Position numbers and translations under genes: made by a program | The notes under the pieces: model-generated | The model's input: only the letters and a program-made list of their open reading frames with translations | What the model was told of the DNA's origin: nothing | Database searches by the model: none | Part shown: in pieces, positions 1 through 64,000 of the stretch | Numbering within the stretch: the first letter of the stretch is position 1 | How the letters are laid out: every line of letters starts with the position of its first letter | Assembly (NCBI GenBank): GCA_965226795.1 | Contig: CBDDDZ010000003.1 | Span: 64,001-128,000, forward strand | From: Candidatus Latescibacterota bacterium | GTDB lineage: Bacteria; Latescibacterota; UBA2968; GCA-2709665 | Direction: 5' to 3' | DNA length: 64,000 nucleotides

Positions 1-1803
1 GGGTGGCCGGAGTACGCCCGTGCGCTTCTGAACGAGGGCGTAACGGACGAGAACGGATTCAGGAGTTACGACGATCTGTTCGAAGTACCGCTCACAAGAG
101 CCGAACTGGAACGCGCCGCCGGGAAACTCCCGAAATGGCCCGTGGAGAGCGATAACCTGGGAGGGGTGGGATTCGTGATCTTGCGCAGCGGGCGGGCGGA
201 GAACCAGTTGGCGGCCGTGCTTCAGTACGGGCACGCCAATGCCGGCCACGCGCATCGGGACCGGTTGAACCTGGAGGTCATCGCGGGCGACAAGCGGGTT
301 GTGCCCGATACGGGCTATCCCACACACGCGGCCGAACATCCGGACCCGCCTGTCTGGGAAAAGAATACCATCAGCCACGTTACGGTTGTCGTGAACGAGA
401 CCCGCCAGGACACGGCCGACGAAGGCCGCCTGGAACGGTTCGGAGCAACCCCTCAATTGCAGCACGTGGAACTTTCGGCGCAGCGGGCCTACCTGGATGC
501 CAACGTGTATCGACGCGGGGTGACGCTGCTGGAGTTGTCGCCGGATCTGCAGATCCTTGTGGACCTCTTCCACGTAAAGGGCGGCTGGGCGCACGACTAT
601 TCGTTCCACGGATTCGATGGGACGTTTTCAACCGCGGGCGCTTCGTTTCAAACGCAGGAGGGCGGCACCCTGGCGGGACCGGACGTCCCGTTCCGGAAGC
701 TGTACGACGATCCCGAACTGGAACGTCACGCCGCGATGCCGGGGCTGCCGGGGACAAACGGCAAGCGCAGTTACGGTTCATACCGGGGCAGCGGCTTTTC
801 CTACCTGTACGACGTACGCCGCGGGCAACCGCCGGGTGAATTCCGGGCCGATTGGCGGGATGAGGAGATGGGATTGAGGATAGTCGTACCCGAGGGCGTC
901 GCACAGGAGGTCATCACCGCCCATGGCAAAACGCCCAACAAACCAGGTGCGCCCGAGCATCTGGATTATGTCCTGTTGCGGAATCGGGGAGACCGCGAAC
1001 GAGGCGGTCTGAACAGTCTGTTCGCCGTTGTGTGCGAGGCATATCGGAAATCCCCGAAGCTGACGGGTGTGAGGCGCCTGGACCTGGTCGCAGGCGAGGA
1101 CGCAATCGGTTTGGAAATTTCCTGGCAGGATGGAAGATGTTATCTGCTCAGCGCGTTGGCGGACGAGGGCCGATCCGTCTTTGAGGGCGATCTTGAACTG
1201 GATGGCGGATTCGGGGTGTTGACCCAAGACGCGAAGGGCCGTCCGTCATGGGCGTGTTTATCGGGAAAGAGGCTGGGAGCCGGCGACGTCGACGTAGCGG
1301 GCGCGGGCACATGGCGAGGGCGAATTGCCGGAATGGACGCCGGAAACTGCCGGGTGATGGTCTCGTCGGACACTGGCGGAGCGCCGGCGGCGGGCGAGAC
1401 ACTGATGGTGTCGAACCCTCCCCACGCGTGCAATTTCCCGATTAAGTCGGTGGAGCCCGCAGGCGACGGATGGCTTTGTTCGCTGGATGCGGAGCGGCTG
1501 CACGTCGGACGGTTTGTTGTAGAGGCGGAGACGGAGGACGGTTTGTTGACCAGGACGTGGATTCACCGGGAATGGGAGGATACGGAAGATTCGGGATGTC
1601 ATTATCTCAAGGGCGCCCGGCTGGCCTACAGGGAACGACTCCACACCATCGAGCGGGTGATACCGCGAGAGGAGGGTGGACACCGGTTTGTGCTGCGGGA
1701 TGCGATTCCGTGGCCCGACGCGCCGGACGACATCCCGGTGATTTACGACCTGGGGCCGGGGGATTCGTGCGTTGTGCGGCCGATGGTGTTCGTGGAGCTT
1801 TGA
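1..1803 (+). CDS. Heparinase II/III-like polysaccharide lyase, 5'-partial
   Basis: Frame is open from base 1 (GWPEYARALL...). GHAHRDRLNL, PDTGYP and 'NTISHVTVVVN' are typical heparinase II/III C-terminal motifs. Confidence 0.75.
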   Translation, partial: GWPEYARALLNEGVTDENGFRSYDDLFEVPLTRAELERAAGKLPKWPVESDNLGGVGFVILRSGRAENQLAAVLQYGHANAGHAHRDRLNLEVIAGDKRVVPDTGYPTHAAEHPDPPVWEKNTISHVTVVVNETRQDTADEGRLERFGATPQLQHVELSAQRAYLDANVYRRGVTLLELSPDLQILVDLFHVKGGWAHDYSFHGFDGTFSTAGASFQTQEGGTLAGPDVPFRKLYDDPELERHAAMPGLPGTNGKRSYGSYRGSGFSYLYDVRRGQPPGEFRADWRDEEMGLRIVVPEGVAQEVITAHGKTPNKPGAPEHLDYVLLRNRGDRERGGLNSLFAVVCEAYRKSPKLTGVRRLDLVAGEDAIGLEISWQDGRCYLLSALADEGRSVFEGDLELDGGFGVLTQDAKGRPSWACLSGKRLGAGDVDVAGAGTWRGRIAGMDAGNCRVMVSSDTGGAPAAGETLMVSNPPHACNFPIKSVEPAGDGWLCSLDAERLHVGRFVVEAETEDGLLTRTWIHREWEDTEDSGCHYLKGARLAYRERLHTIERVIPREEGGHRFVLRDAIPWPDAPDDIPVIYDLGPGDSCVVRPMVFVEL

Positions 1804-1904
1804 TGGCAGCGAACCGGCTGAAACTCGCCGACCAATCACGATATTTCGCCCGGATTTTTTCATCAATCGAAACGATAAGCATAATAAGCAAAGGAGGGAA
1901 GCAG

Positions 1905-2939
1905 ATGGCGCAGCGCGTGGGTGTGATCGGCCTCGGTATTATGGGAAGTAGCGTGACGCAGGTCCTGCACCGGAATCCGCTGGTTGAGTTGGCGGCATTC
2001 TGCACGCTGGACGCCGAAAAGCTCCGCAAGGCACAGGCCGAATTTTCGGTTTCCGGCGGGTACGTGAATTATCACGAGATGTTGGAGAAGGAGACGCTGG
2101 ACATGGTCTACATCGCCACGCCGGACTGGGCCCACCGCGATCCGGTCATTGCCTGTCTGGAGGCGGGTTGTCACGTGCACGTGGAGAAACCGATGACAAC
2201 GGACCTGGGCGAGGCCACTGAAATCGTGGAGAAAGTGAAACGCACAGGTCTGAAACTACAGGTCTCGTATAACCACCGGTGGCTGGCGCCCTACAATGCC
2301 ACGTGGAATATGATTCGCGAAGGGGAAATCGGCAGACCGCTGATGGGTTATGCGCGCAAAAACAATCCCATCTCCGTACCGACGGAGATGTTGCCCTGGG
2401 CGGCGGAGTCTTCGCCGGCCTGGTTCCTGTCGGCGCACGATATCGACCTGATGTGCTGGTGGTTCGATCAAAGTCCGGTCGAAGTCCACGGCTACGGAAT
2501 CAAAAAGGTACTGGCGGCCAGGGGCATCGATACGTACGACATGTTGCAGGGGCTCGTGAAGTTCGACGGCGGGTCCGTCGCCACGTTCGAGTCGGCCTGG
2601 ATCTACCCCAATACCCATCCGTCGATGCCGGATTCCTTTATGGAGGTAATCGGCGAGAAGGGTCATGTACATCTGGACCGCAAGGCCGAGGCGATTGAGA
2701 TGAGTACCGAGGAAAAGTTCAAATGGCCGCGGTCACTGCTGAACTACAAGGTATTCGACAAATGGGTGGGCGCGTTTCCGTCGTGCGTGAACAGCTTTGT
2801 GGATGCCGTCATTGAAGATCGGACGCCTTTCGTGACGGCGTTGGACGGGTGGCGAGCGACCGCGGTGCTGGACGCGTGGCACCAGTCCGCGGACAACGGC
2901 GGTATCGTACCAGTGGCGGATGCGCCCGCGTGGCCGTAA
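1905..2939 (+). CDS. Gfo/Idh/MocA family oxidoreductase
   Basis: GVIGLGIMG Rossmann motif, IATPDWAH, HVHVEKP, HDID. ATG at 1905 follows the RBS AAGGAGG; the track ORF start at 1470 is an over-extension. Confidence 0.92.
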   Translation: MAQRVGVIGLGIMGSSVTQVLHRNPLVELAAFCTLDAEKLRKAQAEFSVSGGYVNYHEMLEKETLDMVYIATPDWAHRDPVIACLEAGCHVHVEKPMTTDLGEATEIVEKVKRTGLKLQVSYNHRWLAPYNATWNMIREGEIGRPLMGYARKNNPISVPTEMLPWAAESSPAWFLSAHDIDLMCWWFDQSPVEVHGYGIKKVLAARGIDTYDMLQGLVKFDGGSVATFESAWIYPNTHPSMPDSFMEVIGEKGHVHLDRKAEAIEMSTEEKFKWPRSLLNYKVFDKWVGAFPSCVNSFVDAVIEDRTPFVTALDGWRATAVLDAWHQSADNGGIVPVADAPAWP

Positions 2940-2954
2940 AAGGGGGTCCGGACG

Positions 2955-3803
2955 ATGTCAAAGGGAGAAAAACGGATCGGTTTCGTAGATTACAATCTCG
3001 AAAACTTTCATTCCAATGTCTACCTGAAGCTTCTCCGCAATGAACTGAAACATCGGGGGTTCGTCGTTGCCGGTTGTACGGGCATGCGGCCTCGGGCCGG
3101 CAGGACGTGGGCCCGGTCGAACGACGTGCCCTATTTCCCCGACGCGGCCGGGTTGAACGAGGCGGTGGACTACTTCATGGTGTTGGCGCCCTCAACCCCG
3201 GAGACGCACCTTGAACTGTGCGGGCAGGTATTTCCCTTCGGTAAGCCCACGTACGTGGACAAGACCTTCGCGCCGGACCTGCGAACGGCCGGGCGAATTT
3301 TCGCGCTGGCGGACCGGCATCGGGTGCCCATGCAGACGACATCCGCGTTGCGTTATACCGAAGTGCAGGACTACGTGGAAGAGGTCGGGCGTAGGCAGGT
3401 CCGGCACATGGTAACCTGGGGCGGCGGGCGGTCCTTTGCCGAATACGCGATCCATCCCCTGGAATTGGCCATCAGCTGTATGGGGCCAGGCGTGCGCCGG
3501 ATGATGCGCCGGGGCGCCGGAAAACAATCGCAACTGCTGCTGGATTTTTCGGGAGGACGTACCGCGGTCGTGAACGTGTACACCGGGTCGAGTACACCCT
3601 ATGCGGCTTCGGTGACCACCACCGGGGCGACACGGCACTTCCAGGTCGACTCGGGTCGCATTTTTCTGAATACCGCGGATGCCGTGCTGGATCTGTTCGA
3701 ATCCGGGGAACCCGGTATCGACAGGAAAGAGAGCCTGATCATTCGCAGGATTCTGGACGCGGCCGGACAGAATCGGGCACTGTCGGGCTTTGTGAGACTG
3801 TAA
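2955..3803 (+). CDS. Gfo/Idh/MocA-like oxidoreductase (divergent)
   Basis: PTYVDKTFA, TSALRY and YAIHPLE motifs; 15 bp downstream of the previous gene. Confidence 0.75.
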   Translation: MSKGEKRIGFVDYNLENFHSNVYLKLLRNELKHRGFVVAGCTGMRPRAGRTWARSNDVPYFPDAAGLNEAVDYFMVLAPSTPETHLELCGQVFPFGKPTYVDKTFAPDLRTAGRIFALADRHRVPMQTTSALRYTEVQDYVEEVGRRQVRHMVTWGGGRSFAEYAIHPLELAISCMGPGVRRMMRRGAGKQSQLLLDFSGGRTAVVNVYTGSSTPYAASVTTTGATRHFQVDSGRIFLNTADAVLDLFESGEPGIDRKESLIIRRILDAAGQNRALSGFVRL

Positions 3804-3865
3804 CGAAGGAACCGCTTCCCGCCACCCATGATGCAGAATTTATGCCACCCCCAAACGTCCCCTAT

Positions 3866-4101
3866 TCCCTTGCCCTTTTTCTTGCATCGCCCAAGAAAAA
3901 GGGGGAAAAAGAAGGGCGCCTGCCTGCCGAGCACGGCTCGGCGCAGGCAGGCCGCTCGGCGCGGGGCCGGTTTTTCCGTGAATAACCTCAGAGACAAAAT
4001 TGGAGTTTGGGTGCCCTATGAGTCCCTCAGCTTGACCGATACAACGGTGCTGGACGGATTAACACGGAAAAACCCCCACACCACCACAGGACGGGCGAGG
4101 G
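3866..4101 (-). repeat. Dispersed structured intergenic element, copy 1 (candidate ncRNA or non-autonomous mobile element)
   Basis: Collinear homology with 34315-34613 (same orientation) and 60563-60825 (inverted); compensatory changes in several stems. Confidence 0.85.
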
Positions 4102-4173
4102 TTAAACGGGATGGATCGTCGCATGGATCTACGGTCGTACCGCCAATCGCCGTCTGCTTCCCGCCTGGTTCAT

Positions 4174-4213
4174 CTCCCCCTTTCCTTTAGGAGAGGGGGC
4201 CGGGGGGAGAGGT
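4174..4213. repeat. REP-like imperfect palindrome
   Basis: ctccccctttcctttaggagagggggccggggggagagg folds as a hairpin; single copy in this window. Confidence 0.45.
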
Positions 4214-4250
4214 CACGGCGCTGACGTCAATTGATTGGGTTTTTGCTTCA

Positions 4251-4285
4251 AGCTGATAGCTGTAAGCTGATGGCTAATAGCTGCT
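4251..4285. repeat. Degenerate heptamer tandem repeat (5 units)
   Basis: agctgat agctgta agctgat ggctaat agctgct. Confidence 0.7.
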
Positions 4286-4342
4286 GTTGCTGATTCTCGA
4301 CGGCTAAAGTCTGGCGATCAATTGCCGGGACAAACAACGGCG

Positions 4343-7057
4343 TCAGTCCTCCTCTGCAAACTCGGCGGCCTTGAGGAGGGTGACGGCGTCGCATTCGGTG
4401 GCCGGGTAATCGCGTACGGTAATAGATCTCTCCGTAGCGGCTTCGATTTCGTACCCGGTATCGCCACACAGCAGATAGGTCCCGGGAAGGGCATCGGGGT
4501 CGGGCGCGGCGTTTCGGAGATGGTAGGTGCGATCGGAGACGCCGGTGACCTCGAGGGAGATCTCCGCACTGTCGACTGTCAGCGCGTGCCCGTTGCAGCG
4601 GATTTCGGTACCGCACAGCAGATAGGCGCGGAGCAGGCGTCCACCGTCATCGACGGAAGCAAAGGCGAACCGGCCTGTGATGGACAATGGTCCGACGTCG
4701 TGGGCGCCGCCCTCCGGCGCAGAGAGGATGTAGTCCGTACATCCCTGGCGACGGACGGCGACCGCCATCGCGCCGGTGTCCGGATCGTCCACGAGCAGGC
4801 GGGAAGATTGGACGGACGAACTTTCGACGTACGGTGAAATCACCGCTGCATATTGGCTGGTCAGATGCGTATCGTCGCCGCGTTCCGCCAGGATCTGCTG
4901 CACGGGCGGGGCGTTGAGTTCCTCGCCCAGGTCCGAGCGCCAGCCCGGAGCGTCCGCGAGAAGCAGACGATGGATAGGGTTGAGCAGCGTGAGGTCCAGT
5001 CGCACGTCCTGGTTTTCCCATGTAGCGGTGAATGGACCTTGAGGCCGGTCGGCGCGGATGTTGGCCAGCCATTCGATGTGTTCGTCGACGGGTTTCGGGT
5101 CGGCGCCGACAATGCCGGTGAGGCGGCCGTTGCAGTGAAAGCCATATTGGTGACGTAGGCCGCCGTTCACCTGGAAAAGGTCGACGGCGTAGGTCTGATC
5201 GCCGGGGATCCGGACCAGGACGCAGGTGCGCCGGTACAGATGGCACTGCTGGTATGGCGCCGCGGTTGCCTGTACGACCTCGACGCCCGCGCCCGCGCCG
5301 AAGAGTTCCAGCGCGGCCGGCCTACCGCTGCCGATCTGGTTCTGTCCGTCTACAGTGACGATGTTGTGGGAGAGCGTGCTTTTGGTCCAGGCGTTTCTGG
5401 GGTCGTCCCAGATATAACCCCTGTCCGCCGCCATCTCCCGCCCATGGGCGATGTAGATGATCCCCAGGGTGTCGTTGTGGCGATGGCCGCCATACGCATA
5501 TCCGTTCAGGTAGAACGCGGTATGTCCCCTCGGATTTCCGCCCCGGAGAACGCCGACGTGCCAGCCGGGAAACCATTCGGTATGTTGAGGGAGGTCGGTT
5601 TCGTCGCCCACTTTCAGGTCGGGGTCCCGGTGCCAGAGGGCGTATTCCTCCCCTTTCAGTGACAGTGGCGCCCCCTGGGATTTCTCCAGCAGGGCGGCGT
5701 AGCGGCTGCCGTAGTGGGCGGCCAGGACCTCGGCGTAGATGGGGTCGATGGTCCGACCCTCCCCGGAGTCTCCGATGACAGGATCCTGCAGGTTCGGATC
5801 CAGCATGCGGACCATGCTCTCCAGGGCCAGACGATAGCGGTCGAAGTGTTTAAAGGGGTCCAGGTTCGTTATAGCGGCGCCCGTGTCCGGTTCGTACCCG
5901 TCGGGGTCGGAGTACCCGTTGAGCAATTCGGGAATTTCTCGCAGAAGGTTGAGATGCATGGAGGAGTAGCTGGGAGACTCTGTGCAAAAACCGTCAGAGT
6001 GGAACGCGTCCTCCAGAAGCGCTTCAAACCCCTGGATCGCCCGGCGTACGCCTTGCGGTCTATCGAACAGAATACCCACCGCGGCGCTGAGCGCCCGGCC
6101 GGGACCGCATTTGTTGTTGATGTCGTTCCAGTTTTCGGTGTCCGCGCAACCGGCAAGGATGAGGTCGTCAACGATGCGCCGGTCCATTCCGGGCGTAATG
6201 ACATGGGAGCCGTCGGGATGCCGGGCGGATCGGATCAGGTCATATGCCAGCGCGACCCGGAGAATGTATCCGCCATCGGAGCCGCTGCAGCCAAAGCGTC
6301 CGGCGCCCCAGAAGCCGTTGTTGAGTACCGCGTGGTCATCCACCCTGTGCCGGCCCTCAAAGGCGGAAACAATGGTTTCCACGGGAAATCGGCCGGCGGG
6401 GGGGTATCTGCCCATGGATGCCGCGGCTTCCGCCGGTGGACAATCCGCAACGGTGCCGTCGTAGGAGTGGAATAACCAGTTGGGATACCGCCGCGCCATA
6501 CAGTCCATAATCCACGCGCTCCACTGCGCGTACTGCACGTCGTCGGTGAGTGCGTACAACTTGGCGAGAGGAAGCATCTGTTCGTAGCACCAGCGGCTTT
6601 TCTTTGAGCGGATGACGCCGGTCCAGCTTGTGTGGACGGGCCATCGGACCCATTTGAACGCGTGTTCGCCCGATCTGTCTTCAGGGTGTGCGCGTTCCGC
6701 ATCGGTGAGATAGAAGGTGAACGTCTGGTTCATTCCGGGTGCGGTGACGCTGCCGGTCTCGGGATAATCGGCGTTGGGGTACTCGGTTTTGCAGTACCTG
6801 CAGATGAGTCGGTCCGGATCGGTCGGGTCCCAGTCGTAGATACCGCATTCGCCCATGGAAGAGAGACGGTCTACACAGGCTGGGCAGTTCTGGCCGTACT
6901 CGGGCCAGGGGGTGAGTTCCGGCATCATCGCCTCGACAAAATCCCTGTCCCGGCCAGTGAGGTAGTCGACCTCTTTTTTCCAGTCTTCGACGATGGCCTG
7001 CGCCCAGGTATGGCGGCGCAGGTTCTCCCGCGCGATTTCAACGTTGAGAAGAGGCAT
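4343..7057 (-). CDS. Heparinase II/III-like polysaccharide lyase
   Basis: DGFCTESPSYS, GGHRHNDTLG, ADRGY and STLSHNIVTVDG motifs; N-terminal CxxC pairs (CPAC, CRYC); RBS AGGAG precedes the ATG at 7057. Confidence 0.8.
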   Translation of the reverse strand: MPLLNVEIARENLRRHTWAQAIVEDWKKEVDYLTGRDRDFVEAMMPELTPWPEYGQNCPACVDRLSSMGECGIYDWDPTDPDRLICRYCKTEYPNADYPETGSVTAPGMNQTFTFYLTDAERAHPEDRSGEHAFKWVRWPVHTSWTGVIRSKKSRWCYEQMLPLAKLYALTDDVQYAQWSAWIMDCMARRYPNWLFHSYDGTVADCPPAEAAASMGRYPPAGRFPVETIVSAFEGRHRVDDHAVLNNGFWGAGRFGCSGSDGGYILRVALAYDLIRSARHPDGSHVITPGMDRRIVDDLILAGCADTENWNDINNKCGPGRALSAAVGILFDRPQGVRRAIQGFEALLEDAFHSDGFCTESPSYSSMHLNLLREIPELLNGYSDPDGYEPDTGAAITNLDPFKHFDRYRLALESMVRMLDPNLQDPVIGDSGEGRTIDPIYAEVLAAHYGSRYAALLEKSQGAPLSLKGEEYALWHRDPDLKVGDETDLPQHTEWFPGWHVGVLRGGNPRGHTAFYLNGYAYGGHRHNDTLGIIYIAHGREMAADRGYIWDDPRNAWTKSTLSHNIVTVDGQNQIGSGRPAALELFGAGAGVEVVQATAAPYQQCHLYRRTCVLVRIPGDQTYAVDLFQVNGGLRHQYGFHCNGRLTGIVGADPKPVDEHIEWLANIRADRPQGPFTATWENQDVRLDLTLLNPIHRLLLADAPGWRSDLGEELNAPPVQQILAERGDDTHLTSQYAAVISPYVESSSVQSSRLLVDDPDTGAMAVAVRRQGCTDYILSAPEGGAHDVGPLSITGRFAFASVDDGGRLLRAYLLCGTEIRCNGHALTVDSAEISLEVTGVSDRTYHLRNAAPDPDALPGTYLLCGDTGYEIEAATERSITVRDYPATECDAVTLLKAAEFAEED

Positions 7058-7271
7058 AACAACTCCTGTTCGAGACGTCACAGCCCAGACAAACGGCAGG
7101 ACGTTGATGGAACGTGGAAGGGTGATGCCGATCGGAATCGGACCCCCACGTACGGGATCGGTGCGGGGCAGCCGAGGCGGCGAACGATCGCGCAGGGCGG
7201 GCGCGGCTTCAACCCGGGCATTCGAACATACAGGAGATGGAGGCGGCAGCGCTCAATAGCGCACTGAACGT

Positions 7272-8486
7272 CTACTTCTCCATGAACGGGCCGTGCTGTT
7301 CAAGGCGTTGCAGCGTCTCTTGGAACGCCTCCGTGCCGTCGTCCTCCCACACGTCCAGGCGGATGCCCCGGGTATTGCCTTCAGGGAAGCCGGTGAGGCG
7401 GGCCACGTCGGGGAAGCCCTTCGTGTAAAGTCTGTTCCCGCCCGGAAGGTGCAGGATGCCGATCGTGGTTGGGATAACACTGGGTTTGTTGGACGCGCAT
7501 ACGGCCAGCGCGTCTTCGTCGACCTCCACGCCGAGACCGGGGCCCTCCGGTACCGGAGACGAACCGGCCGCCACCTCGATTCGCTGTTTGACAACGTCTT
7601 CGTCGTACTGATCGTCCAAGTTGGTGGAATGGGCCACGTTCGGAATTACGGCGCCCATATGCAGGGCCATCGCCTTGGTAAGGGTGCCGCCCGTGAGCTG
7701 GATGACTGACGAGACGTTGGCCAGTGCCGCGGCAAAGCCGCGCACGATGGTGGGGCCGATTCCGCCTTCGCCGATCATATAGGCGTCGGCGCAACCCCGG
7801 ATGATTTCCTGTCCGCCACCGAGCTGAGGGACGTGCATCAACAGAGGAAAGCTGGTCTTCTGCCGCAGCAGGCGCCACCCTTCCACGTCGGACAGAACGA
7901 GTGGATCCTCGATCATACCGACCACGGTTGTGCCCTCCAGCTGCTTCAGAATTCGCAGGACGGCTGCGAGCGGCCGGTTGTGATTGAAGTCGTAGTGCAT
8001 CTTGAATCCGGGCGGCGCCACTTCCTCCACCGCCCGGGTCTGTTCAAAGATGTCGTAATAGGCGCAGGTATGGATCTTGAAGATCATATATCCCTGGTCA
8101 ACCGCACGCACCACCTCTTTGGCCAGATCTTCCGGCGACGCCGGGCGGGTCCACGCCGCCACGGGCACCCGGTCGCGTATCTTCTGGCCCATGAGTTTGT
8201 ACGCGGGAATCTCGAGATGCTTGCCCATGGCGTCGTACAGCGCGCCCATCAGGCCGGAATTGAGATTGGCGTTAATAAAATCGAAGGGGTCACGGTCAAC
8301 GAGGTGCGCCACGGTGGATCTCTCGGGCGCCTCGCAGCGCGCATCGCCGTATCCGACGATGCCGTTGTCCGTTGTAATTTTGAATATGGTGCGATGGTTC
8401 AGCTTGATGAACCGCGCTTTCTGATCGGCGTTCCGGTCGGCGATTCTCGGATAGATGGGGATCATTTCGATGTCGGCGATTTTCAT
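7272..8486 (-). CDS. Mandelate racemase/muconate lactonizing enzyme (enolase superfamily)
   Basis: TDNGIVGYG, ALYDAMGKHLEIPAYKLMG, FKIH, YDFN, IEDP and PEGPGLGVEVDE motifs. Confidence 0.9.
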   Translation of the reverse strand: MKIADIEMIPIYPRIADRNADQKARFIKLNHRTIFKITTDNGIVGYGDARCEAPERSTVAHLVDRDPFDFINANLNSGLMGALYDAMGKHLEIPAYKLMGQKIRDRVPVAAWTRPASPEDLAKEVVRAVDQGYMIFKIHTCAYYDIFEQTRAVEEVAPPGFKMHYDFNHNRPLAAVLRILKQLEGTTVVGMIEDPLVLSDVEGWRLLRQKTSFPLLMHVPQLGGGQEIIRGCADAYMIGEGGIGPTIVRGFAAALANVSSVIQLTGGTLTKAMALHMGAVIPNVAHSTNLDDQYDEDVVKQRIEVAAGSSPVPEGPGLGVEVDEDALAVCASNKPSVIPTTIGILHLPGGNRLYTKGFPDVARLTGFPEGNTRGIRLDVWEDDGTEAFQETLQRLEQHGPFMEK

Positions 8487-8574
8487 GATGAATTCCTTAA
8501 TAACGGGATAACGGGAAGATTACGGCCTGAAATCGCGGCAATGTCCGTATATCAGGGTTGTCGAACTCCGCTCG

Positions 8575-8655
8575 TCAGACCTTCACGGGCCACGTAATAT
8601 CTACGCCGGGCAGTATCCTGCGCAAGAGGGATCTTAACTGGTCCGCCGCGGATGG
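8575..8655 (-). pseudogene. Orphan duplicate of the last 26 codons plus stop of the DHDPS-family gene
   Basis: Ungapped match to 9498-9578 (64/81 nt by hand). Translates PSAADQLRSLLRRILPGVDITWPVKV* versus PSTADQLNTLLRSILPGVDITGPVVS*. Confidence 0.85.
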
Positions 8656-8789
8656 GATTTGTGCTTTACGCCCATGGGTGCAATATATCGCCCTTTTAAC
8701 TTGACATCAAAAATATCTCGGAAATATTGCTTGCCTTCCATCCAGTCAAAGACCCATATGCACACGATGGAGAAAGGAATCCATATATC

Positions 8790-9455
8790 ATGGCTGTAGA
8801 GGTAGGACAGACCGCGCCCAACTTCGGAGTCTCTTGCTGGGTGCAGGGCGCCCCGACCAACTTCGACCGGGAGCGGGATCACATCGTGGCGCTGGAAGTC
8901 CTCCAGGTCAATTGTCCCGGATGCTTCATGTATGCCATTCCTGAAGCGATTCGCGTGTACAACAGGTACAAGGAGGACGGGGTGCGCGTCCTTGGACTGG
9001 CCACCGCCTTCGAGGACTTTGACAAAAACACGCTTGACAACCTCAGGCTCCTGGCTGAGACCGGTCAGGTGATCGGGGAGACCAGGAGGGCACTCGCAAT
9101 GAGCGGGCAGTTGCAGGAGGGAGACCGGCTGCCCTACAAGATCCCGTTTCCGATTGGGATGGACAACCTTACGAGGACGTCCGGCGAACCCCGCCGCGAA
9201 GCGATTATGGACGTGATATACCCTCAGATACCCGACTTCGACTCGCAGCCTGAGACCTACAGGGTGCAGATCATTCAGAGGGTGAAGGACTATCTGACTG
9301 CAAAGGAATATTCGGCCGAGACGTTCGAGAAGTTCGCCCTGCGCGGAACGCCGTCCACCATACTGATCGACCGCAAGGGTGTCCTCAGGGACGTGTCTTT
9401 TGGCCGGACGGGCCACCTGGAGGCGATGATCCAGGGGATCCTCAGGGAAGACTGA
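8790..9455 (+). CDS. TlpA/AhpC-TSA-like thioredoxin-fold redoxin
   Basis: VGQTAPNF, QVNCPGC (CxxC), GTPSTILIDRKG; RBS AAAGGA upstream of ATG 8790. Confidence 0.88.
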   Translation: MAVEVGQTAPNFGVSCWVQGAPTNFDRERDHIVALEVLQVNCPGCFMYAIPEAIRVYNRYKEDGVRVLGLATAFEDFDKNTLDNLRLLAETGQVIGETRRALAMSGQLQEGDRLPYKIPFPIGMDNLTRTSGEPRREAIMDVIYPQIPDFDSQPETYRVQIIQRVKDYLTAKEYSAETFEKFALRGTPSTILIDRKGVLRDVSFGRTGHLEAMIQGILRED

Positions 9456-9497
9456 GTCAGCGGGTTACGGCGAGTACCACCCGCAGTGCGGCCGCTG

Positions 9498-10418
9498 TCA
9501 CGAAACCACAGGCCCTGTAATATCCACGCCGGGCAGTATGCTGCGCAAGAGGGTATTTAATTGGTCCGCGGTGGATGGATCGATATTGGCGCCGGGGTGT
9601 CGGACGTAGCTGCTGGCAATGAGACCGCGCAGCCGGAATATCTCCTTTCGTATCGCCACGCCCGGCTGCTGTTCGAAGACGATGAGCGGCAGGTAACGGC
9701 GGTAGATATCGTTCACGGCATCGAAGTCACTGTTCCGTGCCGCCTGAACCATCGCGATCAGGACTTCGGGAAAAGCGAAGCCGGTCATGAAGCCGTGAGC
9801 TCCTCTGGCCAGGTCGAAAGCGGCGTAGAGGGCTCCAAGACCGGTGAGCACGGTAACGGTGCGGTCCCCGATGCCATTCAAAATGGCCGAAATTCTGGGC
9901 GGGGTGGGTGTTGCCTCTTCCTTGATACACGCGACAAGCGGAATTTCGTGGATCAGACGGTGGATGAGGGAGACCGACATATGGACCTGGGTGGAGGCGG
10001 GGTGGTCCTGTACGACGATGGGAATGGAGATACCTTTCCCAACTTCGCTGAAGAATTCGAAGATGCGGTCTTCGTTGGGAACCGGTTCTCGCATGGGGGT
10101 GACCATCACACCTGCCGCACCCATGGATTCGGCCATCCGGCTGAGTTCCAGAGTCGCCCGCGTTCCGCTGTGGCTTGTTCCAACGATCACGGGGATGCTG
10201 CCGTCAAGGGCGTCCACGGCTGTCCGGATCAGACTTTTCCGCTCGTCGTCCAGCATCCGATTGGATTCACCCAGGACGCCGATCACCGTGATGCCGTCGA
10301 CCCCGATGTCGGCCATAAAGCGTACCGTCCGGGCGAAGGATTCCAGGTCGAGATCGCCCCTGTCATCAAACGGGGTGACGAGGATGGGAAAGACGCCTTC
10401 AAAGTTCACCGATGCCAT
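9498..10418 (-). CDS. Dihydrodipicolinate synthase (DapA/NAL) family aldolase
   Basis: GVFPILVTPF, GVLGE, PIVVQDHP and Schiff-base IKEE motifs; probably catabolic rather than true DapA. Confidence 0.9.
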   Translation of the reverse strand: MASVNFEGVFPILVTPFDDRGDLDLESFARTVRFMADIGVDGITVIGVLGESNRMLDDERKSLIRTAVDALDGSIPVIVGTSHSGTRATLELSRMAESMGAAGVMVTPMREPVPNEDRIFEFFSEVGKGISIPIVVQDHPASTQVHMSVSLIHRLIHEIPLVACIKEEATPTPPRISAILNGIGDRTVTVLTGLGALYAAFDLARGAHGFMTGFAFPEVLIAMVQAARNSDFDAVNDIYRRYLPLIVFEQQPGVAIRKEIFRLRGLIASSYVRHPGANIDPSTADQLNTLLRSILPGVDITGPVVS

Positions 10419-10511
10419 TGCGTTTTCTTTCGTTTACCGTAATCCCGTAAGACGCTCGCAAGGTACAGACTGGATCGGATACAGGATTGAGTACGGGGCC
10501 TGCACGTTCCC

Positions 10512-13500
10512 TTACGCCTTCAACGCGTGCAGAAAGCCGTCCCCGGAACAGGCTGCGATTTCGGGGATGCCGTCCCCGTCGACGTCCGCGGGGACGATAT
10601 CCAGGATTGGGCCGCCGGCCTGAAAGCGGCCGATGGGACGTCCATCCGCATTGGCGAGCAGGTACACCGTTCCGTCCTCGACGCCCGCCGCGACTTCGAG
10701 TTTCCCGTCGCCGTCGAAGTCGGCAACGGCGATGCAACGTACGACTTCACCGAGGTCGCTGCGCCAATGCAGCGTCGTGCCGTCACCCTTGACGACGTAG
10801 ACGTTGAAACTCATGGACGATGCGACGATTTCGTCCAGGCCATCACCATCCATATCGGCCATCAGGACCCGGGTGACTTCGTCGCCCGTGTTGAATTGCG
10901 AGATAAGAGACCCGTCGGCGTTGAGAAGGTGGATGTGGGTGTCCGCGCCGGCGAAGGCGACTTCCTTCAGACCGTCGCCGTCGACGTCGGCGGCTGCGGC
11001 GCTATTGGCGCGGGGGCCCGTGGCCGGATGATAGGACCAGCGGATTTCGCCGTTCCCGTCGATGCAGTGCCAGCGGTGGTAGTCGGTTCCGGCGATGACC
11101 TCGTCCCTGCCGTCGCCGTCCAGGTCGGCGGCGCAGCCGGTGGACGAGGGGCGGACGGTCATCTGGCGCCAGAGCTCTTTCCCCTCGTGTGTGAAGGCGT
11201 GATAACGCCACGATTCCACGGCGGCGATCACTTCGAGGTAGCCGTCGCCGTTGATGTCGCCGGTGAAAACGGACCGCACGACGGGATCCTGGAAGTAGAA
11301 GGGGATTTTGTAGTCCCATTTCAACTCCCCCCTCGCGTCGAGGACGTACACACGGGTGTCATCCGACCCGGCGATGATTTCCGGACGGCCGTCGTTTTCC
11401 AGGTCCGCCGCGCAGACGGAACGGACAGCGCCGCCGGTGGGATAGCGCCAGAGTGAGCTGCCGTCCTTACAGGTGTGGATGGACCCGGTGCGGCCGCCCG
11501 CGACAATTTCGTCCTTACCGTCGCCGTCCAGGTCCACGGCCTGTACGGACAGCAAGACGTTGTCCTCGCTATGGGACCAGAGCACGGGGAGGTCCGGAAT
11601 ACGGCCCCTCCTGCGCGATGTCCGGAAGCGGGGCGCGAAATGCGGCCTGGTCTTTCCGGCTGCGGCCCGGCGGAGTCCTGTGAGGGCCGGGGGGATCAGT
11701 GCGATGCCGTGCCTGCCCCCGGGCGCACGGAACGTGACGGCGCCGTTGGAGACGTCGGCGGCGATCGGCCTGCCGTCCACTTCAACCTCCGTTCCGCTTC
11801 CCGCGGACAGCGTGATCGTCGTCGGACCGGAGGTGACGAGAGTGCCCCGTGAGGCCGGCAGATCGTATTCGAAGGACGCGGGGCGATCGCTCCTGAATAT
11901 GGTATCTTCCCAGGAAACTTCCGTGCCGTCGACGACGGCAAAGTTACGAGGAGAAATCTGAAACTGGGCGGCCGCGACGCTGGGGCCGGATGGCAGCCCG
12001 GTCGCCCTGTGGGCCTCGCCGACGCCCGCAAAGACCGTTTCCGGTCCGCCGTCGATTCGCACGGCGGTTTCGGCGATCCGAGTCATTCCGAGCTTCAAGG
12101 GGCCGCAATAAAGCAGGTTGAAGAATCGATAGGCCTCACCTTTTTTCAGATGTACGTCAACGATCTGCTGGAGTATGCGTACTACGGGTTCGGCGTGAGT
12201 ATAGCGATCCCAATTCTTTCCGGTAACAGGGTCGTCCTCGAACTTGAGCCTGGGACCCGGCAGCCCATGGACGAAAAATCGCTCGCCGTTCTGTTCCACT
12301 GCCATGCCGCCGTGGCGGCGTTGAACTTCGCCCAGGGTCTGCCAGACGGCGCGGAAACTGTAGTCCGCGTCTCCAAGCGCCTCCATCTCGTCGACGACCA
12401 GGAAAAAGACCCCGCGGTTCCAAAGGATATTCCGGCGCCAGTCCACGCCGCTGTAGGAACGAAGCGTCGTCTGGGAGAATCCGGCGTTCATGTGGGCGGA
12501 AAATCGTTCGAGTTCCGCGAAAGGCGGGATCTCGGCGGAACTGCCGTTCTTGAAGATGAGGACGCCGTTATGGAACTTGGGCAGCGATTTGATGTAGTCG
12601 CAGTCGGCCAGCCAGATTCGGTCGTTCTGGGTCAGGCGGCAGATTGAGTTGCCGTCGTAATGCTTATGACCGCCGTTGGAAAGCCCGTCCAGAAACAGAT
12701 ACTGATTTTGAGGATCGAATCCGTCCCTGAAGACAACCTTGTCGAACGTCTTGTCCAGAGGCAGGTGGTCGCTGCCCTTGTTTGAATCGTAATATAGAGG
12801 ATCCACCGGGTAGACCTGAGCCCCCTCCATGTCCGTGGGTTCCACCGGTTCCAAGTCGCGGCTGTGTTCGTAGGGGTGGGCCCGCGGGGCCAGGGCTTTC
12901 TTCTTGTCCAGCATCCACTGGTAACGGCCGTCGCCGGTCACGCAGGCCATGGCTCGCAGGTAGGGCACTTCGGTCCACGTTCCGAACGGGGAGGACGTGT
13001 CTCCGTTGGGCACGCCGCATCCCAGGTTGTCCGTGGTGAGGATGGCGTAATCGCCGGCGCGCTGGGCGTTGCCGGTATCGAAGAACGTCATGTCGCCGGT
13101 ACTGAGTGAGTAGCGCATCGCGTGGAAGTGGGTGCGCCACTGGTAGTGGCCGCAGTCCTCGGAGGGCTTGAAGGCATTGACCTGCGCCCTGAAGCATTTT
13201 TCAGCCAGTGCCAGCCATCCGTAAGCCTGCGCGGCTTTGTAGTATTTTTTAAAATAGGCGCCGGCATAGTGAAGGCCGAGAGCGGCGTAGGTCGCATGGT
13301 TGTGGCGAACCTGTTCGTTATCCACGTTGCCGACGTGGGATACGCAATCCGAAATGAACTCATAAAGGATGCGGGTAATCCGCAGGCGGTCTGCAGAGGA
13401 GATCACGGGACTTTCTTCCACGAGATCCCACCCCGGCAGGACGTACTGCAGCGCGAAGTCCGCGTCGAAACCCCACACGCTGCCATAGTTGTCCGGATCG

Positions 13501-14216
13501 GACATGACATGGTCGTACATGCGAAAGACCAGTCGTTTGTAGATTTCAGCGTAGACGTTGTTTCCGGTAAGCCCGTAGTGCAGGCCCCGCCGGCCGATTC
13601 GGCCCCACAACCCGGTATGGCAGCCCCGTTTGAGGTCTTCTTCGGCTTCAGCCATCTCGGCCTCGAGGTCCGGTTCTTCGGGGATGCCTGCGTCGTGACG
13701 GGCATCCGGACCCCACTTTACATCGAACGTGGGACCGAGAGTGAGCGTCGATTCCCCCTTGAGGCGCTCGAGTAAGAGACCTGTGGCGGTTTCGACTCCT
13801 GATATATCGCTGCCGAAAAGGCCAACGGCGTTTTTTCCGTTGCCCCAGGGATCGTGGATGGTGTGCAGAAGATGTCCGCCGTTTCCGGGGTAGTGGTCGT
13901 CGGCGGGGGTGTAGCTGTAGCCGTAAAGCCGGAATATCGCCCGGTTGGTGTTCAGGTTGCCCAGCAGGATGAGGTGTCTTCGGGGTGTTACTGCGGCGGC
14001 GGTATGGGCGATGATGGGCAGTTTGGCGCCTGAGAGGTCCTGGATTCCTTTCTGGATGGTTTCGGCAAGGGCGGCGTACCGATCATCCGACGGACACACG
14101 ACGGCAGACGAGGGGCGCCCCGCTTCCACAAGGTTGGTTTCGGGGTAAAGCGGTTTGGGCTTCGTCAGGTTCTCAAGGGACATCATACGCGGCGGCATAG
14201 TGGGCTCCGGGGTCAA
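10512..14216 (-). CDS. Heparinase II/III-like protein fused to a C-terminal FG-GAP beta-propeller
   Basis: HNH, GGHKHYDGNSI and FHNGVLI in the middle; about eight D-x-D-G-D-G-x-x-E-type repeats at the C-terminus. Start codon uncertain (14216, 14198 or slightly downstream). Confidence 0.75.
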   Translation of the reverse strand: MTPEPTMPPRMMSLENLTKPKPLYPETNLVEAGRPSSAVVCPSDDRYAALAETIQKGIQDLSGAKLPIIAHTAAAVTPRRHLILLGNLNTNRAIFRLYGYSYTPADDHYPGNGGHLLHTIHDPWGNGKNAVGLFGSDISGVETATGLLLERLKGESTLTLGPTFDVKWGPDARHDAGIPEEPDLEAEMAEAEEDLKRGCHTGLWGRIGRRGLHYGLTGNNVYAEIYKRLVFRMYDHVMSDPDNYGSVWGFDADFALQYVLPGWDLVEESPVISSADRLRITRILYEFISDCVSHVGNVDNEQVRHNHATYAALGLHYAGAYFKKYYKAAQAYGWLALAEKCFRAQVNAFKPSEDCGHYQWRTHFHAMRYSLSTGDMTFFDTGNAQRAGDYAILTTDNLGCGVPNGDTSSPFGTWTEVPYLRAMACVTGDGRYQWMLDKKKALAPRAHPYEHSRDLEPVEPTDMEGAQVYPVDPLYYDSNKGSDHLPLDKTFDKVVFRDGFDPQNQYLFLDGLSNGGHKHYDGNSICRLTQNDRIWLADCDYIKSLPKFHNGVLIFKNGSSAEIPPFAELERFSAHMNAGFSQTTLRSYSGVDWRRNILWNRGVFFLVVDEMEALGDADYSFRAVWQTLGEVQRRHGGMAVEQNGERFFVHGLPGPRLKFEDDPVTGKNWDRYTHAEPVVRILQQIVDVHLKKGEAYRFFNLLYCGPLKLGMTRIAETAVRIDGGPETVFAGVGEAHRATGLPSGPSVAAAQFQISPRNFAVVDGTEVSWEDTIFRSDRPASFEYDLPASRGTLVTSGPTTITLSAGSGTEVEVDGRPIAADVSNGAVTFRAPGGRHGIALIPPALTGLRRAAAGKTRPHFAPRFRTSRRRGRIPDLPVLWSHSEDNVLLSVQAVDLDGDGKDEIVAGGRTGSIHTCKDGSSLWRYPTGGAVRSVCAADLENDGRPEIIAGSDDTRVYVLDARGELKWDYKIPFYFQDPVVRSVFTGDINGDGYLEVIAAVESWRYHAFTHEGKELWRQMTVRPSSTGCAADLDGDGRDEVIAGTDYHRWHCIDGNGEIRWSYHPATGPRANSAAAADVDGDGLKEVAFAGADTHIHLLNADGSLISQFNTGDEVTRVLMADMDGDGLDEIVASSMSFNVYVVKGDGTTLHWRSDLGEVVRCIAVADFDGDGKLEVAAGVEDGTVYLLANADGRPIGRFQAGGPILDIVPADVDGDGIPEIAACSGDGFLHALKA

Positions 14217-14240
14217 GAATCGAACCGGGCAAATTTCTCC

Positions 14241-15023
14241 CTACTGTTGCCCGATGAGTTGCTTCAGGAATGCGATTTCATGTTCAGCGGTCTCGCAGGG
14301 CGGATGATGGCTGCCGTGTTCAATGGAGATGTAGCCGTCGAAACCCCTGGATTGGAGAAGACCGAGGAATGCGGCGAAATCCACGTCGCCGGAGTCCAGA
14401 AACGTGAGCCGCGGCCAGTTTCCCAACCAGTTGTGGGCGTGCAGGTGAACAACGTGTTCCCCGAGTTGTTCGGCGGTATGAAAAACGGATTCGCCGACGA
14501 GAGGAGTCTGGAGGTTTACTGTGAGGTTCTCCATGCCCACGTCGTCGAGAAGTTTGAGCGTACTCGCACTCGTATCCGTCAGGTTGGGCCCATGATGGAT
14601 AACCTGGTGGGTTTCCAACGGGAAGACGATGTTGTGGACGGCGCCCATTTCACAGATTTTCTGCAGACCCCTGACACAGGCGTCCCATTGCCGGACGGTG
14701 GCGTCCGCGCTCCCCACGTTGCCGGTGTAGGTACGGACAAAGGGACAGTCGAGTTCGACCGCGTAACCGATGAAGGTCTCGGCATCCCGGATGCTCTGAT
14801 CCCAGGTTGCCTGGCTGGTGGTGAAGTCGAAGTAGGGGCAGATCTGCACGATCCGGAGGTCGTGTTCGGCCGTAATTGAACGGACCCATCCCAGATCCGC
14901 GTGGCAGAGGTACTGTTGCCAGAGTTCGATGCCGTCATAACCCAGTTCGGCGAGGTACGGTACGGCTTTTTCCTGATCGGCCTGTGTATTGCCGAAAGCG
15001 TTTGTGCAGAATGAGGACTTCAT
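14241..15023 (-). CDS. Sugar phosphate isomerase/epimerase (xylose isomerase-like TIM barrel)
   Basis: GYDGIELW, PLETH, HLHAHN and GFDGYISIEH; probable start MKSSFCTNAF at 15023. Confidence 0.88.
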   Translation of the reverse strand: MKSSFCTNAFGNTQADQEKAVPYLAELGYDGIELWQQYLCHADLGWVRSITAEHDLRIVQICPYFDFTTSQATWDQSIRDAETFIGYAVELDCPFVRTYTGNVGSADATVRQWDACVRGLQKICEMGAVHNIVFPLETHQVIHHGPNLTDTSASTLKLLDDVGMENLTVNLQTPLVGESVFHTAEQLGEHVVHLHAHNWLGNWPRLTFLDSGDVDFAAFLGLLQSRGFDGYISIEHGSHHPPCETAEHEIAFLKQLIGQQ

Positions 15024-15170
15024 GGCAATGAAAAGACCCAGAGTAAAACGCACCTGTCGTCGTATCGAGAAATATTCTGCCATCGGTTCAACAAATGCGT
15101 AAAATAGAAGCACTACAGGCAATGTCAAACGCAATTTGGATCGCGTTCATTCGAATTAAGGGAGGAACCT

Positions 15171-16754
15171 ATGTCCGAACCCGTTGACTACGGTATCATC
15201 TATAATTGGGACGGGGCGCCGCACGGCTATTCCGGGGTGCCGCAATCGATGGACGCGTTTCTGGAGAAAACCTACGCTCCCCTCGAGGAGACACAGGTGG
15301 GGGCGCTGTTCTGGTGCATCGGCGAGCACGCTGCCCGCTGGACGGATTCCGCGCTGGAACTGTTGGGTGACGTGCATGGGCGAAGGTACGAAAACGCCTC
15401 GGCCTATAACCACACCGAAAACATCCGCCGGATGCTCGAGCGGGGGGAGGATCCGCAGGCCTCGCTGATTGAACGCGGCCGCGCCCTGGGCATGGACGTC
15501 TACGCATCAGTTCGTATGAACGATAACCACTTCGACGGGGCGCAGGTGGAAGACCTCCATACGCTCCACCACACCGAGTTGACGAGGATGCGCCGGGAAC
15601 ACCCGGAGTGGGTGCTCGGCGATCGGACGTCGGAGTGGTTTGCGCTTTCGTGGAATATGGCTGTACCGGAAGTCCGCGAGCACCGGTATACCCATATCGA
15701 GGAGATCGTTACGCGGTACGACTGGGACGGCGTGGAGCTGGACTGGCAGCGGCATGCGTTTCACCTTCCCGAGGACGATGCCTACCGGCTGCGCTACGTG
15801 CTTACCGACCTCCAGCGACGGGTGCGGCAACTCACGGACGACCTGGCGAAACGGCGCGGAAGGCCGTTCTATCTGGCTGCGCGCGTGTCCGGTTCGCAGG
15901 AGATGTGCCGCCGCATCGGCTACGATATTCCGGTGTGGATCGAAGAGGGGCTGGTGGACATCCTGATTCTGGGAGGCGGCGCGGTAACCGACGCTTCTTT
16001 GGAGGTGGCCGCGTTTGTCGAGATGTGCCGGGACAGGGGAATCGCCGTCTACGCGGGATTTGACAGCGGGTTGCCCGACCCGTTCGTGGGCCCGGAGGCG
16101 CCTGACACCAAGGATCGAATGCGTACCCGTGCGATTGCCGCCCGCTACCATCGCGCCGGCGCCAACGGCATCTATGTGTTCAACTGGCACGCCAACCGGG
16201 ATTCCCGGCGGGAGTTGCTCTCGCAGATCGGTTCGGTCGAGACGCTTCGCCACACCGACAAGATCTACGCGGCAACACACCGGTACATCCAGAACGAGGG
16301 ACCCTGGCGCGGCGCCTATCGGATCGACCGGATCCTTGGCGAGGTGCCGGTGGCCCTCAAGAAAACCGAGACGGGCGAAATGCCGACCATCACCCTGGAC
16401 ATTGCCGAGGACCTGGGAAAAGATAGTCCGTCGCACCTGGAACTCAGGGTACGCCTCGACCAGTGGGTGGTTGGCGATCGGGTTCGCGTATTCTGGGACG
16501 GGCGAAAACTGAAAGACCCTGAAATCCGCTACTGCGCAATGGACAACACCAATCCTCCGGGCGGCGCCTTCCAGCCTCCACCGGGAATTCGCCGCATTTC
16601 AGACGTGAGCCGAGCGGCATGGCTTTGCTTCCCGCTTCGCCCCTCGGAAATCGCCCAGGGGAAGCATGCCGTCAGGGTGGGACTGATTGAACGCCATCCG
16701 CAGTTGGCGTGCGACATCGTCCTGACCGATGTTGAGGTGGTTGTTCGGTACTGA
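15171..16754 (+). CDS. GHL10/DUF187-like glycoside hydrolase-like protein, paralogue 1
   Basis: IIYNWDG, ASVRMND, YDWDGVELDW and GANGIYVFNW; RBS GGAGG. Confidence 0.7.
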   Translation: MSEPVDYGIIYNWDGAPHGYSGVPQSMDAFLEKTYAPLEETQVGALFWCIGEHAARWTDSALELLGDVHGRRYENASAYNHTENIRRMLERGEDPQASLIERGRALGMDVYASVRMNDNHFDGAQVEDLHTLHHTELTRMRREHPEWVLGDRTSEWFALSWNMAVPEVREHRYTHIEEIVTRYDWDGVELDWQRHAFHLPEDDAYRLRYVLTDLQRRVRQLTDDLAKRRGRPFYLAARVSGSQEMCRRIGYDIPVWIEEGLVDILILGGGAVTDASLEVAAFVEMCRDRGIAVYAGFDSGLPDPFVGPEAPDTKDRMRTRAIAARYHRAGANGIYVFNWHANRDSRRELLSQIGSVETLRHTDKIYAATHRYIQNEGPWRGAYRIDRILGEVPVALKKTETGEMPTITLDIAEDLGKDSPSHLELRVRLDQWVVGDRVRVFWDGRKLKDPEIRYCAMDNTNPPGGAFQPPPGIRRISDVSRAAWLCFPLRPSEIAQGKHAVRVGLIERHPQLACDIVLTDVEVVVRY

Positions 16755-16908
16755 CACAGATGTCCCATACCCTTTGCGATTCAGCGTAGGAGCCGACACG
16801 CGCTTTGACCCTCTCGAGGTCGCCTGCATTTGGAAAACGGGACGTGTGAAAAAGCCGCCGAACACGGACAGGTGGGATAAAACCACAAATTGGAAAGAAG
16901 GGGATACT

Positions 16909-17496
16909 ATGGCCGTTACCGATACATTGCGCGCGAGGGTACGCGCCGAGTTGCCCGAGGCCGGGGAAATCGCCGATGCTGCACTGCGGGAGAAGGTCAT
17001 CGAGGTATGGGCGACGGCGCTGGCGGCCAGCAGCTTCGAGTCGATTGCGGAGATTCGTCCATCCGGAAATCCCGATACGCCGCCCCTGAAGAAGGGGACG
17101 CAGACCGACCACATCCGCGGGGTGACCCGCCTGGCGATGCGGATGGCCGATGAACTCGCGGCGATGTTTCCGGATTTGAAAGTAAACCGGGACATTCTCA
17201 TTGCCGGCGCGATCTGTCACGACGTTGGCAAGCCCTGGGAATTCGATCCTGAAAATCAGGTGCGCTGGAAACGTGCGCCGGGTGCGGCAGGGTGGCCCTC
17301 CATACGGCATCCGGCTTACGGTGTCCATCTATGTCTGAGCGTGGGGCTGCCCGAAGAGGTGGCGCATATTGCAGGGGGGCATTCGGGAGAAGGAGAACTG
17401 GTGGTTCGGAGCCTCGAAAATACCATCGTTAACGCCGCAGATTACGCCTTCTGGCGGGTGCTGCGGGCCGGGGGGCTGTTGGCGGAGGACTGCTGA
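16909..17496 (+). CDS. HD-domain metal-dependent phosphohydrolase
   Basis: QTDH...ICHDVGK...IRHPAYG...GHS...AAD; RBS GAAGGGG before ATG 16909. Confidence 0.88.
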   Translation: MAVTDTLRARVRAELPEAGEIADAALREKVIEVWATALAASSFESIAEIRPSGNPDTPPLKKGTQTDHIRGVTRLAMRMADELAAMFPDLKVNRDILIAGAICHDVGKPWEFDPENQVRWKRAPGAAGWPSIRHPAYGVHLCLSVGLPEEVAHIAGGHSGEGELVVRSLENTIVNAADYAFWRVLRAGGLLAEDC

Positions 17497-17567
17497 GGAA
17501 CGATCCGTTCCAGAGCTGCGGAGATCGCGGAGGATAAACCAGGGCGGGGCGCCGTACGATCCCTCCC

Positions 17568-19049
17568 TCAAGTCTCCCCAGGGTATCGGGTCGGCCTCCG
17601 GATGGGTGTTGGATACGTGCCATAGTCGACGAAGATTTCCACGTCTTCGACCACAATCCCACCTTCGAAGCCGGGAGGCCTTTTTTTCAGGGATATTTCA
17701 AGCACATTCCGGCCCTTACGGGGGCGTACGTTTTCCAGTTCGAACTCCAGCAATTGCCCCGCGTACGGATCCCGGAATCGGATCGGTGCGCGACGACAGG
17801 ACCCGGTGTCCAGCCGCGCGCCGTTCAGGCGGATCTCGAGTCTGTCGGCCGAGACGAGATTGCTTACGCCGATCCGGAGGCGGATGCTCCGTATGCGGTC
17901 ATTATCAGGGTCGTCGGCGATGGAGAACGGAATCTGACGATATTTCCCCGGGTCCGGTGAGGGGATCTCGAGGGGCAGCGAGGCGCCGTAGTCGTATTCG
18001 GATGCGGCGTCACAGCGACGGCGCAGGAAGTAGTGTTTATCGGCTTCCCGCACCAGGGTGGAATCGCCAAACTGCGTGAGGAGACTTCGCCCGGATTCGC
18101 CCAGGGGCCAGGGAAGAAACCAGGTGTAGAGGCCGTCGACGCCGAGTTCCCAATAATTCGCGGCGGCCGCCCGCATCATGGCGGGGGTCGCGTTGTCGGC
18201 AGTTCGAAACCGCCGGCTTTCGTCGCTCCCATAGGGTTGAAGCATACCGTAAACCGAGATATCGTGGTCGTGGGCGGCCTGCACGAGCCACCCGATGGGC
18301 ATGTTGGCGTCCAGGACGAAGTCAATGTAGAGCATGGGAACGACGAAGTCGACCAGCCCCTCCCGGAGCCAGGTTTGCACGTCCAGTCCGGTCTTGAGGT
18401 TCAGTTCTTCGGTGGGGTAGACGCGGGCGCCGATCTGGGCTGGGCCGCCCGGGCGGCCGCGGACCACTTCACTCGTTCTGCGAACGAAGTCGGTCATCAC
18501 CGGCGTGCATTCGGACACGTCCTCCGGCCTCAGCCAGAAGGGACTTCCGCCGGGGGCCGCGGAGAAGTCCAGTTCCACCCCTTCGACGGCGTATTCTGTG
18601 GCGAGTTCTTTCAGCACGGCGAATTGGTGGTCGCGCACTTCCGGGTGGAAAAAACCCCGCCCTCCGGTGTCGAGCGCGTGCTCCGGGGCCATGCCCCCAT
18701 AGCCGCCCATGCGCAGGCTGGCGATGAAGTCCATGCCCTTTTCGTGGGCGCGGTCGACCAGGACGGCGAGAGGGTCGAGGCCGCGGGCGATGAGGCTGTG
18801 CATGTTCTCCCAGGCGCGCCATTCGTGGGAATGTTGAAACGGACGCCGGTCATCACCGAATACGAGGCCGATCCTGGAGGGATAGAAAAGGCCATCCGAA
18901 CGGGAGACGCCATAGACGAAGGTGTCCACGGCCGTGCCGGCAACTTCATCCACTGGCATCCAGGCGTCTTCCAGCCGCATCGGCGGTTCGAAGACGAAAA
19001 GGTAGTAGTGACGGGCGTCGTTGAAGTAGATGGTGCGGCGCTTTCTCAT
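17568..19049 (-). CDS. GHL10/DUF187-like protein, paralogue 2
   Basis: IYFNDARH, FIASLRM, YAVEGVELDF and GVDGLY; same C-terminal domain as paralogues 1 and 3. Confidence 0.7.
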   Translation of the reverse strand: MRKRRTIYFNDARHYYLFVFEPPMRLEDAWMPVDEVAGTAVDTFVYGVSRSDGLFYPSRIGLVFGDDRRPFQHSHEWRAWENMHSLIARGLDPLAVLVDRAHEKGMDFIASLRMGGYGGMAPEHALDTGGRGFFHPEVRDHQFAVLKELATEYAVEGVELDFSAAPGGSPFWLRPEDVSECTPVMTDFVRRTSEVVRGRPGGPAQIGARVYPTEELNLKTGLDVQTWLREGLVDFVVPMLYIDFVLDANMPIGWLVQAAHDHDISVYGMLQPYGSDESRRFRTADNATPAMMRAAAANYWELGVDGLYTWFLPWPLGESGRSLLTQFGDSTLVREADKHYFLRRRCDAASEYDYGASLPLEIPSPDPGKYRQIPFSIADDPDNDRIRSIRLRIGVSNLVSADRLEIRLNGARLDTGSCRRAPIRFRDPYAGQLLEFELENVRPRKGRNVLEISLKKRPPGFEGGIVVEDVEIFVDYGTYPTPIRRPTRYPGET

Positions 19050-19114
19050 CACTGACACTTCCTGTAAGACCCGGTGGTGTTTCTCCGGGTGGGAAAGGGT
19101 GTAATCCGGTCCGG

Positions 19115-20698
19115 TTACTCCCCCGAAGGTTCGGACGGGCCCAGATCCGGATCATCGATCCGGTGGAAGCTCCTGCCCATGAGGTACTTGATCTCGAGTT
19201 CCACGTCGCGGAGATATATTTGTGCCGTAACGTCCGGGTCCCGTTCGAGCAGGAAAACCTCCAGCGTGTTGAGGCCTTCGTGCGGCCAGAGTGCGCGGTC
19301 CGGCCGGAACACGAACCAGTAGCCGGAGCCGGTCCGGTAGCGCGGGGCGCTCATCCGGTACATCTCGTTGATCCTGCGCAGTTGACCGTCCGGAAGGTCA
19401 TTGCCGTTGAGACGGAAGCGGAACCGGTCCCGTTCCGTGGTGTTCATGATCCTTACGCGCAAAACCACGTCGTACACCCGTCCGGTTTCGTGCCAGCGGG
19501 GGAGGTCGTCGCTGATCCTGAATGCCACGCGGGTCGGTTCTTCCAAGGTCAGCGCAGCGGGCAGGCGCATGGCAACGCCGGGTTCGGTGACGGGTCTGGG
19601 GTACCGGCCGGTCTCGGTGGGAACATAGTAGTGCTTGTCCCTCGGGGCCATAACGTCCGGGTGCGGCAGTTCCCGCAGCTTCTCGTAGAAGGACGCCCGG
19701 TAGGGCCAGTTGCCGAACCAGTGGGCCAGGTAGAGGCCGTCGACTCCCTGGGTCCAGTAGTTGCACGCCGCCGCCCGGATCATTTCGATGGTGGCTTCGG
19801 CCAGGCGGTCGGAATCCACGTGGCTGTGCAGAGCCGCGTGGACCCTGCAGCCGGTTCCTCTGGCCGCTTCGACGAGTGGACGGAAGCCGACGGTCGAGTC
19901 GAGAAGTTCCGGGGTGGAGAATGTCTGTCCGATGAGTACGTCCACGATTCCCCGCCGAAGCCATTCCCGCACGTCCATGCCCACCTGTAGACAACCCTCG
20001 ATGCTGGCCGGAATGCGTACGGCAAGTTCGCGTGCGCGGACGCTGTTCTTCACGGCATGGTGGACCCGACCGATCCATTCGGTCATGATCTCACAGCCTT
20101 CTTCGATCGCATCAGGGTGGAAATAATACGGCGTGTAGTTGAGTTGCAGTTCGAAGCCGTCGACGGGGTAGACGCACAGGGCTTCCTCGATAACGGCAAA
20201 CCGTTCGTCTCGCACCTCCTGGTTACTGAAGTCGAGGCAGGTGAGGCCGGGAAAATCAGCCTCGAGGTCTCCGCGGGCGCCGATTTCGAGGTGTGCGTTT
20301 TCAAACCGGAAATCGGAGCAGCGGACATCCTCGTCGGGGTCCCCGCGCCCCTGCTGAACCAGAAGGGTGGGGTAGACGAGCATGCCTTTGTCGTGAGCCC
20401 GGTCGCAGATAAGGCGGAGAGGATCGTGGCCTTCCCGGATGAGACGCAATGCATTCCGGCCAGCCCTGTCGAAGATGAGGTGGGACCATTTATTCACGTT
20501 GTGGCCCCAGATTTCGCCGACTTTCGTGTCGTGGAGGAAAGTGCGGCCGTCACCCAGACAGAACATGATTGCCTCAACGGGGGTGCCCGCCAGTTCGTCC
20601 ACGCCGGCTTCGAATTCCTCCTTCTGAATGGGGGGCTCGTACATATAGATGAGGGGATGGCGGCCGTCGTGGTAAAACATCATGTGTGGTTTTGGCAT
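19115..20698 (-). CDS. GHL10/DUF187-like protein, paralogue 3
   Basis: MFYHDGRH, YPVDGFELQL and GVDGLYL; RBS GAGGA before ATG 20698. Confidence 0.7.
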   Translation of the reverse strand: MPKPHMMFYHDGRHPLIYMYEPPIQKEEFEAGVDELAGTPVEAIMFCLGDGRTFLHDTKVGEIWGHNVNKWSHLIFDRAGRNALRLIREGHDPLRLICDRAHDKGMLVYPTLLVQQGRGDPDEDVRCSDFRFENAHLEIGARGDLEADFPGLTCLDFSNQEVRDERFAVIEEALCVYPVDGFELQLNYTPYYFHPDAIEEGCEIMTEWIGRVHHAVKNSVRARELAVRIPASIEGCLQVGMDVREWLRRGIVDVLIGQTFSTPELLDSTVGFRPLVEAARGTGCRVHAALHSHVDSDRLAEATIEMIRAAACNYWTQGVDGLYLAHWFGNWPYRASFYEKLRELPHPDVMAPRDKHYYVPTETGRYPRPVTEPGVAMRLPAALTLEEPTRVAFRISDDLPRWHETGRVYDVVLRVRIMNTTERDRFRFRLNGNDLPDGQLRRINEMYRMSAPRYRTGSGYWFVFRPDRALWPHEGLNTLEVFLLERDPDVTAQIYLRDVELEIKYLMGRSFHRIDDPDLGPSEPSGE

Positions 20699-20784
20699 CT
20701 GGCGTTCCTCAACCGGCCGGCCGGGTCCGAATGCTCCGCGGGAAGCAGAGCCGGATCTTGTGTCGGCAAGGGCTCTGTCCCGCA

Positions 20785-22941
20785 TTAGAGCCCAATCTCC
20801 TGGGTCGGCGTATCTGAGATGACGATCTCCCTGCCGTTCAACCTCAGGTGTCTCCCGCCGTGAACGAAGGCTTTCACGGGACGACCGTTCCGGTATTCGA
20901 TGGCGGCTGTATGTCCCGAGAAGGAAATGTCGTTGGCGGTGACGGTGATGCCGGGAGCGCCGTGAAACACCAGATGGTGATATTCCCCGGCGGTAACTTG
21001 CAGCGCACGAGGCAGAATGGGAGATTCGGCGCTGCCATCGACCCTACACTCGAGTGCCGTGACCGTGGCCTCAGGGCGCGCGCCTTTATATGGCATAAGG
21101 AGAACGTCGAATGGGGTGATGGGCTGCTCGACACCCCAACCTCGGAGGGCGAGGAAATAACGATCCGGCCACGGCGTGGCGGGCGGATCGCCGGAGTATA
21201 CGGGGATTTCCCGCACCATTTCTTCCAGATAGTCGATGCCATTGAACGCATATTTGAGCTGCCTGGGGTTCGCGGGCGCAACGAGGAGGCCGACGGCATC
21301 ACTCTCGGCAACGGCGGCGGTACCGTGTGTAGTGAAGGGAAAGACGCTGTGGAGATACCAGAGCGCGCTTCTCCGACGATGGGAGCACGCGACGGCGTCC
21401 GAGACGAGAAAGCCCCACGGTTTGAAAAACAGGATTCTGCGTTCGATCACGACCCCCGCGCTGGCTTCGTAGGCGCGGTGCCGGCCGGAGAAGAAATCCC
21501 AGGACGCCGTGCTGCCGAACTGAATCTGTTCGCCGCGGAATTCGGGCCGGGCGGAAGGGGCTCCTTCGATGACGACGTGGTTGTGCGCCTGTTCGGAGCG
21601 GAAATACATATCCCACGGGGCATCGTACGGCCCGAAACGGGAGACTTCGGCGACAAGGGGGATACCGTGGGCGTAGAGATTGATGTCCAGAATACCCATA
21701 TGGCTGTGGCCGCCGGGCCATTGCCCGTGGTTGACGAGCATGTAGGTGTCCTCCGGCTCCCAACCGGAGCGCATCACGCAAAATTCGCTGGAATCCAGGC
21801 ACAGGCTCTCAAATCCGGGTTTTCGGGGCTCCGGATCGATCCCGTCCAGTTTGTGGCGGATGGGCCACAGATACGCGCCGTCACCGGTGAAGGCGCTTGC
21901 CTGTTTCAGGAGTTCCGTCCCGTCCATGAAGCTGCCGTCGTTGATGCCCGGCATTTCGCCCCCTGGACCGGCCATCCTGAGGAACCAGACGTAGGCGTTC
22001 TGGGTACGCTCCCGCCAATCCAGGGTCTGGGGCGGAAGGAGCCCAGGGTTGGTCTCGGCCAGAAGGGTGGCCTCTTCCAGGTGGCGCAGGCAGCCGCTTC
22101 CGTAGGAATAGCAACGTTCGCTGTGGCCGCCGTCTGTGTAATAATCCTTCTCCATGTGCTGCTCCAGGTATTTCGCGCCGACGGTACGGAAGGCTTCGGA
22201 TTCACGGAATTCCGGAAGCAGAAAACCAACGAGGAGCAAGGCCGAGATGCCATGAACCTGCCAATTTCCGGTCCGGTAGCCTTTTGCGTTCTGTTCCAAC
22301 GTCAGCCAGCGGGCCGCCCCGAGCAGCGACTTGAAGAGCAGACGGATATGGTCGGGGGAGAGCAGGTGGCCCATATCCAGAAGTTTGACGGCGTAGAGGA
22401 AGTTCAGGAACCGACGGCTTCTCCCGGAGAGGCCAAGTTCGTAGAAAACCGGATGCATCCGACGGGCGCCTGTAATTTCGTGCCGGACCGCGTACCATTG
22501 TCGGATGATCTTCAGGTAGCTTTCGAGGTACCGCTCATCGCCCGTGTCCACGGCGGCCACGGTCAAACAATCCATCCACCCGAGATAATGGAAACCGTAT
22601 TTGGACTGATCGCCGAACCAGGCGTTGAATTCAATCGGCCGCGAGAAGTCGATTTCGACCTGGCCGAATCGCCGGCGCCCTCCGTTGAGGATGGTGTCGG
22701 CGAGATCCCGGTTGGCCGCGACTCTCGGCCTGAGTTCGTCCAGGGAACGCGCGAAGGGGTTTACCGGCTTCTTCCGGGCCAGGAAACACCGCCACCAGGC
22801 GTCGAACGCTTCGTCGTAACGGGTCGAATCCGCGGCGGACCGGACCTCGTCAAGCCCTGGGAGGTCGAGATTCAGGGCTTCGAAGAAAGAAACGTCTGTA
22901 ATGTGGACAATTCTGTCGGGGAATTCGTCGTGATGGAACAT
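20785..22941 (-). CDS. Heparinase II/III family protein (alginate-lyase-like N-terminal helical domain)
   Basis: GNWQ, DGGHSERCYSY, MRSGW, GGHSHMG and EQAHNHVVIEG; RBS GAGGGG before ATG 22941. The track ORF over-extends into the upstream gene. Confidence 0.85.
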   Translation of the reverse strand: MFHHDEFPDRIVHITDVSFFEALNLDLPGLDEVRSAADSTRYDEAFDAWWRCFLARKKPVNPFARSLDELRPRVAANRDLADTILNGGRRRFGQVEIDFSRPIEFNAWFGDQSKYGFHYLGWMDCLTVAAVDTGDERYLESYLKIIRQWYAVRHEITGARRMHPVFYELGLSGRSRRFLNFLYAVKLLDMGHLLSPDHIRLLFKSLLGAARWLTLEQNAKGYRTGNWQVHGISALLLVGFLLPEFRESEAFRTVGAKYLEQHMEKDYYTDGGHSERCYSYGSGCLRHLEEATLLAETNPGLLPPQTLDWRERTQNAYVWFLRMAGPGGEMPGINDGSFMDGTELLKQASAFTGDGAYLWPIRHKLDGIDPEPRKPGFESLCLDSSEFCVMRSGWEPEDTYMLVNHGQWPGGHSHMGILDINLYAHGIPLVAEVSRFGPYDAPWDMYFRSEQAHNHVVIEGAPSARPEFRGEQIQFGSTASWDFFSGRHRAYEASAGVVIERRILFFKPWGFLVSDAVACSHRRRSALWYLHSVFPFTTHGTAAVAESDAVGLLVAPANPRQLKYAFNGIDYLEEMVREIPVYSGDPPATPWPDRYFLALRGWGVEQPITPFDVLLMPYKGARPEATVTALECRVDGSAESPILPRALQVTAGEYHHLVFHGAPGITVTANDISFSGHTAAIEYRNGRPVKAFVHGGRHLRLNGREIVISDTPTQEIGL

Positions 22942-22997
22942 GGAGTACCCCTCGAAAGACAAGGTTTCGCCATGGGCGGGACGGACGGCCGTCGGGT

Positions 22998-23936
22998 TTA
23001 CGGTACTTCGTTTCCAGGATCGGGAACGGAAACCATCGGTTCCTCCCGCCGGCCGGTTCTCCTCAGGTCTTTGGTGATGCCGATCTGGCAGGTGACGTAC
23101 GCGCTTTCTCTTCTGAACCCCCGGGTATTCAGCTGCCCGGCGGCGTAACCCGGACGCGCGTCGCCGATGGTACCCACAATGAGGTTGGCGTGTTCCACGG
23201 TGGTCGCGTAACGGTCGGCGATGAGACCCACCATGTCGGTCCATGCGATTTTCAGCGCTTCCTCCCAGTTCGCGGCCATGCCGCTGGTGAGGATCTCCTC
23301 CGGGGTTTCCACGACCGGGCCGCCCGTGGGAAAGCCCGGCGAGCGGTCGAAGCGCAGCGTGAGCGCGGAGTCGATTTCCACGCCGGTACCGGTGAGTTCA
23401 CCGTCGCCCATGCGGGCGTGGACGTCGCCCACGTAGAAGTGACCGCCGTACCGCTGGGCACGGATATGCACGATGCTGCCGGGACAAATGGAATTGAAGT
23501 CCATGTTGCCGCCGTGGTTCCAGGGACCCGTGTCCTGGGAGACGGGCGCCAGTTGGACCACGCCGATCATCGGGCGGACAGGGACCACGAAGTCCGGCGG
23601 GAAGTGCAGGAGGCCGTCATTGACGGGAGCGACGGAACGCAGGCTGCCTCGAAACGGTCCGCCGTTGTTGTAATAGCCGTAGGGACCCACCTCAATATCG
23701 ATGACTTCAATGGAAACCCAGTCGCCGGGTTCGATACCGTCAATCAGAAACGGACCTCCCTGGCGTGAGCCGCGCGGTGTGGTGGTTTCCGGAATCACGC
23801 CCGGCTTGAGGTCGCCGTCGGCGCCGCCGGGTGTTTCGATAACGAGCGTTTCGCCGAGTTCGATCGTACCGCGAACCTGGCCTCGTTCGGAGGCTTCGGA
23901 CCCCGTCAGATAAGGTTCTCGAGTAAAACGGCGCAT
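22998..23936 (-). CDS. Acetamidase/formamidase family protein
   Basis: GPFLIDGIEPGD, PVRPMIGV, HGGNMD and GDVHARMGDGELTGTGVE. Confidence 0.92.
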   Translation of the reverse strand: MRRFTREPYLTGSEASERGQVRGTIELGETLVIETPGGADGDLKPGVIPETTTPRGSRQGGPFLIDGIEPGDWVSIEVIDIEVGPYGYYNNGGPFRGSLRSVAPVNDGLLHFPPDFVVPVRPMIGVVQLAPVSQDTGPWNHGGNMDFNSICPGSIVHIRAQRYGGHFYVGDVHARMGDGELTGTGVEIDSALTLRFDRSPGFPTGGPVVETPEEILTSGMAANWEEALKIAWTDMVGLIADRYATTVEHANLIVGTIGDARPGYAAGQLNTRGFRRESAYVTCQIGITKDLRRTGRREEPMVSVPDPGNEVP

Positions 23937-24149
23937 GAGAAATCTCCTGTTCTGGAGCGCGTTGGGGCACTTTCAACCGCCGTTCCGCACCCGCGTCCGG
24001 GTCGCCTCCCCCCGGTATCGAGTTGACCCGGATGAAACTGTGAACGCGTCGAATCCGCTTGATAAACCAATCCTGAAGAGGCATAATAGGTATTGGGAAT
24101 GGAAGCGTCAAGGTTTTGGAGCAGGGACTGCTGAATAGGAGCGGTGGAC

Positions 24150-24929
24150 ATGCGGATCGACGCACATATGCACGTCGCCGGTAATCTGGCATCCGTGGGC
24201 TGGCGGGGCAAATGGACCGACGATCGGGTGGTGATCGAGGCCGCCGATCGGCTGGAAATCGATCAGCTTTGCTGTTCGATACCGATTCAGGGGCTGGAAA
24301 CCCGCCGCCCTGACGGAATGCGCGAGGTGAACGATAGCGTCCTGTACGCCATGCGGCGGTTTCCCGGGCGCATTCTGGGATATGTGTTTCTGGATCCCCG
24401 GTTTCAACGCGAGGCGCGAGATGAAATCGACCGGTGTATTCTGAAACACGGAATGATGGGCGTAAAGCTCTATAATCAATGCAAGTGCTGGGATCCCATG
24501 GTGTTGCCGATCGTGGAGCGGTGCATCGATCTGGGAGTGCCGATTCTGCACCACGGGGGAAAGCAGATGCCGGTGTCCGGCAGGCCATGGCAGACGTATC
24601 GCTCGGACAGCGGGGATTTTGCGCGGCTCGCGCGACTGTATCCGGAAGCCATCATTATAGAGGGGCATCCGATCGTCGGAGACTGGGAGTGGGCGATCAA
24701 AACCCTGCGCGAGGTATCGAATGTCTACGTGGATACGAGCGGGAGCCTGAACGACGACGGTTTCATTGAGATGGCGGTGCGCCAACTGGGAGCGGAGCGC
24801 GTGCTGTTTGCAACGGATGTGTCAATGGAGGCCGGGGTGGGCAAGATGCTGGGAGCCGAGATTAAGGCGCGGCAGCGAACGCGGATTTTCGGGGAAAATA
24901 TGAAACGAATTATGCAACAGCGAGTGTAA
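24150..24929 (+). CDS. Amidohydrolase family 2 (TIM-barrel metal-dependent hydrolase)
   Basis: IDAHMH, GVKL, PILHH, NVYVDTSG and RVLFATD. Confidence 0.9.
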   Translation: MRIDAHMHVAGNLASVGWRGKWTDDRVVIEAADRLEIDQLCCSIPIQGLETRRPDGMREVNDSVLYAMRRFPGRILGYVFLDPRFQREARDEIDRCILKHGMMGVKLYNQCKCWDPMVLPIVERCIDLGVPILHHGGKQMPVSGRPWQTYRSDSGDFARLARLYPEAIIIEGHPIVGDWEWAIKTLREVSNVYVDTSGSLNDDGFIEMAVRQLGAERVLFATDVSMEAGVGKMLGAEIKARQRTRIFGENMKRIMQQRV

Positions 24930-24947
24930 CTGATGCGCAGGTAGCGC

Positions 24948-24975
24948 TTGACGGTATGTCATTTTTGTTTATATT
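24948..24975 (+). promoter_or_regulatory. Putative sigma70 promoter of the radical SAM gene
   Basis: TTGACG-N16-TATATT in an AT-rich intergenic tract. Confidence 0.5.
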
Positions 24976-25052
24976 ATTTTTGCCTCACTCCTGAAAAATC
25001 TCATTAATTCATTGTTCCGCCGTAAGCTTACGTTACACAATGCGGCAACCGC

Positions 25053-25082
25053 GTCGTTGTGGCATATGTCGTTGTGGCATAT
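25053..25082. repeat. Perfect 15-bp tandem duplication
   Basis: gtcgttgtggcatat twice, 17 bp upstream of the ATG at 25100. Confidence 0.9.
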
Positions 25083-25099
25083 AATGAAGGGATCTGCAG

Positions 25100-27037
25100 A
25101 TGAGTTTTCGTGACCGCGTCGTTTCAGGGGCTGCCAACGTCGCCTGGAATGTCTTCCAGAGCGTGAATACAAGCCTCCCCGAGGGTCAGCCATTCCAACC
25201 TGCCTGGGCTTCGGCGCCCCTGTTGAAAAGTTATCAGCGATCGATGCCGACACTGGGTTTTCCACGCGAAACCGATTCGCTATGCCCGGATTGCGTGAAG
25301 GAGGTCCGGACCGCCATCATTGAAGGCAGGCGGGACATCGGAGAACTGGTACACGGCAATCCCGGAGAGATCAGGGCACAGATCCTCGAGGAAAACGGAT
25401 GTATTCTGATGCGCAAGACGTGCTCGATCCACGGGCCGTATGAAGACGTATTGTCAATCGATCCGGAGTTTACGCGCCTTATCGAGGGGCGTTTTCCCGG
25501 GCGCGATTACAACACCTGGGGAGACGCGCACGTGCACCGGCACGGTACATCCAGCATCAAGTACGGGCGTGGAGCCGTGCTCACGATCGACCTGACCAAC
25601 CGCTGCAATATGATGTGCAATCCCTGTTTCATGGATGCGAACCAGGTGGGATATGTCCACGAACTGACAATGGACGACGTGAAACGGATCCTGGACGCAT
25701 CGATCTCCTTCAAACCACGCCGGCAGATGTCGGTACAGTTCTCTGGCGGAGAACCCACGATTTCGCCGCATTTTCTGGATGCGTGCCGGTATGCCAAAAA
25801 GGTCGGCTATTGGTGCGTACAGGCCGCGACCAACGGACTCCGCTTCGCCGAAGAACCGGATTTCGCGTTCGAGGCGAAGGCCGCCGGTTTCGACATGGCG
25901 TATTTGCAGTTCGACGGCGTAACCAATGCGGCCAACCAGCATCGGCACATTTCCAATCTGTTCGACGCCAAGCTGCTGGCAATGGAGAACCTTTCCCGCG
26001 CCGGAATCGATATCACGCCCGTCACGACGGTTTTAAACACCATCAACAACGACCAGGTAGGGCCAATTCTCCAATTCTGCATCGACAACAGCGACAAGGT
26101 CGGTTCAATTTCCTTCCAGCCCGTGTCGTTCACCGGGCGGGACGAGGATATTTCCGACGAGATGCGCCACAGGCAGCGCTACACCATTTCCCACCTCGCT
26201 CACGATCTGCAGACGTGGTCAGGGGGGAAAATCGACGTCCACCGGGATTGGTACCCGCTGGGAGCGGGGACGCTGTTTACCACGCTTGCCGACCACTTGC
26301 GGGGGCAGGACGCCGAATTCGGTGGTCAGACCTGCTCCTGTCACCCCAACTGTGGTTCCGCAGCCCATATTATCGTGAACGAGAAGACCAGGCAGTGGGC
26401 TCCCATCACCGAGTTCTTCAACCAGGAACAGTTTATGAAGGACATCGAAGTGATGACCGATACCGCGCGGGACCCCAAATGGATCAAGTTCCAGGTCGGC
26501 ATGTCGCTGCTTCGGAATTTCAACGACAGGAAGGCGCCGGCCGGGTTTGGCCTTCAGGATCTTGCGCGGATTCTGGACCGCAGGGTGGGGGGTTCCATCA
26601 GCGGCGGTCCGAGGCCCGCCGACAGGCAGTGGCGCATTATGTGGGTAGGCGGAATGTGGTTCCAGGATCTGTGGACCTACGATTTCCGCCGAACGGAAAT
26701 GTGCGTGATCCCGTACGGCACCCAGGAAGGCGAGATCTCATTCTGCGCGTATAACACGGGTATCGGCTGGCGTCAGATTATAGAGAATATGCATATGACC
26801 GCCTCAACGGCCGATTGGTTCAAAACCAGAGGCCGGCACCCCATCTACGCGGGCAACCGCGACATGCCGCTGCCGGAGACGGACCATACGCTGCGAGTCC
26901 GGGAGACGGAAACCGGCGAACTCGAGCTTCCGGTCATAAACGACAGCCACGAGGGCAATGGATGCTGCGGTTCCGAAGAGGACACCATTCGAAAGATCGT
27001 TGCCGCACCCGAAGCGCGGGAGCCGGTGGCCTCCTGA
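25100..27037 (+). CDS. Radical SAM enzyme, Tes/GDGT-MAS (MJ0619-like) tetraether lipid synthase homologue
   Basis: TDSLCPDC...KTCSIHG, DLTNRCNMMCNPCF, QFSGGEPT, YLQFDG, FQPVSFTGR, CHPNCG and MWFQD...CVIPY...ISFCAYN. Confidence 0.85.
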   Translation: MSFRDRVVSGAANVAWNVFQSVNTSLPEGQPFQPAWASAPLLKSYQRSMPTLGFPRETDSLCPDCVKEVRTAIIEGRRDIGELVHGNPGEIRAQILEENGCILMRKTCSIHGPYEDVLSIDPEFTRLIEGRFPGRDYNTWGDAHVHRHGTSSIKYGRGAVLTIDLTNRCNMMCNPCFMDANQVGYVHELTMDDVKRILDASISFKPRRQMSVQFSGGEPTISPHFLDACRYAKKVGYWCVQAATNGLRFAEEPDFAFEAKAAGFDMAYLQFDGVTNAANQHRHISNLFDAKLLAMENLSRAGIDITPVTTVLNTINNDQVGPILQFCIDNSDKVGSISFQPVSFTGRDEDISDEMRHRQRYTISHLAHDLQTWSGGKIDVHRDWYPLGAGTLFTTLADHLRGQDAEFGGQTCSCHPNCGSAAHIIVNEKTRQWAPITEFFNQEQFMKDIEVMTDTARDPKWIKFQVGMSLLRNFNDRKAPAGFGLQDLARILDRRVGGSISGGPRPADRQWRIMWVGGMWFQDLWTYDFRRTEMCVIPYGTQEGEISFCAYNTGIGWRQIIENMHMTASTADWFKTRGRHPIYAGNRDMPLPETDHTLRVRETETGELELPVINDSHEGNGCCGSEEDTIRKIVAAPEAREPVAS

Positions 27038-27063
27038 CGGTACCGCGCACCGATGTCGAACCG

Positions 27064-27093
27064 ATCCGGGCAGGAGTTGTGTCCGGATTTTTT
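27064..27093 (+). terminator. Intrinsic terminator
   Basis: atccgggca-loop-tgtccggat followed by a T-run. Confidence 0.65.
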
Positions 27094-27207
27094 GTAGGGC
27101 CAGCGTCAATTCGCGTCGTGAACAGGGCCGTACATCTCACCACGGTAAGTTTCGGATTCGGGAGAACATGTTCTTCACTGCGCCACACCGGAGTTGCGGC
27201 AAACGGA

Positions 27208-27236
27208 TTGACAATTCCGCTGCATTTATGTATCAT
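27208..27236 (+). promoter_or_regulatory. Sigma70 promoter of tig-clpP-clpX
   Basis: TTGACA-N17-TATCAT. Confidence 0.75.
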
Positions 27237-27301
27237 TTGCGCTTGGATCGTTCAGAGAGTTACTTTGAAAACATCGACGCATTGGAAGGATGCCGAACGC
27301 C

Positions 27302-28609
27302 ATGAAGGTAACCGTTTCAGAGTCGGATACGTGGCGCAGGACCCTCGAGGTCGAGGTACCCGGCGAAGATGTGCGCGCACGAATCGAGACTGCCTATAAG
27401 AATTACGGTAAATCGTTGAATTTACCCGGTTTTCGCAAAGGAAAAATCCCTGTGAATCTGATCAAAAAGCGGTTTGGCAAGATAATTCAGGGCGAGGTTC
27501 TGCAGGAGGTGATGCAGGAGTACTACCGGGAGGCCAGCAACGCCGAGGGGTTGACGCCGATCGCGGAAGCCGCCATCGAAGACGTCAGCTACGAGGAAGG
27601 GCAGCCGCTCAAGTTCACGGCTTCCGTGGATATAAAGCCGGAGATCGTCGTGCAGGACTACAAGGGCCTGAAAACCACTCGCCCCTTATTCGAAGTCGCC
27701 GACGCCGATGTCGAAGAGCAACTCCAGCGTGTGCGGGAACAGAACGCCACGGAACAGGAGGTCGACCGGCCCGCCGGATTGGGCGATGTTGTCGTTGCGG
27801 ATCTTCAGGAACTGGATGAGAGCGGTCTTCCCATTATCGGTCGCAAACAGGAAGAACGCCCGTTTCATATTGGCGGGAGGAATGCCAATCACGACCTGGA
27901 CAACCAGCTGGTGGGCATTTCCACGGGAGAAACACGGCAGATTCGGCTGACTCATACGGAGGAAGTCGAACACGAAGCCCACGCTCACGGTTCACATCAC
28001 CCGGAGGGCCGGGAAATTCGCATGATGTTTTCCGCCAGGGAGGTCCGGGAACGCAGTCTGCCGGAATTGGACGACGAATTCGCCGGGGGCCAGGGTCAGT
28101 TCTCGTCGCTGGACGAACTCAAGGCACAGATCCGGACGGATCTCCAGGCGCAGGCCGATTTCGCCTCCCGGCGCTACCTTGAAGGCCATATTGTAGACGA
28201 ACTCATTCGAAAGAACGCGTTCGATCTCCCTGAAATCATGGTTGAAAACGGTCTGGACACGGTGCTGGAAAACCACAAGAAGGAACACGAAGGACACGAT
28301 CACGACATCGATGAAGAGGCGATTCGCCGGGAAAGCCGGGAGGGCACCATTCGCGGGTTGAAGCGTCATCTACTATTGGAGGCGATTCAGAAGCAGGAAG
28401 ACCTCGTGGTGGAAGAGGCGGAGGTGGACCGTCACCTCGACGGGATGGCGCGTCGTTACAATACGGAACGCGAGCAACTCCGCCAGATACTGAATCGGTC
28501 GGATCAGATCGAAAAGATCGAGTCGAACCTGCTGACGGAAAAGACGTTCGATTTCCTGATTCAACATGCGGAAATTGAAGACGTGGAGGCAAAGCCGGAT
28601 GGCCCCTGA
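27302..28609 (+). CDS. tig: Trigger factor
   Basis: LPGFRKGKIP ribosome-binding motif, LPELDDEFA; lies upstream of clpP-clpX. Confidence 0.97.
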   Translation: MKVTVSESDTWRRTLEVEVPGEDVRARIETAYKNYGKSLNLPGFRKGKIPVNLIKKRFGKIIQGEVLQEVMQEYYREASNAEGLTPIAEAAIEDVSYEEGQPLKFTASVDIKPEIVVQDYKGLKTTRPLFEVADADVEEQLQRVREQNATEQEVDRPAGLGDVVVADLQELDESGLPIIGRKQEERPFHIGGRNANHDLDNQLVGISTGETRQIRLTHTEEVEHEAHAHGSHHPEGREIRMMFSAREVRERSLPELDDEFAGGQGQFSSLDELKAQIRTDLQAQADFASRRYLEGHIVDELIRKNAFDLPEIMVENGLDTVLENHKKEHEGHDHDIDEEAIRRESREGTIRGLKRHLLLEAIQKQEDLVVEEAEVDRHLDGMARRYNTEREQLRQILNRSDQIEKIESNLLTEKTFDFLIQHAEIEDVEAKPDGP

Positions 28610-28649
28610 TTTGGATGCGGGATCGGAAAGTGAGGGAGAATAGAAGCTT

Positions 28650-29264
28650 ATGGCACTTGTACCCATGGTATTGGAGCAGACGGCGCGCGGTGAACGGTCC
28701 TACGATATTTTCTCGCGTCTTCTCGCCGACAATATTATTTTTATCGGGTTTCCGATTAACGACACCATTGCAAACCTGGTGATTGCGCAGATGCTGTTCT
28801 GCAGTTCGGAATCACCCGACAAAACCATTCGGCTGTACATCAATTCACCGGGCGGCAGCATAACGGCGGGGCTGGCCATTTACGATACCATGCAATATGT
28901 TTCCTGCGATGTCGAAACGGTGTGCGTCGGCCAGGCATTCAGCATCGCCGCCGTGCTCCTTGCCGGAGGCACCAGGGGACAGCGGCGCGCCCTGCCGAAT
29001 TCCCGTATTCTGGTCCATCAGCCCATAGGAGGCGCGGGCGGTCAGGCTTCGGACGTGGAACGCCACGCCAAAGAGATTCTCCAATGGCGTGACAAGCTCA
29101 ACGAGATTCTGGCGGAGCAGACCAGGCAACCGCTTGAACGGGTTGCCAAAGATGCCGATCGGGATTTCTTTATGTCTGCCGGCGAAGCCCTTAAGTACGG
29201 TCTGATCGACGAGGTGCTGGTGTCCAGCAAAGAAGATAGTCTCGTGATTGAGGACGATGCATAA
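28650..29264 (+). CDS. clpP: Clp protease proteolytic subunit
   Basis: [19 protein letters not shown]; catalytic S (QAFSI), H (LVHQP) and D (DRD). Confidence 0.97.
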
Positions 29265-29327
29265 AAACCACGCCGGGACGGCGACGAAGTCGTCGGATAT
29301 CAGCCGTCGCGGCATCCTGGGTGACTT

Positions 29328-30569
29328 ATGAAACGGCGATCTTCAAAGGCCGAGGTACAGTGCTCTTTCTGCAGCAAGGGCAATGACCAGGTCGATAAGA
29401 TCATTACGGGAACCTCGGTGCACATTTGCAGCGATTGCGTCAAGCTGTGCAGCGAAGTGCTGCAGGAGGATGCCAGGCAAAAGCCGGTTCCATCCCGGCA
29501 GAAGCTGCCCAAACCCAGGACGATCAAGACCCGGCTCGACGACTATGTGATCGGGCAGGAGGTGGCCAAGCGTACACTTTCCGTTGCCGTATACAATCAC
29601 TATAAACGGATACGTACCCAGGTCGTTGCGGACGACGTCGAAATCGAAAAGAGCAATATACTGCTCGTCGGGCCCACCGGCACCGGGAAGACCCTGCTGG
29701 CCCAGACGCTCGCACGGATCCTGGATGTTCCGTTTTCCATCGCGGACGCGACGATTCTCACGGAAGCGGGTTATGTGGGCGAAGACGTGGAGAACATCCT
29801 GGTCCGTCTCCTGCAGGCGGCCGATTACGACGTGGCGCAGGCGGAGATGGGCATTCTCTACCTGGACGAGGTGGATAAGGTTTCGAGGAAGTCGGCCAAT
29901 CCCTCAATTACCCGCGACGTATCCGGAGAAGGTGTGCAGCAGGCCCTGCTGAAGATTCTGGAGGGCACCGTCGCCAGCATACCCCCGAAGGGCGGCCGCA
30001 AACACCCCGAGCAGCCCCTGATCCAGGTGAATACGCGGAATATTCTGTTTATTTGCGGCGGGGCATTCAACGGCCTGGAAGAAATCATCAGCAACCGGAT
30101 CGGAAAAAAGACCATCGGGTTTGGCGCGAAGAACAGCCCCGAGGAAAAACGGAACGTGGGCGCGTTGTTCGCCGAGGTGGAACCTGAGGATCTCATCAAA
30201 TACGGCCTGATTCCCGAACTGGTCGGCCGGCTGCCCATAACGTGTTCCCTCAACGATCTCGATGAGCAGGCCTTGTACAAGATTCTGACAGAGCCGAAGA
30301 ATGCGATAACCAAACAGTATCAGAAGCTCTTCGAAATGGATGGCGCCGAACTGGAATTCGAAGACGCGGCCCTGACCGAGGTAGTACGCCGAACCATCCG
30401 GAAAGGCACGGGCGCCAGGGGACTGCGATCCGTTCTGGAGGACATCATGATCGATCTGATGTACGACATCCCCTCCAATCCGGAACGGGAGCGGGTTGTG
30501 GTCACGAAAGAGATGGTTGCAGGCCGATCCAAGCCCCAACTTCACATCGAAGAGAAAAAGAGCGCATAG
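29328..30569 (+). CDS. clpX: Clp protease ATP-binding subunit
   Basis: CSFC/CSDC zinc finger, [20 protein letters not shown] and IGF loops. Confidence 0.98.
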
Positions 30570-30752
30570 TGTTCTGTCCCGGAAATAGATTGCCGTAATT
30601 CGGCCGCCGAGTCGCCCGGCTGGCAAGGCGCCTGAGCGAGTCGACCTGGGCAAGGTCGGCGAGCGAAGGCACTTCGACAAGCTCAGCGCAAGCAACGTAG
30701 CGAGGCGGGATGAATCGGCGGATGAATGGTGACATATTTCTGGGACGGGACA
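30570..30752. mobile_element. MITE-like element with 18-bp imperfect terminal inverted repeats, long copy
   Basis: tgttctgtcccggaaata ... tatttctgggacgggaca; both ends are shared with 36294-36358. Confidence 0.7.
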
Positions 30753-30849
30753 AAAACCGCGGTCTCACCTTGTGTGCGCCTTCGGAACCGGGGTCCATTG
30801 CCCCGGTTTTCTATGTGTCTGCGGATAAATACGACCCCGGTTACCCGTT

Positions 30850-31437
30850 ATGCTGATCCGTTCCGCCGATTATGTCACCAGTGTCGCCCATCCGGACCGT
30901 CTTCCAATGGAAGGACTGCCGGAAATTGCGTTTGCCGGCCGCTCGAACGTGGGGAAATCCTCCCTGCTGAACCGGCTGTTGAACCGCAGAAAACTGGCCA
31001 ACACCAGCAAAACGCCCGGGAAGACGCGTACCCTGAACTACTACCTGGTCAACGAGACCTTGCATTTCGTGGATCTGCCCGGGTATGGTTACGCCAAACG
31101 AGGGCAGCAGGAACGCCGTCAGTGGGCCGATCTGATTAACCGGTATCTGGAGACACGGACGTCATTGCGAGGCATCCTGCATCTTATGGATGCCCGCCAC
31201 GATCCGACGGCGCACGACGTGGAGTTGGCCGTCTGGCTCTTGCAGTTCGGTCGGCCGTTCCTGGTGGTTGCCACAAAGGCCGATAAGCTCCCGGGAAGTC
31301 GGCAAAAGTCCCGGCTGGACCGGACGCGGAACCTGCTTTCCCAACTGGGCGAGTTCGATTTCGTGTCTTTTTCGGCGGTGTCGGGCCAGGGTCGACAGGC
31401 CGTCTGGAGGTGGATTCGGGATGTCATCGAACAGTAG
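30850..31437 (+). CDS. engB: Ribosome biogenesis GTPase YihA/YsxC
   Basis: GRSNVGKSS, SKTPGKT, DLPGYGYA and TKADK. Confidence 0.96.
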   Translation: MLIRSADYVTSVAHPDRLPMEGLPEIAFAGRSNVGKSSLLNRLLNRRKLANTSKTPGKTRTLNYYLVNETLHFVDLPGYGYAKRGQQERRQWADLINRYLETRTSLRGILHLMDARHDPTAHDVELAVWLLQFGRPFLVVATKADKLPGSRQKSRLDRTRNLLSQLGEFDFVSFSAVSGQGRQAVWRWIRDVIEQ

Positions 31438-31481
31438 ACCCGCGCGTGTCGGACAAATCGCTTTACCTCACGGGCATTGAA

Positions 31482-32627
31482 ATGAGGCCGCAACGGCTCT
31501 TTACACCGGGTCCGACGCCCATTCCGGAGAGGGTGCAGGCCGCAATGGCCGGACCCCCGGTCTACCACCGGGGACCGGACTTTCCCGCGCTATTGAGGGA
31601 TGCAGTCGAAGGGCTTAAGGAGGTCTTTCCCACGTCTTTTGACGTGTTCGTATTTGCCTGCTCGGGCACCGGCGTGATGGAGGCCGCGGTAGCCAATACT
31701 CTCTGTGCCGAAGACCGGGCCCTGGTGGTTCATGCGGGGCAGTTCGGCGCGCGGTGGACGGACCTCTGCCGGGCTTACGGGGTAGAGGTGGTCGAGAGGA
31801 GATTTCCCTGGGGCGAGGCGGTGGACCCGCAGGTGGTGGCCGACGTTCTCCGGGACGATCCGGGGATAAGGGTCGTGTTCGCCACACACAGCGAGACGTC
31901 CACCGGCGTCTTGCACGACATAGCCTCGATTGGCGCGATCCTGAGGGAAACGGACGCGCTGCTCGTCGTCGACGGAGTCTCCAGCGTGGCGGCCCACCCG
32001 CTGCCGCTCGAGGCCTGGAACGTGGATCTGGCGGTAACGGCTTCCCAGAAAGGGCTGATGCTGCCTCCCGGGATGGGGTTCGTGGCGGTGGGGCCGCGGG
32101 CCTGGAAAGCACGCGCGCGCTCCCGGCTTCCGAAGTACTACTGGGATCTGGAACGATACAGGACGTCGCTTGCCCAGGGTCGTGCGCCGGCCACGCTGCC
32201 GGTTACGCTCCTCGAGGGGCTTCGGGCGGCTCTACAGATGCTCCGGGAGGAGGGCATCCCGCAGGTCTGGGCGCGGCATGCCCGGCATGCGCTGGCGGTG
32301 CGGAGATCCGCGGCGGCGCTTGGACTGACCTGTTTCGCGCGGCGGCCTTCGAACGCGCTGACCGCGATCGTCCTGCCCGAAAATGTGGATGGCCTCGCAT
32401 TAATGGAATGTATGCGGCGAGAATTCGGCGTCGTGGTCGGCGGCGGGCTGGGAGATTACAGGGGCCGTATGGTGCGGGTATCCAACCTGGGACACGTGGA
32501 CGATGCAGGTATTCTGGAGGCTGTGTCGGCGCTTGAATGCGGTCTGCAGGAGACCGGATGGGTTTTTGACGCGGGTGCGGGTGTAAAGGCCGCGCAACGC
32601 GAGCTAAACGCGAACAGGGAATCATGA
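31482..32627 (+). CDS. Class V PLP aminotransferase (alanine-glyoxylate/serine-pyruvate family; may act as phosphoserine aminotransferase)
   Basis: FTPGPT, HSETSTGV, VDGVSS and SQKGLMLPPG; overlaps the serA start (ATGA). Confidence 0.9.
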   Translation: MRPQRLFTPGPTPIPERVQAAMAGPPVYHRGPDFPALLRDAVEGLKEVFPTSFDVFVFACSGTGVMEAAVANTLCAEDRALVVHAGQFGARWTDLCRAYGVEVVERRFPWGEAVDPQVVADVLRDDPGIRVVFATHSETSTGVLHDIASIGAILRETDALLVVDGVSSVAAHPLPLEAWNVDLAVTASQKGLMLPPGMGFVAVGPRAWKARARSRLPKYYWDLERYRTSLAQGRAPATLPVTLLEGLRAALQMLREEGIPQVWARHARHALAVRRSAAALGLTCFARRPSNALTAIVLPENVDGLALMECMRREFGVVVGGGLGDYRGRMVRVSNLGHVDDAGILEAVSALECGLQETGWVFDAGAGVKAAQRELNANRES

Positions 32628-34210
32628 AGCGGGTTCTGATCGCAGATACGTTGTCTCATGGCTGGCAGAACGTGTTCGCGGATGCCCCGGATGTCCTGGT
32701 GGACGTCCGGACAGGGCGTTCGCCGGAAGCGCTGGCGCGTGCAATCGGCCCGTATGACGGGCTGATCATTCGAAGCGAAACCCAGGTGAACCGGGAGTTG
32801 CTGGATGCGGCGCGGCGGCTGCGCGTGGTGGGCCGCGCGGGAGTCGGAGTAGACAATATCGACATCGGCGCCGCGACGGAGCGGGGCGTGGTGGTGGTGC
32901 ATTCGCCCGGAGGAAATACGATTGCCACGGCCGAGCATACGGTGGGGATGTTGCTGGCGCTGAGCCGCAACATTCCACAGGCGACCGCTTCGTTGAAGCG
33001 TGGGGCGTGGGAACGGAAGTCCTATACCGGTGTGGAGTTGAACGGGAAGGTGCTGGGCATTATCGGCGTGGGGCGGGTGGGACAGCATGTCGCCAGCCTG
33101 GCCAGGGCCCTGGGGATGACGACCCTGGGTTACGATCCCTTTCTCTCCGACCAGATGGCGTCCAGATTCCAGGTGAGGCTGACGTCTCTGGAAGAGATAT
33201 TCGCGGCGTCGGACTATATTACGCTCCATACGCCATTGATGGAGGCCACCCGGCATCTGATTTCGGCGGCGTCACTGGAGAAATGCAAACCCGGCGTGCG
33301 CATTCTCAACTGCGCGCGGGGCGGGCTGGTCGACGAGGCGGCGCTCCTGAACGCGATTGAAACGGGCAAGGTGATCGGAGCGGCGCTGGACGTATACGAG
33401 CAGGAACCCCCGCCTAAGGATCATCCGCTCCTGCGGCGGCGCGAGGTGATCTGCACGCCGCATCTGGCCGCTTCAACCCTGGAGGCGCAGGAGCGCGTGG
33501 CGCGCCAGATCGCGCAGGATGTCGTGGAGGTCCTGATGGACAGGCCAGCCCAGCGTGCGGTGAATATGCCTTCGGTGGATCCGTCGCTTTACGAGGACAT
33601 CCGTCCGTATTTGCTGCTGGCCGAGAAGGTGGGTGCGTTGCAGGCTCAGTTAAGCCGGGGCAATCTGCGCCGAATTGCGATCGAGTATCACGGGGATATG
33701 TTGGAATTCGCAACGTCACCGATGACGGCAGCGGTCTTGAAGGGGGCCATTACGAATCTGACGGATGAACTCGTGACGTACGTAAACGCCCCTCTCTTCG
33801 CGCAAAAGCGCGGGGTGAAGATAGACGAGACACGGAGCAGCGCCCACAAGGACTATACCAATCTGATGACGGTGGATTACGAAACCTCGGCGGGTAAAAC
33901 ATCGATATCGGCCACCGTATTCGGCAGCAGCGACGCCCGGGTCGTGCGTATCGACCCGTTCGAGGTGAAGGCCAAACTGGAAGGCGACATGCTGTTCTGC
34001 TGCAACCGGGACGTACCCGGCGTGGTGGGCTGGATCGGGTCGCTGCTGGCCGAAGAGAAACTCAATATCGCCGATATGGCGCTGGGGCGAGACAACCGGG
34101 GCGGGCAGGCCATCATGGTAATCAGCCTGGATTCACCGGCAACGGATGCCGTGCTGAATCGTATCGCGGATTCGCCTCAGTTTCTGTGGGCAAGGAAGGC
34201 GAAGTTTTAA
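32624..34210 (+). CDS. serA: D-3-phosphoglycerate dehydrogenase
   Basis: GRAGVGVDNID, NCARGG, TPHLAAST; ASB and ACT C-terminal domains. Confidence 0.96.
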   Translation: MKRVLIADTLSHGWQNVFADAPDVLVDVRTGRSPEALARAIGPYDGLIIRSETQVNRELLDAARRLRVVGRAGVGVDNIDIGAATERGVVVVHSPGGNTIATAEHTVGMLLALSRNIPQATASLKRGAWERKSYTGVELNGKVLGIIGVGRVGQHVASLARALGMTTLGYDPFLSDQMASRFQVRLTSLEEIFAASDYITLHTPLMEATRHLISAASLEKCKPGVRILNCARGGLVDEAALLNAIETGKVIGAALDVYEQEPPPKDHPLLRRREVICTPHLAASTLEAQERVARQIAQDVVEVLMDRPAQRAVNMPSVDPSLYEDIRPYLLLAEKVGALQAQLSRGNLRRIAIEYHGDMLEFATSPMTAAVLKGAITNLTDELVTYVNAPLFAQKRGVKIDETRSSAHKDYTNLMTVDYETSAGKTSISATVFGSSDARVVRIDPFEVKAKLEGDMLFCCNRDVPGVVGWIGSLLAEEKLNIADMALGRDNRGGQAIMVISLDSPATDAVLNRIADSPQFLWARKAKF

Positions 34211-34314
34211 ATGTCGGTGAGAAGGTAGACATAAGACGTCAGAGGACCACACCCGACCCCAACGGCCCTTCGCGCTTTGCCTCGTCTCACGTCTCCCGTC
34301 TTCCCTCTAACGGC

Positions 34315-34613
34315 TTTTTTGGAACTGCGTTCCGGGCAGACACATGCTCCTGCTTTTCCTTCAACCTTCATTTTTCCTTTGTCCTTTTTCTTGCTTCGCC
34401 CAAGAAAAAGGACGAAAAAGAAGGGCGCCTGCCTGCCGAGCACGGCTCGGCGCAGGCAGGCCGCTCAGACGCCGCGGGGCTGCTTTTCCGCGAACTACCC
34501 TTACGATGGAAATCCGGGGTTGTGCCCTGCAACGTTCTTAGAACTCCCCGAGTGACGGTGGTGAACGGAATAGCGCGGAAAAGCCCCCTCTTCACCGCCG
34601 GGCGGGCGTGAGG
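34315..34613 (-). repeat. Dispersed structured intergenic element, copy 2
   Basis: Homologous to 3866-4101; 34414-34466 is identical to 3905-3957. Also contains the ggaactgcgttcc hairpin shared with copies 3 and 4. Confidence 0.85.
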
Positions 34614-34664
34614 TAGACCGCGAAGGACCGTTGCACCGATTTGCGGTGTTGCCGCGCGGAAGGT

Positions 34665-34688
34665 GGGCGGTTCTCGAACCGCCCCTAC
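34665..34688 (-). repeat. GTAG-type REP-like element
   Basis: Minus strand reads GTAG-GGGCGGTTCGAGAACCGCCC (GTAG tetranucleotide plus palindrome). Confidence 0.65.
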
Positions 34689-34848
34689 AAAAACCGGACA
34701 TCCGCGAATGGACATCGCGGGTCCGTATCGTAAGACGGGTTTAGCTGACCGCTGTACGCTGACATCTGACCTTGAGACCAGAACAATGAATGAAAAAGCG
34801 ACTGTTTCTGTTAATATCACACTCTGCATTGCATTGAGGAGATAGATC

Positions 34849-36129
34849 ATGTCCGTGCGCATTGTGCTGGGCGCACAGTGGGGAGATGAAGGCAAGGCCA
34901 AGGTGGTGGATTACATGACGGCGGACTCGGACGTCGTGGTGCGGTTCCAGGGGGGCGCCAATGCGGGACATACCATCAAGGCGGGCGATCTGGAGTTCGT
35001 GTTTCATCTCCTCCCTGCCGGGATTGTGCATCCCGACAAGACCTGTGTGATCGGCAACGGGGTGGTGATGGATCCCGAGGCGCTGTTCCAGGAGGTGGAG
35101 GAACTGGAGTCGAAGGGCGTTTCCATCGCGAACCGGCTGTTCGTGAGTCCGAATACCCACCTGGTCATGCCGTATCACAAACGCGTCGAACAGGCCAGCG
35201 AGGCAAAGGTCGGGGCGGACGCGATCGGGACCACGCTCCGGGGCATTGGTCCGTGTTACCAGGACAAGGTCAATCGGTCTTCCGGCATTCGCGTGGGAGA
35301 CCTGCTCGATGCGGATGCACTGCCTGGCAAGGTGCGGGAAAACGTGCGCCAGAAAAACGAGACACTCAGAAACGTATACGGGCAGGACGGTCTGGATGCG
35401 GTGCCCATCATCGAGGCGTATATGGCGTTCGGCGAGCGTCTGGCGCCCTTCGTGACGGATACGTCCGTTTACCTCAACGATATGATCGACGCGGGCAAGG
35501 ACGTCCTGTTCGAAGGATCCCAGGGCACGTTGCTGGATATCGATCACGGGACGTATCCTTTTGTGACGTCTTCGAATACGACGGCGGGCGGCGCATGCAC
35601 GGGCGCCGGTATCGGGCCCACACGCATTACCGAGGTCATCGGGGTGGTGAAGGCTTATACGACGCGAGTGGGCAATGGACCGTTTCCCACGGAACTGACC
35701 GGCGCTATCGGAGATCGGATTCGGGAGATCGGACACGAGTACGGGGCAACCACGGGCCGGCCGAGGCGGTGCGGCTGGCTGGATGCCGTCATTCTGAGGT
35801 TTGCCGCGAGGGTGAACGGGCTGTCCGGAATCGCGGTGACCAGGCTGGACATACTGGATCCTCTGGAAGAGATCCGGATCTGCACCCACTATATATGCCG
35901 GGGAACGCGGTTGGAACACTTCCCGAGCGACGTGAAGGTACTGGCGGAATGCCGGCCTGTGTACGAAACGATGCCGGGGTGGAGGGCGCCCACCAGCAAC
36001 GTGCGGCGATGGGAGGACCTTCCGGAAAATGCGAGGCGGTACCTGGACAGAATTCAGGAGTTGAGCCGCACCCCCATTGCCATGGTGTCCGTGGGACCGG
36101 ATCGCAAGGAGACGATTGCCGTGGACTGA
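34849..36129 (+). CDS. purA: Adenylosuccinate synthetase
   Basis: GAQWGDEGKAK, GGANAGHT, GTYPFVTSS and EYGATTGRPRRCGW. Confidence 0.98.
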   Translation: MSVRIVLGAQWGDEGKAKVVDYMTADSDVVVRFQGGANAGHTIKAGDLEFVFHLLPAGIVHPDKTCVIGNGVVMDPEALFQEVEELESKGVSIANRLFVSPNTHLVMPYHKRVEQASEAKVGADAIGTTLRGIGPCYQDKVNRSSGIRVGDLLDADALPGKVRENVRQKNETLRNVYGQDGLDAVPIIEAYMAFGERLAPFVTDTSVYLNDMIDAGKDVLFEGSQGTLLDIDHGTYPFVTSSNTTAGGACTGAGIGPTRITEVIGVVKAYTTRVGNGPFPTELTGAIGDRIREIGHEYGATTGRPRRCGWLDAVILRFAARVNGLSGIAVTRLDILDPLEEIRICTHYICRGTRLEHFPSDVKVLAECRPVYETMPGWRAPTSNVRRWEDLPENARRYLDRIQELSRTPIAMVSVGPDRKETIAVD

Positions 36130-36257
36130 TCGCGTATCGGGATTGCGCGTCCATGCCGTTCGTGATGCGCGTGTGCCGCGCATGACAGTCGGTTCGGAGA
36201 GGTCTTGCCATGCAGGATGGTCCGGATGTCTCCAATTTCAGACTCCGGTGATATGGG

Positions 36258-36285
36258 TTGACCCCCGGGGGAAGTTTGTTATATT
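36258..36285 (+). promoter_or_regulatory. Putative sigma70 promoter with extended -10
   Basis: TTGACC-N16-TATATT with TGn immediately upstream of the -10 box. Confidence 0.55.
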
Positions 36286-36293
36286 TCGAACAA

Positions 36294-36358
36294 TGTTCTG
36301 TCCCTGAAATAGATTGCCTGAATTCGGAAGAATGGTGACATATTTTCGGGACAGGGCA
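36294..36358. mobile_element. MITE-like element, short 65-bp copy
   Basis: tgttctgtccctgaaatagattgcc...gaatggtgacatattttcgggacagggca; essentially the two ends of the 30570-30752 element joined. Confidence 0.7.
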
Positions 36359-36410
36359 TCAGAATCAGTGGAACGACCGAATGCAGCCGACGGCAGAGAG
36401 GGGTTAAAGG

Positions 36411-36992
36411 ATGGGCGCCGCGTTCCTGGACAAGGAAGCGCTGATAGCCAGGGCGAAAACAACCGGGGATCTGTCGGGAGAAGATCTGACGGGGGTCGAT
36501 TTTGAAGGAGAGGATCTCTCCGGCGTCGATTTTTCTGGCGCGATACTGGACAACGCCAGGTTCAGAGACGCAACACTCCTGGAGACGAGGTTTCACAACG
36601 CGAGCATGAAGGGAGCCGACCTCAGTGGTGCAAAAATGAGAGGGGCGTATCTGGTCGCCGCCGATCTCCTGGGCGCGAACCTTTCGGGCGCGGTGATGGA
36701 CGACGCGTTTCTTTCGGGCGCGGTACTCGGAGGCGCGAATTTCACGCGCGCGAGTCTGAAGCGCGCTCGCCTGGGTGTGGTGCATGCGTCCTTCCCGAAT
36801 CCCTCGGGGCGGCCAACGAGTTTCAGGAACGCCGATCTGGAAGCGGCGGTGGTGGGCGCGACGGATTTCCGGGGAACGGATTTGCGGGGCGCCAATCTGG
36901 ATGGCGCATTCCTGTACGAGGCGCGCCTGCGCGGGGCGATTGTGGACAAGAGACAGTTTGAGACAGCCGTTACACGGGCGGAATCGTATTAG
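36411..36992 (+). CDS. Pentapeptide repeat protein
   Basis: Tandem A(D/N)LxG-type pentapeptides (GADLSGAKMRGAYLVAADLLGANLSG). Confidence 0.93.
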   Translation: MGAAFLDKEALIARAKTTGDLSGEDLTGVDFEGEDLSGVDFSGAILDNARFRDATLLETRFHNASMKGADLSGAKMRGAYLVAADLLGANLSGAVMDDAFLSGAVLGGANFTRASLKRARLGVVHASFPNPSGRPTSFRNADLEAAVVGATDFRGTDLRGANLDGAFLYEARLRGAIVDKRQFETAVTRAESY

Positions 36993-37013
36993 AAAACGGA
37001 AGTGATTTTTGTT

Positions 37014-38036
37014 ATGGCGGACGTTGCGACTGACAGACTGGGCAGACCGCTCAGAGACCTTCGGATTTCGGTAACGGACCGGTGCAATTTCAGGTGTCCG
37101 TATTGTATGCCGGCCGAGGTCTTTGGAGAAAATTACACGTTCCTGCCCAGAGCGGAAATTTTAACGTTCGAGGAAATCGAACGGCTGGTGTGGCTTTTTG
37201 TGGGTCTCGGGGTGCGAAAGATCCGGATCACCGGCGGAGAGCCCCTGCTCCGGCGGGAAATCGAAGCGCTAATCAGGCGCCTGGCGGCGGTCGACGGCAT
37301 CGAAGATCTCACGCTTACGACCAACGGCTACCTGCTGCCGAAAAAGGCCGGAGAACTCAAGGCAGCGGGGTTGCACAGAATTACGGTCAGTCTGGATTCC
37401 CTGGACGAGGACGTATTCGAACTGTTGAACGGGAGAGGCTATCACGTATCTCAGGTACTGGAGGGGATCCGGGAGGCTGAAGCGGCGGGGTTTTCTCCGC
37501 TGAAGATCAACGCGGTGATTCAGCGCGGGGTAAATGACCATACCATCGTGGATCTCGCCAGACATTTCTATGGTACAGGGCATATCGTCCGGTTTATCGA
37601 GTATATGGACGTGGGCAACCGGAATGGTTGGCGCCTGGATCAGGTGGTTCCCGCGGCCGAGATCGTGCAGCGCATCCATGAGGAAATGCCGGTAACTGCC
37701 ATTGCGCCGAATTACCCGGGTGAGGTCGCTCGGCGGTTCCGATATCTGGACGGGAGCGGGGAGATCGGCGTAATCGCCTCCGTCACGCAACCGTTCTGCG
37801 GCGACTGTACGCGGGCGAGGCTATCCACCGACGGAAAGGTGTATACCTGTTTGTTTGCAGAGACGGGCATGGATCTCAGAGGACCCTTGCGAGACGGGGC
37901 GAGCAACGACGAACTTCTCGCGACGATCTCGGAAATATGGGAAGGCCGCGAGGACCGATATTCCGAACTGAGGACGGCCTCGACGTCCGAAATGCCGTCA
38001 TTCTCCAAGGTGGAAATGTACCAGATTGGAGGATAA
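37014..38036 (+). CDS. moaA: GTP 3',8-cyclase (molybdenum cofactor biosynthesis)
   Basis: LRISVTDRCNFRCPYCMP, FCGDCTRARLSTDG...C, C-terminal IGG. Confidence 0.97.
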   Translation: MADVATDRLGRPLRDLRISVTDRCNFRCPYCMPAEVFGENYTFLPRAEILTFEEIERLVWLFVGLGVRKIRITGGEPLLRREIEALIRRLAAVDGIEDLTLTTNGYLLPKKAGELKAAGLHRITVSLDSLDEDVFELLNGRGYHVSQVLEGIREAEAAGFSPLKINAVIQRGVNDHTIVDLARHFYGTGHIVRFIEYMDVGNRNGWRLDQVVPAAEIVQRIHEEMPVTAIAPNYPGEVARRFRYLDGSGEIGVIASVTQPFCGDCTRARLSTDGKVYTCLFAETGMDLRGPLRDGASNDELLATISEIWEGREDRYSELRTASTSEMPSFSKVEMYQIGG

Positions 38037-38082
38037 CGGACAGGAGCCGCATACGAAGCTCATGCGCACGGCCTGTCAGTCC

Positions 38083-38105
38083 ACGCCCCGCCGGGGCGTC
38101 TTTTT
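38083..38105 (+). terminator. Intrinsic terminator after moaA
   Basis: acgcccc-gcc-ggggcgt followed by cttttt; a second hairpin plus T-run lies at 38111-38136. Confidence 0.7.
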
Positions 38106-38251
38106 CAGTAACGAGAGGCTGTCGTCTCTCGTTTTTCGTTGACAGTATTTCCATTCGTCCTATTTTTTATATTCATATTTAGTATATTCTTGATCGGAAT
38201 ACTCAACAATTGGGCTCGCCTCAAAAAAAACTGCTGAAAGATATTTTAACC

Positions 38252-38659
38252 ATGAAGGGCAAAATAAGCATTGTCACACTGCTCGTCGCCGACCTGAAAA
38301 AATCCATATCGTTCTATCGGGACGGCCTTGGATTCCCCATGGACAACGCGGATGACGACCCGAGTATCGCCTTCTTCCCGCTGGAGGGTACGTGGCTCGC
38401 GCTGTATCCGGACGAGCGGTTTGCAGGCGAGGGTGTTGGCAACGCCGGGGCGGCCGGGGACGCGCCCCGTTTCACGCTCGCGCACAATGTGAAAACAAAA
38501 AAGGAAGTCGATTCCGCGGTACGGCTGGCGGCTTCCGCGGGCGCGCAGGTACTCAAGGAGCCGCAGGAGGTCTTCTGGGGTGGCTACTCCGGCTACATTG
38601 CGGACCCGGACGGACACCTCTGGGAAATTGCATACAACCCGTTCATGGATCTGACCTGA
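38252..38659 (+). CDS. VOC/glyoxalase family protein
   Basis: ISIVTL...FYRDGLG, FTLAHNV and FWGGYSGYIADPDGHLWEIAYNP. Confidence 0.93.
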   Translation: MKGKISIVTLLVADLKKSISFYRDGLGFPMDNADDDPSIAFFPLEGTWLALYPDERFAGEGVGNAGAAGDAPRFTLAHNVKTKKEVDSAVRLAASAGAQVLKEPQEVFWGGYSGYIADPDGHLWEIAYNPFMDLT

Positions 38660-38815
38660 ACCGGGCTCAATTACATTAATTCCTGTATGTCACGGATATT
38701 CTGGCGGCCGTGCGGATTATTCCACAAGTAAAGCGGGATGGCGGGCGTTCCCGAACGTGCGGAACCCGGAACGCAGGAACGGGCGCTCGGAGTATACCGT
38801 TTCCGGATAATTTCG

Positions 38816-38844
38816 TTGACTTCACCGGGTGAGTTCAATAGATT
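38816..38844 (+). promoter_or_regulatory. Sigma70 promoter with overlapping inverted repeat (putative operator)
   Basis: TTGACT-N17-TAGATT; the dyad ttgacttcacc-g-ggtgagttcaa covers the -35 box and spacer. Confidence 0.6.
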
Positions 38845-38896
38845 AACCGTCTGATCCTTGCGGTCGCCTTTGCAATCGAAAACAGGAGGCGTTGCC

Positions 38897-41152
38897 ATGT
38901 CTGAATCTACAACCTGGAAGGAAGTTCTCGCGGATCGCACACCCGACGAAATGGGCCGGGAAGTGGATATATTCGCCACGCAAATCGAACTGCGGAAACA
39001 GGGCAAAATCGAAGATACCGTTTTTGCGGAGACCCGGTTGCGCCGGGGGGTTTACGGGCAGCGTTACGATAACGGCAAACGGTTCGACGGGAGCAACACG
39101 CAGGTTCTGGATTTCCCCAGCGGGGACCTGGTGAAGGGGCCGGATACGGTGTGGGATGCGCCGGGGATGCAGCGGATCAAAATTCCGTTCGGGGGTCTGA
39201 CCGCGGATCAACTGGATATGCTGGCCGACGTGGCGGAGGAGTATTCGGACGTGATCCTGCACATTACCACACGCCAGGATGTCCAGTTGCATTACGTACA
39301 CATCGAGGATACGCCGGATCTGATGTACCGCCTGGCGTCGGTGGGCATCACAACCCGCGAAGCCTGCGGCAATACGGTGCGGAACGTAACGGCCTGCCCT
39401 CTTTCCGGGGTCTGCCGGACGGAGACGTTCGACGTGACGCCCTATGCCCGGGCGTGCTCCAATTTCCTGCTGGGGCACAAAGACGCGCAGGACTTCGGCC
39501 GGAAGTTCAAAATCGCCTTTTCAGGATGCGAACACGAGGCCTGCGGCCTTGCAAACATGCACGATATCGGCGCCATTGCGGTAACAAAGACAGTGGACGG
39601 AAGGGAGAAACGCGGGTTCAGATTCTACGTTGGCGGCGGGTTGGGCGCCGTACCGCACCCGGCAAAGCTGTTCGAGGAATTCCTGCCGGAAGAGGAGCTT
39701 CTACCCGTGTCGCAGGCGATCTCTCGCGTGTTCGCGCGCCTCGGCCAGAAACGGAACCGGGCACGCGCGCGGCTGAAATTCCTGATCGCCAAGCTGGGCC
39801 TGGAGGAGTTCAAGCGCCTGGTGGAGGAGGAACGGAAAGTGATTCCAGACGACCCCGAATGGACGGCGTTTCTTTCGGATCTCCACGCCTACGACGAGAA
39901 GCCGCTGAAGATCGCACAGCCAATGAACGGGGCCGCCGTTGCCAATGGTTTTGAGGAGTGGGCGCGAACCAACGTATATCAGCAGCGTCAACACGGCTAC
40001 GCGGTGGTTACGGTAACGCTGCCGCTCGGCGACCTCACGTCCAACCAGACGCGGGCCCTCGCCGATATTTCAAGACGATTCGTGAACGATACGATCCGCG
40101 CCACGGTGGAGCAGAACATCGTGTTGCGATGGGTGAGCGATGCGGACCTCCCCGAACTCTACAATGCGCTTGCCAAGATCGGCTTGAATGAACCCGGCGC
40201 CGGGACGATCGTTGACGTAACGGCCTGCCCGGGAACGGATACCTGCAAGCTGGGCATTGCCTCGTCCCGCGGACTGGCCGGCGAACTGCGCACGCGCCTG
40301 GCCGAAGAGGGCCTGGAAATGGATGCCGCCGTGGAAGCGCTCCGAATAAAGGTCAGCGGCTGCTTCAACTCGTGCGGACAACATCACGTTGCGGATCTGG
40401 GGTTCTACGGCATCAGCCGCAAGGTGGGCGGCTTCACGGTGCCTCATTTTCAGGTGGTTCTGGGGGGTCAGTGGTCCGGTAACGCCGCGTCCTTCGGGCT
40501 GGCCATGGGGGCTGTCCCTTCCAAGCGGATCCCCGACGTGGTGGCGCGTATCAGCCAGAGCTATATTCAGGGGCGAACCGGAGGTGAGAGTTTCCAGGAA
40601 TACATCCGGCGGATCGGCAAGGTACAGGTGAAGCGCATGCTCGACGACCTCACCGACGTGCCGCCCTATGAGATCGACTCCTCATATTATATGGATTGGG
40701 GAGACAGCCGGGTGTTCACAACGGGAGACATGGGGAAGGGCGAGTGCGCCGGCGAGGTGGTGCCGCTGGTCCAGTTCGAACTTTCCAGTTGCGAGCGGGA
40801 GGCCTTCGACGCCCAGGTGCTGCTGGATAACGGCCAATATGAAACGGCTTATAAACAGGCATACAGCGCAATGGTTCACGCCGCCAAGGCCCTGGTAAAA
40901 TCGCAATTCCTGGATGTTCCGGAAGATCCGGATATCATCGTATCGGAATTTCGCACCCGCATCGTCGATACCGGGCTGTTGCACGACAATCCTGTAACCC
41001 GTGGCAAGTTTGCCAACTATCTCTTTCGTGCCCAGGGGCGCAACGTTGAATCCTACAGCGAAGACCTGGCGCACCGGTTCATCGAGGAAACGCAGCTCTT
41101 TATCGAAGCGGCATATGCCTGCTACGGGCGGATGAACGTTGTCAACAATTAG
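38897..41152 (+). CDS. Ferredoxin-dependent sulfite/nitrite reductase hemoprotein with a C-terminal HEPN-like extension
   Basis: GVYGQR, HITTRQDVQLH, RKFKIAFSGC, siroheme/[4Fe-4S] motif CPGTDTC...SGCFNSCGQH; tail contains AYSAMVHAAKAL; RBS AGGAGG. Confidence 0.88.
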   Translation: MSESTTWKEVLADRTPDEMGREVDIFATQIELRKQGKIEDTVFAETRLRRGVYGQRYDNGKRFDGSNTQVLDFPSGDLVKGPDTVWDAPGMQRIKIPFGGLTADQLDMLADVAEEYSDVILHITTRQDVQLHYVHIEDTPDLMYRLASVGITTREACGNTVRNVTACPLSGVCRTETFDVTPYARACSNFLLGHKDAQDFGRKFKIAFSGCEHEACGLANMHDIGAIAVTKTVDGREKRGFRFYVGGGLGAVPHPAKLFEEFLPEEELLPVSQAISRVFARLGQKRNRARARLKFLIAKLGLEEFKRLVEEERKVIPDDPEWTAFLSDLHAYDEKPLKIAQPMNGAAVANGFEEWARTNVYQQRQHGYAVVTVTLPLGDLTSNQTRALADISRRFVNDTIRATVEQNIVLRWVSDADLPELYNALAKIGLNEPGAGTIVDVTACPGTDTCKLGIASSRGLAGELRTRLAEEGLEMDAAVEALRIKVSGCFNSCGQHHVADLGFYGISRKVGGFTVPHFQVVLGGQWSGNAASFGLAMGAVPSKRIPDVVARISQSYIQGRTGGESFQEYIRRIGKVQVKRMLDDLTDVPPYEIDSSYYMDWGDSRVFTTGDMGKGECAGEVVPLVQFELSSCEREAFDAQVLLDNGQYETAYKQAYSAMVHAAKALVKSQFLDVPEDPDIIVSEFRTRIVDTGLLHDNPVTRGKFANYLFRAQGRNVESYSEDLAHRFIEETQLFIEAAYACYGRMNVVNN

Positions 41153-41279
41153 CGTCAGTTACCCGGAATATTTCAACATGCTTCCACCGGTTCACCCCGT
41201 CTCGCTGCGTTGAGTTCGTTGAGCTTGTCGAAACGCGCGTGCCGCCGGAAATGATTTTCCTGATTTACGTTTCAGACCT

Positions 41280-41861
41280 ATGAACGCATATCGAATTCAG
41301 ATCAAATTCTACCTCGAGAGCGGTCACGATGTGGCGCCCGATACATGGTTCCGGGTGTTTAACACCTGGATTCCCGAGACCAGAGACGAGGTACTCGTGG
41401 ATGTGGCGGATTATAGCCACGTTCATCGAGGGCCGGTCACCCTTCTGGTCGGACACGAGGCGAATTATAGCATCGACCGTACAGACGGCAAAACTGGGCT
41501 CCTTTATGACCGCAAGCAGCCGTCCGACGGAAACTTCGCGGACCGGCTCCTTGAGGCTTTCGTTTCGACGCTGAAGGCCTGCCACAAGCTCGAACGGGAC
41601 TCTATACTGGCCGGAGCCGCGAAATTCAGGACCGATGAGGTCCTCATCGCGTTGAACGACAGGTTGGCGGCCCCCAATTCAGAGGAAACGCATGCCGCCG
41701 TTCAGGGGGACCTGATCCGCGTGCTGGGAAAACTGTATGATGGCGCCGACGTTGCCATCGAGCGCGATGCAAACCCAAAGCGGCGATTCACCCTCAAAAT
41801 CAGTTCAGACAACCGGAAAAGCGTCGCTGACTTGCTCACGCATCTCAATGGGGATTGTTGA
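41280..41861 (+). CDS. Hypothetical protein downstream of the reductase
   Basis: 193-aa ORF with a globular-looking sequence (DVADYSHVHRGP, NDRLAAPN); co-oriented with the reductase. Confidence 0.75.
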   Translation: MNAYRIQIKFYLESGHDVAPDTWFRVFNTWIPETRDEVLVDVADYSHVHRGPVTLLVGHEANYSIDRTDGKTGLLYDRKQPSDGNFADRLLEAFVSTLKACHKLERDSILAGAAKFRTDEVLIALNDRLAAPNSEETHAAVQGDLIRVLGKLYDGADVAIERDANPKRRFTLKISSDNRKSVADLLTHLNGDC

Positions 41862-41871
41862 CTTTTTGAGG

Positions 41872-41900
41872 CTTGACAAACGTCAAGAAAGTTCTATATT
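41872..41900 (+). promoter_or_regulatory. Sigma70 promoter with an FNR/CRP-like palindrome over the -35 box
   Basis: TTGACA-N16-TATATT; CTTGAC-AAAC-GTCAAG dyad at 41872-41887. Confidence 0.6.
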
Positions 41901-42045
41901 TCGGATGAGGATGGCGTGGCTGGGAGGTAGACTTCGTGAGAACTTACGATATCCGTTTTTTTCGGCGGATTGAATTTCACGAGCCTGTGTTCAATGTTCA
42001 AAAACAAGCGACGTGTAGACTGACTCAAGGAAAGGGGTGAATAGG

Positions 42046-42309
42046 ATGACGTATATCATCGCCGAGCCATGCCTGGACGTGATGGACAGGGCATGTGTGG
42101 AAGTCTGCCCGGTCGACTGCATTTACGAGCCTGATGCGACGACTCTGCCGGAAGGCGAGCGTCGCCAGATGCTCTACATCCATCCGGAGGAGTGCATCGA
42201 CTGCGGAGCCTGCGAACCCGAATGTCCGGTTGAGGCGATTTTTGAGGAAGAGGATACACCTGAAGAATGGAAGGAATACATCGAAATTAATGCAAAAGCG
42301 TTCGAGTAA
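42046..42309 (+). CDS. 7Fe-type (FdxA-like) ferredoxin
   Basis: MTYIIAEPC...CVEVCPVDCI...CIDCGACEPECPVEAI. Confidence 0.95.
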   Translation: MTYIIAEPCLDVMDRACVEVCPVDCIYEPDATTLPEGERRQMLYIHPEECIDCGACEPECPVEAIFEEEDTPEEWKEYIEINAKAFE

Positions 42310-42347
42310 GGCGTTACGACCTCTTCGCTCGTTCAAACGACGTGAAG

Positions 42348-42380
42348 AAAATGCCAGGATCCAGCCGATCCTGGCATTTT
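42348..42380. terminator. Bidirectional intrinsic terminator
   Basis: Perfect 14-bp stem: aaaatgccaggatc-cagcc-gatcctggcatttt. Confidence 0.75.
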
Positions 42381-42518
42381 GAATTTGTAACCGGGGGCGT
42401 TGTCATCCGTATTGACACGTCCGGCAAACACGCGATTCATTTGACAGCTGGATCCGGCTTGAAACGCAACTTACATTAAGCCGAACTTTACATTTCGCAC
42501 GGAAGGACGAAGGCGGTC

Positions 42519-45500
42519 ATGGAAGTAACCACCAACACCGGGCTGTACCGCCCGGAATTCGAGCACGATGCCTGCGGCGTTGGTTTTGTTGCGGATATCA
42601 GAGGCAACCGTAACGGTGAAATCGTGCGCCACGCCGTGCTTGGGCTGGCCAATCTGACCCATCGGGGCGCGATGGATGCCGATGCGAAAACCGGCGACGG
42701 GGCGGGGGTACTCACCCAGATTCCCGCGCGATTGATCGTGCGGGAGGCGGAACGGCTGGGGTACAGGGCCCCCCGCGCGGAGGATCTGGCCGTCGGCATG
42801 CTGTTCCTGTCTCAGGACACGGTGACGAACGACCGCTATCGGATCATCGTCGACGAAGCAACGGATCATTACGGGCTTGTGCTCATTGGATGGCGGACAG
42901 TGCCGGTGGACCGGACGGTCCTCGGCGACCGGGCCGCGGAGTTGATGCCCGATATTCAGCAGGTGCTTATCGCTCGTGGAGACCCGATGTCCGATGCGGA
43001 GTTCGAACGGGCGCTGTACCTGGTTCGACGGCAGGTGGAGAGGTCTGTACGGCGGCACGGGATAGTGGGTTGCTATATCTGCTCGCTGTCCAATCGAACC
43101 ATCGTATATAAAGGGATGATGGTGGCCGCACAGCTTGCCCGGTTTTACAGGGATCTGCAGAATCCTGACTTCGAAACCGCGCTGGCCGTCTTTCACCAGC
43201 GCTACAGTACGAACACGCTGCCAGACTGGTTTCTGGCCCAGCCGTTTCGGTATCTCGCCCACAACGGCGAAATCAACACCCTGCGGGGGAATGTGAACTG
43301 GATGCGGGCGCGCGAGGGGGAACTCAAATCCAGGGCATGGGGACGGCACCTGGATCGAATCAAGCCCATTGTCGACGAGACCCGCAGCGATTCGGCGATG
43401 CTCGACAATGTCTTCGAAACGCTGGTGGTGGCCGGACGGAATCCGATGCACGCAATGATGATGCTGATTCCCGAGGCGTATCGAGGAATACCGGACATGC
43501 CGGAGGATCTGCGCGGCTTTTATGAATATAACGATTGTCTGATGGAACCCTGGGACGGGCCCGCCGCCGTTGCGTTCAGCGACGGCACGGTCGTGGGCGC
43601 CACATTGGACCGAAACGGGTTACGGCCGGCCAGGTATAAAATCACGGATAGCGGCCTGATCGTTATGGGCTCGGAGGTCGGGATGCTGGAGATGGACGAC
43701 TGCCACGTCGTCGAGAAGGGGCGCCTCGGACCGGGACAGATGATCGCGGTGGATACGCGCAGGGGCGTTTTGCTGAAAAACGACGAGATCAAATCCCATT
43801 TTGCGGTCCGCCGGCCCTACCGGCGATGGGTGAGGGACAACCTGGTCCCTTTCGAACCGGCGGATGCCCGCGGTGAGCCGATGCCGGTTGGAGAGCAGAC
43901 GGACCTGGCGCGGAGGCAGGTGGCATTCGGCTACACCGCCGACGAGGTCGAGTATGTCCTGGTGCCCATGGCGAACGACGGCAAGGAACCGGTGGGATCC
44001 ATGGGGGACGATACGCCTCTGGCCATATTGTCCGAGCGGCCCCGGCTTCTGTACGATTTATTTTCACAACGGTTCGCGCAGGTCACGAATCCGCCAATCG
44101 ATCCCCTGCGGGAAGAACTGGTGATGTCTCTGGACGTACTTCTCGGGCGTCGAAGAAATATTTTCAGTGAGAAGGCGCCGCACGCACGGCTGATCCACAT
44201 CCCCTCACCTGTGCTGCTGGATTCTGAATTCCGGCGGCTTTCCAGTTCCGGTTTGCCAGGGTTCGAAGCCGAAAAGCTGCCTGCGCTATTCGTTCCGTCG
44301 GAGGGAGTCGAGGGCCTGCGAAGTGCGCTGGACAGAATGTGTCTGCAGGCGGTGCGCGCGGTCGAGTCCGGCAAGACCCTGTTGACTCTGAGCGACCGCG
44401 GCGTGGATTCGAACCAGGCGCCCATCCCGATGCTGCTGGCCGTGGGCGCCGTACATCACCATCTCATCCGGGAAGGAAAGCGGATGCAGGCGAGCCTGAT
44501 CGTGGAATCGGGGGAGCCCAGGGAAGTTCACCACCTTGCCGCCCTGATCGGGTACGGCGCCAGCGCCGTGAATCCTTATCTGGCTTACGAAAATCTGTCC
44601 GAACTGATCCGCACCGGAAGGCTGGAAGGCGAAATCACCTACGCGAAAGCACTGAAAAATTATCGTCACGCGCTGGAGGCGGGTATCCTGAAGGTGATTT
44701 GCAAAATGGGCATATCCACGTTGAGCAGCTATTGCGGCGCGCAGATTTTCGACGCCGTCGGTCTGCATTCGGACGTGGTGGACCGGTATTTCTCGGGTAC
44801 GGTATCCCAGATTGGCGGGATCGGACTGGCGGAAATTGCAGAGGACGCGGCCGAAAGACACCTGCTGGCGTTCCAGCCCGAGGGGTCGCCCGCGATCAAA
44901 GACGCGGGCATCTACCGGTTCCGGCGGGACGGCGAGTACCACGCCTTCAATCCCCCGGTTTTCAAGGCCATCCACAGCGTGGCCAAAACCGGGAATTACA
45001 AGGATTTCAGGGCTTATTCGCGGTTGGTGGACGGGCGGCCCGCGGCTTCGCTACGGGATCTGATGGCCTTTCGGGAAGGACGCTCCGTCCCGCTCGAGGA
45101 AGTGGAGCCGGCTGAAGCCATCTGCCGGCGCTTTGTGTCCTCGGCGATGTCGCACGGGGCGCTTTCACGGGAGGCGCACGAAACTCTCGCCATTGCGTTG
45201 AACCGCATTGGCGCCAAGAGCAATAGCGGGGAGGGCGGGGAAGATCCGGCCCGGTATCGACGGCTGCCCAACGGAGACTGGCCCAACAGCGCCATCAAAC
45301 AGGTGGCGTCCGGCAGATTTGGCGTCACGCCCGAATACCTGGCGTCGGCCAAGGAACTGGAAATCAAGATGGCGCAAGGATCCAAACCGGGCGAGGGCGG
45401 GCAGCTGCCGGGGCACAAGGTTTCCGCGGAAATCGCGCTGATCCGGCATTCCGTTCCCGGCGTCACGCTGATTTCGCCGCCCCCTCATCACGACATTTAC

Positions 45501-47129
45501 AGTATCGAGGACATCGCTCAACTGATTTACGATCTGAAGCGGGTGAATCCCAGGGCAAAAGTGTGCGTCAAACTGGTCTCGGTGGCAGGCATCGGCACGA
45601 TCGCGGCAGGCGTGGTCAAAGGGTACGCGGACGTGGTCCACATCAGCGGGCGCGACGGCGGTACCGGCGCCTCGCCCCTGGGCGCCATCAAGCATTCGGG
45701 CGGACCCTGGGAACTGGGTTTGGCGGAGGTCCAGCAGACGCTGGTGATGAACGATCTGCGCGGGCGAGTTGTGCTCCGCGTGGACGGCGGCTTGAAGACG
45801 GCCAGGGACGTGGTGGTCGCGGCGGCTCTGGGTGCCGAGGAGTACGGATTCGGTACGGCTGCCCTGGTGGCTATGGGCTGCGTGATGGCTCGACAGTGTC
45901 ACCTGAATACCTGTCCCGTAGGCGTGGCCACGCAAAAGCCGGAATTGCGGGAAAAATTCAAAGGCTCGCCGGAAAATGTGATCCGCTACTTTACCAACCT
46001 GGCCGGTGAGGTCCGGGAAGTCGTCGCGGGGCTGGGATATCGGTCGCTGGAGAGACTGATCGGCCGGACAGAGATTCTGGAAGCCCGCGTCGACCCGACG
46101 AAACGCCGATGGAAGGGAATCGACTTAAGCGATCTGTTGGCCGATCCGGATCCGGCCGGCACAAGGCCGAGGCTGCATACCCGGGAGCGTAACGACCGCC
46201 CCGATGCGTCAATTGACGACTTGCTGCTTCAGGACGCAATGGATGCGATCAAGGAGAACAGCTCGATTACGCTGAGTTACGACATTCAGAACACGAAGCG
46301 CGCGGTTGGCGCCAAGGTGGCCGGCGAGATCGCGTATCACTACGGAGACCGGGGGCTCGACAGTACGGTCGAATGCCGTTTCCGCGGCAGTGCGGGACAG
46401 AGCTTCGGAGCTTTCTGCATACGTGGGCTGCGACTGGTCCTTACCGGTGAGGCCAACGACTACGTCGGCAAGGGCATGCACGGTGGAGAACTCATTGTGC
46501 GACCGCCGGGCAACGCCGGATTTTCGAGCCACAGGAATGCCATCGTTGGCAATACGGTCATGTACGGCGCCACCGGAGGCGTGCTCTACGCCGCGGGATG
46601 TGCGGGCGAGAGATTCTGCGTGCGTAACAGCGGCGGCCACGCGGTCGTGGAGGGTGTGGGAGACCACGGATGTGAGTACATGACCTACGGCGTGGTGGTT
46701 GTGCTGGGTAGCACCGGACGGAACTTCGGCGCCGGAATGACGGGCGGAACCGCGTATGTGCTGGATGAAGAGGGATCGTTTGAGAATCGATACAACCCGC
46801 AACTCGTCGGCATACAGCGCGTCGATCAGCCGGACGACGTCGGCCTGCTGAAAAAGATGATCGGACGGCACCTCGAAAAAACCAACAGCCGCCGGGCGAG
46901 CGCCATTATCACCCGATGGGACAGGTTTCTGCCCAAATTCTGGAAGGTTACGCCCCATGCGCCCGACCACGGCGACGAATTGGTAATTCCGGATCGCTAT
47001 CAGGAAACACATAGGGTAGCCCGCCGGCAGAAGACACAGGACCAGCGGGCAAAGCAGACCACGGGAAAGGCGCACAACGAACCCGTTCACGCACGTGCAC
47101 GGGCATCCGGCCGTTCGAGCAGGGAATAG
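42519..47129 (+). CDS. gltB: Glutamate synthase large subunit
   Basis: EHDA/CGVGF Ntn site, HQRYSTNT, KMAQGSKPGEGGQLPGHKV, CVMARQCHLNTCPVG and GXGXG C-terminal domain. Confidence 0.98.
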   Translation: MEVTTNTGLYRPEFEHDACGVGFVADIRGNRNGEIVRHAVLGLANLTHRGAMDADAKTGDGAGVLTQIPARLIVREAERLGYRAPRAEDLAVGMLFLSQDTVTNDRYRIIVDEATDHYGLVLIGWRTVPVDRTVLGDRAAELMPDIQQVLIARGDPMSDAEFERALYLVRRQVERSVRRHGIVGCYICSLSNRTIVYKGMMVAAQLARFYRDLQNPDFETALAVFHQRYSTNTLPDWFLAQPFRYLAHNGEINTLRGNVNWMRAREGELKSRAWGRHLDRIKPIVDETRSDSAMLDNVFETLVVAGRNPMHAMMMLIPEAYRGIPDMPEDLRGFYEYNDCLMEPWDGPAAVAFSDGTVVGATLDRNGLRPARYKITDSGLIVMGSEVGMLEMDDCHVVEKGRLGPGQMIAVDTRRGVLLKNDEIKSHFAVRRPYRRWVRDNLVPFEPADARGEPMPVGEQTDLARRQVAFGYTADEVEYVLVPMANDGKEPVGSMGDDTPLAILSERPRLLYDLFSQRFAQVTNPPIDPLREELVMSLDVLLGRRRNIFSEKAPHARLIHIPSPVLLDSEFRRLSSSGLPGFEAEKLPALFVPSEGVEGLRSALDRMCLQAVRAVESGKTLLTLSDRGVDSNQAPIPMLLAVGAVHHHLIREGKRMQASLIVESGEPREVHHLAALIGYGASAVNPYLAYENLSELIRTGRLEGEITYAKALKNYRHALEAGILKVICKMGISTLSSYCGAQIFDAVGLHSDVVDRYFSGTVSQIGGIGLAEIAEDAAERHLLAFQPEGSPAIKDAGIYRFRRDGEYHAFNPPVFKAIHSVAKTGNYKDFRAYSRLVDGRPAASLRDLMAFREGRSVPLEEVEPAEAICRRFVSSAMSHGALSREAHETLAIALNRIGAKSNSGEGGEDPARYRRLPNGDWPNSAIKQVASGRFGVTPEYLASAKELEIKMAQGSKPGEGGQLPGHKVSAEIALIRHSVPGVTLISPPPHHDIYSIEDIAQLIYDLKRVNPRAKVCVKLVSVAGIGTIAAGVVKGYADVVHISGRDGGTGASPLGAIKHSGGPWELGLAEVQQTLVMNDLRGRVVLRVDGGLKTARDVVVAAALGAEEYGFGTAALVAMGCVMARQCHLNTCPVGVATQKPELREKFKGSPENVIRYFTNLAGEVREVVAGLGYRSLERLIGRTEILEARVDPTKRRWKGIDLSDLLADPDPAGTRPRLHTRERNDRPDASIDDLLLQDAMDAIKENSSITLSYDIQNTKRAVGAKVAGEIAYHYGDRGLDSTVECRFRGSAGQSFGAFCIRGLRLVLTGEANDYVGKGMHGGELIVRPPGNAGFSSHRNAIVGNTVMYGATGGVLYAAGCAGERFCVRNSGGHAVVEGVGDHGCEYMTYGVVVVLGSTGRNFGAGMTGGTAYVLDEEGSFENRYNPQLVGIQRVDQPDDVGLLKKMIGRHLEKTNSRRASAIITRWDRFLPKFWKVTPHAPDHGDELVIPDRYQETHRVARRQKTQDQRAKQTTGKAHNEPVHARARASGRSSRE

Positions 47130-47185
47130 AACCGGCCATCTTCCGGATCCCTTGATTCCTACGAAAAAGAACAGGAAGGGTCATT

Positions 47186-47941
47186 ATGGTTGATATGACA
47201 GGTAGGGTGGCGTTGGTAACCGGGTCTTCCAGGGGCATCGGACGTGGATGCGCGGTGGAGATGGCCCGTGCCGGAGCGGACGTCGCGGTGAACTACCATT
47301 CGCATCCGGAAGATGCGGAGACCGTCGCGAACGAGGTCCGCGACCTGGGTCGGGAAGCGCTGGTCGTTCAGGCCGACGTGTCGGATCGGGCGGCCGTAGA
47401 CCGGATGGTTGACGCAACCGTAAGCCGTTTCGGCCGGCTGGACATTGTGGTGGCCAATGCATATTACAGCAAACGTGAGCCCTTTCTGGAACTGTCGGTG
47501 CAGGCTGTTCGGCGGACGTGGGAGGTTTGTCTGTGGGGCAGCTTCCACGCTGCCCAGGCCGGCGCCCGGCAGATGGTGGACCAGGGCGGCGGGGGCAGCA
47601 TCCTGTTCATCAGTTCCGTCCTCGCGGAGGTCCCGGTGCCGACGTCGATGCCGTACAATACGGCGAAAGCCGGAATCAACCAGATGTGCCGGACCATCGC
47701 GGCCGAACTGGCGCCGCATCGTATCCGTGCGAACGTGATCGAACCCGGATACACCGACACGCCCGGCGAACGGCAATTCGCCACGGACGAGCAGATCAGC
47801 GAGGCGGCCAAAGGATTGCCCTGGGGCAGGCTGGCCACCATTGAAGACCTGGGAAAAGCGGCAACGTTTCTGTGTTCTGACGCGGCAGACTACATTACGG
47901 GTACGATTCTGAAAGTGGACGGGGGGTACTGCCTCAAATAG
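47186..47941 (+). CDS. Short-chain dehydrogenase/reductase
   Basis: TGSSRGIG, VANA, YNTAK and VDGG. Confidence 0.95.
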   Translation: MVDMTGRVALVTGSSRGIGRGCAVEMARAGADVAVNYHSHPEDAETVANEVRDLGREALVVQADVSDRAAVDRMVDATVSRFGRLDIVVANAYYSKREPFLELSVQAVRRTWEVCLWGSFHAAQAGARQMVDQGGGGSILFISSVLAEVPVPTSMPYNTAKAGINQMCRTIAAELAPHRIRANVIEPGYTDTPGERQFATDEQISEAAKGLPWGRLATIEDLGKAATFLCSDAADYITGTILKVDGGYCLK

Positions 47942-48029
47942 GCCTGCGGATCCTGTCCAACCGCGGCATTCCCGCCGACGCGGCGCTTCGGACAAATACC
48001 AGGTTCCATGTTTCACAATGAGGGACGTT

Positions 48030-49160
48030 ATGCGATTCGTTCGATTCACGATCTTCCTGGGCGCGTGCCTGTGGGGTTTTTCAATTTCTGCGGCCGACCT
48101 GGTCGTGGAGATGCACCAGGAGGAAGAGGAGGCGGAATTGCGGTACCGCGTCGGCGTGATCGACGCGGAAACGCGAACGGTCGATTGGGGTGAGGTGGGG
48201 GCGCACGACGATGGGCAGGCCCCCTCGGTCGCCGTGGACGGAGACCTCGTGGTCGAGGTACACCAGTCCCATTTTGGTACGAATCTGTGGTATAAGGTTG
48301 GCGAGGTCGACGCGAGGACAAAGGCGATCCTGTGGGGCGAGGGGACGAAGTTCGACGGCGGCCGGTTTCCCATGGTCGCGCTGGAGGGCCGGGTGGTGGT
48401 GGAGGTGCATCAGTCCCACCTTGGCACGAATCTGTGGTACCACGTGGGCGTTGTGGACACGCAGGAGAAATCGATTGTCTGGGGCGACGCGCAGAAATAC
48501 GACGAGGGGCGGTTCCCGTCGGTGGCGCTTTCGAACGGGATTGTGGTGGAAACACATCAATCCGAAGAGGGTGAACGTCTACGGTATAACGTAGGCGTGG
48601 TGGATACGGCCGCGATGGAGATCGCGTGGGGAGACGCGCGGGAATACGACCGCGGCCAGACGCCCTCCGTGGATATGGACGATGGCGTGGTCATAGAGAT
48701 ACATGAGTCGATCAACGGAGGGCGTCTGTGGTATCACGTGGGCGCTCTGGATGTGGAGGGCAGGATCGTCGAGTGGGGTGAGGCGAAGGAATCCGACCGG
48801 GGCACGTTGCCCAACGTGGCGCTCGATAACGGGATCGCAACGGAGGTGCATCAGGGACACAACAGTTCCGACCTGTGGTATCGCGTCGGTCCGGTGAATC
48901 CGGAGACGAAGACGGTGTCCTGGGGGACAGGCTGGAACTACGGTGAAGGGATACTGCCCGTTGTGAGCGTCAGCGTCATGGAAAGATCCGCTGATTTCGA
49001 CGGCAACGGAACGGTGGATTTCAGTGATTTTTTGATTTTCGCAAGGGCCTTCGGTTCCGAAGTGGGGGACGTGGATTACGAGAGTCGATTCGACCTGGAT
49101 GGAAACGGCCGCGTCGGCTTTCCCGATTTTGTCCGTTTCGCACGGAAATTTGGCACCTAG
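48030..49160 (+). CDS. Secreted six-repeat beta-propeller protein with a C-terminal dockerin-like double EF-hand
   Basis: Signal-peptide-like N-terminus; six 49-aa repeats; DFDGNGTVDFSDF...DLDGNGRVGFPDF tail. Confidence 0.82.
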   Translation: MRFVRFTIFLGACLWGFSISAADLVVEMHQEEEEAELRYRVGVIDAETRTVDWGEVGAHDDGQAPSVAVDGDLVVEVHQSHFGTNLWYKVGEVDARTKAILWGEGTKFDGGRFPMVALEGRVVVEVHQSHLGTNLWYHVGVVDTQEKSIVWGDAQKYDEGRFPSVALSNGIVVETHQSEEGERLRYNVGVVDTAAMEIAWGDAREYDRGQTPSVDMDDGVVIEIHESINGGRLWYHVGALDVEGRIVEWGEAKESDRGTLPNVALDNGIATEVHQGHNSSDLWYRVGPVNPETKTVSWGTGWNYGEGILPVVSVSVMERSADFDGNGTVDFSDFLIFARAFGSEVGDVDYESRFDLDGNGRVGFPDFVRFARKFGT

Positions 49161-51047
49161 TCCTAAAATAAGCGAGTTTCGTTTGCGGCACATCGATCTG
49201 TGTTTGTGGTGAGGCGTTGGTGTCGATTTATATGGAATTGGCGTTTTGGATGATCTTTGGGGCGGTGTTTGTCGTGGTCGCTATCGTGAATTGAGTATCC
49301 GAAGTGTCGGTCAGGCGCGTGGTGGACACACCGGTGCGTTGAGGGGTGTGGGGATGGCGCGGCGTGTGTGTGTCATCGGTCGTGCTGCATGGGTGTTATC
49401 CAAATCCGGTGCGTTCAATGATACGCCAGGTGCTGAAGAGGCGATCGAGGGTGGGTTGATAGCCGATGAGGCGCAACGTGGTGGTGTGCGCGCGTTGGAT
49501 GACGTGGCAGGGAATCAAGATGATGCTGTGGATGAAGCGCCGGAATTCCATGCGGACGTACTGCTGTCGGTCCAGGTGTCGGTGCATCATCATGGCAAAC
49601 CAGGATTTGAGGTTCCAGGCCAGGGCGGCGATGACCATGTAGGCCCAGTTGCTGACCAGGTCATACAGGGGCACGCGCAAGGCGTTGACGCCGTTTTTGA
49701 GTTGCTCGATGACGTTCTCCTGATCGCAGCGTTGGTTGGCACAGGCGACGATCTCGGCGGGGCTTACGTCCGTGCGTGTCGTGATATAGAAGAAATAACG
49801 GCATTCGTCGAACAGGACAAGGTCGCCCTTCATTTTACTGATGTTCTTGCGCAGGACCACGACGCGATACACACGTTTACAGCGCGTGGGTTGGTAGTTG
49901 AACTCGGCCACGTGTTCGTGGTTCAGCACCAGGTTGGCGTAGGCCCGTTTGCGGACGATGCGCTGTTTCTCGTGGGGCTGATTGCGCTTCCGCTTCTGGT
50001 CGGTCACGGTGTGATAACGGGGTTTGCGTTGCAGGGGCTGCCATTGTGCCTCGTCGAGGGCCTCAGCACGGGAACGCATCGTCGCGTTGGCGTCCATCCC
50101 GAAGATGAAGTCGACGCTTTTGGCCCAGCGATCAAAATGTCGGGTCAAGGAAAAGTCGGTGTCGCCACGTACACAGAGGCGCTTGGCGTGGGGCTGCACC
50201 AGCGCCAAGGCCGCGTCGATCCAGGGTGCCGCACCGGTGTGGCTGGGCACATTCCCCGGTCGGTTGACCAGGAAGAGCACTTCCTTCGTGTTGGCCAGTG
50301 AGATCACCAGCGGATGGTAGCCCCAGATGCCCTGGTAAGAGATGTCCATACCCCTCTTGCGCTTTCCATACGTCGGCACGTTTGTGCCGTCCACGTCGAT
50401 ATAGGTGATGTCACAAAGCAATTTGCGCCCACGCGATGCCCACAAGGAGGATCGCACCGCGTTGATGCACGCCATCAGTTCGACGATGTCCCGTTCCGAG
50501 AAGCGTCGGCAAAAGTCACCCGCCGTGGTCGGATCGGGAATCAACTGAGCACCCAGGGCATTCATGTAGGCCCCGTCATGTCGCAAACGCTCGATATCCT
50601 CCAGGCGCGTGCCGCCGCACAACACGTTGTAAGCGATGTTGAGCACGTGGTCCGACTCATGATAGGGCAGATGCACCTTCAACAGGGACAGCGACGCGTC
50701 GATGCGCTTGGGCAGTCCCAGCTTGGTGACCAGGCGATGCACGGCGCCGATGCCTCCGTAACTCATCGCGTCGGTGTAGGCGCCCACCTCGTAGTGCACT
50801 TTGCCAGGACTGAACATGGGCCGGGGCTGCGCCTGCCAATGCCCCGCTCGACCGTGGCGGGCGGCCACTTTGCGTTTGCGACGAGCACGGTTCCTGCGGC
50901 TGTCATCAACCGATATTCTTTTCACCGGAAAGGTCTCCTGCGTTGGAGTGATGATTTCTAGCGCAATCCATCTATCTCCAACAACGGTAGGCCTTTCCGG
51001 TCTCTTGGACCAGAAAAATCTCACCATCACGCTTGTTTAAGGACTAG
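49157..51047 (-). mobile_element. IS1380-family insertion sequence, copy A
   Basis: Ends CTAGTCCTAAAATAAGCG ... CGCTTGTTTAAGGACTAG; near-identical inverted copy at 54249-56140. Confidence 0.92.
49396..50925 (-). CDS. IS1380-family DDE transposase
   Basis: IDVDGT, GYHPL, RPGN, RGDTDF and RCDQENVIEQLK; probable GTG start after the RBS CAGGAG. Confidence 0.92.
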   Translation of the reverse strand: MKRISVDDSRRNRARRKRKVAARHGRAGHWQAQPRPMFSPGKVHYEVGAYTDAMSYGGIGAVHRLVTKLGLPKRIDASLSLLKVHLPYHESDHVLNIAYNVLCGGTRLEDIERLRHDGAYMNALGAQLIPDPTTAGDFCRRFSERDIVELMACINAVRSSLWASRGRKLLCDITYIDVDGTNVPTYGKRKRGMDISYQGIWGYHPLVISLANTKEVLFLVNRPGNVPSHTGAAPWIDAALALVQPHAKRLCVRGDTDFSLTRHFDRWAKSVDFIFGMDANATMRSRAEALDEAQWQPLQRKPRYHTVTDQKRKRNQPHEKQRIVRKRAYANLVLNHEHVAEFNYQPTRCKRVYRVVVLRKNISKMKGDLVLFDECRYFFYITTRTDVSPAEIVACANQRCDQENVIEQLKNGVNALRVPLYDLVSNWAYMVIAALAWNLKSWFAMMMHRHLDRQQYVRMEFRRFIHSIILIPCHVIQRAHTTTLRLIGYQPTLDRLFSTWRIIERTGFG

Positions 51048-54000
51048 AGGGACATAGCGGGCGCGTCACGTCCGTGGCATTTTCACCCGATGGAAAGACA
51101 CTCGCATCGGGTTCCGATGATGAAACGGTCAAGGTCTGGAATGTAGCGACACAGACAAATATCGCTACCTTTGAGGGACACCGTTCCTGGGTGAGTTCTG
51201 TTGCGTTTTCGCCCGACGGCACTACCATCGCTTCTGCGTCTAGGGATAATGTTTCAAGTTCGTGGGATAACGCCGTAAGACTCTGGGACGTGGCTACCGG
51301 AAAAAATGTAGCCACATATAGACATGTAGATAATATCTCTACGACATATAACTCGCCATGGATTGTTTATCAGCCTTCTGGCCAAGCGCAATTCGTCTAT
51401 TCTGTAGCGTTTTCGCCTGACGGCACTACCCTTGCCTCCGGGGCAGGGCCTTGGGTCGGGAATGGAACAGCCGTTTTGTGGGATGTTTCAGAATGGACCA
51501 GCCCGCGGCCTCACACGATTCAAACAATCTCGGGCAATGGCCAGCAATCATCGCCCGGTTCAGCATTGGCAAATCCGTTCATCGTTGAAGTGAGAGATCA
51601 GAATGGCAATCCCCTACAGGGTGTACGGGTCACGTTTACTGTCACTGCCGGGGATGGGAAACTAAGTGGCAGGTTTGGTGTTGAAAACGCTGTTACCGAT
51701 GCCAGCGGTAGGGCTCAACGGACCTTAACACTTGGCCCAAATCCTGGAGCAAATGCTGTTAAGGCATCTGTTGTGGGGATTGTCGAAGATTATGAGACTA
51801 CGTTTAATGCCACGGGTATTGGAACCCCCACCACGCCTACAATAGATGGTGGTGATTATAGCACGTGGCACTTGCCAAACGGCACCATCGCTCGACTGGG
51901 AAAGGGAAGCATTGGTGGTACCGTTGCGTTTTCTCCAGATGGACGAACGCTCGCTGTCTCCGGAGGCATTGGAGTCTGGCTTTATGAAGTTGCGACACAG
52001 AATGAACTCTCGCTGTTCACGGGGCATCAAGGAACTGTGAGATCCGTAGCTTTCTCTCCTGACGGTACCATGTTGGTTTCCGGCTCAAGTTCATCGTACA
52101 GTGGTACACTGAAGTTGTGGAACGTCTCGACGGGACGCGATATTGCAACCTTTGGAGGTAACCGCACTTGGCGGCAAGCAATCGGGTCAGTGGCGTTTTC
52201 ACCAGATGGAAACTCAATTGCTGCCGGTTCTTACGGCGAGGTTAACCTTTGGGACGTTGCCTCGAAAACAAAAATCGCTACCCTTGCGGGGCATACACGA
52301 TGGGTTCATTCCGTAGCCTACTCCCCAGACGGCAAGATGCTCGCCGCAGGGCTCAATGATGACAAAGTCGAGCTTTGGGATATTTCCGCAAGGACGAAGA
52401 CGACATTGACACATGAAGGTTTGGTAGGGTCCGTCGCATTTTCTCCCGATGGCAGGACCCTTGCTTCCGCTGGTACTGGTATCGTTAAATTGTGGGATGT
52501 AGCAACACGGACCGTTGTCAACACACTTAAAAATACATTTGGCCCCGTGGCATATTCTCCAGATGGCACTATGCTTTTTGCAGGGGATAAGCTGTGGGAT
52601 GCTAATGCAGCCACAAGTCTAGCTACGTTTGGCGGACGAGCGAGTTTCGTCGCATTTTCACCCGACGGGAGAACACTTGCTACAGGAACGAATGTGTATG
52701 TTAGCTTGTGGGATATTCAGACACATAATAACGTCACAATAAAGCATAGTACCGGAGTTAGATCTATCGCATTCTCCCCTGACGGAACAACCCTTGCATC
52801 AGATGGATCGGGATCCGTCCAGTTGTGGGATGTAGCGAAGCAAACAGAAATCGCAACTCTTGATGCTCGTGGACCAGTTGCGTTTTTTCCGAACGGTACC
52901 ACGCTCGTGACAGGGAACAAACTGTGGAATGTCCCAACCCGGACGAATTTCGCGACACTTTCTGGTTTATTTCATTCCGTTGCGATTTCGCCTGATGGAA
53001 CGATCCTTGCATCAGGAGGTGTGGGAAGCACTGTCAAGCTCTGGGACGTTGCGACGAGACAAGAGATCGGCACGCTCGAAGGACATACAGGCGACTTCAA
53101 CAGCGGTGCCGTTCAGGCCGTGGCGTTCTCGCCAGACGGAATCACACTTGCTTCAGGGTCGAGGGACAATACGATCAGGCTGTGGAATGTGTCGACAAGA
53201 CGAAATATCGCGACACTTCAAGGGCATAGTAAGTTCGTTGAATCGGTGGCATTTTCGCCAGACGGCGAAACGCTCGCGTCAGGGTCTCGGGATAGAACTG
53301 TCAAGCTGTGGAATGTGACGTCAGAACAAGGTATCGCCACGCTGAGGCATCGAACCGAGGTTCTAACCGTTGCGTTTGGGCCTGATGGTAATTCACTTGT
53401 TTCAGGATCAGCGGATGGTAGCGTTCTACTATGGGACCCTGTATCAAAAGAGAATACCACTTCTCTTAGCGGACATACTGGGTGGGTAAGGTCAGTTGCG
53501 TATTCATCTAATGGTACAACATTAGCCTCTGGAGCAACGGATGGCACGGTTCTCCTTTGGGATATATCCTCGCTGGGGTCAGGCACGTCACCAGAGGCCT
53601 CCTTTTCACTATCCCTGGACGGAAATCTCGCATCCGGTAATCAGGGCGTCACAACGCTCGACGTTAGTTCCGGGTCGGTTGTCCCGATACAGCTCTTTGG
53701 TAACGATATCCGGGGTGTAAACGGTGTTTCCGCCCGGTTTGAATTCGATGTGGCTCAGGTCGATTATGACGGGTTCGATCCGGGAAGCCTGTTGCCGAAT
53801 GCGCAGGTGCTCGCGGTGCCTGCGACCAATCCAACCGCCATCGATGTCAGCGTCGTGTCTTTTGGCGGGCAGGCTGCGGTCGATAGCGGAATCGTGGGCA
53901 CCATACGTTTCCGCACGACGGACGGGTTTTTGGGTTCGACGATTCGGATGGTGACCGCTGAGATCGGACGCGGAGACGAGCGCGAGAGCATAACGCCATC

Positions 54001-54208
54001 TGATATCGCCGTCACCCTGAGGCTGGCTGAACCGTCGCCGGACTTCAACGGAGACGGCAAGGTCGATTTTGGCGACTTTGTGGCATTTGGAATGCACTTC
54101 GGCGCAAGCCTGGGCGATTCGAGGTACGACCCGAAGTACGACCTTGATCAAGACGGCATGATCGGATTCGGGGATTTCCTGATATTTGGCCAGGAGTTTG
54201 GCACGTAA
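51044..54208 (+). pseudogene. 5'-truncated WD40-repeat protein with Big_1/Ig-like, cohesin-like and dockerin-like domains
   Basis: Frame starts mid-repeat at the IS end (CTA GAG GGA CAT = LEGH), with an in-frame TAA at 51038 and no signal peptide. Many VAFSPDG/LWDV repeats; the rest of the ORF is intact. Confidence 0.8.
53597..54208 (+). repeat. Shared 612-bp C-terminal coding module (cohesin-like plus dockerin-like), copy 1
   Basis: Same length as and collinear with 59525-60136; many long identical stretches. Confidence 0.9.
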
Positions 54209-54248
54209 GTATGAACTCTGAATCGTACGGTGATTCGAAGTGAACGTT

Positions 54249-56140
54249 CTAGTCCTTAAATAAGCGTGACCGGTGAGATTTTTCTGGTCCAAGAGACCGG
54301 AAAGGCCTACCGTTGTTGGAGATAGATGGATTGCGCTAGAAATCATCACTCCAACGCAGGAGACCTTTCCGGTGAAAAGAATATCGGTTGATGACAGCCG
54401 CAGGAACCGTGCTCGTCGCAAACGCAAAGTGGCCGCCCGCCACGGTCGAGCGGGGCATTGGCAGGCGCAGCCCCGGCCCATGTTCAGTCCTGGCAAAGTG
54501 CACTACGAGGTGGGCGCCTACACCGACGCGATGAGTTACGGAGGCATCGGCGCCGTGCATCGCCTGGTCACCAAGCTGGGACTGCCCAAGCGCATCGACG
54601 CGTCGCTGTCCCTGTTGAAGGTGCATCTGCCCTATCATGAGTCGGACCACGTGCTCAACATCGCTTACAACGTGTTGTGCGGCGGCACGCGCCTGGAGGA
54701 TATCGAGCGTTTGCGACATGACGGGGCCTACATGAATGCCCTGGGTGCTCAGTTGATTCCCGATCCGACCACGGCGGGTGACTTTTGCCGACGCTTCTCG
54801 GAACGGGACATCGTCGAACTGATGGCGTGCATCAACGCGGTGCGATCCTCCTTGTGGGCATCGCGTGGCCGCAAATTGCTTTGTGACATCACCTATATCG
54901 ACGTGGACGGCACAAACGTGCCGACGTATGGAAAGCGCAAGAGGGGTATGGACATCTCTTACCAGGGCATCTGGGGCTACCATCCGCTGGTGATCTCACT
55001 GGCCAACACGAAGGAAGTGCTCTTCCTGGTCAACCGACCGGGGAATGTGCCCAGCCACACCGGTGCGGCACCCTGGATCGACGCGGCCTTGGCGCTGGTG
55101 CAGCCCCACGCCAAGCGCCTCTGTGTACGTGGCGACACCGACTTTTCCTTGACCCGACATTTTGATCGCTGGGCCAAAAGCGTCGACTTCATCTTCGGGA
55201 TGGACGCCAACGCGACGATGCGTTCCCGTGCTGAGGCCCTCGACGAGGCACAATGGCAGCCCCTGCAACGCAAACCCCGTTATCACACCGTGACCGACCA
55301 GAAGCGGAAGCGCAATCAGCCCCACGAGAAACAGCGCATCGTCCGCAAACGGGCCTACGCCAACCTGGTGCTGAACCACGAACACGTGGCCGAGTTCAAC
55401 TACCAACCCACGCGCTGTAAACGTGTGTATCGCGTCGTGGTCCTGCGCAAGAACATCAGTAAAATGAAGGGCGACCTTGTCCTGTTCGACGAATGCCGTT
55501 ATTTCTTCTATATCACGACACGCACGGACGTAAGCCCCGCCGAGATCGTCGCCTGTGCCAACCAACGCTGCGATCAGGAGAACGTCATCGAGCAACTCAA
55601 AAACGGCGTCAACGCCTTGCGCGTGCCCCTGTATGACCTGGTCAGCAACTGGGCCTACATGGTCATCGCCGCCCTGGCCTGGAACCTCAAATCCTGGTTT
55701 GCCATGATGATGCACCGACACCTGGACCGACAGCAGTACGTCCGCATGGAATTCCGGCGCTTCATCCACAGCATCATCTTGATTCCCTGCCACGTCATCC
55801 AACGCGCGCACACCACCACGTTGCGCCTCATCGGCTATCAACCCACCCTCGATCGCCTCTTCAGCACCTGGCGTATCATTGAACGCACCGGATTTGGATA
55901 ACACCCATGCAGCACGACCGATGACACACACACGCCGCGCCATCCCCACACCCCTCAACGCACCGGTGTGTCCACCACGCGCCTGACCGACACTTCGGAT
56001 ACTCAATTCACGATAGCGACCACGACAAACACCGCCCCAAAGATCATCCAAAACGCCAATTCCATATAAATCGACACCAACGCCTCACCACAAACACAGA
56101 TCGATGTGCCGCAAACGAAACTCGCTTATTTTAGGACTAG
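54249..56140 (+). mobile_element. IS1380-family insertion sequence, copy B
   Basis: Ends CTAGTCCTTAAATAAGCG ... CGCTTATTTTAGGACTAG. Confidence 0.92.
54372..55901 (+). CDS. IS1380-family DDE transposase
   Basis: Same protein sequence as copy A in the ORF track; one synonymous Gly change (GGG/GGC) noticed. Confidence 0.92.
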   Translation: MKRISVDDSRRNRARRKRKVAARHGRAGHWQAQPRPMFSPGKVHYEVGAYTDAMSYGGIGAVHRLVTKLGLPKRIDASLSLLKVHLPYHESDHVLNIAYNVLCGGTRLEDIERLRHDGAYMNALGAQLIPDPTTAGDFCRRFSERDIVELMACINAVRSSLWASRGRKLLCDITYIDVDGTNVPTYGKRKRGMDISYQGIWGYHPLVISLANTKEVLFLVNRPGNVPSHTGAAPWIDAALALVQPHAKRLCVRGDTDFSLTRHFDRWAKSVDFIFGMDANATMRSRAEALDEAQWQPLQRKPRYHTVTDQKRKRNQPHEKQRIVRKRAYANLVLNHEHVAEFNYQPTRCKRVYRVVVLRKNISKMKGDLVLFDECRYFFYITTRTDVSPAEIVACANQRCDQENVIEQLKNGVNALRVPLYDLVSNWAYMVIAALAWNLKSWFAMMMHRHLDRQQYVRMEFRRFIHSIILIPCHVIQRAHTTTLRLIGYQPTLDRLFSTWRIIERTGFG

Positions 56141-56166
56141 TTCGCTGAATCGAAGACCTTAGTCTT

Positions 56167-57549
56167 ATGCAAATCTCACGTATAAATCCATACCGCTTCG
56201 AAGTTCTCGTGATGTGGTCCAGAGCGGTTCCGCAATATGCTCCAACAGCAGAATGCTCCGTTTGGTCTACAGATGACGAACGACTCCTCGGTGTTGTAAT
56301 CATTGATCTCACGGACCGCGACTACAATTTCGTCATATTCGCTCGTGATAAGCGCGGGCGCTTTCGTTGCGTGGATGTCGGCGAAACGTATTTCACGCGG
56401 CGTTTGGCGGAGAAAGCTTTAATCCACCGCATGCCGGTAGTGCATGCCAGAAAAGACGTCGTTTTTGAACAAGGAGACGAAGCCGGAAAATCCCTCGATT
56501 TTTTCACGCCTCAGTTGCCCAACGATCGGCTTCATTCCAATTTCCGTACCCTCGCTGACGGCCCGGGGTATTCAGCAGCGCGGAAAATCATCTCCGAAAT
56601 GGCACATGTCTTCAAGGAGCCGGATGGCAATTTCATTAAGGATTTTCAATCCACGGGTTTCAACAGCCGCCTCTGGGAACTATACCTGTTTGCGGCGCTC
56701 GTAGAGGAAGGATTCAAGCTTGACAGAAGTCATGCACAGCCGGATTTCATCGCAAAGACCGGCAATGGACGAAAAGTCGCGATCGAAGCGACTACAGTCA
56801 ACCCCACGGTCGGCGATGACGGAGAACCTGTGGATCCGCCGACACCAAAAAGCTCTGAAGAACTGAAGAAGCTGCGACGCGATTACATGCCTATCAAATT
56901 TGGCGGTCCTCTGTACGGGAAACTGAAGAAAAGGGATTGGGAGAGAAGCCACATTAATTGCTTGCCTTACATCATTGCAATAGCTGATTTCCATGGTCCT
57001 CAGACCATGACTTGGTCGGGACCGGCGTTGTCTTCGTATTTGTTCGGGTTGGAAGTAGATTCAGACCGATCGACCAAAACCGGGCGACCCTGGCAGTATA
57101 GGCCGATTGAGAAACACACGTGGAAGGAAAAGCAAATTCCGTCCTGTTTCTTTGACCAACCGGATGCTGAGAACGTCTCCGCTGTGGTGTTCACGAACGC
57201 AGGAACGCTGGCCAAGTTCAACAGGATGGGCGTCCTTGCCGACTTCGGCGATCCAAATGTTCGAATGATTCGGCAAGGAACGATGTTGAATCCGGAAACT
57301 GAATCCACTGCGCCAATCGAATTCACAATCGATGTTGACGACCCCAAGTACAGCGAGGGGTGGGCGGACGAAATCCAGGTTTTTCACAATCCAAACGCAG
57401 TCAATCCACTAGATCGAAGTTTGTTCCGAAAGGCAACGCACCATTTTCTTAAGGATGGCCAGGTAAAGTCATACTCTCTGCCATACAAAGTACTCCAATC
57501 CGTAACAATTGTACACTTGCAAAAAGCCGACGGAAATGCGGAACGTTGA
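56167..57549 (+). CDS. Hypothetical protein with a PD-(D/E)xK-like nuclease motif
   Basis: 460-aa ORF; FNSRLWELY...QPDF...VAIEAT spacing resembles a restriction-endonuclease-like active site. Confidence 0.6.
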   Translation: MQISRINPYRFEVLVMWSRAVPQYAPTAECSVWSTDDERLLGVVIIDLTDRDYNFVIFARDKRGRFRCVDVGETYFTRRLAEKALIHRMPVVHARKDVVFEQGDEAGKSLDFFTPQLPNDRLHSNFRTLADGPGYSAARKIISEMAHVFKEPDGNFIKDFQSTGFNSRLWELYLFAALVEEGFKLDRSHAQPDFIAKTGNGRKVAIEATTVNPTVGDDGEPVDPPTPKSSEELKKLRRDYMPIKFGGPLYGKLKKRDWERSHINCLPYIIAIADFHGPQTMTWSGPALSSYLFGLEVDSDRSTKTGRPWQYRPIEKHTWKEKQIPSCFFDQPDAENVSAVVFTNAGTLAKFNRMGVLADFGDPNVRMIRQGTMLNPETESTAPIEFTIDVDDPKYSEGWADEIQVFHNPNAVNPLDRSLFRKATHHFLKDGQVKSYSLPYKVLQSVTIVHLQKADGNAER

Positions 57550-58003
57550 GTGGCCGAGTTCTTAGACTCGCGAATTAAGAATAGAGTCGCAGGGAGGAAT
57601 TCGCCCGGCGACGCCCTTCACAAACCGCTGGCTAGTTTTATCTCCCAACGAATTGCGAGAAGCGGAAATGCCTGGAAAAATGCCCATTTCATTAGAATAC
57701 CCGAAACATAATGTATTTCTTCGATCTTGCGACATTTGGCGCTGTCGTAATGCTCTATCTGAGTATGTTTGATGAAAGTGCCGGCCTTTGATTTCTGGGC
57801 TCATTTCTGGAATTGGGGTTTCTGCCTTAGCGCCATGTTCGGTAGTGCTCGAGAATCGATACTGTAACAATCAGCTGATTTTCTTCTGATCCTCCGAAAT
57901 GGTCTTCTTCTTCTATTGAGTCCAATTTACAGCTAATGCAGATGGATAGAGAGTCCGATTCTAACTGGATCGTAACACTTTCGTGCAAAAACGGGAGAAG
58001 TCC

Positions 58004-60136
58004 ATGCGTTCCTCGACTTGGATAACGGGAATATTGTGTGGTCTGTCGTCAGTCAGCCATGCTTCGCCCACGCAAATCGCCACCTTTGTGCACAGTAATG
58101 AGGGACGGACTCAAGCGGTTCGCGGTGTCGCGTTTTCTCGGGACGGCACGACCGTCGCTTCAGCCGGAAATGATAGTACAGTCAAGCTCTGGAACGTGGC
58201 GACACGAACAATTATTCGCACCTTGGAACACGAAAGTCGGGTCGAGGCTGTCGCGTTTTCACCCAATGGAAACCTCCTTGCTTCACACTCTTACGATGTG
58301 AATTTATGGGATTTTGCTACTGGGCGGAAAATTGCTACACTTTTCAAAACCTATGGTGGAGGGCCTGTTGCGTTTTCGCCGGACGGCACGATTCTCGTAG
58401 CAGGGTCACCGGACAACAGGGTAAGGCTGTGGGAGGTATCAACACACCGAGAAATCGCCACGTTCGTTCATGGCGAGATCGGTCCTTCTCTTCACACTGT
58501 GGCATTTTCGCCTACCACACAGGTTCTTGCCTCTGGATCCCAAGATGGAACAATCAAACTCTGGGATGTTTCAACAAAGGGTTATATCGCCACCCTTGAA
58601 GCGCATTCTGGTTCGGTTTTTTCCGTGGCTTTTTCGCCAGACGGTAATACACTGGCTTCCGCCGGCATAAAGCGCGATTCCACAGGCGATTGGGATAGCA
58701 CAGTTAAGTTGTGGGATGTTGAAAAAAGAGAAACAATCGCCACACTCGACGCACATTCGGGTTGGATCCGCACATTGGCGTTTTCGCCCCACGGCACTGT
58801 ACTTGCATCAGGATCCTACGACAACACCGTTAGGCTGTGGGATGTTGAGACAAGGCATAATTTTGCCACTCTTGGTACGGAAAATACCACGTCATTGGGA
58901 GGCCACTTGGGACGAGTCCATGCAGTGGCCTTTTCGCCTAGCGGTGACACTCTTGCTTCGGGTGTCACCGTTGGAGGTGGTCCCTATTCTTCAGAATCCG
59001 GCCCTCCTCCACAGCGAGGAGAAATCCATCTTTGGGACATTTCGATCGAGACGCCCACAATTCCACCGTCTTCCGGTTCTAACTCCGACGCTGTATTGTC
59101 ACTCGACCTGATTCCGAATGGCGGCGCGGGCAATCAGGTGAATGACGGCGTTACGTCAGGAACTGTTTCCGGTAAGGACACGAAGATCGCCGTTGAAGTT
59201 TTCGCGTCTGGTGTGAAGACTTCGCTGGCCGGCCTGCTGGTCAAATTCGACTTCGATTCTTCCGTTCTGGCCTTTGTCAAAGCTGAAAGTGGCGCGTTTG
59301 GCTTTAACATTCCTCAAGCCACCGGCACATACTTTGCGGCCACCAACAATGTCGTTTTGCCGGCTTCAGGGTTCCTTACGCGGGGAGAGTTCAAATCCCT
59401 GGTTGATGTAACCGATCGACCGTTTTCCATAGGCATTGACGTCGTGACGCTCGCCGAAAGCCAGACTGTATCAAACGACATCAGAACCACGAAAGTCATT
59501 TCGTTCAATTCTACTCCACCCCCCGCCACCTTCTCGGTCTCCCTGGATGCCAATAATGCCGCTGGCGATCAGGGCGTCACATTGCTCGATGTTGGCTCCG
59601 GATCGGTTGTCCCGATACAGCTCTTTGGCAACGAAATCCTGGGTGTAAACGGCGTTTCCGCCCGGTTTGAATTCGATGCGGCTCAGGTCGGTTATGACGG
59701 GTTCGATCCGGGGAACCTGTTGCCGAATGTGCAGCTACTCGCGGTGCCTGCCACCAATCCAACCGCCATCGACATCAGTGTCGTGTCTTTTGGCGGGCAG
59801 GCTGCGGTCGATAGTGGAATGGTGGGAACCATACGTTTCCGCACGACTGACGCATTTTCGGGTACGACACTCCGGATGGTGAGCGCTGAGATCGGCAGGG
59901 GCGACCAACGTGAGAAACTTACGCTATCCGATACCGGCGTCATGCTAAGGCTGGCTCAGCTGACGCCGGACTTCAATGGAGACGGCAAGGTCGATTTTGG
60001 CGACTTTGTCGCATTCGGAATGCACTTCGGCGCAAGCCGGGGCGACGCGAGGTACGAAGCGAAGTACGATTTGGATGAAGATGGCGCGATCGGATTCGGC
60101 GATTTCCTGATTTTCGGCCGCGAGTTCGGTACATAA
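58004..60136 (+). CDS. Secreted WD40 beta-propeller protein with two cohesin-like domains and a dockerin-like tail
   Basis: Signal-peptide-like MRSSTWITGILCGLSSVSHA, seven WD40 repeats, Pro/Ser linker, DFNGDGKVDFGDF tail; RBS GGGAG. Confidence 0.88.
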   Translation: MRSSTWITGILCGLSSVSHASPTQIATFVHSNEGRTQAVRGVAFSRDGTTVASAGNDSTVKLWNVATRTIIRTLEHESRVEAVAFSPNGNLLASHSYDVNLWDFATGRKIATLFKTYGGGPVAFSPDGTILVAGSPDNRVRLWEVSTHREIATFVHGEIGPSLHTVAFSPTTQVLASGSQDGTIKLWDVSTKGYIATLEAHSGSVFSVAFSPDGNTLASAGIKRDSTGDWDSTVKLWDVEKRETIATLDAHSGWIRTLAFSPHGTVLASGSYDNTVRLWDVETRHNFATLGTENTTSLGGHLGRVHAVAFSPSGDTLASGVTVGGGPYSSESGPPPQRGEIHLWDISIETPTIPPSSGSNSDAVLSLDLIPNGGAGNQVNDGVTSGTVSGKDTKIAVEVFASGVKTSLAGLLVKFDFDSSVLAFVKAESGAFGFNIPQATGTYFAATNNVVLPASGFLTRGEFKSLVDVTDRPFSIGIDVVTLAESQTVSNDIRTTKVISFNSTPPPATFSVSLDANNAAGDQGVTLLDVGSGSVVPIQLFGNEILGVNGVSARFEFDAAQVGYDGFDPGNLLPNVQLLAVPATNPTAIDISVVSFGGQAAVDSGMVGTIRFRTTDAFSGTTLRMVSAEIGRGDQREKLTLSDTGVMLRLAQLTPDFNGDGKVDFGDFVAFGMHFGASRGDARYEAKYDLDEDGAIGFGDFLIFGREFGT
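59525..60136 (+). repeat. Shared 612-bp C-terminal coding module, copy 2
   Basis: Collinear with 53597-54208. Confidence 0.9.
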
Positions 60137-60562
60137 CGTCGAATTCCTGCGGAAACTGGCTGTCAACATTTCAAAAGCAGGTATGTGGAGGCAGCCGCCT
60201 TGATTCGTGGAAGACACTGAGGTCTGCGAGCGGAACCACACGCTCTTCTCTGGATGTTGTGAGAAGCAAGAACAGCAGCGGCATCCCATTTTTGGAAACG
60301 AGGGCGATCCAAGGATCGCCCTCGTTCACTTTTAGGGTTACCAGAACGCGGTCTCTCACACGGCAACTTACAACCGCGCAGTGGTGGAGTGGGGGCTGTT
60401 GTTCGCGGCATGAGACGCGCCGCTCACCATCAAGTTCGAATGCCAACATCAGGCGTCCCCTGTTGTCCCAATAAACCACCGGAACAACCGGTCACCGCTA
60501 CGCGGGTGGAACTGGATTCTCCGCGCCTTAACGTACAGCAACATCAAATTACTGGGATTCTT

Positions 60563-60825
60563 CCCTCGCGCGACCGGTGGCGGAGATGGGGGTTTTTCCG
60601 CGTTAATCCGTCCAGCACCACAGTATCGGCTTATCTGACGAACCCGTAGGGCACCCAACCTCCGTTACTGCCCCTGAGGCGATTCGTGGAAAAACCGGCC
60701 CCGCGCCGAGCGGCGCGGTTCTTTTTGGTCCTTTTTCTTACGCGAATAAGAAAAAGGACGAAGAAGAAAAGAGGTTGAAGTAAAGGGTAAGGCCTGTGCC
60801 CGCCCGGAACGCAGTTCCAAAAAAA
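60563..60825 (+). repeat. Dispersed structured intergenic element, copy 3 (lacks the 33-bp insert)
   Basis: Reverse complement aligns with copies 1 and 2, e.g. ggtgctggacggattaac and tgggtgcccta shared with copy 1. Confidence 0.85.
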
Positions 60826-60964
60826 CAGGAAGAGGAAAGACGAGAGACGCTAGAAGGCCCCCCAACCTCCGCCGGACATCGATACGGCCTGACGAGATCA
60901 ATTCGCGAACGTCTGGTTCTTGCAGGGGCGCTTCGCGCTGCCGCCTTGATTCCTGACAACAGAA

Positions 60965-62935
60965 TCAAACCGCTTCCGTTACCGCCCCGCGCATCTTCAG
61001 GATATACTTCGCCCGATCCAGCGGCGATATCCCTTTGTAGGGCCGCACGACTCCCTCGCCCGGCGGGCAGGGCTCATATCCGCCGTACTTGAAGGAGAAC
61101 TTCGCCGTTCCGCCTGTCAACGAGTTCAGCCGGATCGGATAGTCCATCGAAGTCGCCAGGGGTAATCGTCCGGTAACCGATAACGCACCTCCGTCAGCCT
61201 CCACCGGATCGAAGGTACCGCGCGCATTTATGATATCCGACGTGATCTTTCCAATGCAGGTCTCGGGTACCGAGATTTTAAACGCCAGAATCGGTTCGAG
61301 CAGAATCGACCCGGTCTCGGTCAGCCCTTTCAACACGGCGATATTCGTTGCCAGTCTGAAATTGCCCGCTCGGCTGTGCAACACGTGATCGCTGCCCTCC
61401 ACCAGGGTGATCTTCAGATCCGTGACTTCCCATCCCTTGATTCCCTGCTTGAGCGCGTCCTCGATCGATCTTTCGATCTCCTTCTGATATCGCGCCTTGA
61501 TGTCGTTGACGCCGACCTGTGACGAATAAACAACACCGCTTCCCGGCTCACCCGGTTCCATCCGATACTTCACGATGGCCCAACACGGCTTCGGCATCGT
61601 GTAGCGCTCAATGCCGTGTCCGACCGAAGCAGGTGTTTCCTTGTAAATGACCAACGGGTCATTGAACCGCGCTTTGATGCCAAAGCGCGCATCGAGCATC
61701 TCCTTCAGAATCTCCGCCTGAATTGCGCCCATGATCTTCACATGCAGTTCGCGTTCATCCTCGAACCACGTGAAGTTGAGGTGTGGGTCTTCGCTCGACA
61801 ACTGCTGCAGCGCCACGGCCAGTCGAGAGCGATCCGCCTCGTCTTCCGGGACAGCCTGTACCGACAACAGGGGCTCTCCGAGCTCGTAGGACCCGGGGAT
61901 GGGGCCCGGGTCGCCCAGGATGTCGCCGATCTTCGCCTCCGGCATCCCGCAGAAGAAACCGATGTCGCCGGCGGAGAGGACGCCTGTGTCCTCATATCGA
62001 TTGAGAAAGGATTTCTTGATCTGCGTAATCTTCTCGTCGCGATCAGCCGTGACATTCCGGATGATATCTCTGTTCCGGAGCCGTCCCGCATAGAGACGAA
62101 CGCCGGCGATCCGCCCAAGTTTCGGATCGTGGTCGAGCTTGAAAACCACACCGGAGGCCGGACGTGAGTCGTCGGCATTCGCATCGGGGAAATAGGCCAC
62201 GATCTTCCCCAGCAGTTCCTCCGTTCCGATCATGTTCTTCGCCACGCCACAGAGTATGGGAAACAGCTCTCTCTTTGCCGTACAAGCCGCGATCACCTTC
62301 TCGATCTCTGCTCGTGAAATCGGCTCCTCGTTCAGGAATCGCTCCAGGTGCACGTCGTCCTTCGCGGCTACGCTCTCTGTCAGGGAGGCCAGACCGTCCG
62401 GGTCAAGATCGACGATTCCCGCGTCCGATTCGCCTTCCCTCTCCGGCTGATTGACCGGAATCGCGTCGGGTGAAAATCGGCGCTTCAGATCATCGACGAC
62501 CCTGGCCGTATCCGCGCCCATCCGATCCAGCTTGTTCACGAACAGGATGACGGGTATGCTCAGCGCTTCCAGCGCGGCCCAGATCGATTCCGTCTGAGCC
62601 TGGATGCCTTCGACCGCGGAAAGAACGAGCACGGCGCAGTCGAGCACACGCAGAGATCGCTCGACCTCGGCGGAAAAATCGACGTGCCCCGGCGTGTCGA
62701 TCAGGTTGATCCTCACGCCCTCCCACTCGAATGACAGCGCCGATGCTCGAACCGAGATCCCTCGCCGCCTCTCCACATCGAGCGCATCGGAAAGGCTTGT
62801 CCCTTTGTCGACATTTCCAGGCGAGCGGATGGCACCGCTGAGGAACAGCATATTCTCAGTCACGGTCGTCTTGCCGGCATCGACGTGCGCGAGGATACCA
62901 AGATTGCGAATTCTTGAGGAATCTTCAGGAGGCAC
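60965..62935 (-). CDS. TetM/TetO/TetB(P)-like translational GTPase (ribosomal protection protein family)
   Basis: NLGILAHVDAGKTT, ERRRGIS, DTPGHVDF, NKLDR, QGIKGWEVTDLKITL and ILLEP; start uncertain (62935-62995). Confidence 0.85.
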   Translation of the reverse strand: MPPEDSSRIRNLGILAHVDAGKTTVTENMLFLSGAIRSPGNVDKGTSLSDALDVERRRGISVRASALSFEWEGVRINLIDTPGHVDFSAEVERSLRVLDCAVLVLSAVEGIQAQTESIWAALEALSIPVILFVNKLDRMGADTARVVDDLKRRFSPDAIPVNQPEREGESDAGIVDLDPDGLASLTESVAAKDDVHLERFLNEEPISRAEIEKVIAACTAKRELFPILCGVAKNMIGTEELLGKIVAYFPDANADDSRPASGVVFKLDHDPKLGRIAGVRLYAGRLRNRDIIRNVTADRDEKITQIKKSFLNRYEDTGVLSAGDIGFFCGMPEAKIGDILGDPGPIPGSYELGEPLLSVQAVPEDEADRSRLAVALQQLSSEDPHLNFTWFEDERELHVKIMGAIQAEILKEMLDARFGIKARFNDPLVIYKETPASVGHGIERYTMPKPCWAIVKYRMEPGEPGSGVVYSSQVGVNDIKARYQKEIERSIEDALKQGIKGWEVTDLKITLVEGSDHVLHSRAGNFRLATNIAVLKGLTETGSILLEPILAFKISVPETCIGKITSDIINARGTFDPVEADGGALSVTGRLPLATSMDYPIRLNSLTGGTAKFSFKYGGYEPCPPGEGVVRPYKGISPLDRAKYILKMRGAVTEAV

Positions 62936-63039
62936 AGGATTGTCGTTCAATAGGTCGGTGGCGGAACGGCACACAGGCGACGTGCGCGGATACACACCTC
63001 ATGATAAAGAAAAGCCGTCACGCCGGCGAGGAGGAAATG

Positions 63040-63104
63040 GGACGAAGAAAGATCAAAATGTGAAGGGAGAGGTGCTGCCTGTGTCCGCCCGGAACGCAGT
63101 TCCA
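63040..63104 (+). repeat. Dispersed structured element, copy 4 (3' fragment)
   Basis: gcctgtgtccgcccggaacgcagttcca (63077-63104) matches 60792-60819 at 27/28, with degenerate similarity upstream. Confidence 0.75.
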
Positions 63105-63270
63105 TGCGGAAATTGTCCGCTGCCACTGCCCGTATCCGGCTTCTTCCCTGTAATCCTTGCCTCGATCCATGCATTTTCTTAAAATAACAACCCCGCGCGT
63201 TTCGAATAGGAAGGTTGAAGGCGCACTATTTCCGTTCGATCTATGCCTTTTCTGATGACAGGAGAATGCA

Positions 63271-64000
63271 ATGCAGACCGATTACGCGTTTGAGATGGGG
63301 ACTTCGAATTTGCGGTTCGGACCTGGAGCGACACGGGAAGTGGGAATGGATCTGTCCGAGTTGGGCGCGAGGCGTGTGATGCTGGTTACGGATCCCAATC
63401 TGGTGGACCTGCCCCCGGTGCGGACCGTGGTCGAGTCCCTCGCAAGCGAGCGGGTCGAATACGCGCTTTTCGACCGGGTCAGGGTAGAGCCGACAGACGT
63501 GTCTTTCCAGGAAGCGATTGATTTTGCTTTGGTTGGAAATTTCGATGCGTTTGTCGCGGTGGGCGGGGGTTCCTCAATCGATACGGCAAAAGCCGCGAAT
63601 CTCTATTCTACCTATCCCGATGATTTCTACGCGTACGTGAACGCGCCGATCGGGAGCGGAAAGCCGGTGCCCGGGACGCTCAAGCCGCTGATCGCGATTC
63701 CGACGACCGCGGGAACGGGCAGCGAGACCACGGGAGTCACGATATTCGATATCTCCGAAAAACACGTGAAAACCGGCATTGCGCACCGTCGCCTGAAACC
63801 GGCGCTGGGCATCGTGGATCCGGAAAATACGCGAACGATGCCGCCGGTTGTGGCCGCGTCTTCCGGCCTGGATGTGCTCTGCCACGCCCTGGAGTCCTAT
63901 ACGGCGATTCCGTACGACCAGCGGCCCTTGCCCGAACGGCCGATCCTGCGGCCGGCCTACCAGGGCACCAATCCGATCAGCGATATGTGGGCGGTCAGAG
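63271..64000 (+). CDS. Hydroxyacid-oxoacid transhydrogenase (iron-containing ADH family), 3'-partial
   Basis: Not in the ORF track because no stop falls in the window. MQTDYAFEM..., GGGSSIDTAK, YVNAPIG, PTTAGTGSETT, DVLCHALESYT, RPAYQG; RBS AGGAG. Confidence 0.9.
   Translation, partial: MQTDYAFEMGTSNLRFGPGATREVGMDLSELGARRVMLVTDPNLVDLPPVRTVVESLASERVEYALFDRVRVEPTDVSFQEAIDFALVGNFDAFVAVGGGSSIDTAKAANLYSTYPDDFYAYVNAPIGSGKPVPGTLKPLIAIPTTAGTGSETTGVTIFDISEKHVKTGIAHRRLKPALGIVDPENTRTMPPVVAASSGLDVLCHALESYTAIPYDQRPLPERPILRPAYQGTNPISDMWAVR

Follow-up and report, generated by a model that had tools for sequence, protein, structure and literature searches.

We describe a non-coding, modular, multi-copy repeat whose hairpins are kept complementary, and we propose that it is probably, though by no means certainly, a non-autonomous mobile element that is spread and rearranged as DNA; the enzyme that would move it was not found. 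The element came to notice in the window, a 64,000-nt stretch of a Latescibacterota genome (G000:C3:64001-128000) whose assembly comprises 5.41 Mb in five contigs with 58% G+C and is 96%-complete. A first-pass annotation had suggested a structured ncRNA or an RNA/ssDNA-level mobile element. The maintained folding and a turnover like that of mobile elements are both borne out, but an ncRNA gene is not.

All four copies reported by that annotation are present in the window where it had placed them, with a mutual identity of 72–90% in a repeat comparison: 3854–3957 matches 34363–34466 (90%, direct), 3951–4078 matches 60587–60714 (82%, inverted), 34285–34376 matches 60763–60854 (76%, inverted), and 60776–60819 matches 63061–63104 (82%, direct). 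The ends first given for copy 1 (3866–4101) were too short, as profile nhmmer places the element at approximately 3806–4145 (C3:67806-68145). The supposed fragment at 63040–63104 is homologous, but consists of a left flanking module only, without the core. Read in the orientation of copy 1, the order of parts is left module, hairpin 1, A-rich linker, GC hairpin (optional), small hairpin, core and tail. The features of the window are:

3806–3871, plus strand: left flanking module of copy 1, type A (profile nhmmer)
3872–3917, plus strand: "L" unit of copy 1, made of hairpin 1 and the A-rich linker
3918–3952, plus strand: optional GC-rich perfect hairpin of copy 1, 33–35 nt, nested
3952–3964, plus strand: small hairpin of copy 1 (CCGC...GCGG), 4 bp
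3969–4074, plus strand: core or "R" unit of copy 1, made of the long-range stem and an 82-nt centre
4075–4145, plus strand: right tail of copy 1, one among several alternatives
4173–4336, plus strand: second, different repeat block with a G-rich hairpin and GCTGA-type 8-mer repeats
34309–34653, plus strand: copy 2, with left module type B, GC hairpin and a centre of another subfamily
60551–60821, minus strand: copy 3, a two-subfamily chimera that lacks the GC hairpin
63025–63115, minus strand: fragment, left module type B alone (nhmmer, profile positions 18–99 only)

In copy 1, the left module begins 3 nt past the stop codon of the upstream gene (2955–3803). Hairpin 1 has a 13-bp A/T-rich stem (3872–3884 with 3892–3904), and the long-range stem that encloses the centre has 12 bp (3969–3980 with 4063–4074). 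The span from hairpin 1 to the end of the long stem is 34381–34585 in copy 2 and 60591–60759 in copy 3. Its parts form a mosaic and are found on their own as well: among the aligned copies there are at least four different left modules, the GC hairpin is present in 17 of 59 aligned copies and stands alone at five sites in G000, and profile nhmmer returned left-only, core-only and GC-hairpin-only matches in the same genome.

The initial tally of three long copies plus one fragment is an undercount. Single-sequence nhmmer with the three window copies as queries recovered 86 loci in the G000 genome, and profile nhmmer (score ≥150) recovered 79 full copies of the family, F1. A diverged, paralogous family, F2, contributes 29 further full copies in G000; the layout and the motif islands are alike in the two families, whereas the hairpin sequences differ. 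Approximately 23 of the 29 F2 copies are inverted relative to an F1 copy located 13–331 nt away, and such inverted F1/F2 pairs could act as long MITE-like ends. A covariance model of the core (R1; 122 positions, 16 pairs) matched eight F2 copies at 37–44 bits, and the copy-1 core is matched by the covariance model at E 2.8e-27.

By BLAST, the family was found in all 14 other genomes of the genus and in 4/4 genomes of two further genera, and in none of three genomes of two more genera or 19 genomes of the sister family. Core matches to R1 were found in 18/18 genomes of family f1 and in 20/30 genomes of the sister family f2, the two families sampled from the order, with none in 102 genomes from twelve other families of the phylum; strong matches occur in three sister-family genera, at 23–54 per genome in four genomes (150 candidates scored). 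Since these genomes are kin, the counts describe a clade, not independent events. Six full-length copies lie on three MAGs labelled Gemmatimonadota, which reflects either a labelling difference or transfer. Within G000, the copies are unevenly spread: they are dense where the GC skew is noisy, and rare around the skew maximum of contig C5 (approximately 0.65–2.8 Mb).

The stems and hairpins quoted for copies 1–3 in the first-pass annotation read as written, and across larger alignments pairing is indeed kept through changes on both sides of the helices. Alignment A1 holds 59 distinct copies from several genomes and 43 pairs. Standard pairs occupy 97.5% of its 1927 cells as compared with 92.5% in shuffles (0/500 reach this value), both sides have changed in 123 cells against 36 expected (0/500 shuffles), and 8/43 pairs have changed on both sides, a figure reached by 15/500 shuffles; slid controls were 48–61% paired. 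In alignment A4 (101 distinct core copies, drawn from two bacterial families and from F2), 97.0% of the cells are paired as compared with 85.0% in shuffles (0/500 reach this value), and 14/16 pairs have changed on both sides against 7.4 expected (0/500 shuffles), where the pairing figures are favoured because A4 was fitted to the model's structure.

Considered one by one, the helices behave as follows. In A1, helix 1 is 98.8% paired, and two of its pairs show three Watson–Crick types each; for hairpin 1, 1751/1781 cells in 137 copies are Watson–Crick. The small hairpin shows both-side changes in 3/4 pairs among 59 copies and in 4/4 among 101 copies, and the long stem differs between the two bacterial families by compensated transversions. 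This covariation establishes hairpin 1, the small hairpin and the long stem as real helices, while the GC hairpin never varies and is therefore uninformative in this respect; three of the four helices are thus supported by covariation. The two compensated long-stem pairs singled out at first are real as well, but compensated positions mark subfamilies within G000, and they consequently represent few events, not many independent ones. None of 200 shuffles folds as well as copy 1, whether the minus strand is folded as RNA (z −3.9) or the plus strand as DNA (z −5.2).

Covariation in the stems is equally good for the two strands. It had been proposed that the minus strand is the functional one, and the long stem alone does favour it (10 A.C and 2 G.T, with 3 mismatches of other kinds, among 43 oriented copies of G000), but when hairpin 1 is included (7 A.C versus 12 G.T in 137 copies) there is no overall bias. 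The mean folding energy is −42.2 kcal/mol for the plus strand and −41.8 kcal/mol for the minus strand, and the minus strand is the stabler one in 22/51 copies. In copy 3, CCGCG stands opposite CGTGG, giving one G.U on the plus strand. This pair was formerly taken as a strand signal and is best read as a recombination junction, since in the G013 orthologue the two halves, CCACG and CGTGG, match fully and enclose a different centre. Several mismatched long stems join half-stems typical of different subfamilies.

No ORF is conserved, in agreement with the earlier observation, the best frame being open in just 28/51 copies. Nor does the element belong to a named RNA family: Rfam at gathering score gave no match in the window and none in 39.5 kb holding F1 and F2 copies, and searches at E up to 10 gave chance-level micro-RNA matches only. 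The left modules and tails vary, so that there is no conserved place for a promoter or terminator. Contigs of four RNA-library runs contain the conserved arms joined to many different flanks, and one 2336-nt contig from run X7 spans 3954–5400, from the core into the neighbouring gene; the contigs attest that the element is in these libraries but say nothing of transcription, strand or ends, and they may stem from DNA carry-over. The variable flanking modules, the random orientation to genes and a centre without conserved pairing are at odds with a discrete structured ncRNA gene, and a strand-specific ncRNA reading is not supported.

The centre of the core is constrained in length and at three short islands. 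It measures 81–84 nt in 48/48 parsed copies, and its sequence is free outside islands that are invariant or nearly so in 101/101 copies: GAAT beside the 5' stem half, a CCTGC-like motif in mid-centre, and GGACGGAA ahead of the 3' stem half. RNAalifold, applied to the full set and to eight sequence clusters, found no conserved helix in the centre and returned the outer stem plus inconsistent short helices only, and a scan of all column pairs in the model-fitted 101-copy alignment gave no further convincing pair. Centre helices drawn by eye were discarded, being confined to single subfamilies. Many copies carry, as judged by eye, GTAG followed by a short hairpin within the centre.

Clustering of the 104 distinct cores gives groups of 21, 18, 10, 7, 6, 5 and fewer members, and these mix G000 copies with those of other genomes, at different loci and in different species. 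It follows that entire cores, together with their centres, were copied to new positions. We also evaluated a guide or antisense role for the centres by comparing them with the rest of the genome; the mean best match scored 28.8 bits versus 27.4 bits in a reversed-sequence control, and the maximum 34.2 bits versus 36.2 bits, so that no genome match rises above the control and the role was rejected.

The strongest evidence on the nature of the element comes from turnover at orthologous sites. Copies are gained, lost or replaced between relatives, which is the behaviour of a DNA element, and empty sites of the kind that the first-pass annotation proposed to look for do occur in relatives. The copy-1 site lies between convergent genes whose synteny extends to each of the 14 other species of the genus. 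These genes are 540 nt apart in G000 as compared with 33–45 nt in G008, G006, G005 and G002, and the gap is filled by other repeat modules in the remaining species of the genus. Contigs from the DNA runs X9, X11 and X14 (three studies) join 3802 to 4340 through the same 29-nt filler as in G008, with flanks that are approximately 98% identical; short contigs matching the unique copy-1 centre are also present in these three runs, and an X2 contig carries the filled form of the site. The change at copy 1 is hence the replacement of 29 nt by 537 nt containing F1 and the second repeat block, not a clean insertion. The second block (4173–4336) sits in the same intergenic gap, within the 537 nt that are absent from relatives; it matches many sites in G008 and G013, and the same module is found 3' of F2 copies. 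We note that copy 1 replaces a short hairpin between the convergent genes.

The remaining window sites differ between relatives as well. At the copy-2 site, G003 lacks an F1 copy, and the copy in G008 differs in its left module, is without the GC hairpin and has a centre of unrelated sequence. At the copy-3 site in G013, the hairpin-1 side is approximately 98% identical (by eye) and the centre and inner stem half have been swapped, the G013 centre belonging to another subfamily. The site of the fragment (63025–63115) measures 463 nt in G008 versus 53 nt in G000.

Two 20-kb syntenic regions were further compared between G000 and G008, G013 and G003. A second empty site is given by G000 C3:518004-518509, where approximately 500 nt are opposed to a gap of 36 nt in G013 and 71 nt in G003. 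At two sites, the relative has a core and tail that are approximately 99% identical (by eye) but neither left module nor hairpin 1. In one orthologous pair the GC hairpin is the difference, being present in G000 and absent in G013, with a junction ambiguity of 2–3 nt, and one site holds a copy in all four genomes with a conserved left unit and four unrelated centres. No target-site duplication was recognisable at four filled-versus-empty comparisons, where the junctions are blurred by divergence or replacement. The species-level comparisons gave no clean insertion junction, and the population-level joint is a replacement. Within F1, no terminal inverted repeats were found at the element ends.

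A search of the 96%-complete genome for a mobilising enzyme returned no match to the TnpB zinc-ribbon (PF07282) or to the IS110 transposase (PF01548), and three matches to Y1/HUH. Two of the latter are domains within DUF1156-methyltransferase proteins of 1193 and 1206 aa. The third is an intact 251-aa RAYT with an HUH-type motif (C2:153770-154522), flanked by inverted 28-nt REPs of a sequence other than F1 in the manner of a classic REPtron; the F1 copies closest to it on C2 are at 143.6 kb, approximately 10 kb upstream, and at 245.5 kb, 91 kb downstream. Homologues of this RAYT occur in 18/21 genomes of f1 and in 1/19 of f2. Stop codons interrupt the orthologue in G008, G001 and G010, where element copies are many, and there is no RAYT match in G014, though its element copies are many, or in G036, a sister-family genome with many cores. 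We considered this phyletic pattern as support for a role of the RAYT and discarded it, as the tracking is rough only, with kin genomes, broken orthologues, and RAYT-less sister-family genomes that hold many copies.

A co-occurring transposase, as raised in the first-pass annotation, did not emerge: none is recurrent among 309 flanking ORFs by paralogue clustering. The insertion sequence of the window is of DDE type and unrelated, with no element profile match there. As a candidate for an autonomous element between separated F1 and F2 copies, a sole 3.6-kb interval was found and rejected, its ORFs being without a Pfam match. On C5, copies are oriented 12 plus and 7 minus on one replichore and 8 plus and 0 minus on the other, and the lack of an orientation switch argues against lagging-strand insertion in the style of IS200/IS605.

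With regard to gene context (crude ORF calls), the 79 F1 copies lie between convergent genes in 22 cases, divergent genes in 16 and tandem genes in 41, as compared with 13.3, 13.3 and 52.4 expected (p 0.012). Of the copies between tandem genes, 22 share the strand of the genes and 19 do not. The commonest neighbours among the 309 flanking ORFs are Gfo/Idh/MocA oxidoreductases (15 paralogues), followed by relatives of the heparinase-like gene beside copy 1 (5). A cis-regulatory tie to these recurrent neighbours was rejected, given that the element lies upstream or downstream of them and in either orientation. The copies are concentrated in carbohydrate-catabolism islands full of paralogues, and they probably help to reshuffle these regions.

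In the mechanism that we favour, units would be copied and pasted into intergenic DNA, often beside or inside earlier units, after which the copies may swap parts by recombination or gene conversion through the conserved arms. A mobilising or binding protein would then recognise the hairpins together with the three invariant single-stranded islands, probably while the DNA is transiently single-stranded. The leading candidate for the mobiliser would be an HUH/Y1 (RAYT-like) enzyme that acts in trans, and none of the results ties it to the family. Because 29 nt were replaced by 537 nt with several repeat types, the copy-1 event fits recombination as well as transposition. The conserved unpaired islands in two families and the RNA-library contigs would also fit a host-selected or RNA-level role.

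Several alternatives to a non-autonomous DNA element deserve consideration. It is unlikely, but credible, that the element is a host-exapted cis element serving as a bidirectional terminator, an insulator, an mRNA-end stabiliser or a site for a nucleoid or regulatory protein, which would be compatible with a mobile origin. The modest enrichment between convergent genes (22 versus 13.3 expected of 79, p 0.012) points in this direction, but there is no corresponding depletion between divergent genes (16 versus 13.3 expected). Similarly, copy 1 stands in place of a short hairpin between convergent genes and the islands and hairpins are conserved across two families, yet sites are freely empty in close relatives and copies show no consistent position or orientation with respect to paralogous neighbour genes. 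The X7 RNA-library contig (3954–5400) runs the neighbouring gene into the element, but contigs cannot show transcription, strand or ends. We regard as improbable a second possibility, that of a REPIN-type element moved specifically by the genome's RAYT, a Y1 HUH transposase, on single-stranded DNA. The genome does encode an intact 251-aa RAYT with an HUH-type motif, the core has a REPIN layout, many centres contain GTAG and a short hairpin (by eye), and classic GTAG-type REP hairpins adjoin copies; however, the RAYT itself is flanked by another repeat, the arms of the element are not palindromic REPs, and there is no replichore bias. The distribution of homologues (18/21 genomes of f1, 1/19 of f2) agrees with this reading, but the orthologue is broken by stop codons in G008, G001 and G010, no match was obtained in G014, and there are sister-family genomes with 23–54 cores, of which G036, the one included in the RAYT search, gave no match.

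That the copies encode small structured RNAs, or form a (retro)mobile element at the RNA level, acting from one strand, appears more doubtful still. The helices with compensatory changes and the significant folding are consistent with RNA, as are the RNA-library contigs that hold the arms, but there is no conserved flank for a promoter or terminator, with left modules and tails varying, and the centre lacks covariation and matches no Rfam family. The excess of A.C over G.T in the long stem (10 versus 2) would suit the minus strand, but this bias vanishes once hairpin 1 is added, and most of the long-stem A.C mismatches join half-stems of two subfamily types, as expected for chimeras. Also in favour of this reading, a weak helix between two conserved islands would pair on the minus strand only, with C-G in 14 copies and U.G in 7. 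Bolder, and distinctly speculative, is the reading in which the core would be the substrate of an unrecognised hairpin-guided DNA/RNA mobility and recombination system with a dedicated protein that is neither HUH, TnpB nor IS110. The centre would be an exchanged cassette, the two helices would position the three islands, and the system would have been maintained in one Latescibacterota order since the split of its two families; this reading draws on islands that are invariant across two families, which ordinary selfish-repeat models do not readily explain. Finally, we would hardly expect a guide-type scaffold (a TnpB omega-RNA or IS110 bridge RNA) or an attC-like site with the centre as its specificity part. 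A conserved scaffold surrounds two variable segments and centres are swapped at orthologous copies, as such a system might require, but the genome has no match to the TnpB zinc-ribbon or the IS110 transposase, the centres match nothing above the reversed-sequence control, the stem halves, as judged by reading, misfit the attC R-box consensus, and the copies lie kilobases apart in both orientations.

With a non-autonomous DNA repeat as the preferred reading, the present work places on record a large repeat superfamily that extends across a lineage of an uncultured phylum. Our search, in which subscription journals and supplements were outside the scope, found no literature that joins Latescibacterota with intergenic, REP or MITE repeats, and in a paper on sponge Latescibacterota (PMC12993501) the word "repeat" refers to protein repeats and CRISPR only. 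The element offers a practical strain-typing marker and is known to break assemblies: contigs from RNA as well as from DNA end within its arms. Its conserved islands and fixed spacing, found in two families with no known partner enzyme, make it a reasonable test case for REPIN-like persistence without a visible RAYT link. The present evidence opens no new class of system, and describes a new family within a known kind of repeat.

The arms of REPINs are REPs, which are short imperfect palindromes often tagged by GTAG or CGTC, and the RAYT is usually single-copy and flanked by the same repeats. The REPINs of Pseudomonas fluorescens SBW25 are described as having conserved inverted arms and a less conserved spacer, where length and pairing matter and compensatory changes are frequent (PMC3116915). 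The element studied here resembles them in being extragenic and present in many copies (79), in its paired inverted arms (the 12-bp stem), length-kept spacer and compensatory changes, and in forming higher-order clusters; both persist within a lineage. It differs in that its arms are 12 nt long, not self-complementary and not REPs, its spacer of approximately 82 nt contains three invariant islands, the RAYT of the genome is flanked by another repeat and not by F1, and there are extra separable units, namely the left hairpin unit and the nested GC hairpin. REPINs nevertheless appear to be the closest functional match.

BIMEs of E. coli and BOX elements of Streptococcus pneumoniae are intergenic mosaics that form hairpins, are assembled from few modules and encode no protein; BIMEs are bound by the host proteins IHF, gyrase and Pol I. 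Varying combinations of modules are likewise seen here (left modules, optional GC hairpin, tails and lone units), but there is no sequence relation to either, and the modules are longer, with a long-range stem and a variable centre of fixed length. A brief description of BIMEs is given in the abstract of PMC2817692.

We also compared the element with MITEs and with recombination sites. The MITEs Correia/NEMIS, ERIC and RUP are non-autonomous intergenic repeats of 100–300 nt that form long hairpins and are polymorphic between strains. Our element is likewise non-autonomous, intergenic, able to fold into a long hairpin and polymorphic between strains, whereas no terminal inverted repeats, target-site duplication or related insertion sequence were found; a DDE-type MITE was rejected since no related autonomous insertion sequence sharing its ends was found. 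Integron attC sites have R''/R' boxes and stand in one-orientation arrays beside an integrase. The likeness to them consists in a structure more conserved than the sequence and in paired ends around a variable centre. The stems found here, however, misfit the R-box consensus on reading and are perfect over 12 bp without extrahelical bases, and there are no one-orientation arrays next to an integrase. An integron attC site was accordingly rejected on the consensus misfit and on the scatter of copies in both orientations. An IS200/IS605 relic or a TnpB omega-RNA was rejected as there is no TnpB and the plus orientation prevails on both C5 replichores, and an IS110 bridge RNA as the IS110-family recombinase (PF01548) is absent from the genome matches.

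Since features of REPINs, DDE-type MITEs, IS200/IS605 elements, bridge and omega RNAs and attC sites fail in turn, we file the element as a new family of hairpin-based repeats. It is best read, by analogy with the systems above, as what appears to be a new lineage-specific family of non-autonomous, hairpin-based DNA repeats that would work in the manner of REPINs, BIMEs and MITEs.

A second, diverged paralogous family of repeats (F2) shares the architecture of the modular hairpin repeat (F1) in the Latescibacterota genome, with 29 full copies across the assembly and none in the window (examples are contig C3:523098-523381 and contig C5:224153-224436). An F2 copy is usually inverted relative to an F1 copy 13-331 nt away, and after it come runs of GCTGA-type 8-mers, which in many cases adjoin the start of the next gene. 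Another multi-copy repeat block, consisting of a G-rich hairpin and GCTGA repeats, occupies window positions 4173-4336 and has many copies in two of the compared genomes, G008 and G013. In the F2 alignment, a CGCCG pentamer lies between columns 246 and 252 (1-based), whose bases match as Watson-Crick complements in 29/29 copies; all four pair types are used, and the pair extends an odd palindrome of 7 bp, too short to form a stable hairpin.

The 33-nt GC hairpin, an optional part of F1, also stands alone in the genome, and looks like a mini-palindrome that inserts separately. Solitary copies are found at:

C4:123077-123110, solitary 33-nt GC hairpin
C4:93390-93423, solitary 33-nt GC hairpin
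C2:375781-375818, solitary 33-nt GC hairpin
C5:1594558-1594595, solitary 33-nt GC hairpin
C5:3051343-3051375, solitary 33-nt GC hairpin

In the hairpin 1 region of both families (e.g. window 3872-3917), the loop of the hairpin is, as judged by eye, complementary to a short segment on the core-facing side of the A-rich linker. Loop and segment also appear by eye to co-vary between variants, with four different pairings over three F1 variants and F2. The order of the segments would fit either a pseudoknot or two alternative hairpins.

Full-length F1 copies also occur at six loci (L019, L021, L032, L052, L067 and L070) on contigs of three MAGs labelled Gemmatimonadota, not Latescibacterota, which could reflect a labelling difference or transfer among co-resident bacteria. 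Within the window, a 53-nt gap at 63030-63084 holds a left-module fragment only, whereas its counterpart in G008 measures 463 nt (G008:C1:3062013-3062477); the latter may contain a full copy, or the former may be a deletion.

A REPtron of classic type is located at C2:152696-155917 (L135), where inverted 28-nt REP copies flank an intact RAYT (Y1 HUH transposase) of 251 aa, and several more lie within and near the gene; this REP belongs to a different repeat family than F1. Two paralogous proteins of 1193 and 1206 aa, encoded at C2:162000-174000 (locus L139: 1396-4977 and 7130-10750), contain DUF1156 together with a D12-class adenine methyltransferase region, and a Y1_Tnp (IS200-like) domain is embedded in each; genes resembling these are found close to the RAYT in G008, G010 and G016.

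The window also carries a DDE insertion sequence in two copies, 1869 nt long and 100% identical:

49157-51025, DDE_Tnp_1_4 insertion sequence, inverted relative to the second copy
51074-54208, WD40-repeat gene, 1044 aa, between the two copies
54272-56140, DDE_Tnp_1_4 insertion sequence, second copy

This arrangement, with the pair enclosing the WD40-repeat gene, resembles a composite transposon.

Follow-up and report, generated by a model that had tools for sequence, protein, structure and literature searches.

In the available text of Li et al. (2026, bioRxiv 10.64898/2026.09.22.753630), the extended TwoAYGGAY elements of Pseudomonadota are described with a basal stem, a pseudoknot at the 3′ side, short repeats at the 5′ side, divergent doublets, and swings in copy number. 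In the accessible main text of that preprint the word "triplex" is absent and a triple helix is unmentioned. TwoAYGGAY was entered as probably RNA in a table within the accessible part of PMC2864571. Dispersed repeats of another type, the intrastrand triplex repeats (PIT/BoxC/TMECO and ITxF classes), were searched for with the criteria, as given in the available portion of Holder et al. (2015, PMC4666352), of three stems of 6–15 nt and loops of 1–6 nt. The solved natural RNA triple helices treated in the accessible part of PMC7102945 have six or fewer consecutive triples.

The locus studied here lies in a 64,000-nt stretch of DNA, which is called the window in what follows, from a host that is a sponge symbiont; the source stretch was present in sponge metatranscriptomes. 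A sequence-only reading had proposed, in the third copy of a dispersed motif, an H-type pseudoknot holding a pyrimidine-motif helix of 8-9 base triples. The five segments of this copy, S1a, L1, S2a, S1b, and S2b, were present at the coordinates proposed (Table 1), and so was the compensatory change in S1, with CGCC(C)/(G)GGCG in copies 1 and 2 against CGCG in copy 3. The L1 core TTCTTTTT (60719-26) matched base for base, in parallel register, the S2b stretch AAGAAAAA (60748-55), which gives eight predicted triples. The ninth triple of the proposal, a C.G-C, is possible only where L1 ends in C; this was the case in 51 of 154 modules, including copies 1 and 2 and excluding copy 3. At the distal S2 pair, copy 1 had a C.C mismatch. 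The tail motif of the subfamily of copy 3 recurred at 34320-34376 (-) and stood alone at 63061-63104, and accessory module C was found 12 times in the genome. When the genome was scanned for pyrimidine-purine hairpins with a mirror third strand and at least 7 triples, 86 sites were detected, against 0, 0, and 0 in three local shuffles.

Table 1. Features of the motif and its surroundings, in positions of the window.
Feature	Position	Strand	Evidence or remark
Copy 3 pseudoknot, H-type, predicted 8-triple pyrimidine-motif helix	60714..60759	+	sequence; three-way covariation in homologues
Copy 3 S1a, CGCG	60714-17	+	
Copy 3 L1	60718-27	+	
Copy 3 S2a	60728-40	+	
Copy 3 S1b	60741-44	+	followed by a 2-nt loop
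Copy 3 S2b	60747-59	+	
P2, small conserved hairpin just 5′ of S1a	60701..60713	+	4 bp, GCCGA loop
P1, long basal stem, 5′ arm	60591..60602	+	compensatory pairs
P1, basal stem, 3′ arm	60685..60696	+	compensatory pairs
Interior	60603..60684	+	fixed length of ~82 nt, variable sequence; TCCGT near-invariant, AGG invariant
Purine-rich tail and tail motif	60760..60819	+	one subfamily
Accessory module C, same-strand, precedes some copies	60375..60560	+	approximate ends
Copy 1 pseudoknot	3873..3918	-	element about 3870-4085; palindromic insert
Copy 2 pseudoknot	34381..34427	-	element about 34290-34600; palindromic insert
MITE examples	30570-30752 and 36294-36358	+	

The motif is the end of a non-coding intergenic element of ~200 nt, with 81 copies in this 5.4-Mb Ca. 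Latescibacterota genome (the profile of the module gave 85 matches, 81 of them above 40 bits). From 5′ to 3′, the element is formed by the basal stem P1, the interior, the P2 hairpin, the pseudoknot, and, last, a purine-rich tail that exists in a few versions. The basal stem is elongated and supported by compensatory pairs. The interior had a mean identity of ~48% despite its near-fixed length, the spacing between its anchors being 36-37 plus 29-30 nt in most copies of this family, called A. Protein coding in the interior was ruled out by stops in all six frames, and no covarying helix was detected inside it by mutual information over 193 sequences. Its invariant AGG sits in a C-GYA-G mini-hairpin (window 60643-60651). 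A second family, B, with 32 copies in the genome, has the interior in common with A, a different basal stem, and a different knot in which an L1 TTTT lies opposite AAAA. Just 3′ of the knot of family B (for example, at C2:261823), two positions five bases apart covary, and all four complementary combinations were seen by eye, which suggests a tiny hairpin with a GCC loop.

Both families meet in doublets: 26 of the 32 neighbouring pairs within 2 kb were divergent A-B pairs with both pseudoknots facing outward. The partners were no more alike than permuted pairs (identity 0.429 versus 0.432; 28 pairs), and no cargo gene above 72 codons was found in the divergent pairs seen among 55 homologue loci with enough flank, except for one match, at L163, that is probably unrelated. 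One MITE-bounded doublet of the genome contained an ORF call of 215 codons.

Covariation of the stems was analysed in 154 distinct family A modules (70 of the own genome and 84 of sister genomes) collected with a pattern in which most of the core is fixed; from the 81 copies of the genome, five truncated or chimeric ones had been excluded beforehand and 76 kept. S1 was complementary in 148 of the 154, in two forms. The top pair of S2 was G-C in 80, T-A in 34, A-T in 28, G.T in one, and mismatched in 11, while the distal pair was C-G in 83 and T-A in 71. Both stems of the proposed H-type pseudoknot thus covary. The P2 hairpin, CCNN-GCCGA-NNGG, was complementary in 136 modules, in four forms. 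It had been cautioned that S1a of copy 3 can pair instead in a local hairpin; since S1a is free in the conserved P2 fold, that rival hairpin is not the conserved one, and the caveat was mostly resolved, with the 7-bp rival still competitive in copy 3.

This rival hairpin bears on another explanation, in which the preceding GC hairpin and L1, as its U-tract, would make up an intrinsic terminator or attenuator and the pseudoknot would be an alternative fold. Copy 3 does score terminator-like at 60701-60718, and its rival hairpin was computed at -14.7 kcal/mol versus -6.1 for P2 plus about -4 for S1, triples not counted. Nevertheless, a stem of at least 7 bp touching the U-tract was present in only 31 of 155 copies, the covariation favours P2, which ends 5 nt before the tract, and the orientation of the copies, which are intergenic by position, was random relative to their neighbours (25/20/20/16) and unrelated to the upstream genes. 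A terminator is therefore highly improbable as the explanation of the motif.

The triple core was invariant within the clade (153 of 154 modules), so the covariation of the third strand was examined in distant homologues. In two distant genomes of the phylum there was a variant, D, in which each of the three strands is shorter by one triple and S1 is lacking; the phylum pattern that caught it has a gap too short for the main family. As S1-less variants exist, S1 as an essential part did not find support. A relaxed pattern yielded 122 metagenome stretches, in 2 of 64 parts scanned (an estimated total of ~6,400), and 8 viral ones, making a homologue set of 134 matches in 130 loci, some chance matches included; the exact patterns of families A and B gave 0 and 0 matches in viral contigs. 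Among 121 distinct motifs, the C of L1 was followed by four T in 87 of the 98 with four in S2, and in 3 of the 19 with three in S2, so that the C in L1 tracks the C-G register of S2. The T-run located 5′ of that C tracked the paired T-A run as well (rho 0.66, n=115). Of 120 homologues, 77 had an S1 of at least 4 bp, against a permuted mean of 21 and maximum of 34. With the register anchored at the S1 junction and zero offset, all triples matched in 48 of these 77 pseudoknots, versus a mean of 24.7 and a maximum of 34 in 2000 permutations; the other 29 were imperfect at zero offset.

Considering that the seed pattern fixed part of L1, the scan was repeated without L1. It gave seven matches, corresponding to six distinct hairpins, five of which had 5-9 matching triples, and the shuffles gave none; at L177 the match lacked a third strand. 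Partner motifs with other cores, found by a search in which the mirror was required, had matching third strands, and among them were two cores with two C.G-C positions and third strands to match (L166 and L199). The homologues are related, and p-values and counts therefore overstate their independence; there were, all the same, several separate core changes, each one matched in the third strand. Independent variation of L1 and S2, proposed beforehand as the observation that would speak against the fold, was thus not what we found: the third strand follows the duplex, and this three-way covariation of L1, S2a, and S2b argues for a pyrimidine-motif triple helix, which by comparison of sequences is well supported. 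That the triples form in the cell seems very probable to us. The knot with its predicted triple helix occurs in thousands of bacterial loci, with 35-70% GC, and no description of a triplex pseudoknot of this kind was found in the open-access literature.

It could be argued that no triple helix exists and that slippage in T-runs, or pairing between L1 and the A-rich tail, produced the mirror as a by-product. The core is locally invariant, and the minimum-energy folds of copy 3 do pair L1 with the tail or with the neighbour of S1a, in a model that leaves pseudoknots and triples outside. However, duplexes of L1 with the tail were no better than those with shuffled tails (median -3.0 versus -3.9; 23 versus 35 of 70 at or below -4), and the matching third strands of the two-C cores at L166 and L199 also stand against a by-product, which we consider highly improbable.

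The mirror repeat alone carries no information on the strand that folds. Loop 1 of a pseudoknot crosses the major groove only on the strand read as + for copy 3, and in distal S2 we counted 50 G.T against 8 A.C. Taking together this G.U bias and the groove geometry, the fold is placed on the strand of the sequence-only reading. The proposal that the folded molecule is RNA did not find support, there being triloops of DNA type on the folding strand and no enrichment in RNA contigs; nor did any of the three functions put forward with it, RNA end protection, roadblocking, and recognition by a mobilising enzyme. The summed contig depth of the module relative to its flank was ~25-120x in four RNA runs and ~50-200x in three runs that are probably DNA (their kind is unrecorded, and contig depth is a poor measure); as depth was raised no more in the former than in the latter, it may be explained by copy number. 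In the homologues, the folding strand had GNRA loops in a ratio of 15:2 and 27 hairpins with GGA loops. C-GNA-G triloops were 45:9 on the folding strand compared with 19:25 further away, and family A in the host genome showed an excess of triloops only downstream (18:6; upstream 10:12). Mini-hairpins of the C-GNA-G type are, according to the accessible part of PMC13037366, far stabler as DNA than as RNA. Between single-stranded DNA and RNA as the polymer of the working strand, the balance is about even.

These observations are also those that bear on a host-beneficial small RNA, whose triplex pseudoknot would shield its 3′ end from exonucleases in an ENE-like manner, with spread being secondary. 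Such an RNA is in agreement with the entry of TwoAYGGAY, which has the same end, as probably RNA in the accessible table of PMC2864571, with the GNRA and GGA-loop hairpins, with the G.U bias, with the purine-rich tail after the knot, and with the lack of replication-strand bias. It is at odds with a depth that copy number would explain (even if contig depth is a poor measure), with the excess of C-GNA-G triloops on the folding strand, with the lack of any sigma-70 promoter in 60100-61000, and with the distribution of CsrA, which was absent from 19 of 19 genomes of three carrier genera and present in two of three lacking the element. We regard the small RNA as unlikely.

In its distribution the element resembles mobile DNA. 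There were 3-80 copies across 15 genomes of the genus; the counts for a second genus were 15 and 47, and this pattern had no match in 5 other genomes of the family. In 18 comparisons of sites with sister species, mosaic inserts of 370-1127 nt stood against empty or differently filled sites; neither sharp ends nor a consistent target duplication was detected by eye in them, and the flanking genes were mostly syntenic across the filled sites. The terminus half was avoided, with 4 of 81 copies in 40% of the genome (C5:0.62-2.8 Mb; dnaA is at C3:450 kb). Between -600 and -150 of the 81 copies, GCNNTCA heptamers appeared 113 times in forward and 21 times in reverse orientation, where ~42 are expected per strand. 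A 33-nt palindrome was inserted at the P2 site, just before S1a, in 45 of the 85 genome matches, and it is absent in copy 3. In element-rich contigs the GC skew changes sign often, which suggests inversions.

Other mobile sequences accompany the copies. A MITE family with inverted ends (TGT...ACA) is represented in the genome by 68 paired copies, 54-1035 nt in length and often set in a CTAG context, and 6 of the 81 family A copies sit inside a MITE, always with the same polarity. In sister genomes, three different insertion-element ends were found right after S1b (L033/L036, L052/L066, and L054; 5 loci), one of them being a complete MITE of ~115 nt, so loop 3 of the pseudoknot looks like an insertion hotspot. 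These mosaics also contain, upstream of the element, a second motif of triplex type, G/C-rich, with a pyrimidine mirror and a purine arm and resembling BoxC/TMECO (window ~4174-4212 (-) and many sister loci, such as L067, L076, and L085). The window also contains two identical inverted IS copies with a DDE transposase (PF13701), at 49157-51025 and 54272-56140, which enclose a WD40-repeat gene (51074-54208) in a composite-transposon-like arrangement; a second WD40 gene adjoins.

A fold in chromosomal DNA, formed while the strands are transiently apart, could produce such a picture if it stalled forks or polymerases and became a hotspot of recombination and insertion, with host repair spreading the copies and no dedicated enzyme. 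The intrastrand triplex repeats of E. coli have been read in this way, and Holder et al., in the available part of their paper, link such repeats to instability (2015, PMC4666352). The single-polarity mosaics of shuffled modules, the insertion-element ends in the pseudoknot loop, the palindrome before S1a, the frequent changes of skew, and the second triplex-type motif would fit with it. In duplex DNA, a mirror of 8 bp is short for H-DNA. Furthermore, the upkeep of the basal stem, of the fixed-length interior, and of S1 would stay unexplained, and the synteny around the filled sites also counts against such a hotspot. For these reasons we consider a chromosomal roadblock quite unlikely.

We looked for an enzyme that could move the element. 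No mobility gene recurred near the copies among 110 of 140 neighbouring ORF pieces. IS110, TnpB, and the four-helix bundle had no match in the genome, nor had GIY-YIG, a zero that is doubtful since a match to UvrC was to be expected. Genes of integrase-like and DUF559 type were distant from the copies. Matches to Y1 transposases and reverse transcriptases (RT) did not track copy number, and a closed sister genome with 43 copies had neither. The Y1 matches are at C2:154-170 kb, with the nearest copy at C2:143,760, and no copy flanks the Y1 genes. The Y1 transposase-like domain is inside open frames of ~1,200 aa (L109 and L110, at C2:164-170 kb), and it appears in sister genomes too. The intact RT looks like a group II intron protein, and at three sites (L293/L020, L284, and L015) a group II intron interrupted the heptamer repeats that precede the elements. 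At L206 (and at L145 by similarity), in 2 of 130 loci, a gene for an integron-type integrase has its end ~180 nt upstream of a triplex-hairpin motif. No template for the heptamers was found by eye. A guide function was rejected, since 854 of 4242 13-mers were found elsewhere in the genome versus 692 in shuffles, the longest match being of 20 nt in one copy, and the doublet partners showed no co-evolution. A bridge RNA or omega/reRNA system was discarded as well, given that there were no target matches beyond background in the own genome and no cognate IS110 or TnpB. Single-strand DNA transposons show leading/lagging bias, and its absence here (38:37) counts against single-strand DNA transposition.

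An element that behaves as mobile DNA has heads that change between lineages (the 82-nt interior, variant D, TwoAYGGAY) and retains the pseudoknot as its outer end, and we therefore read the knot as a terminal handle. In this reading the motif is the outer, conserved terminus of a non-coding intergenic element present in many copies, whose number and place vary among sister species. One of its strands would fold into a pseudoknot in which the first loop, as eight base triples, occupies the major groove of the stem of 13 pairs. This compact, probably nuclease-resistant end could serve as a protected handle for a putative enzyme acting in trans, which would spread the element through a single-stranded intermediate. 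The knot likely marks the end of the repeat for both its protection and its spread; that its role is mobility is the option we slightly favour, and for the whole explanation, with the triplex-pseudoknot end as terminal handle in a single-stranded step of spread, the chances appear evenly divided. A wider formulation, which we judge unlikely, would make of these elements a cross-phylum class moved by an enzyme of no described family, their single-stranded DNA pseudoknot terminus of 8-9 triples being capped in telomere-like fashion in the divergent doublets, with the heads as cargo and the 5′ repeats as insertion footprints. The 46-mer makes the structure, the question of RNA versus DNA, and an enzyme pull-down directly testable.

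The comparison with known systems can now be made. Repeats of the REP/REPIN/BIME type are intergenic, modular, and often arranged in inverted doublets whose partners pair into one hairpin, and their copies flank the cognate RAYT gene. The present element shares with them these three traits and a RAYT-like Y1 gene in the host genome; it differs in that its Y1 genes are not flanked by copies, Y1 presence does not follow copy number, and the doublet partners are no more alike than random pairs. In ENE and MALAT1-type elements, a U.A-U-rich triple helix with a central C.G-C lies near the 3′ end, and a U-rich internal loop captures the A-rich tail. A helix of like composition and position is predicted here in a bacterial element of pseudoknot topology that has no such tail-capturing loop; the ENE type was rejected because the A-rich strand is a Watson-Crick arm of the hairpin and the L1-tail pairing does no better than shuffles.

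With the ITxF and TMECO repeats, as far as they are described in the available part of Holder et al. (PMC4666352), there is in common a dispersed intergenic repeat in which one strand provides a duplex and a mirror third strand, and a patchy copy number among relatives. The 8-nt stems of copy 3 (60719-26, 60732-39, and 60748-55) are within the length range searched there, whereas, of its loops of 5 and 8 nt, the latter is outside the 1-6 nt allowed. The motif is of pyrimidine type and A/T-rich, in contrast to the G/C-rich purine motif of TMECO; moreover, its hairpin loop pairs back as S1 and it is part of a 200-nt structured element. The predicted fold coincides with the telomerase RNA pseudoknot, as presented in the accessible part of PMC7583470, in being of H-type, with a loop 1 rich in U that occupies the major groove of stem 2, and in its U.A-U and C.G-C triples, with 8-9 consecutive triples predicted here versus three in the human one. 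The knot is here outside the closing stem, and neither a template nor an RT partner was found; homology to telomerase RNA is not claimed, the likeness being one of topology. Few natural runs of consecutive base triples would be longer, should the fold form.

As regards TwoAYGGAY, no Rfam family reached its gathering score in the window, where only weak matches of chance level appeared at E up to 10, and RF01731 had no match in it. The search of the genome with RF01731 gave 0 matches, and the same search also gave 0 in 14 controls. In homologue loci, of which 60 of 130 were scanned, there were six RF01731 matches in five loci: four ended 27-54 nt before a triplex pseudoknot on the same strand (L142, L151, L190, and L192), and two lay in a divergent partner bearing its own knot. 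The element shares with the extended TwoAYGGAY elements the elongated basal stem, the 3′ pseudoknot (that of the preprint being compared by its description in the available text), the short degenerate upstream repeats in fixed orientation, here GCNNTCA, and the divergent doublets with large variation in copy number (here 26 of 32 pairs and 3-80 copies). Unlike them, it has no AYGGAY hairpins and no covarying hairpins in its interior, its host belongs to another phylum and lacks CsrA, and its doublet always joins two unlike families, A with B. A CCCGTRGG stretch at the basal junction of TwoAYGGAY resembles the AGG mini-hairpin, a hint of common origin. Membership in RF01731 was rejected, as there are no two hairpins with AYGGAY loops on the basal stem and no match above gathering in the window; the Latescibacterota element works like the extended TwoAYGGAY elements and is not a member of the family. 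The architecture is already in print (Li et al. 2026), and what we infer here is the function. With a host lacking CsrA, the pseudoknot end, and not the Csr-binding loops, is pointed to as the part needed for spread, and the knot would supply the link, missing so far, that joins the orphan TwoAYGGAY family with repeat heads unrelated to it.
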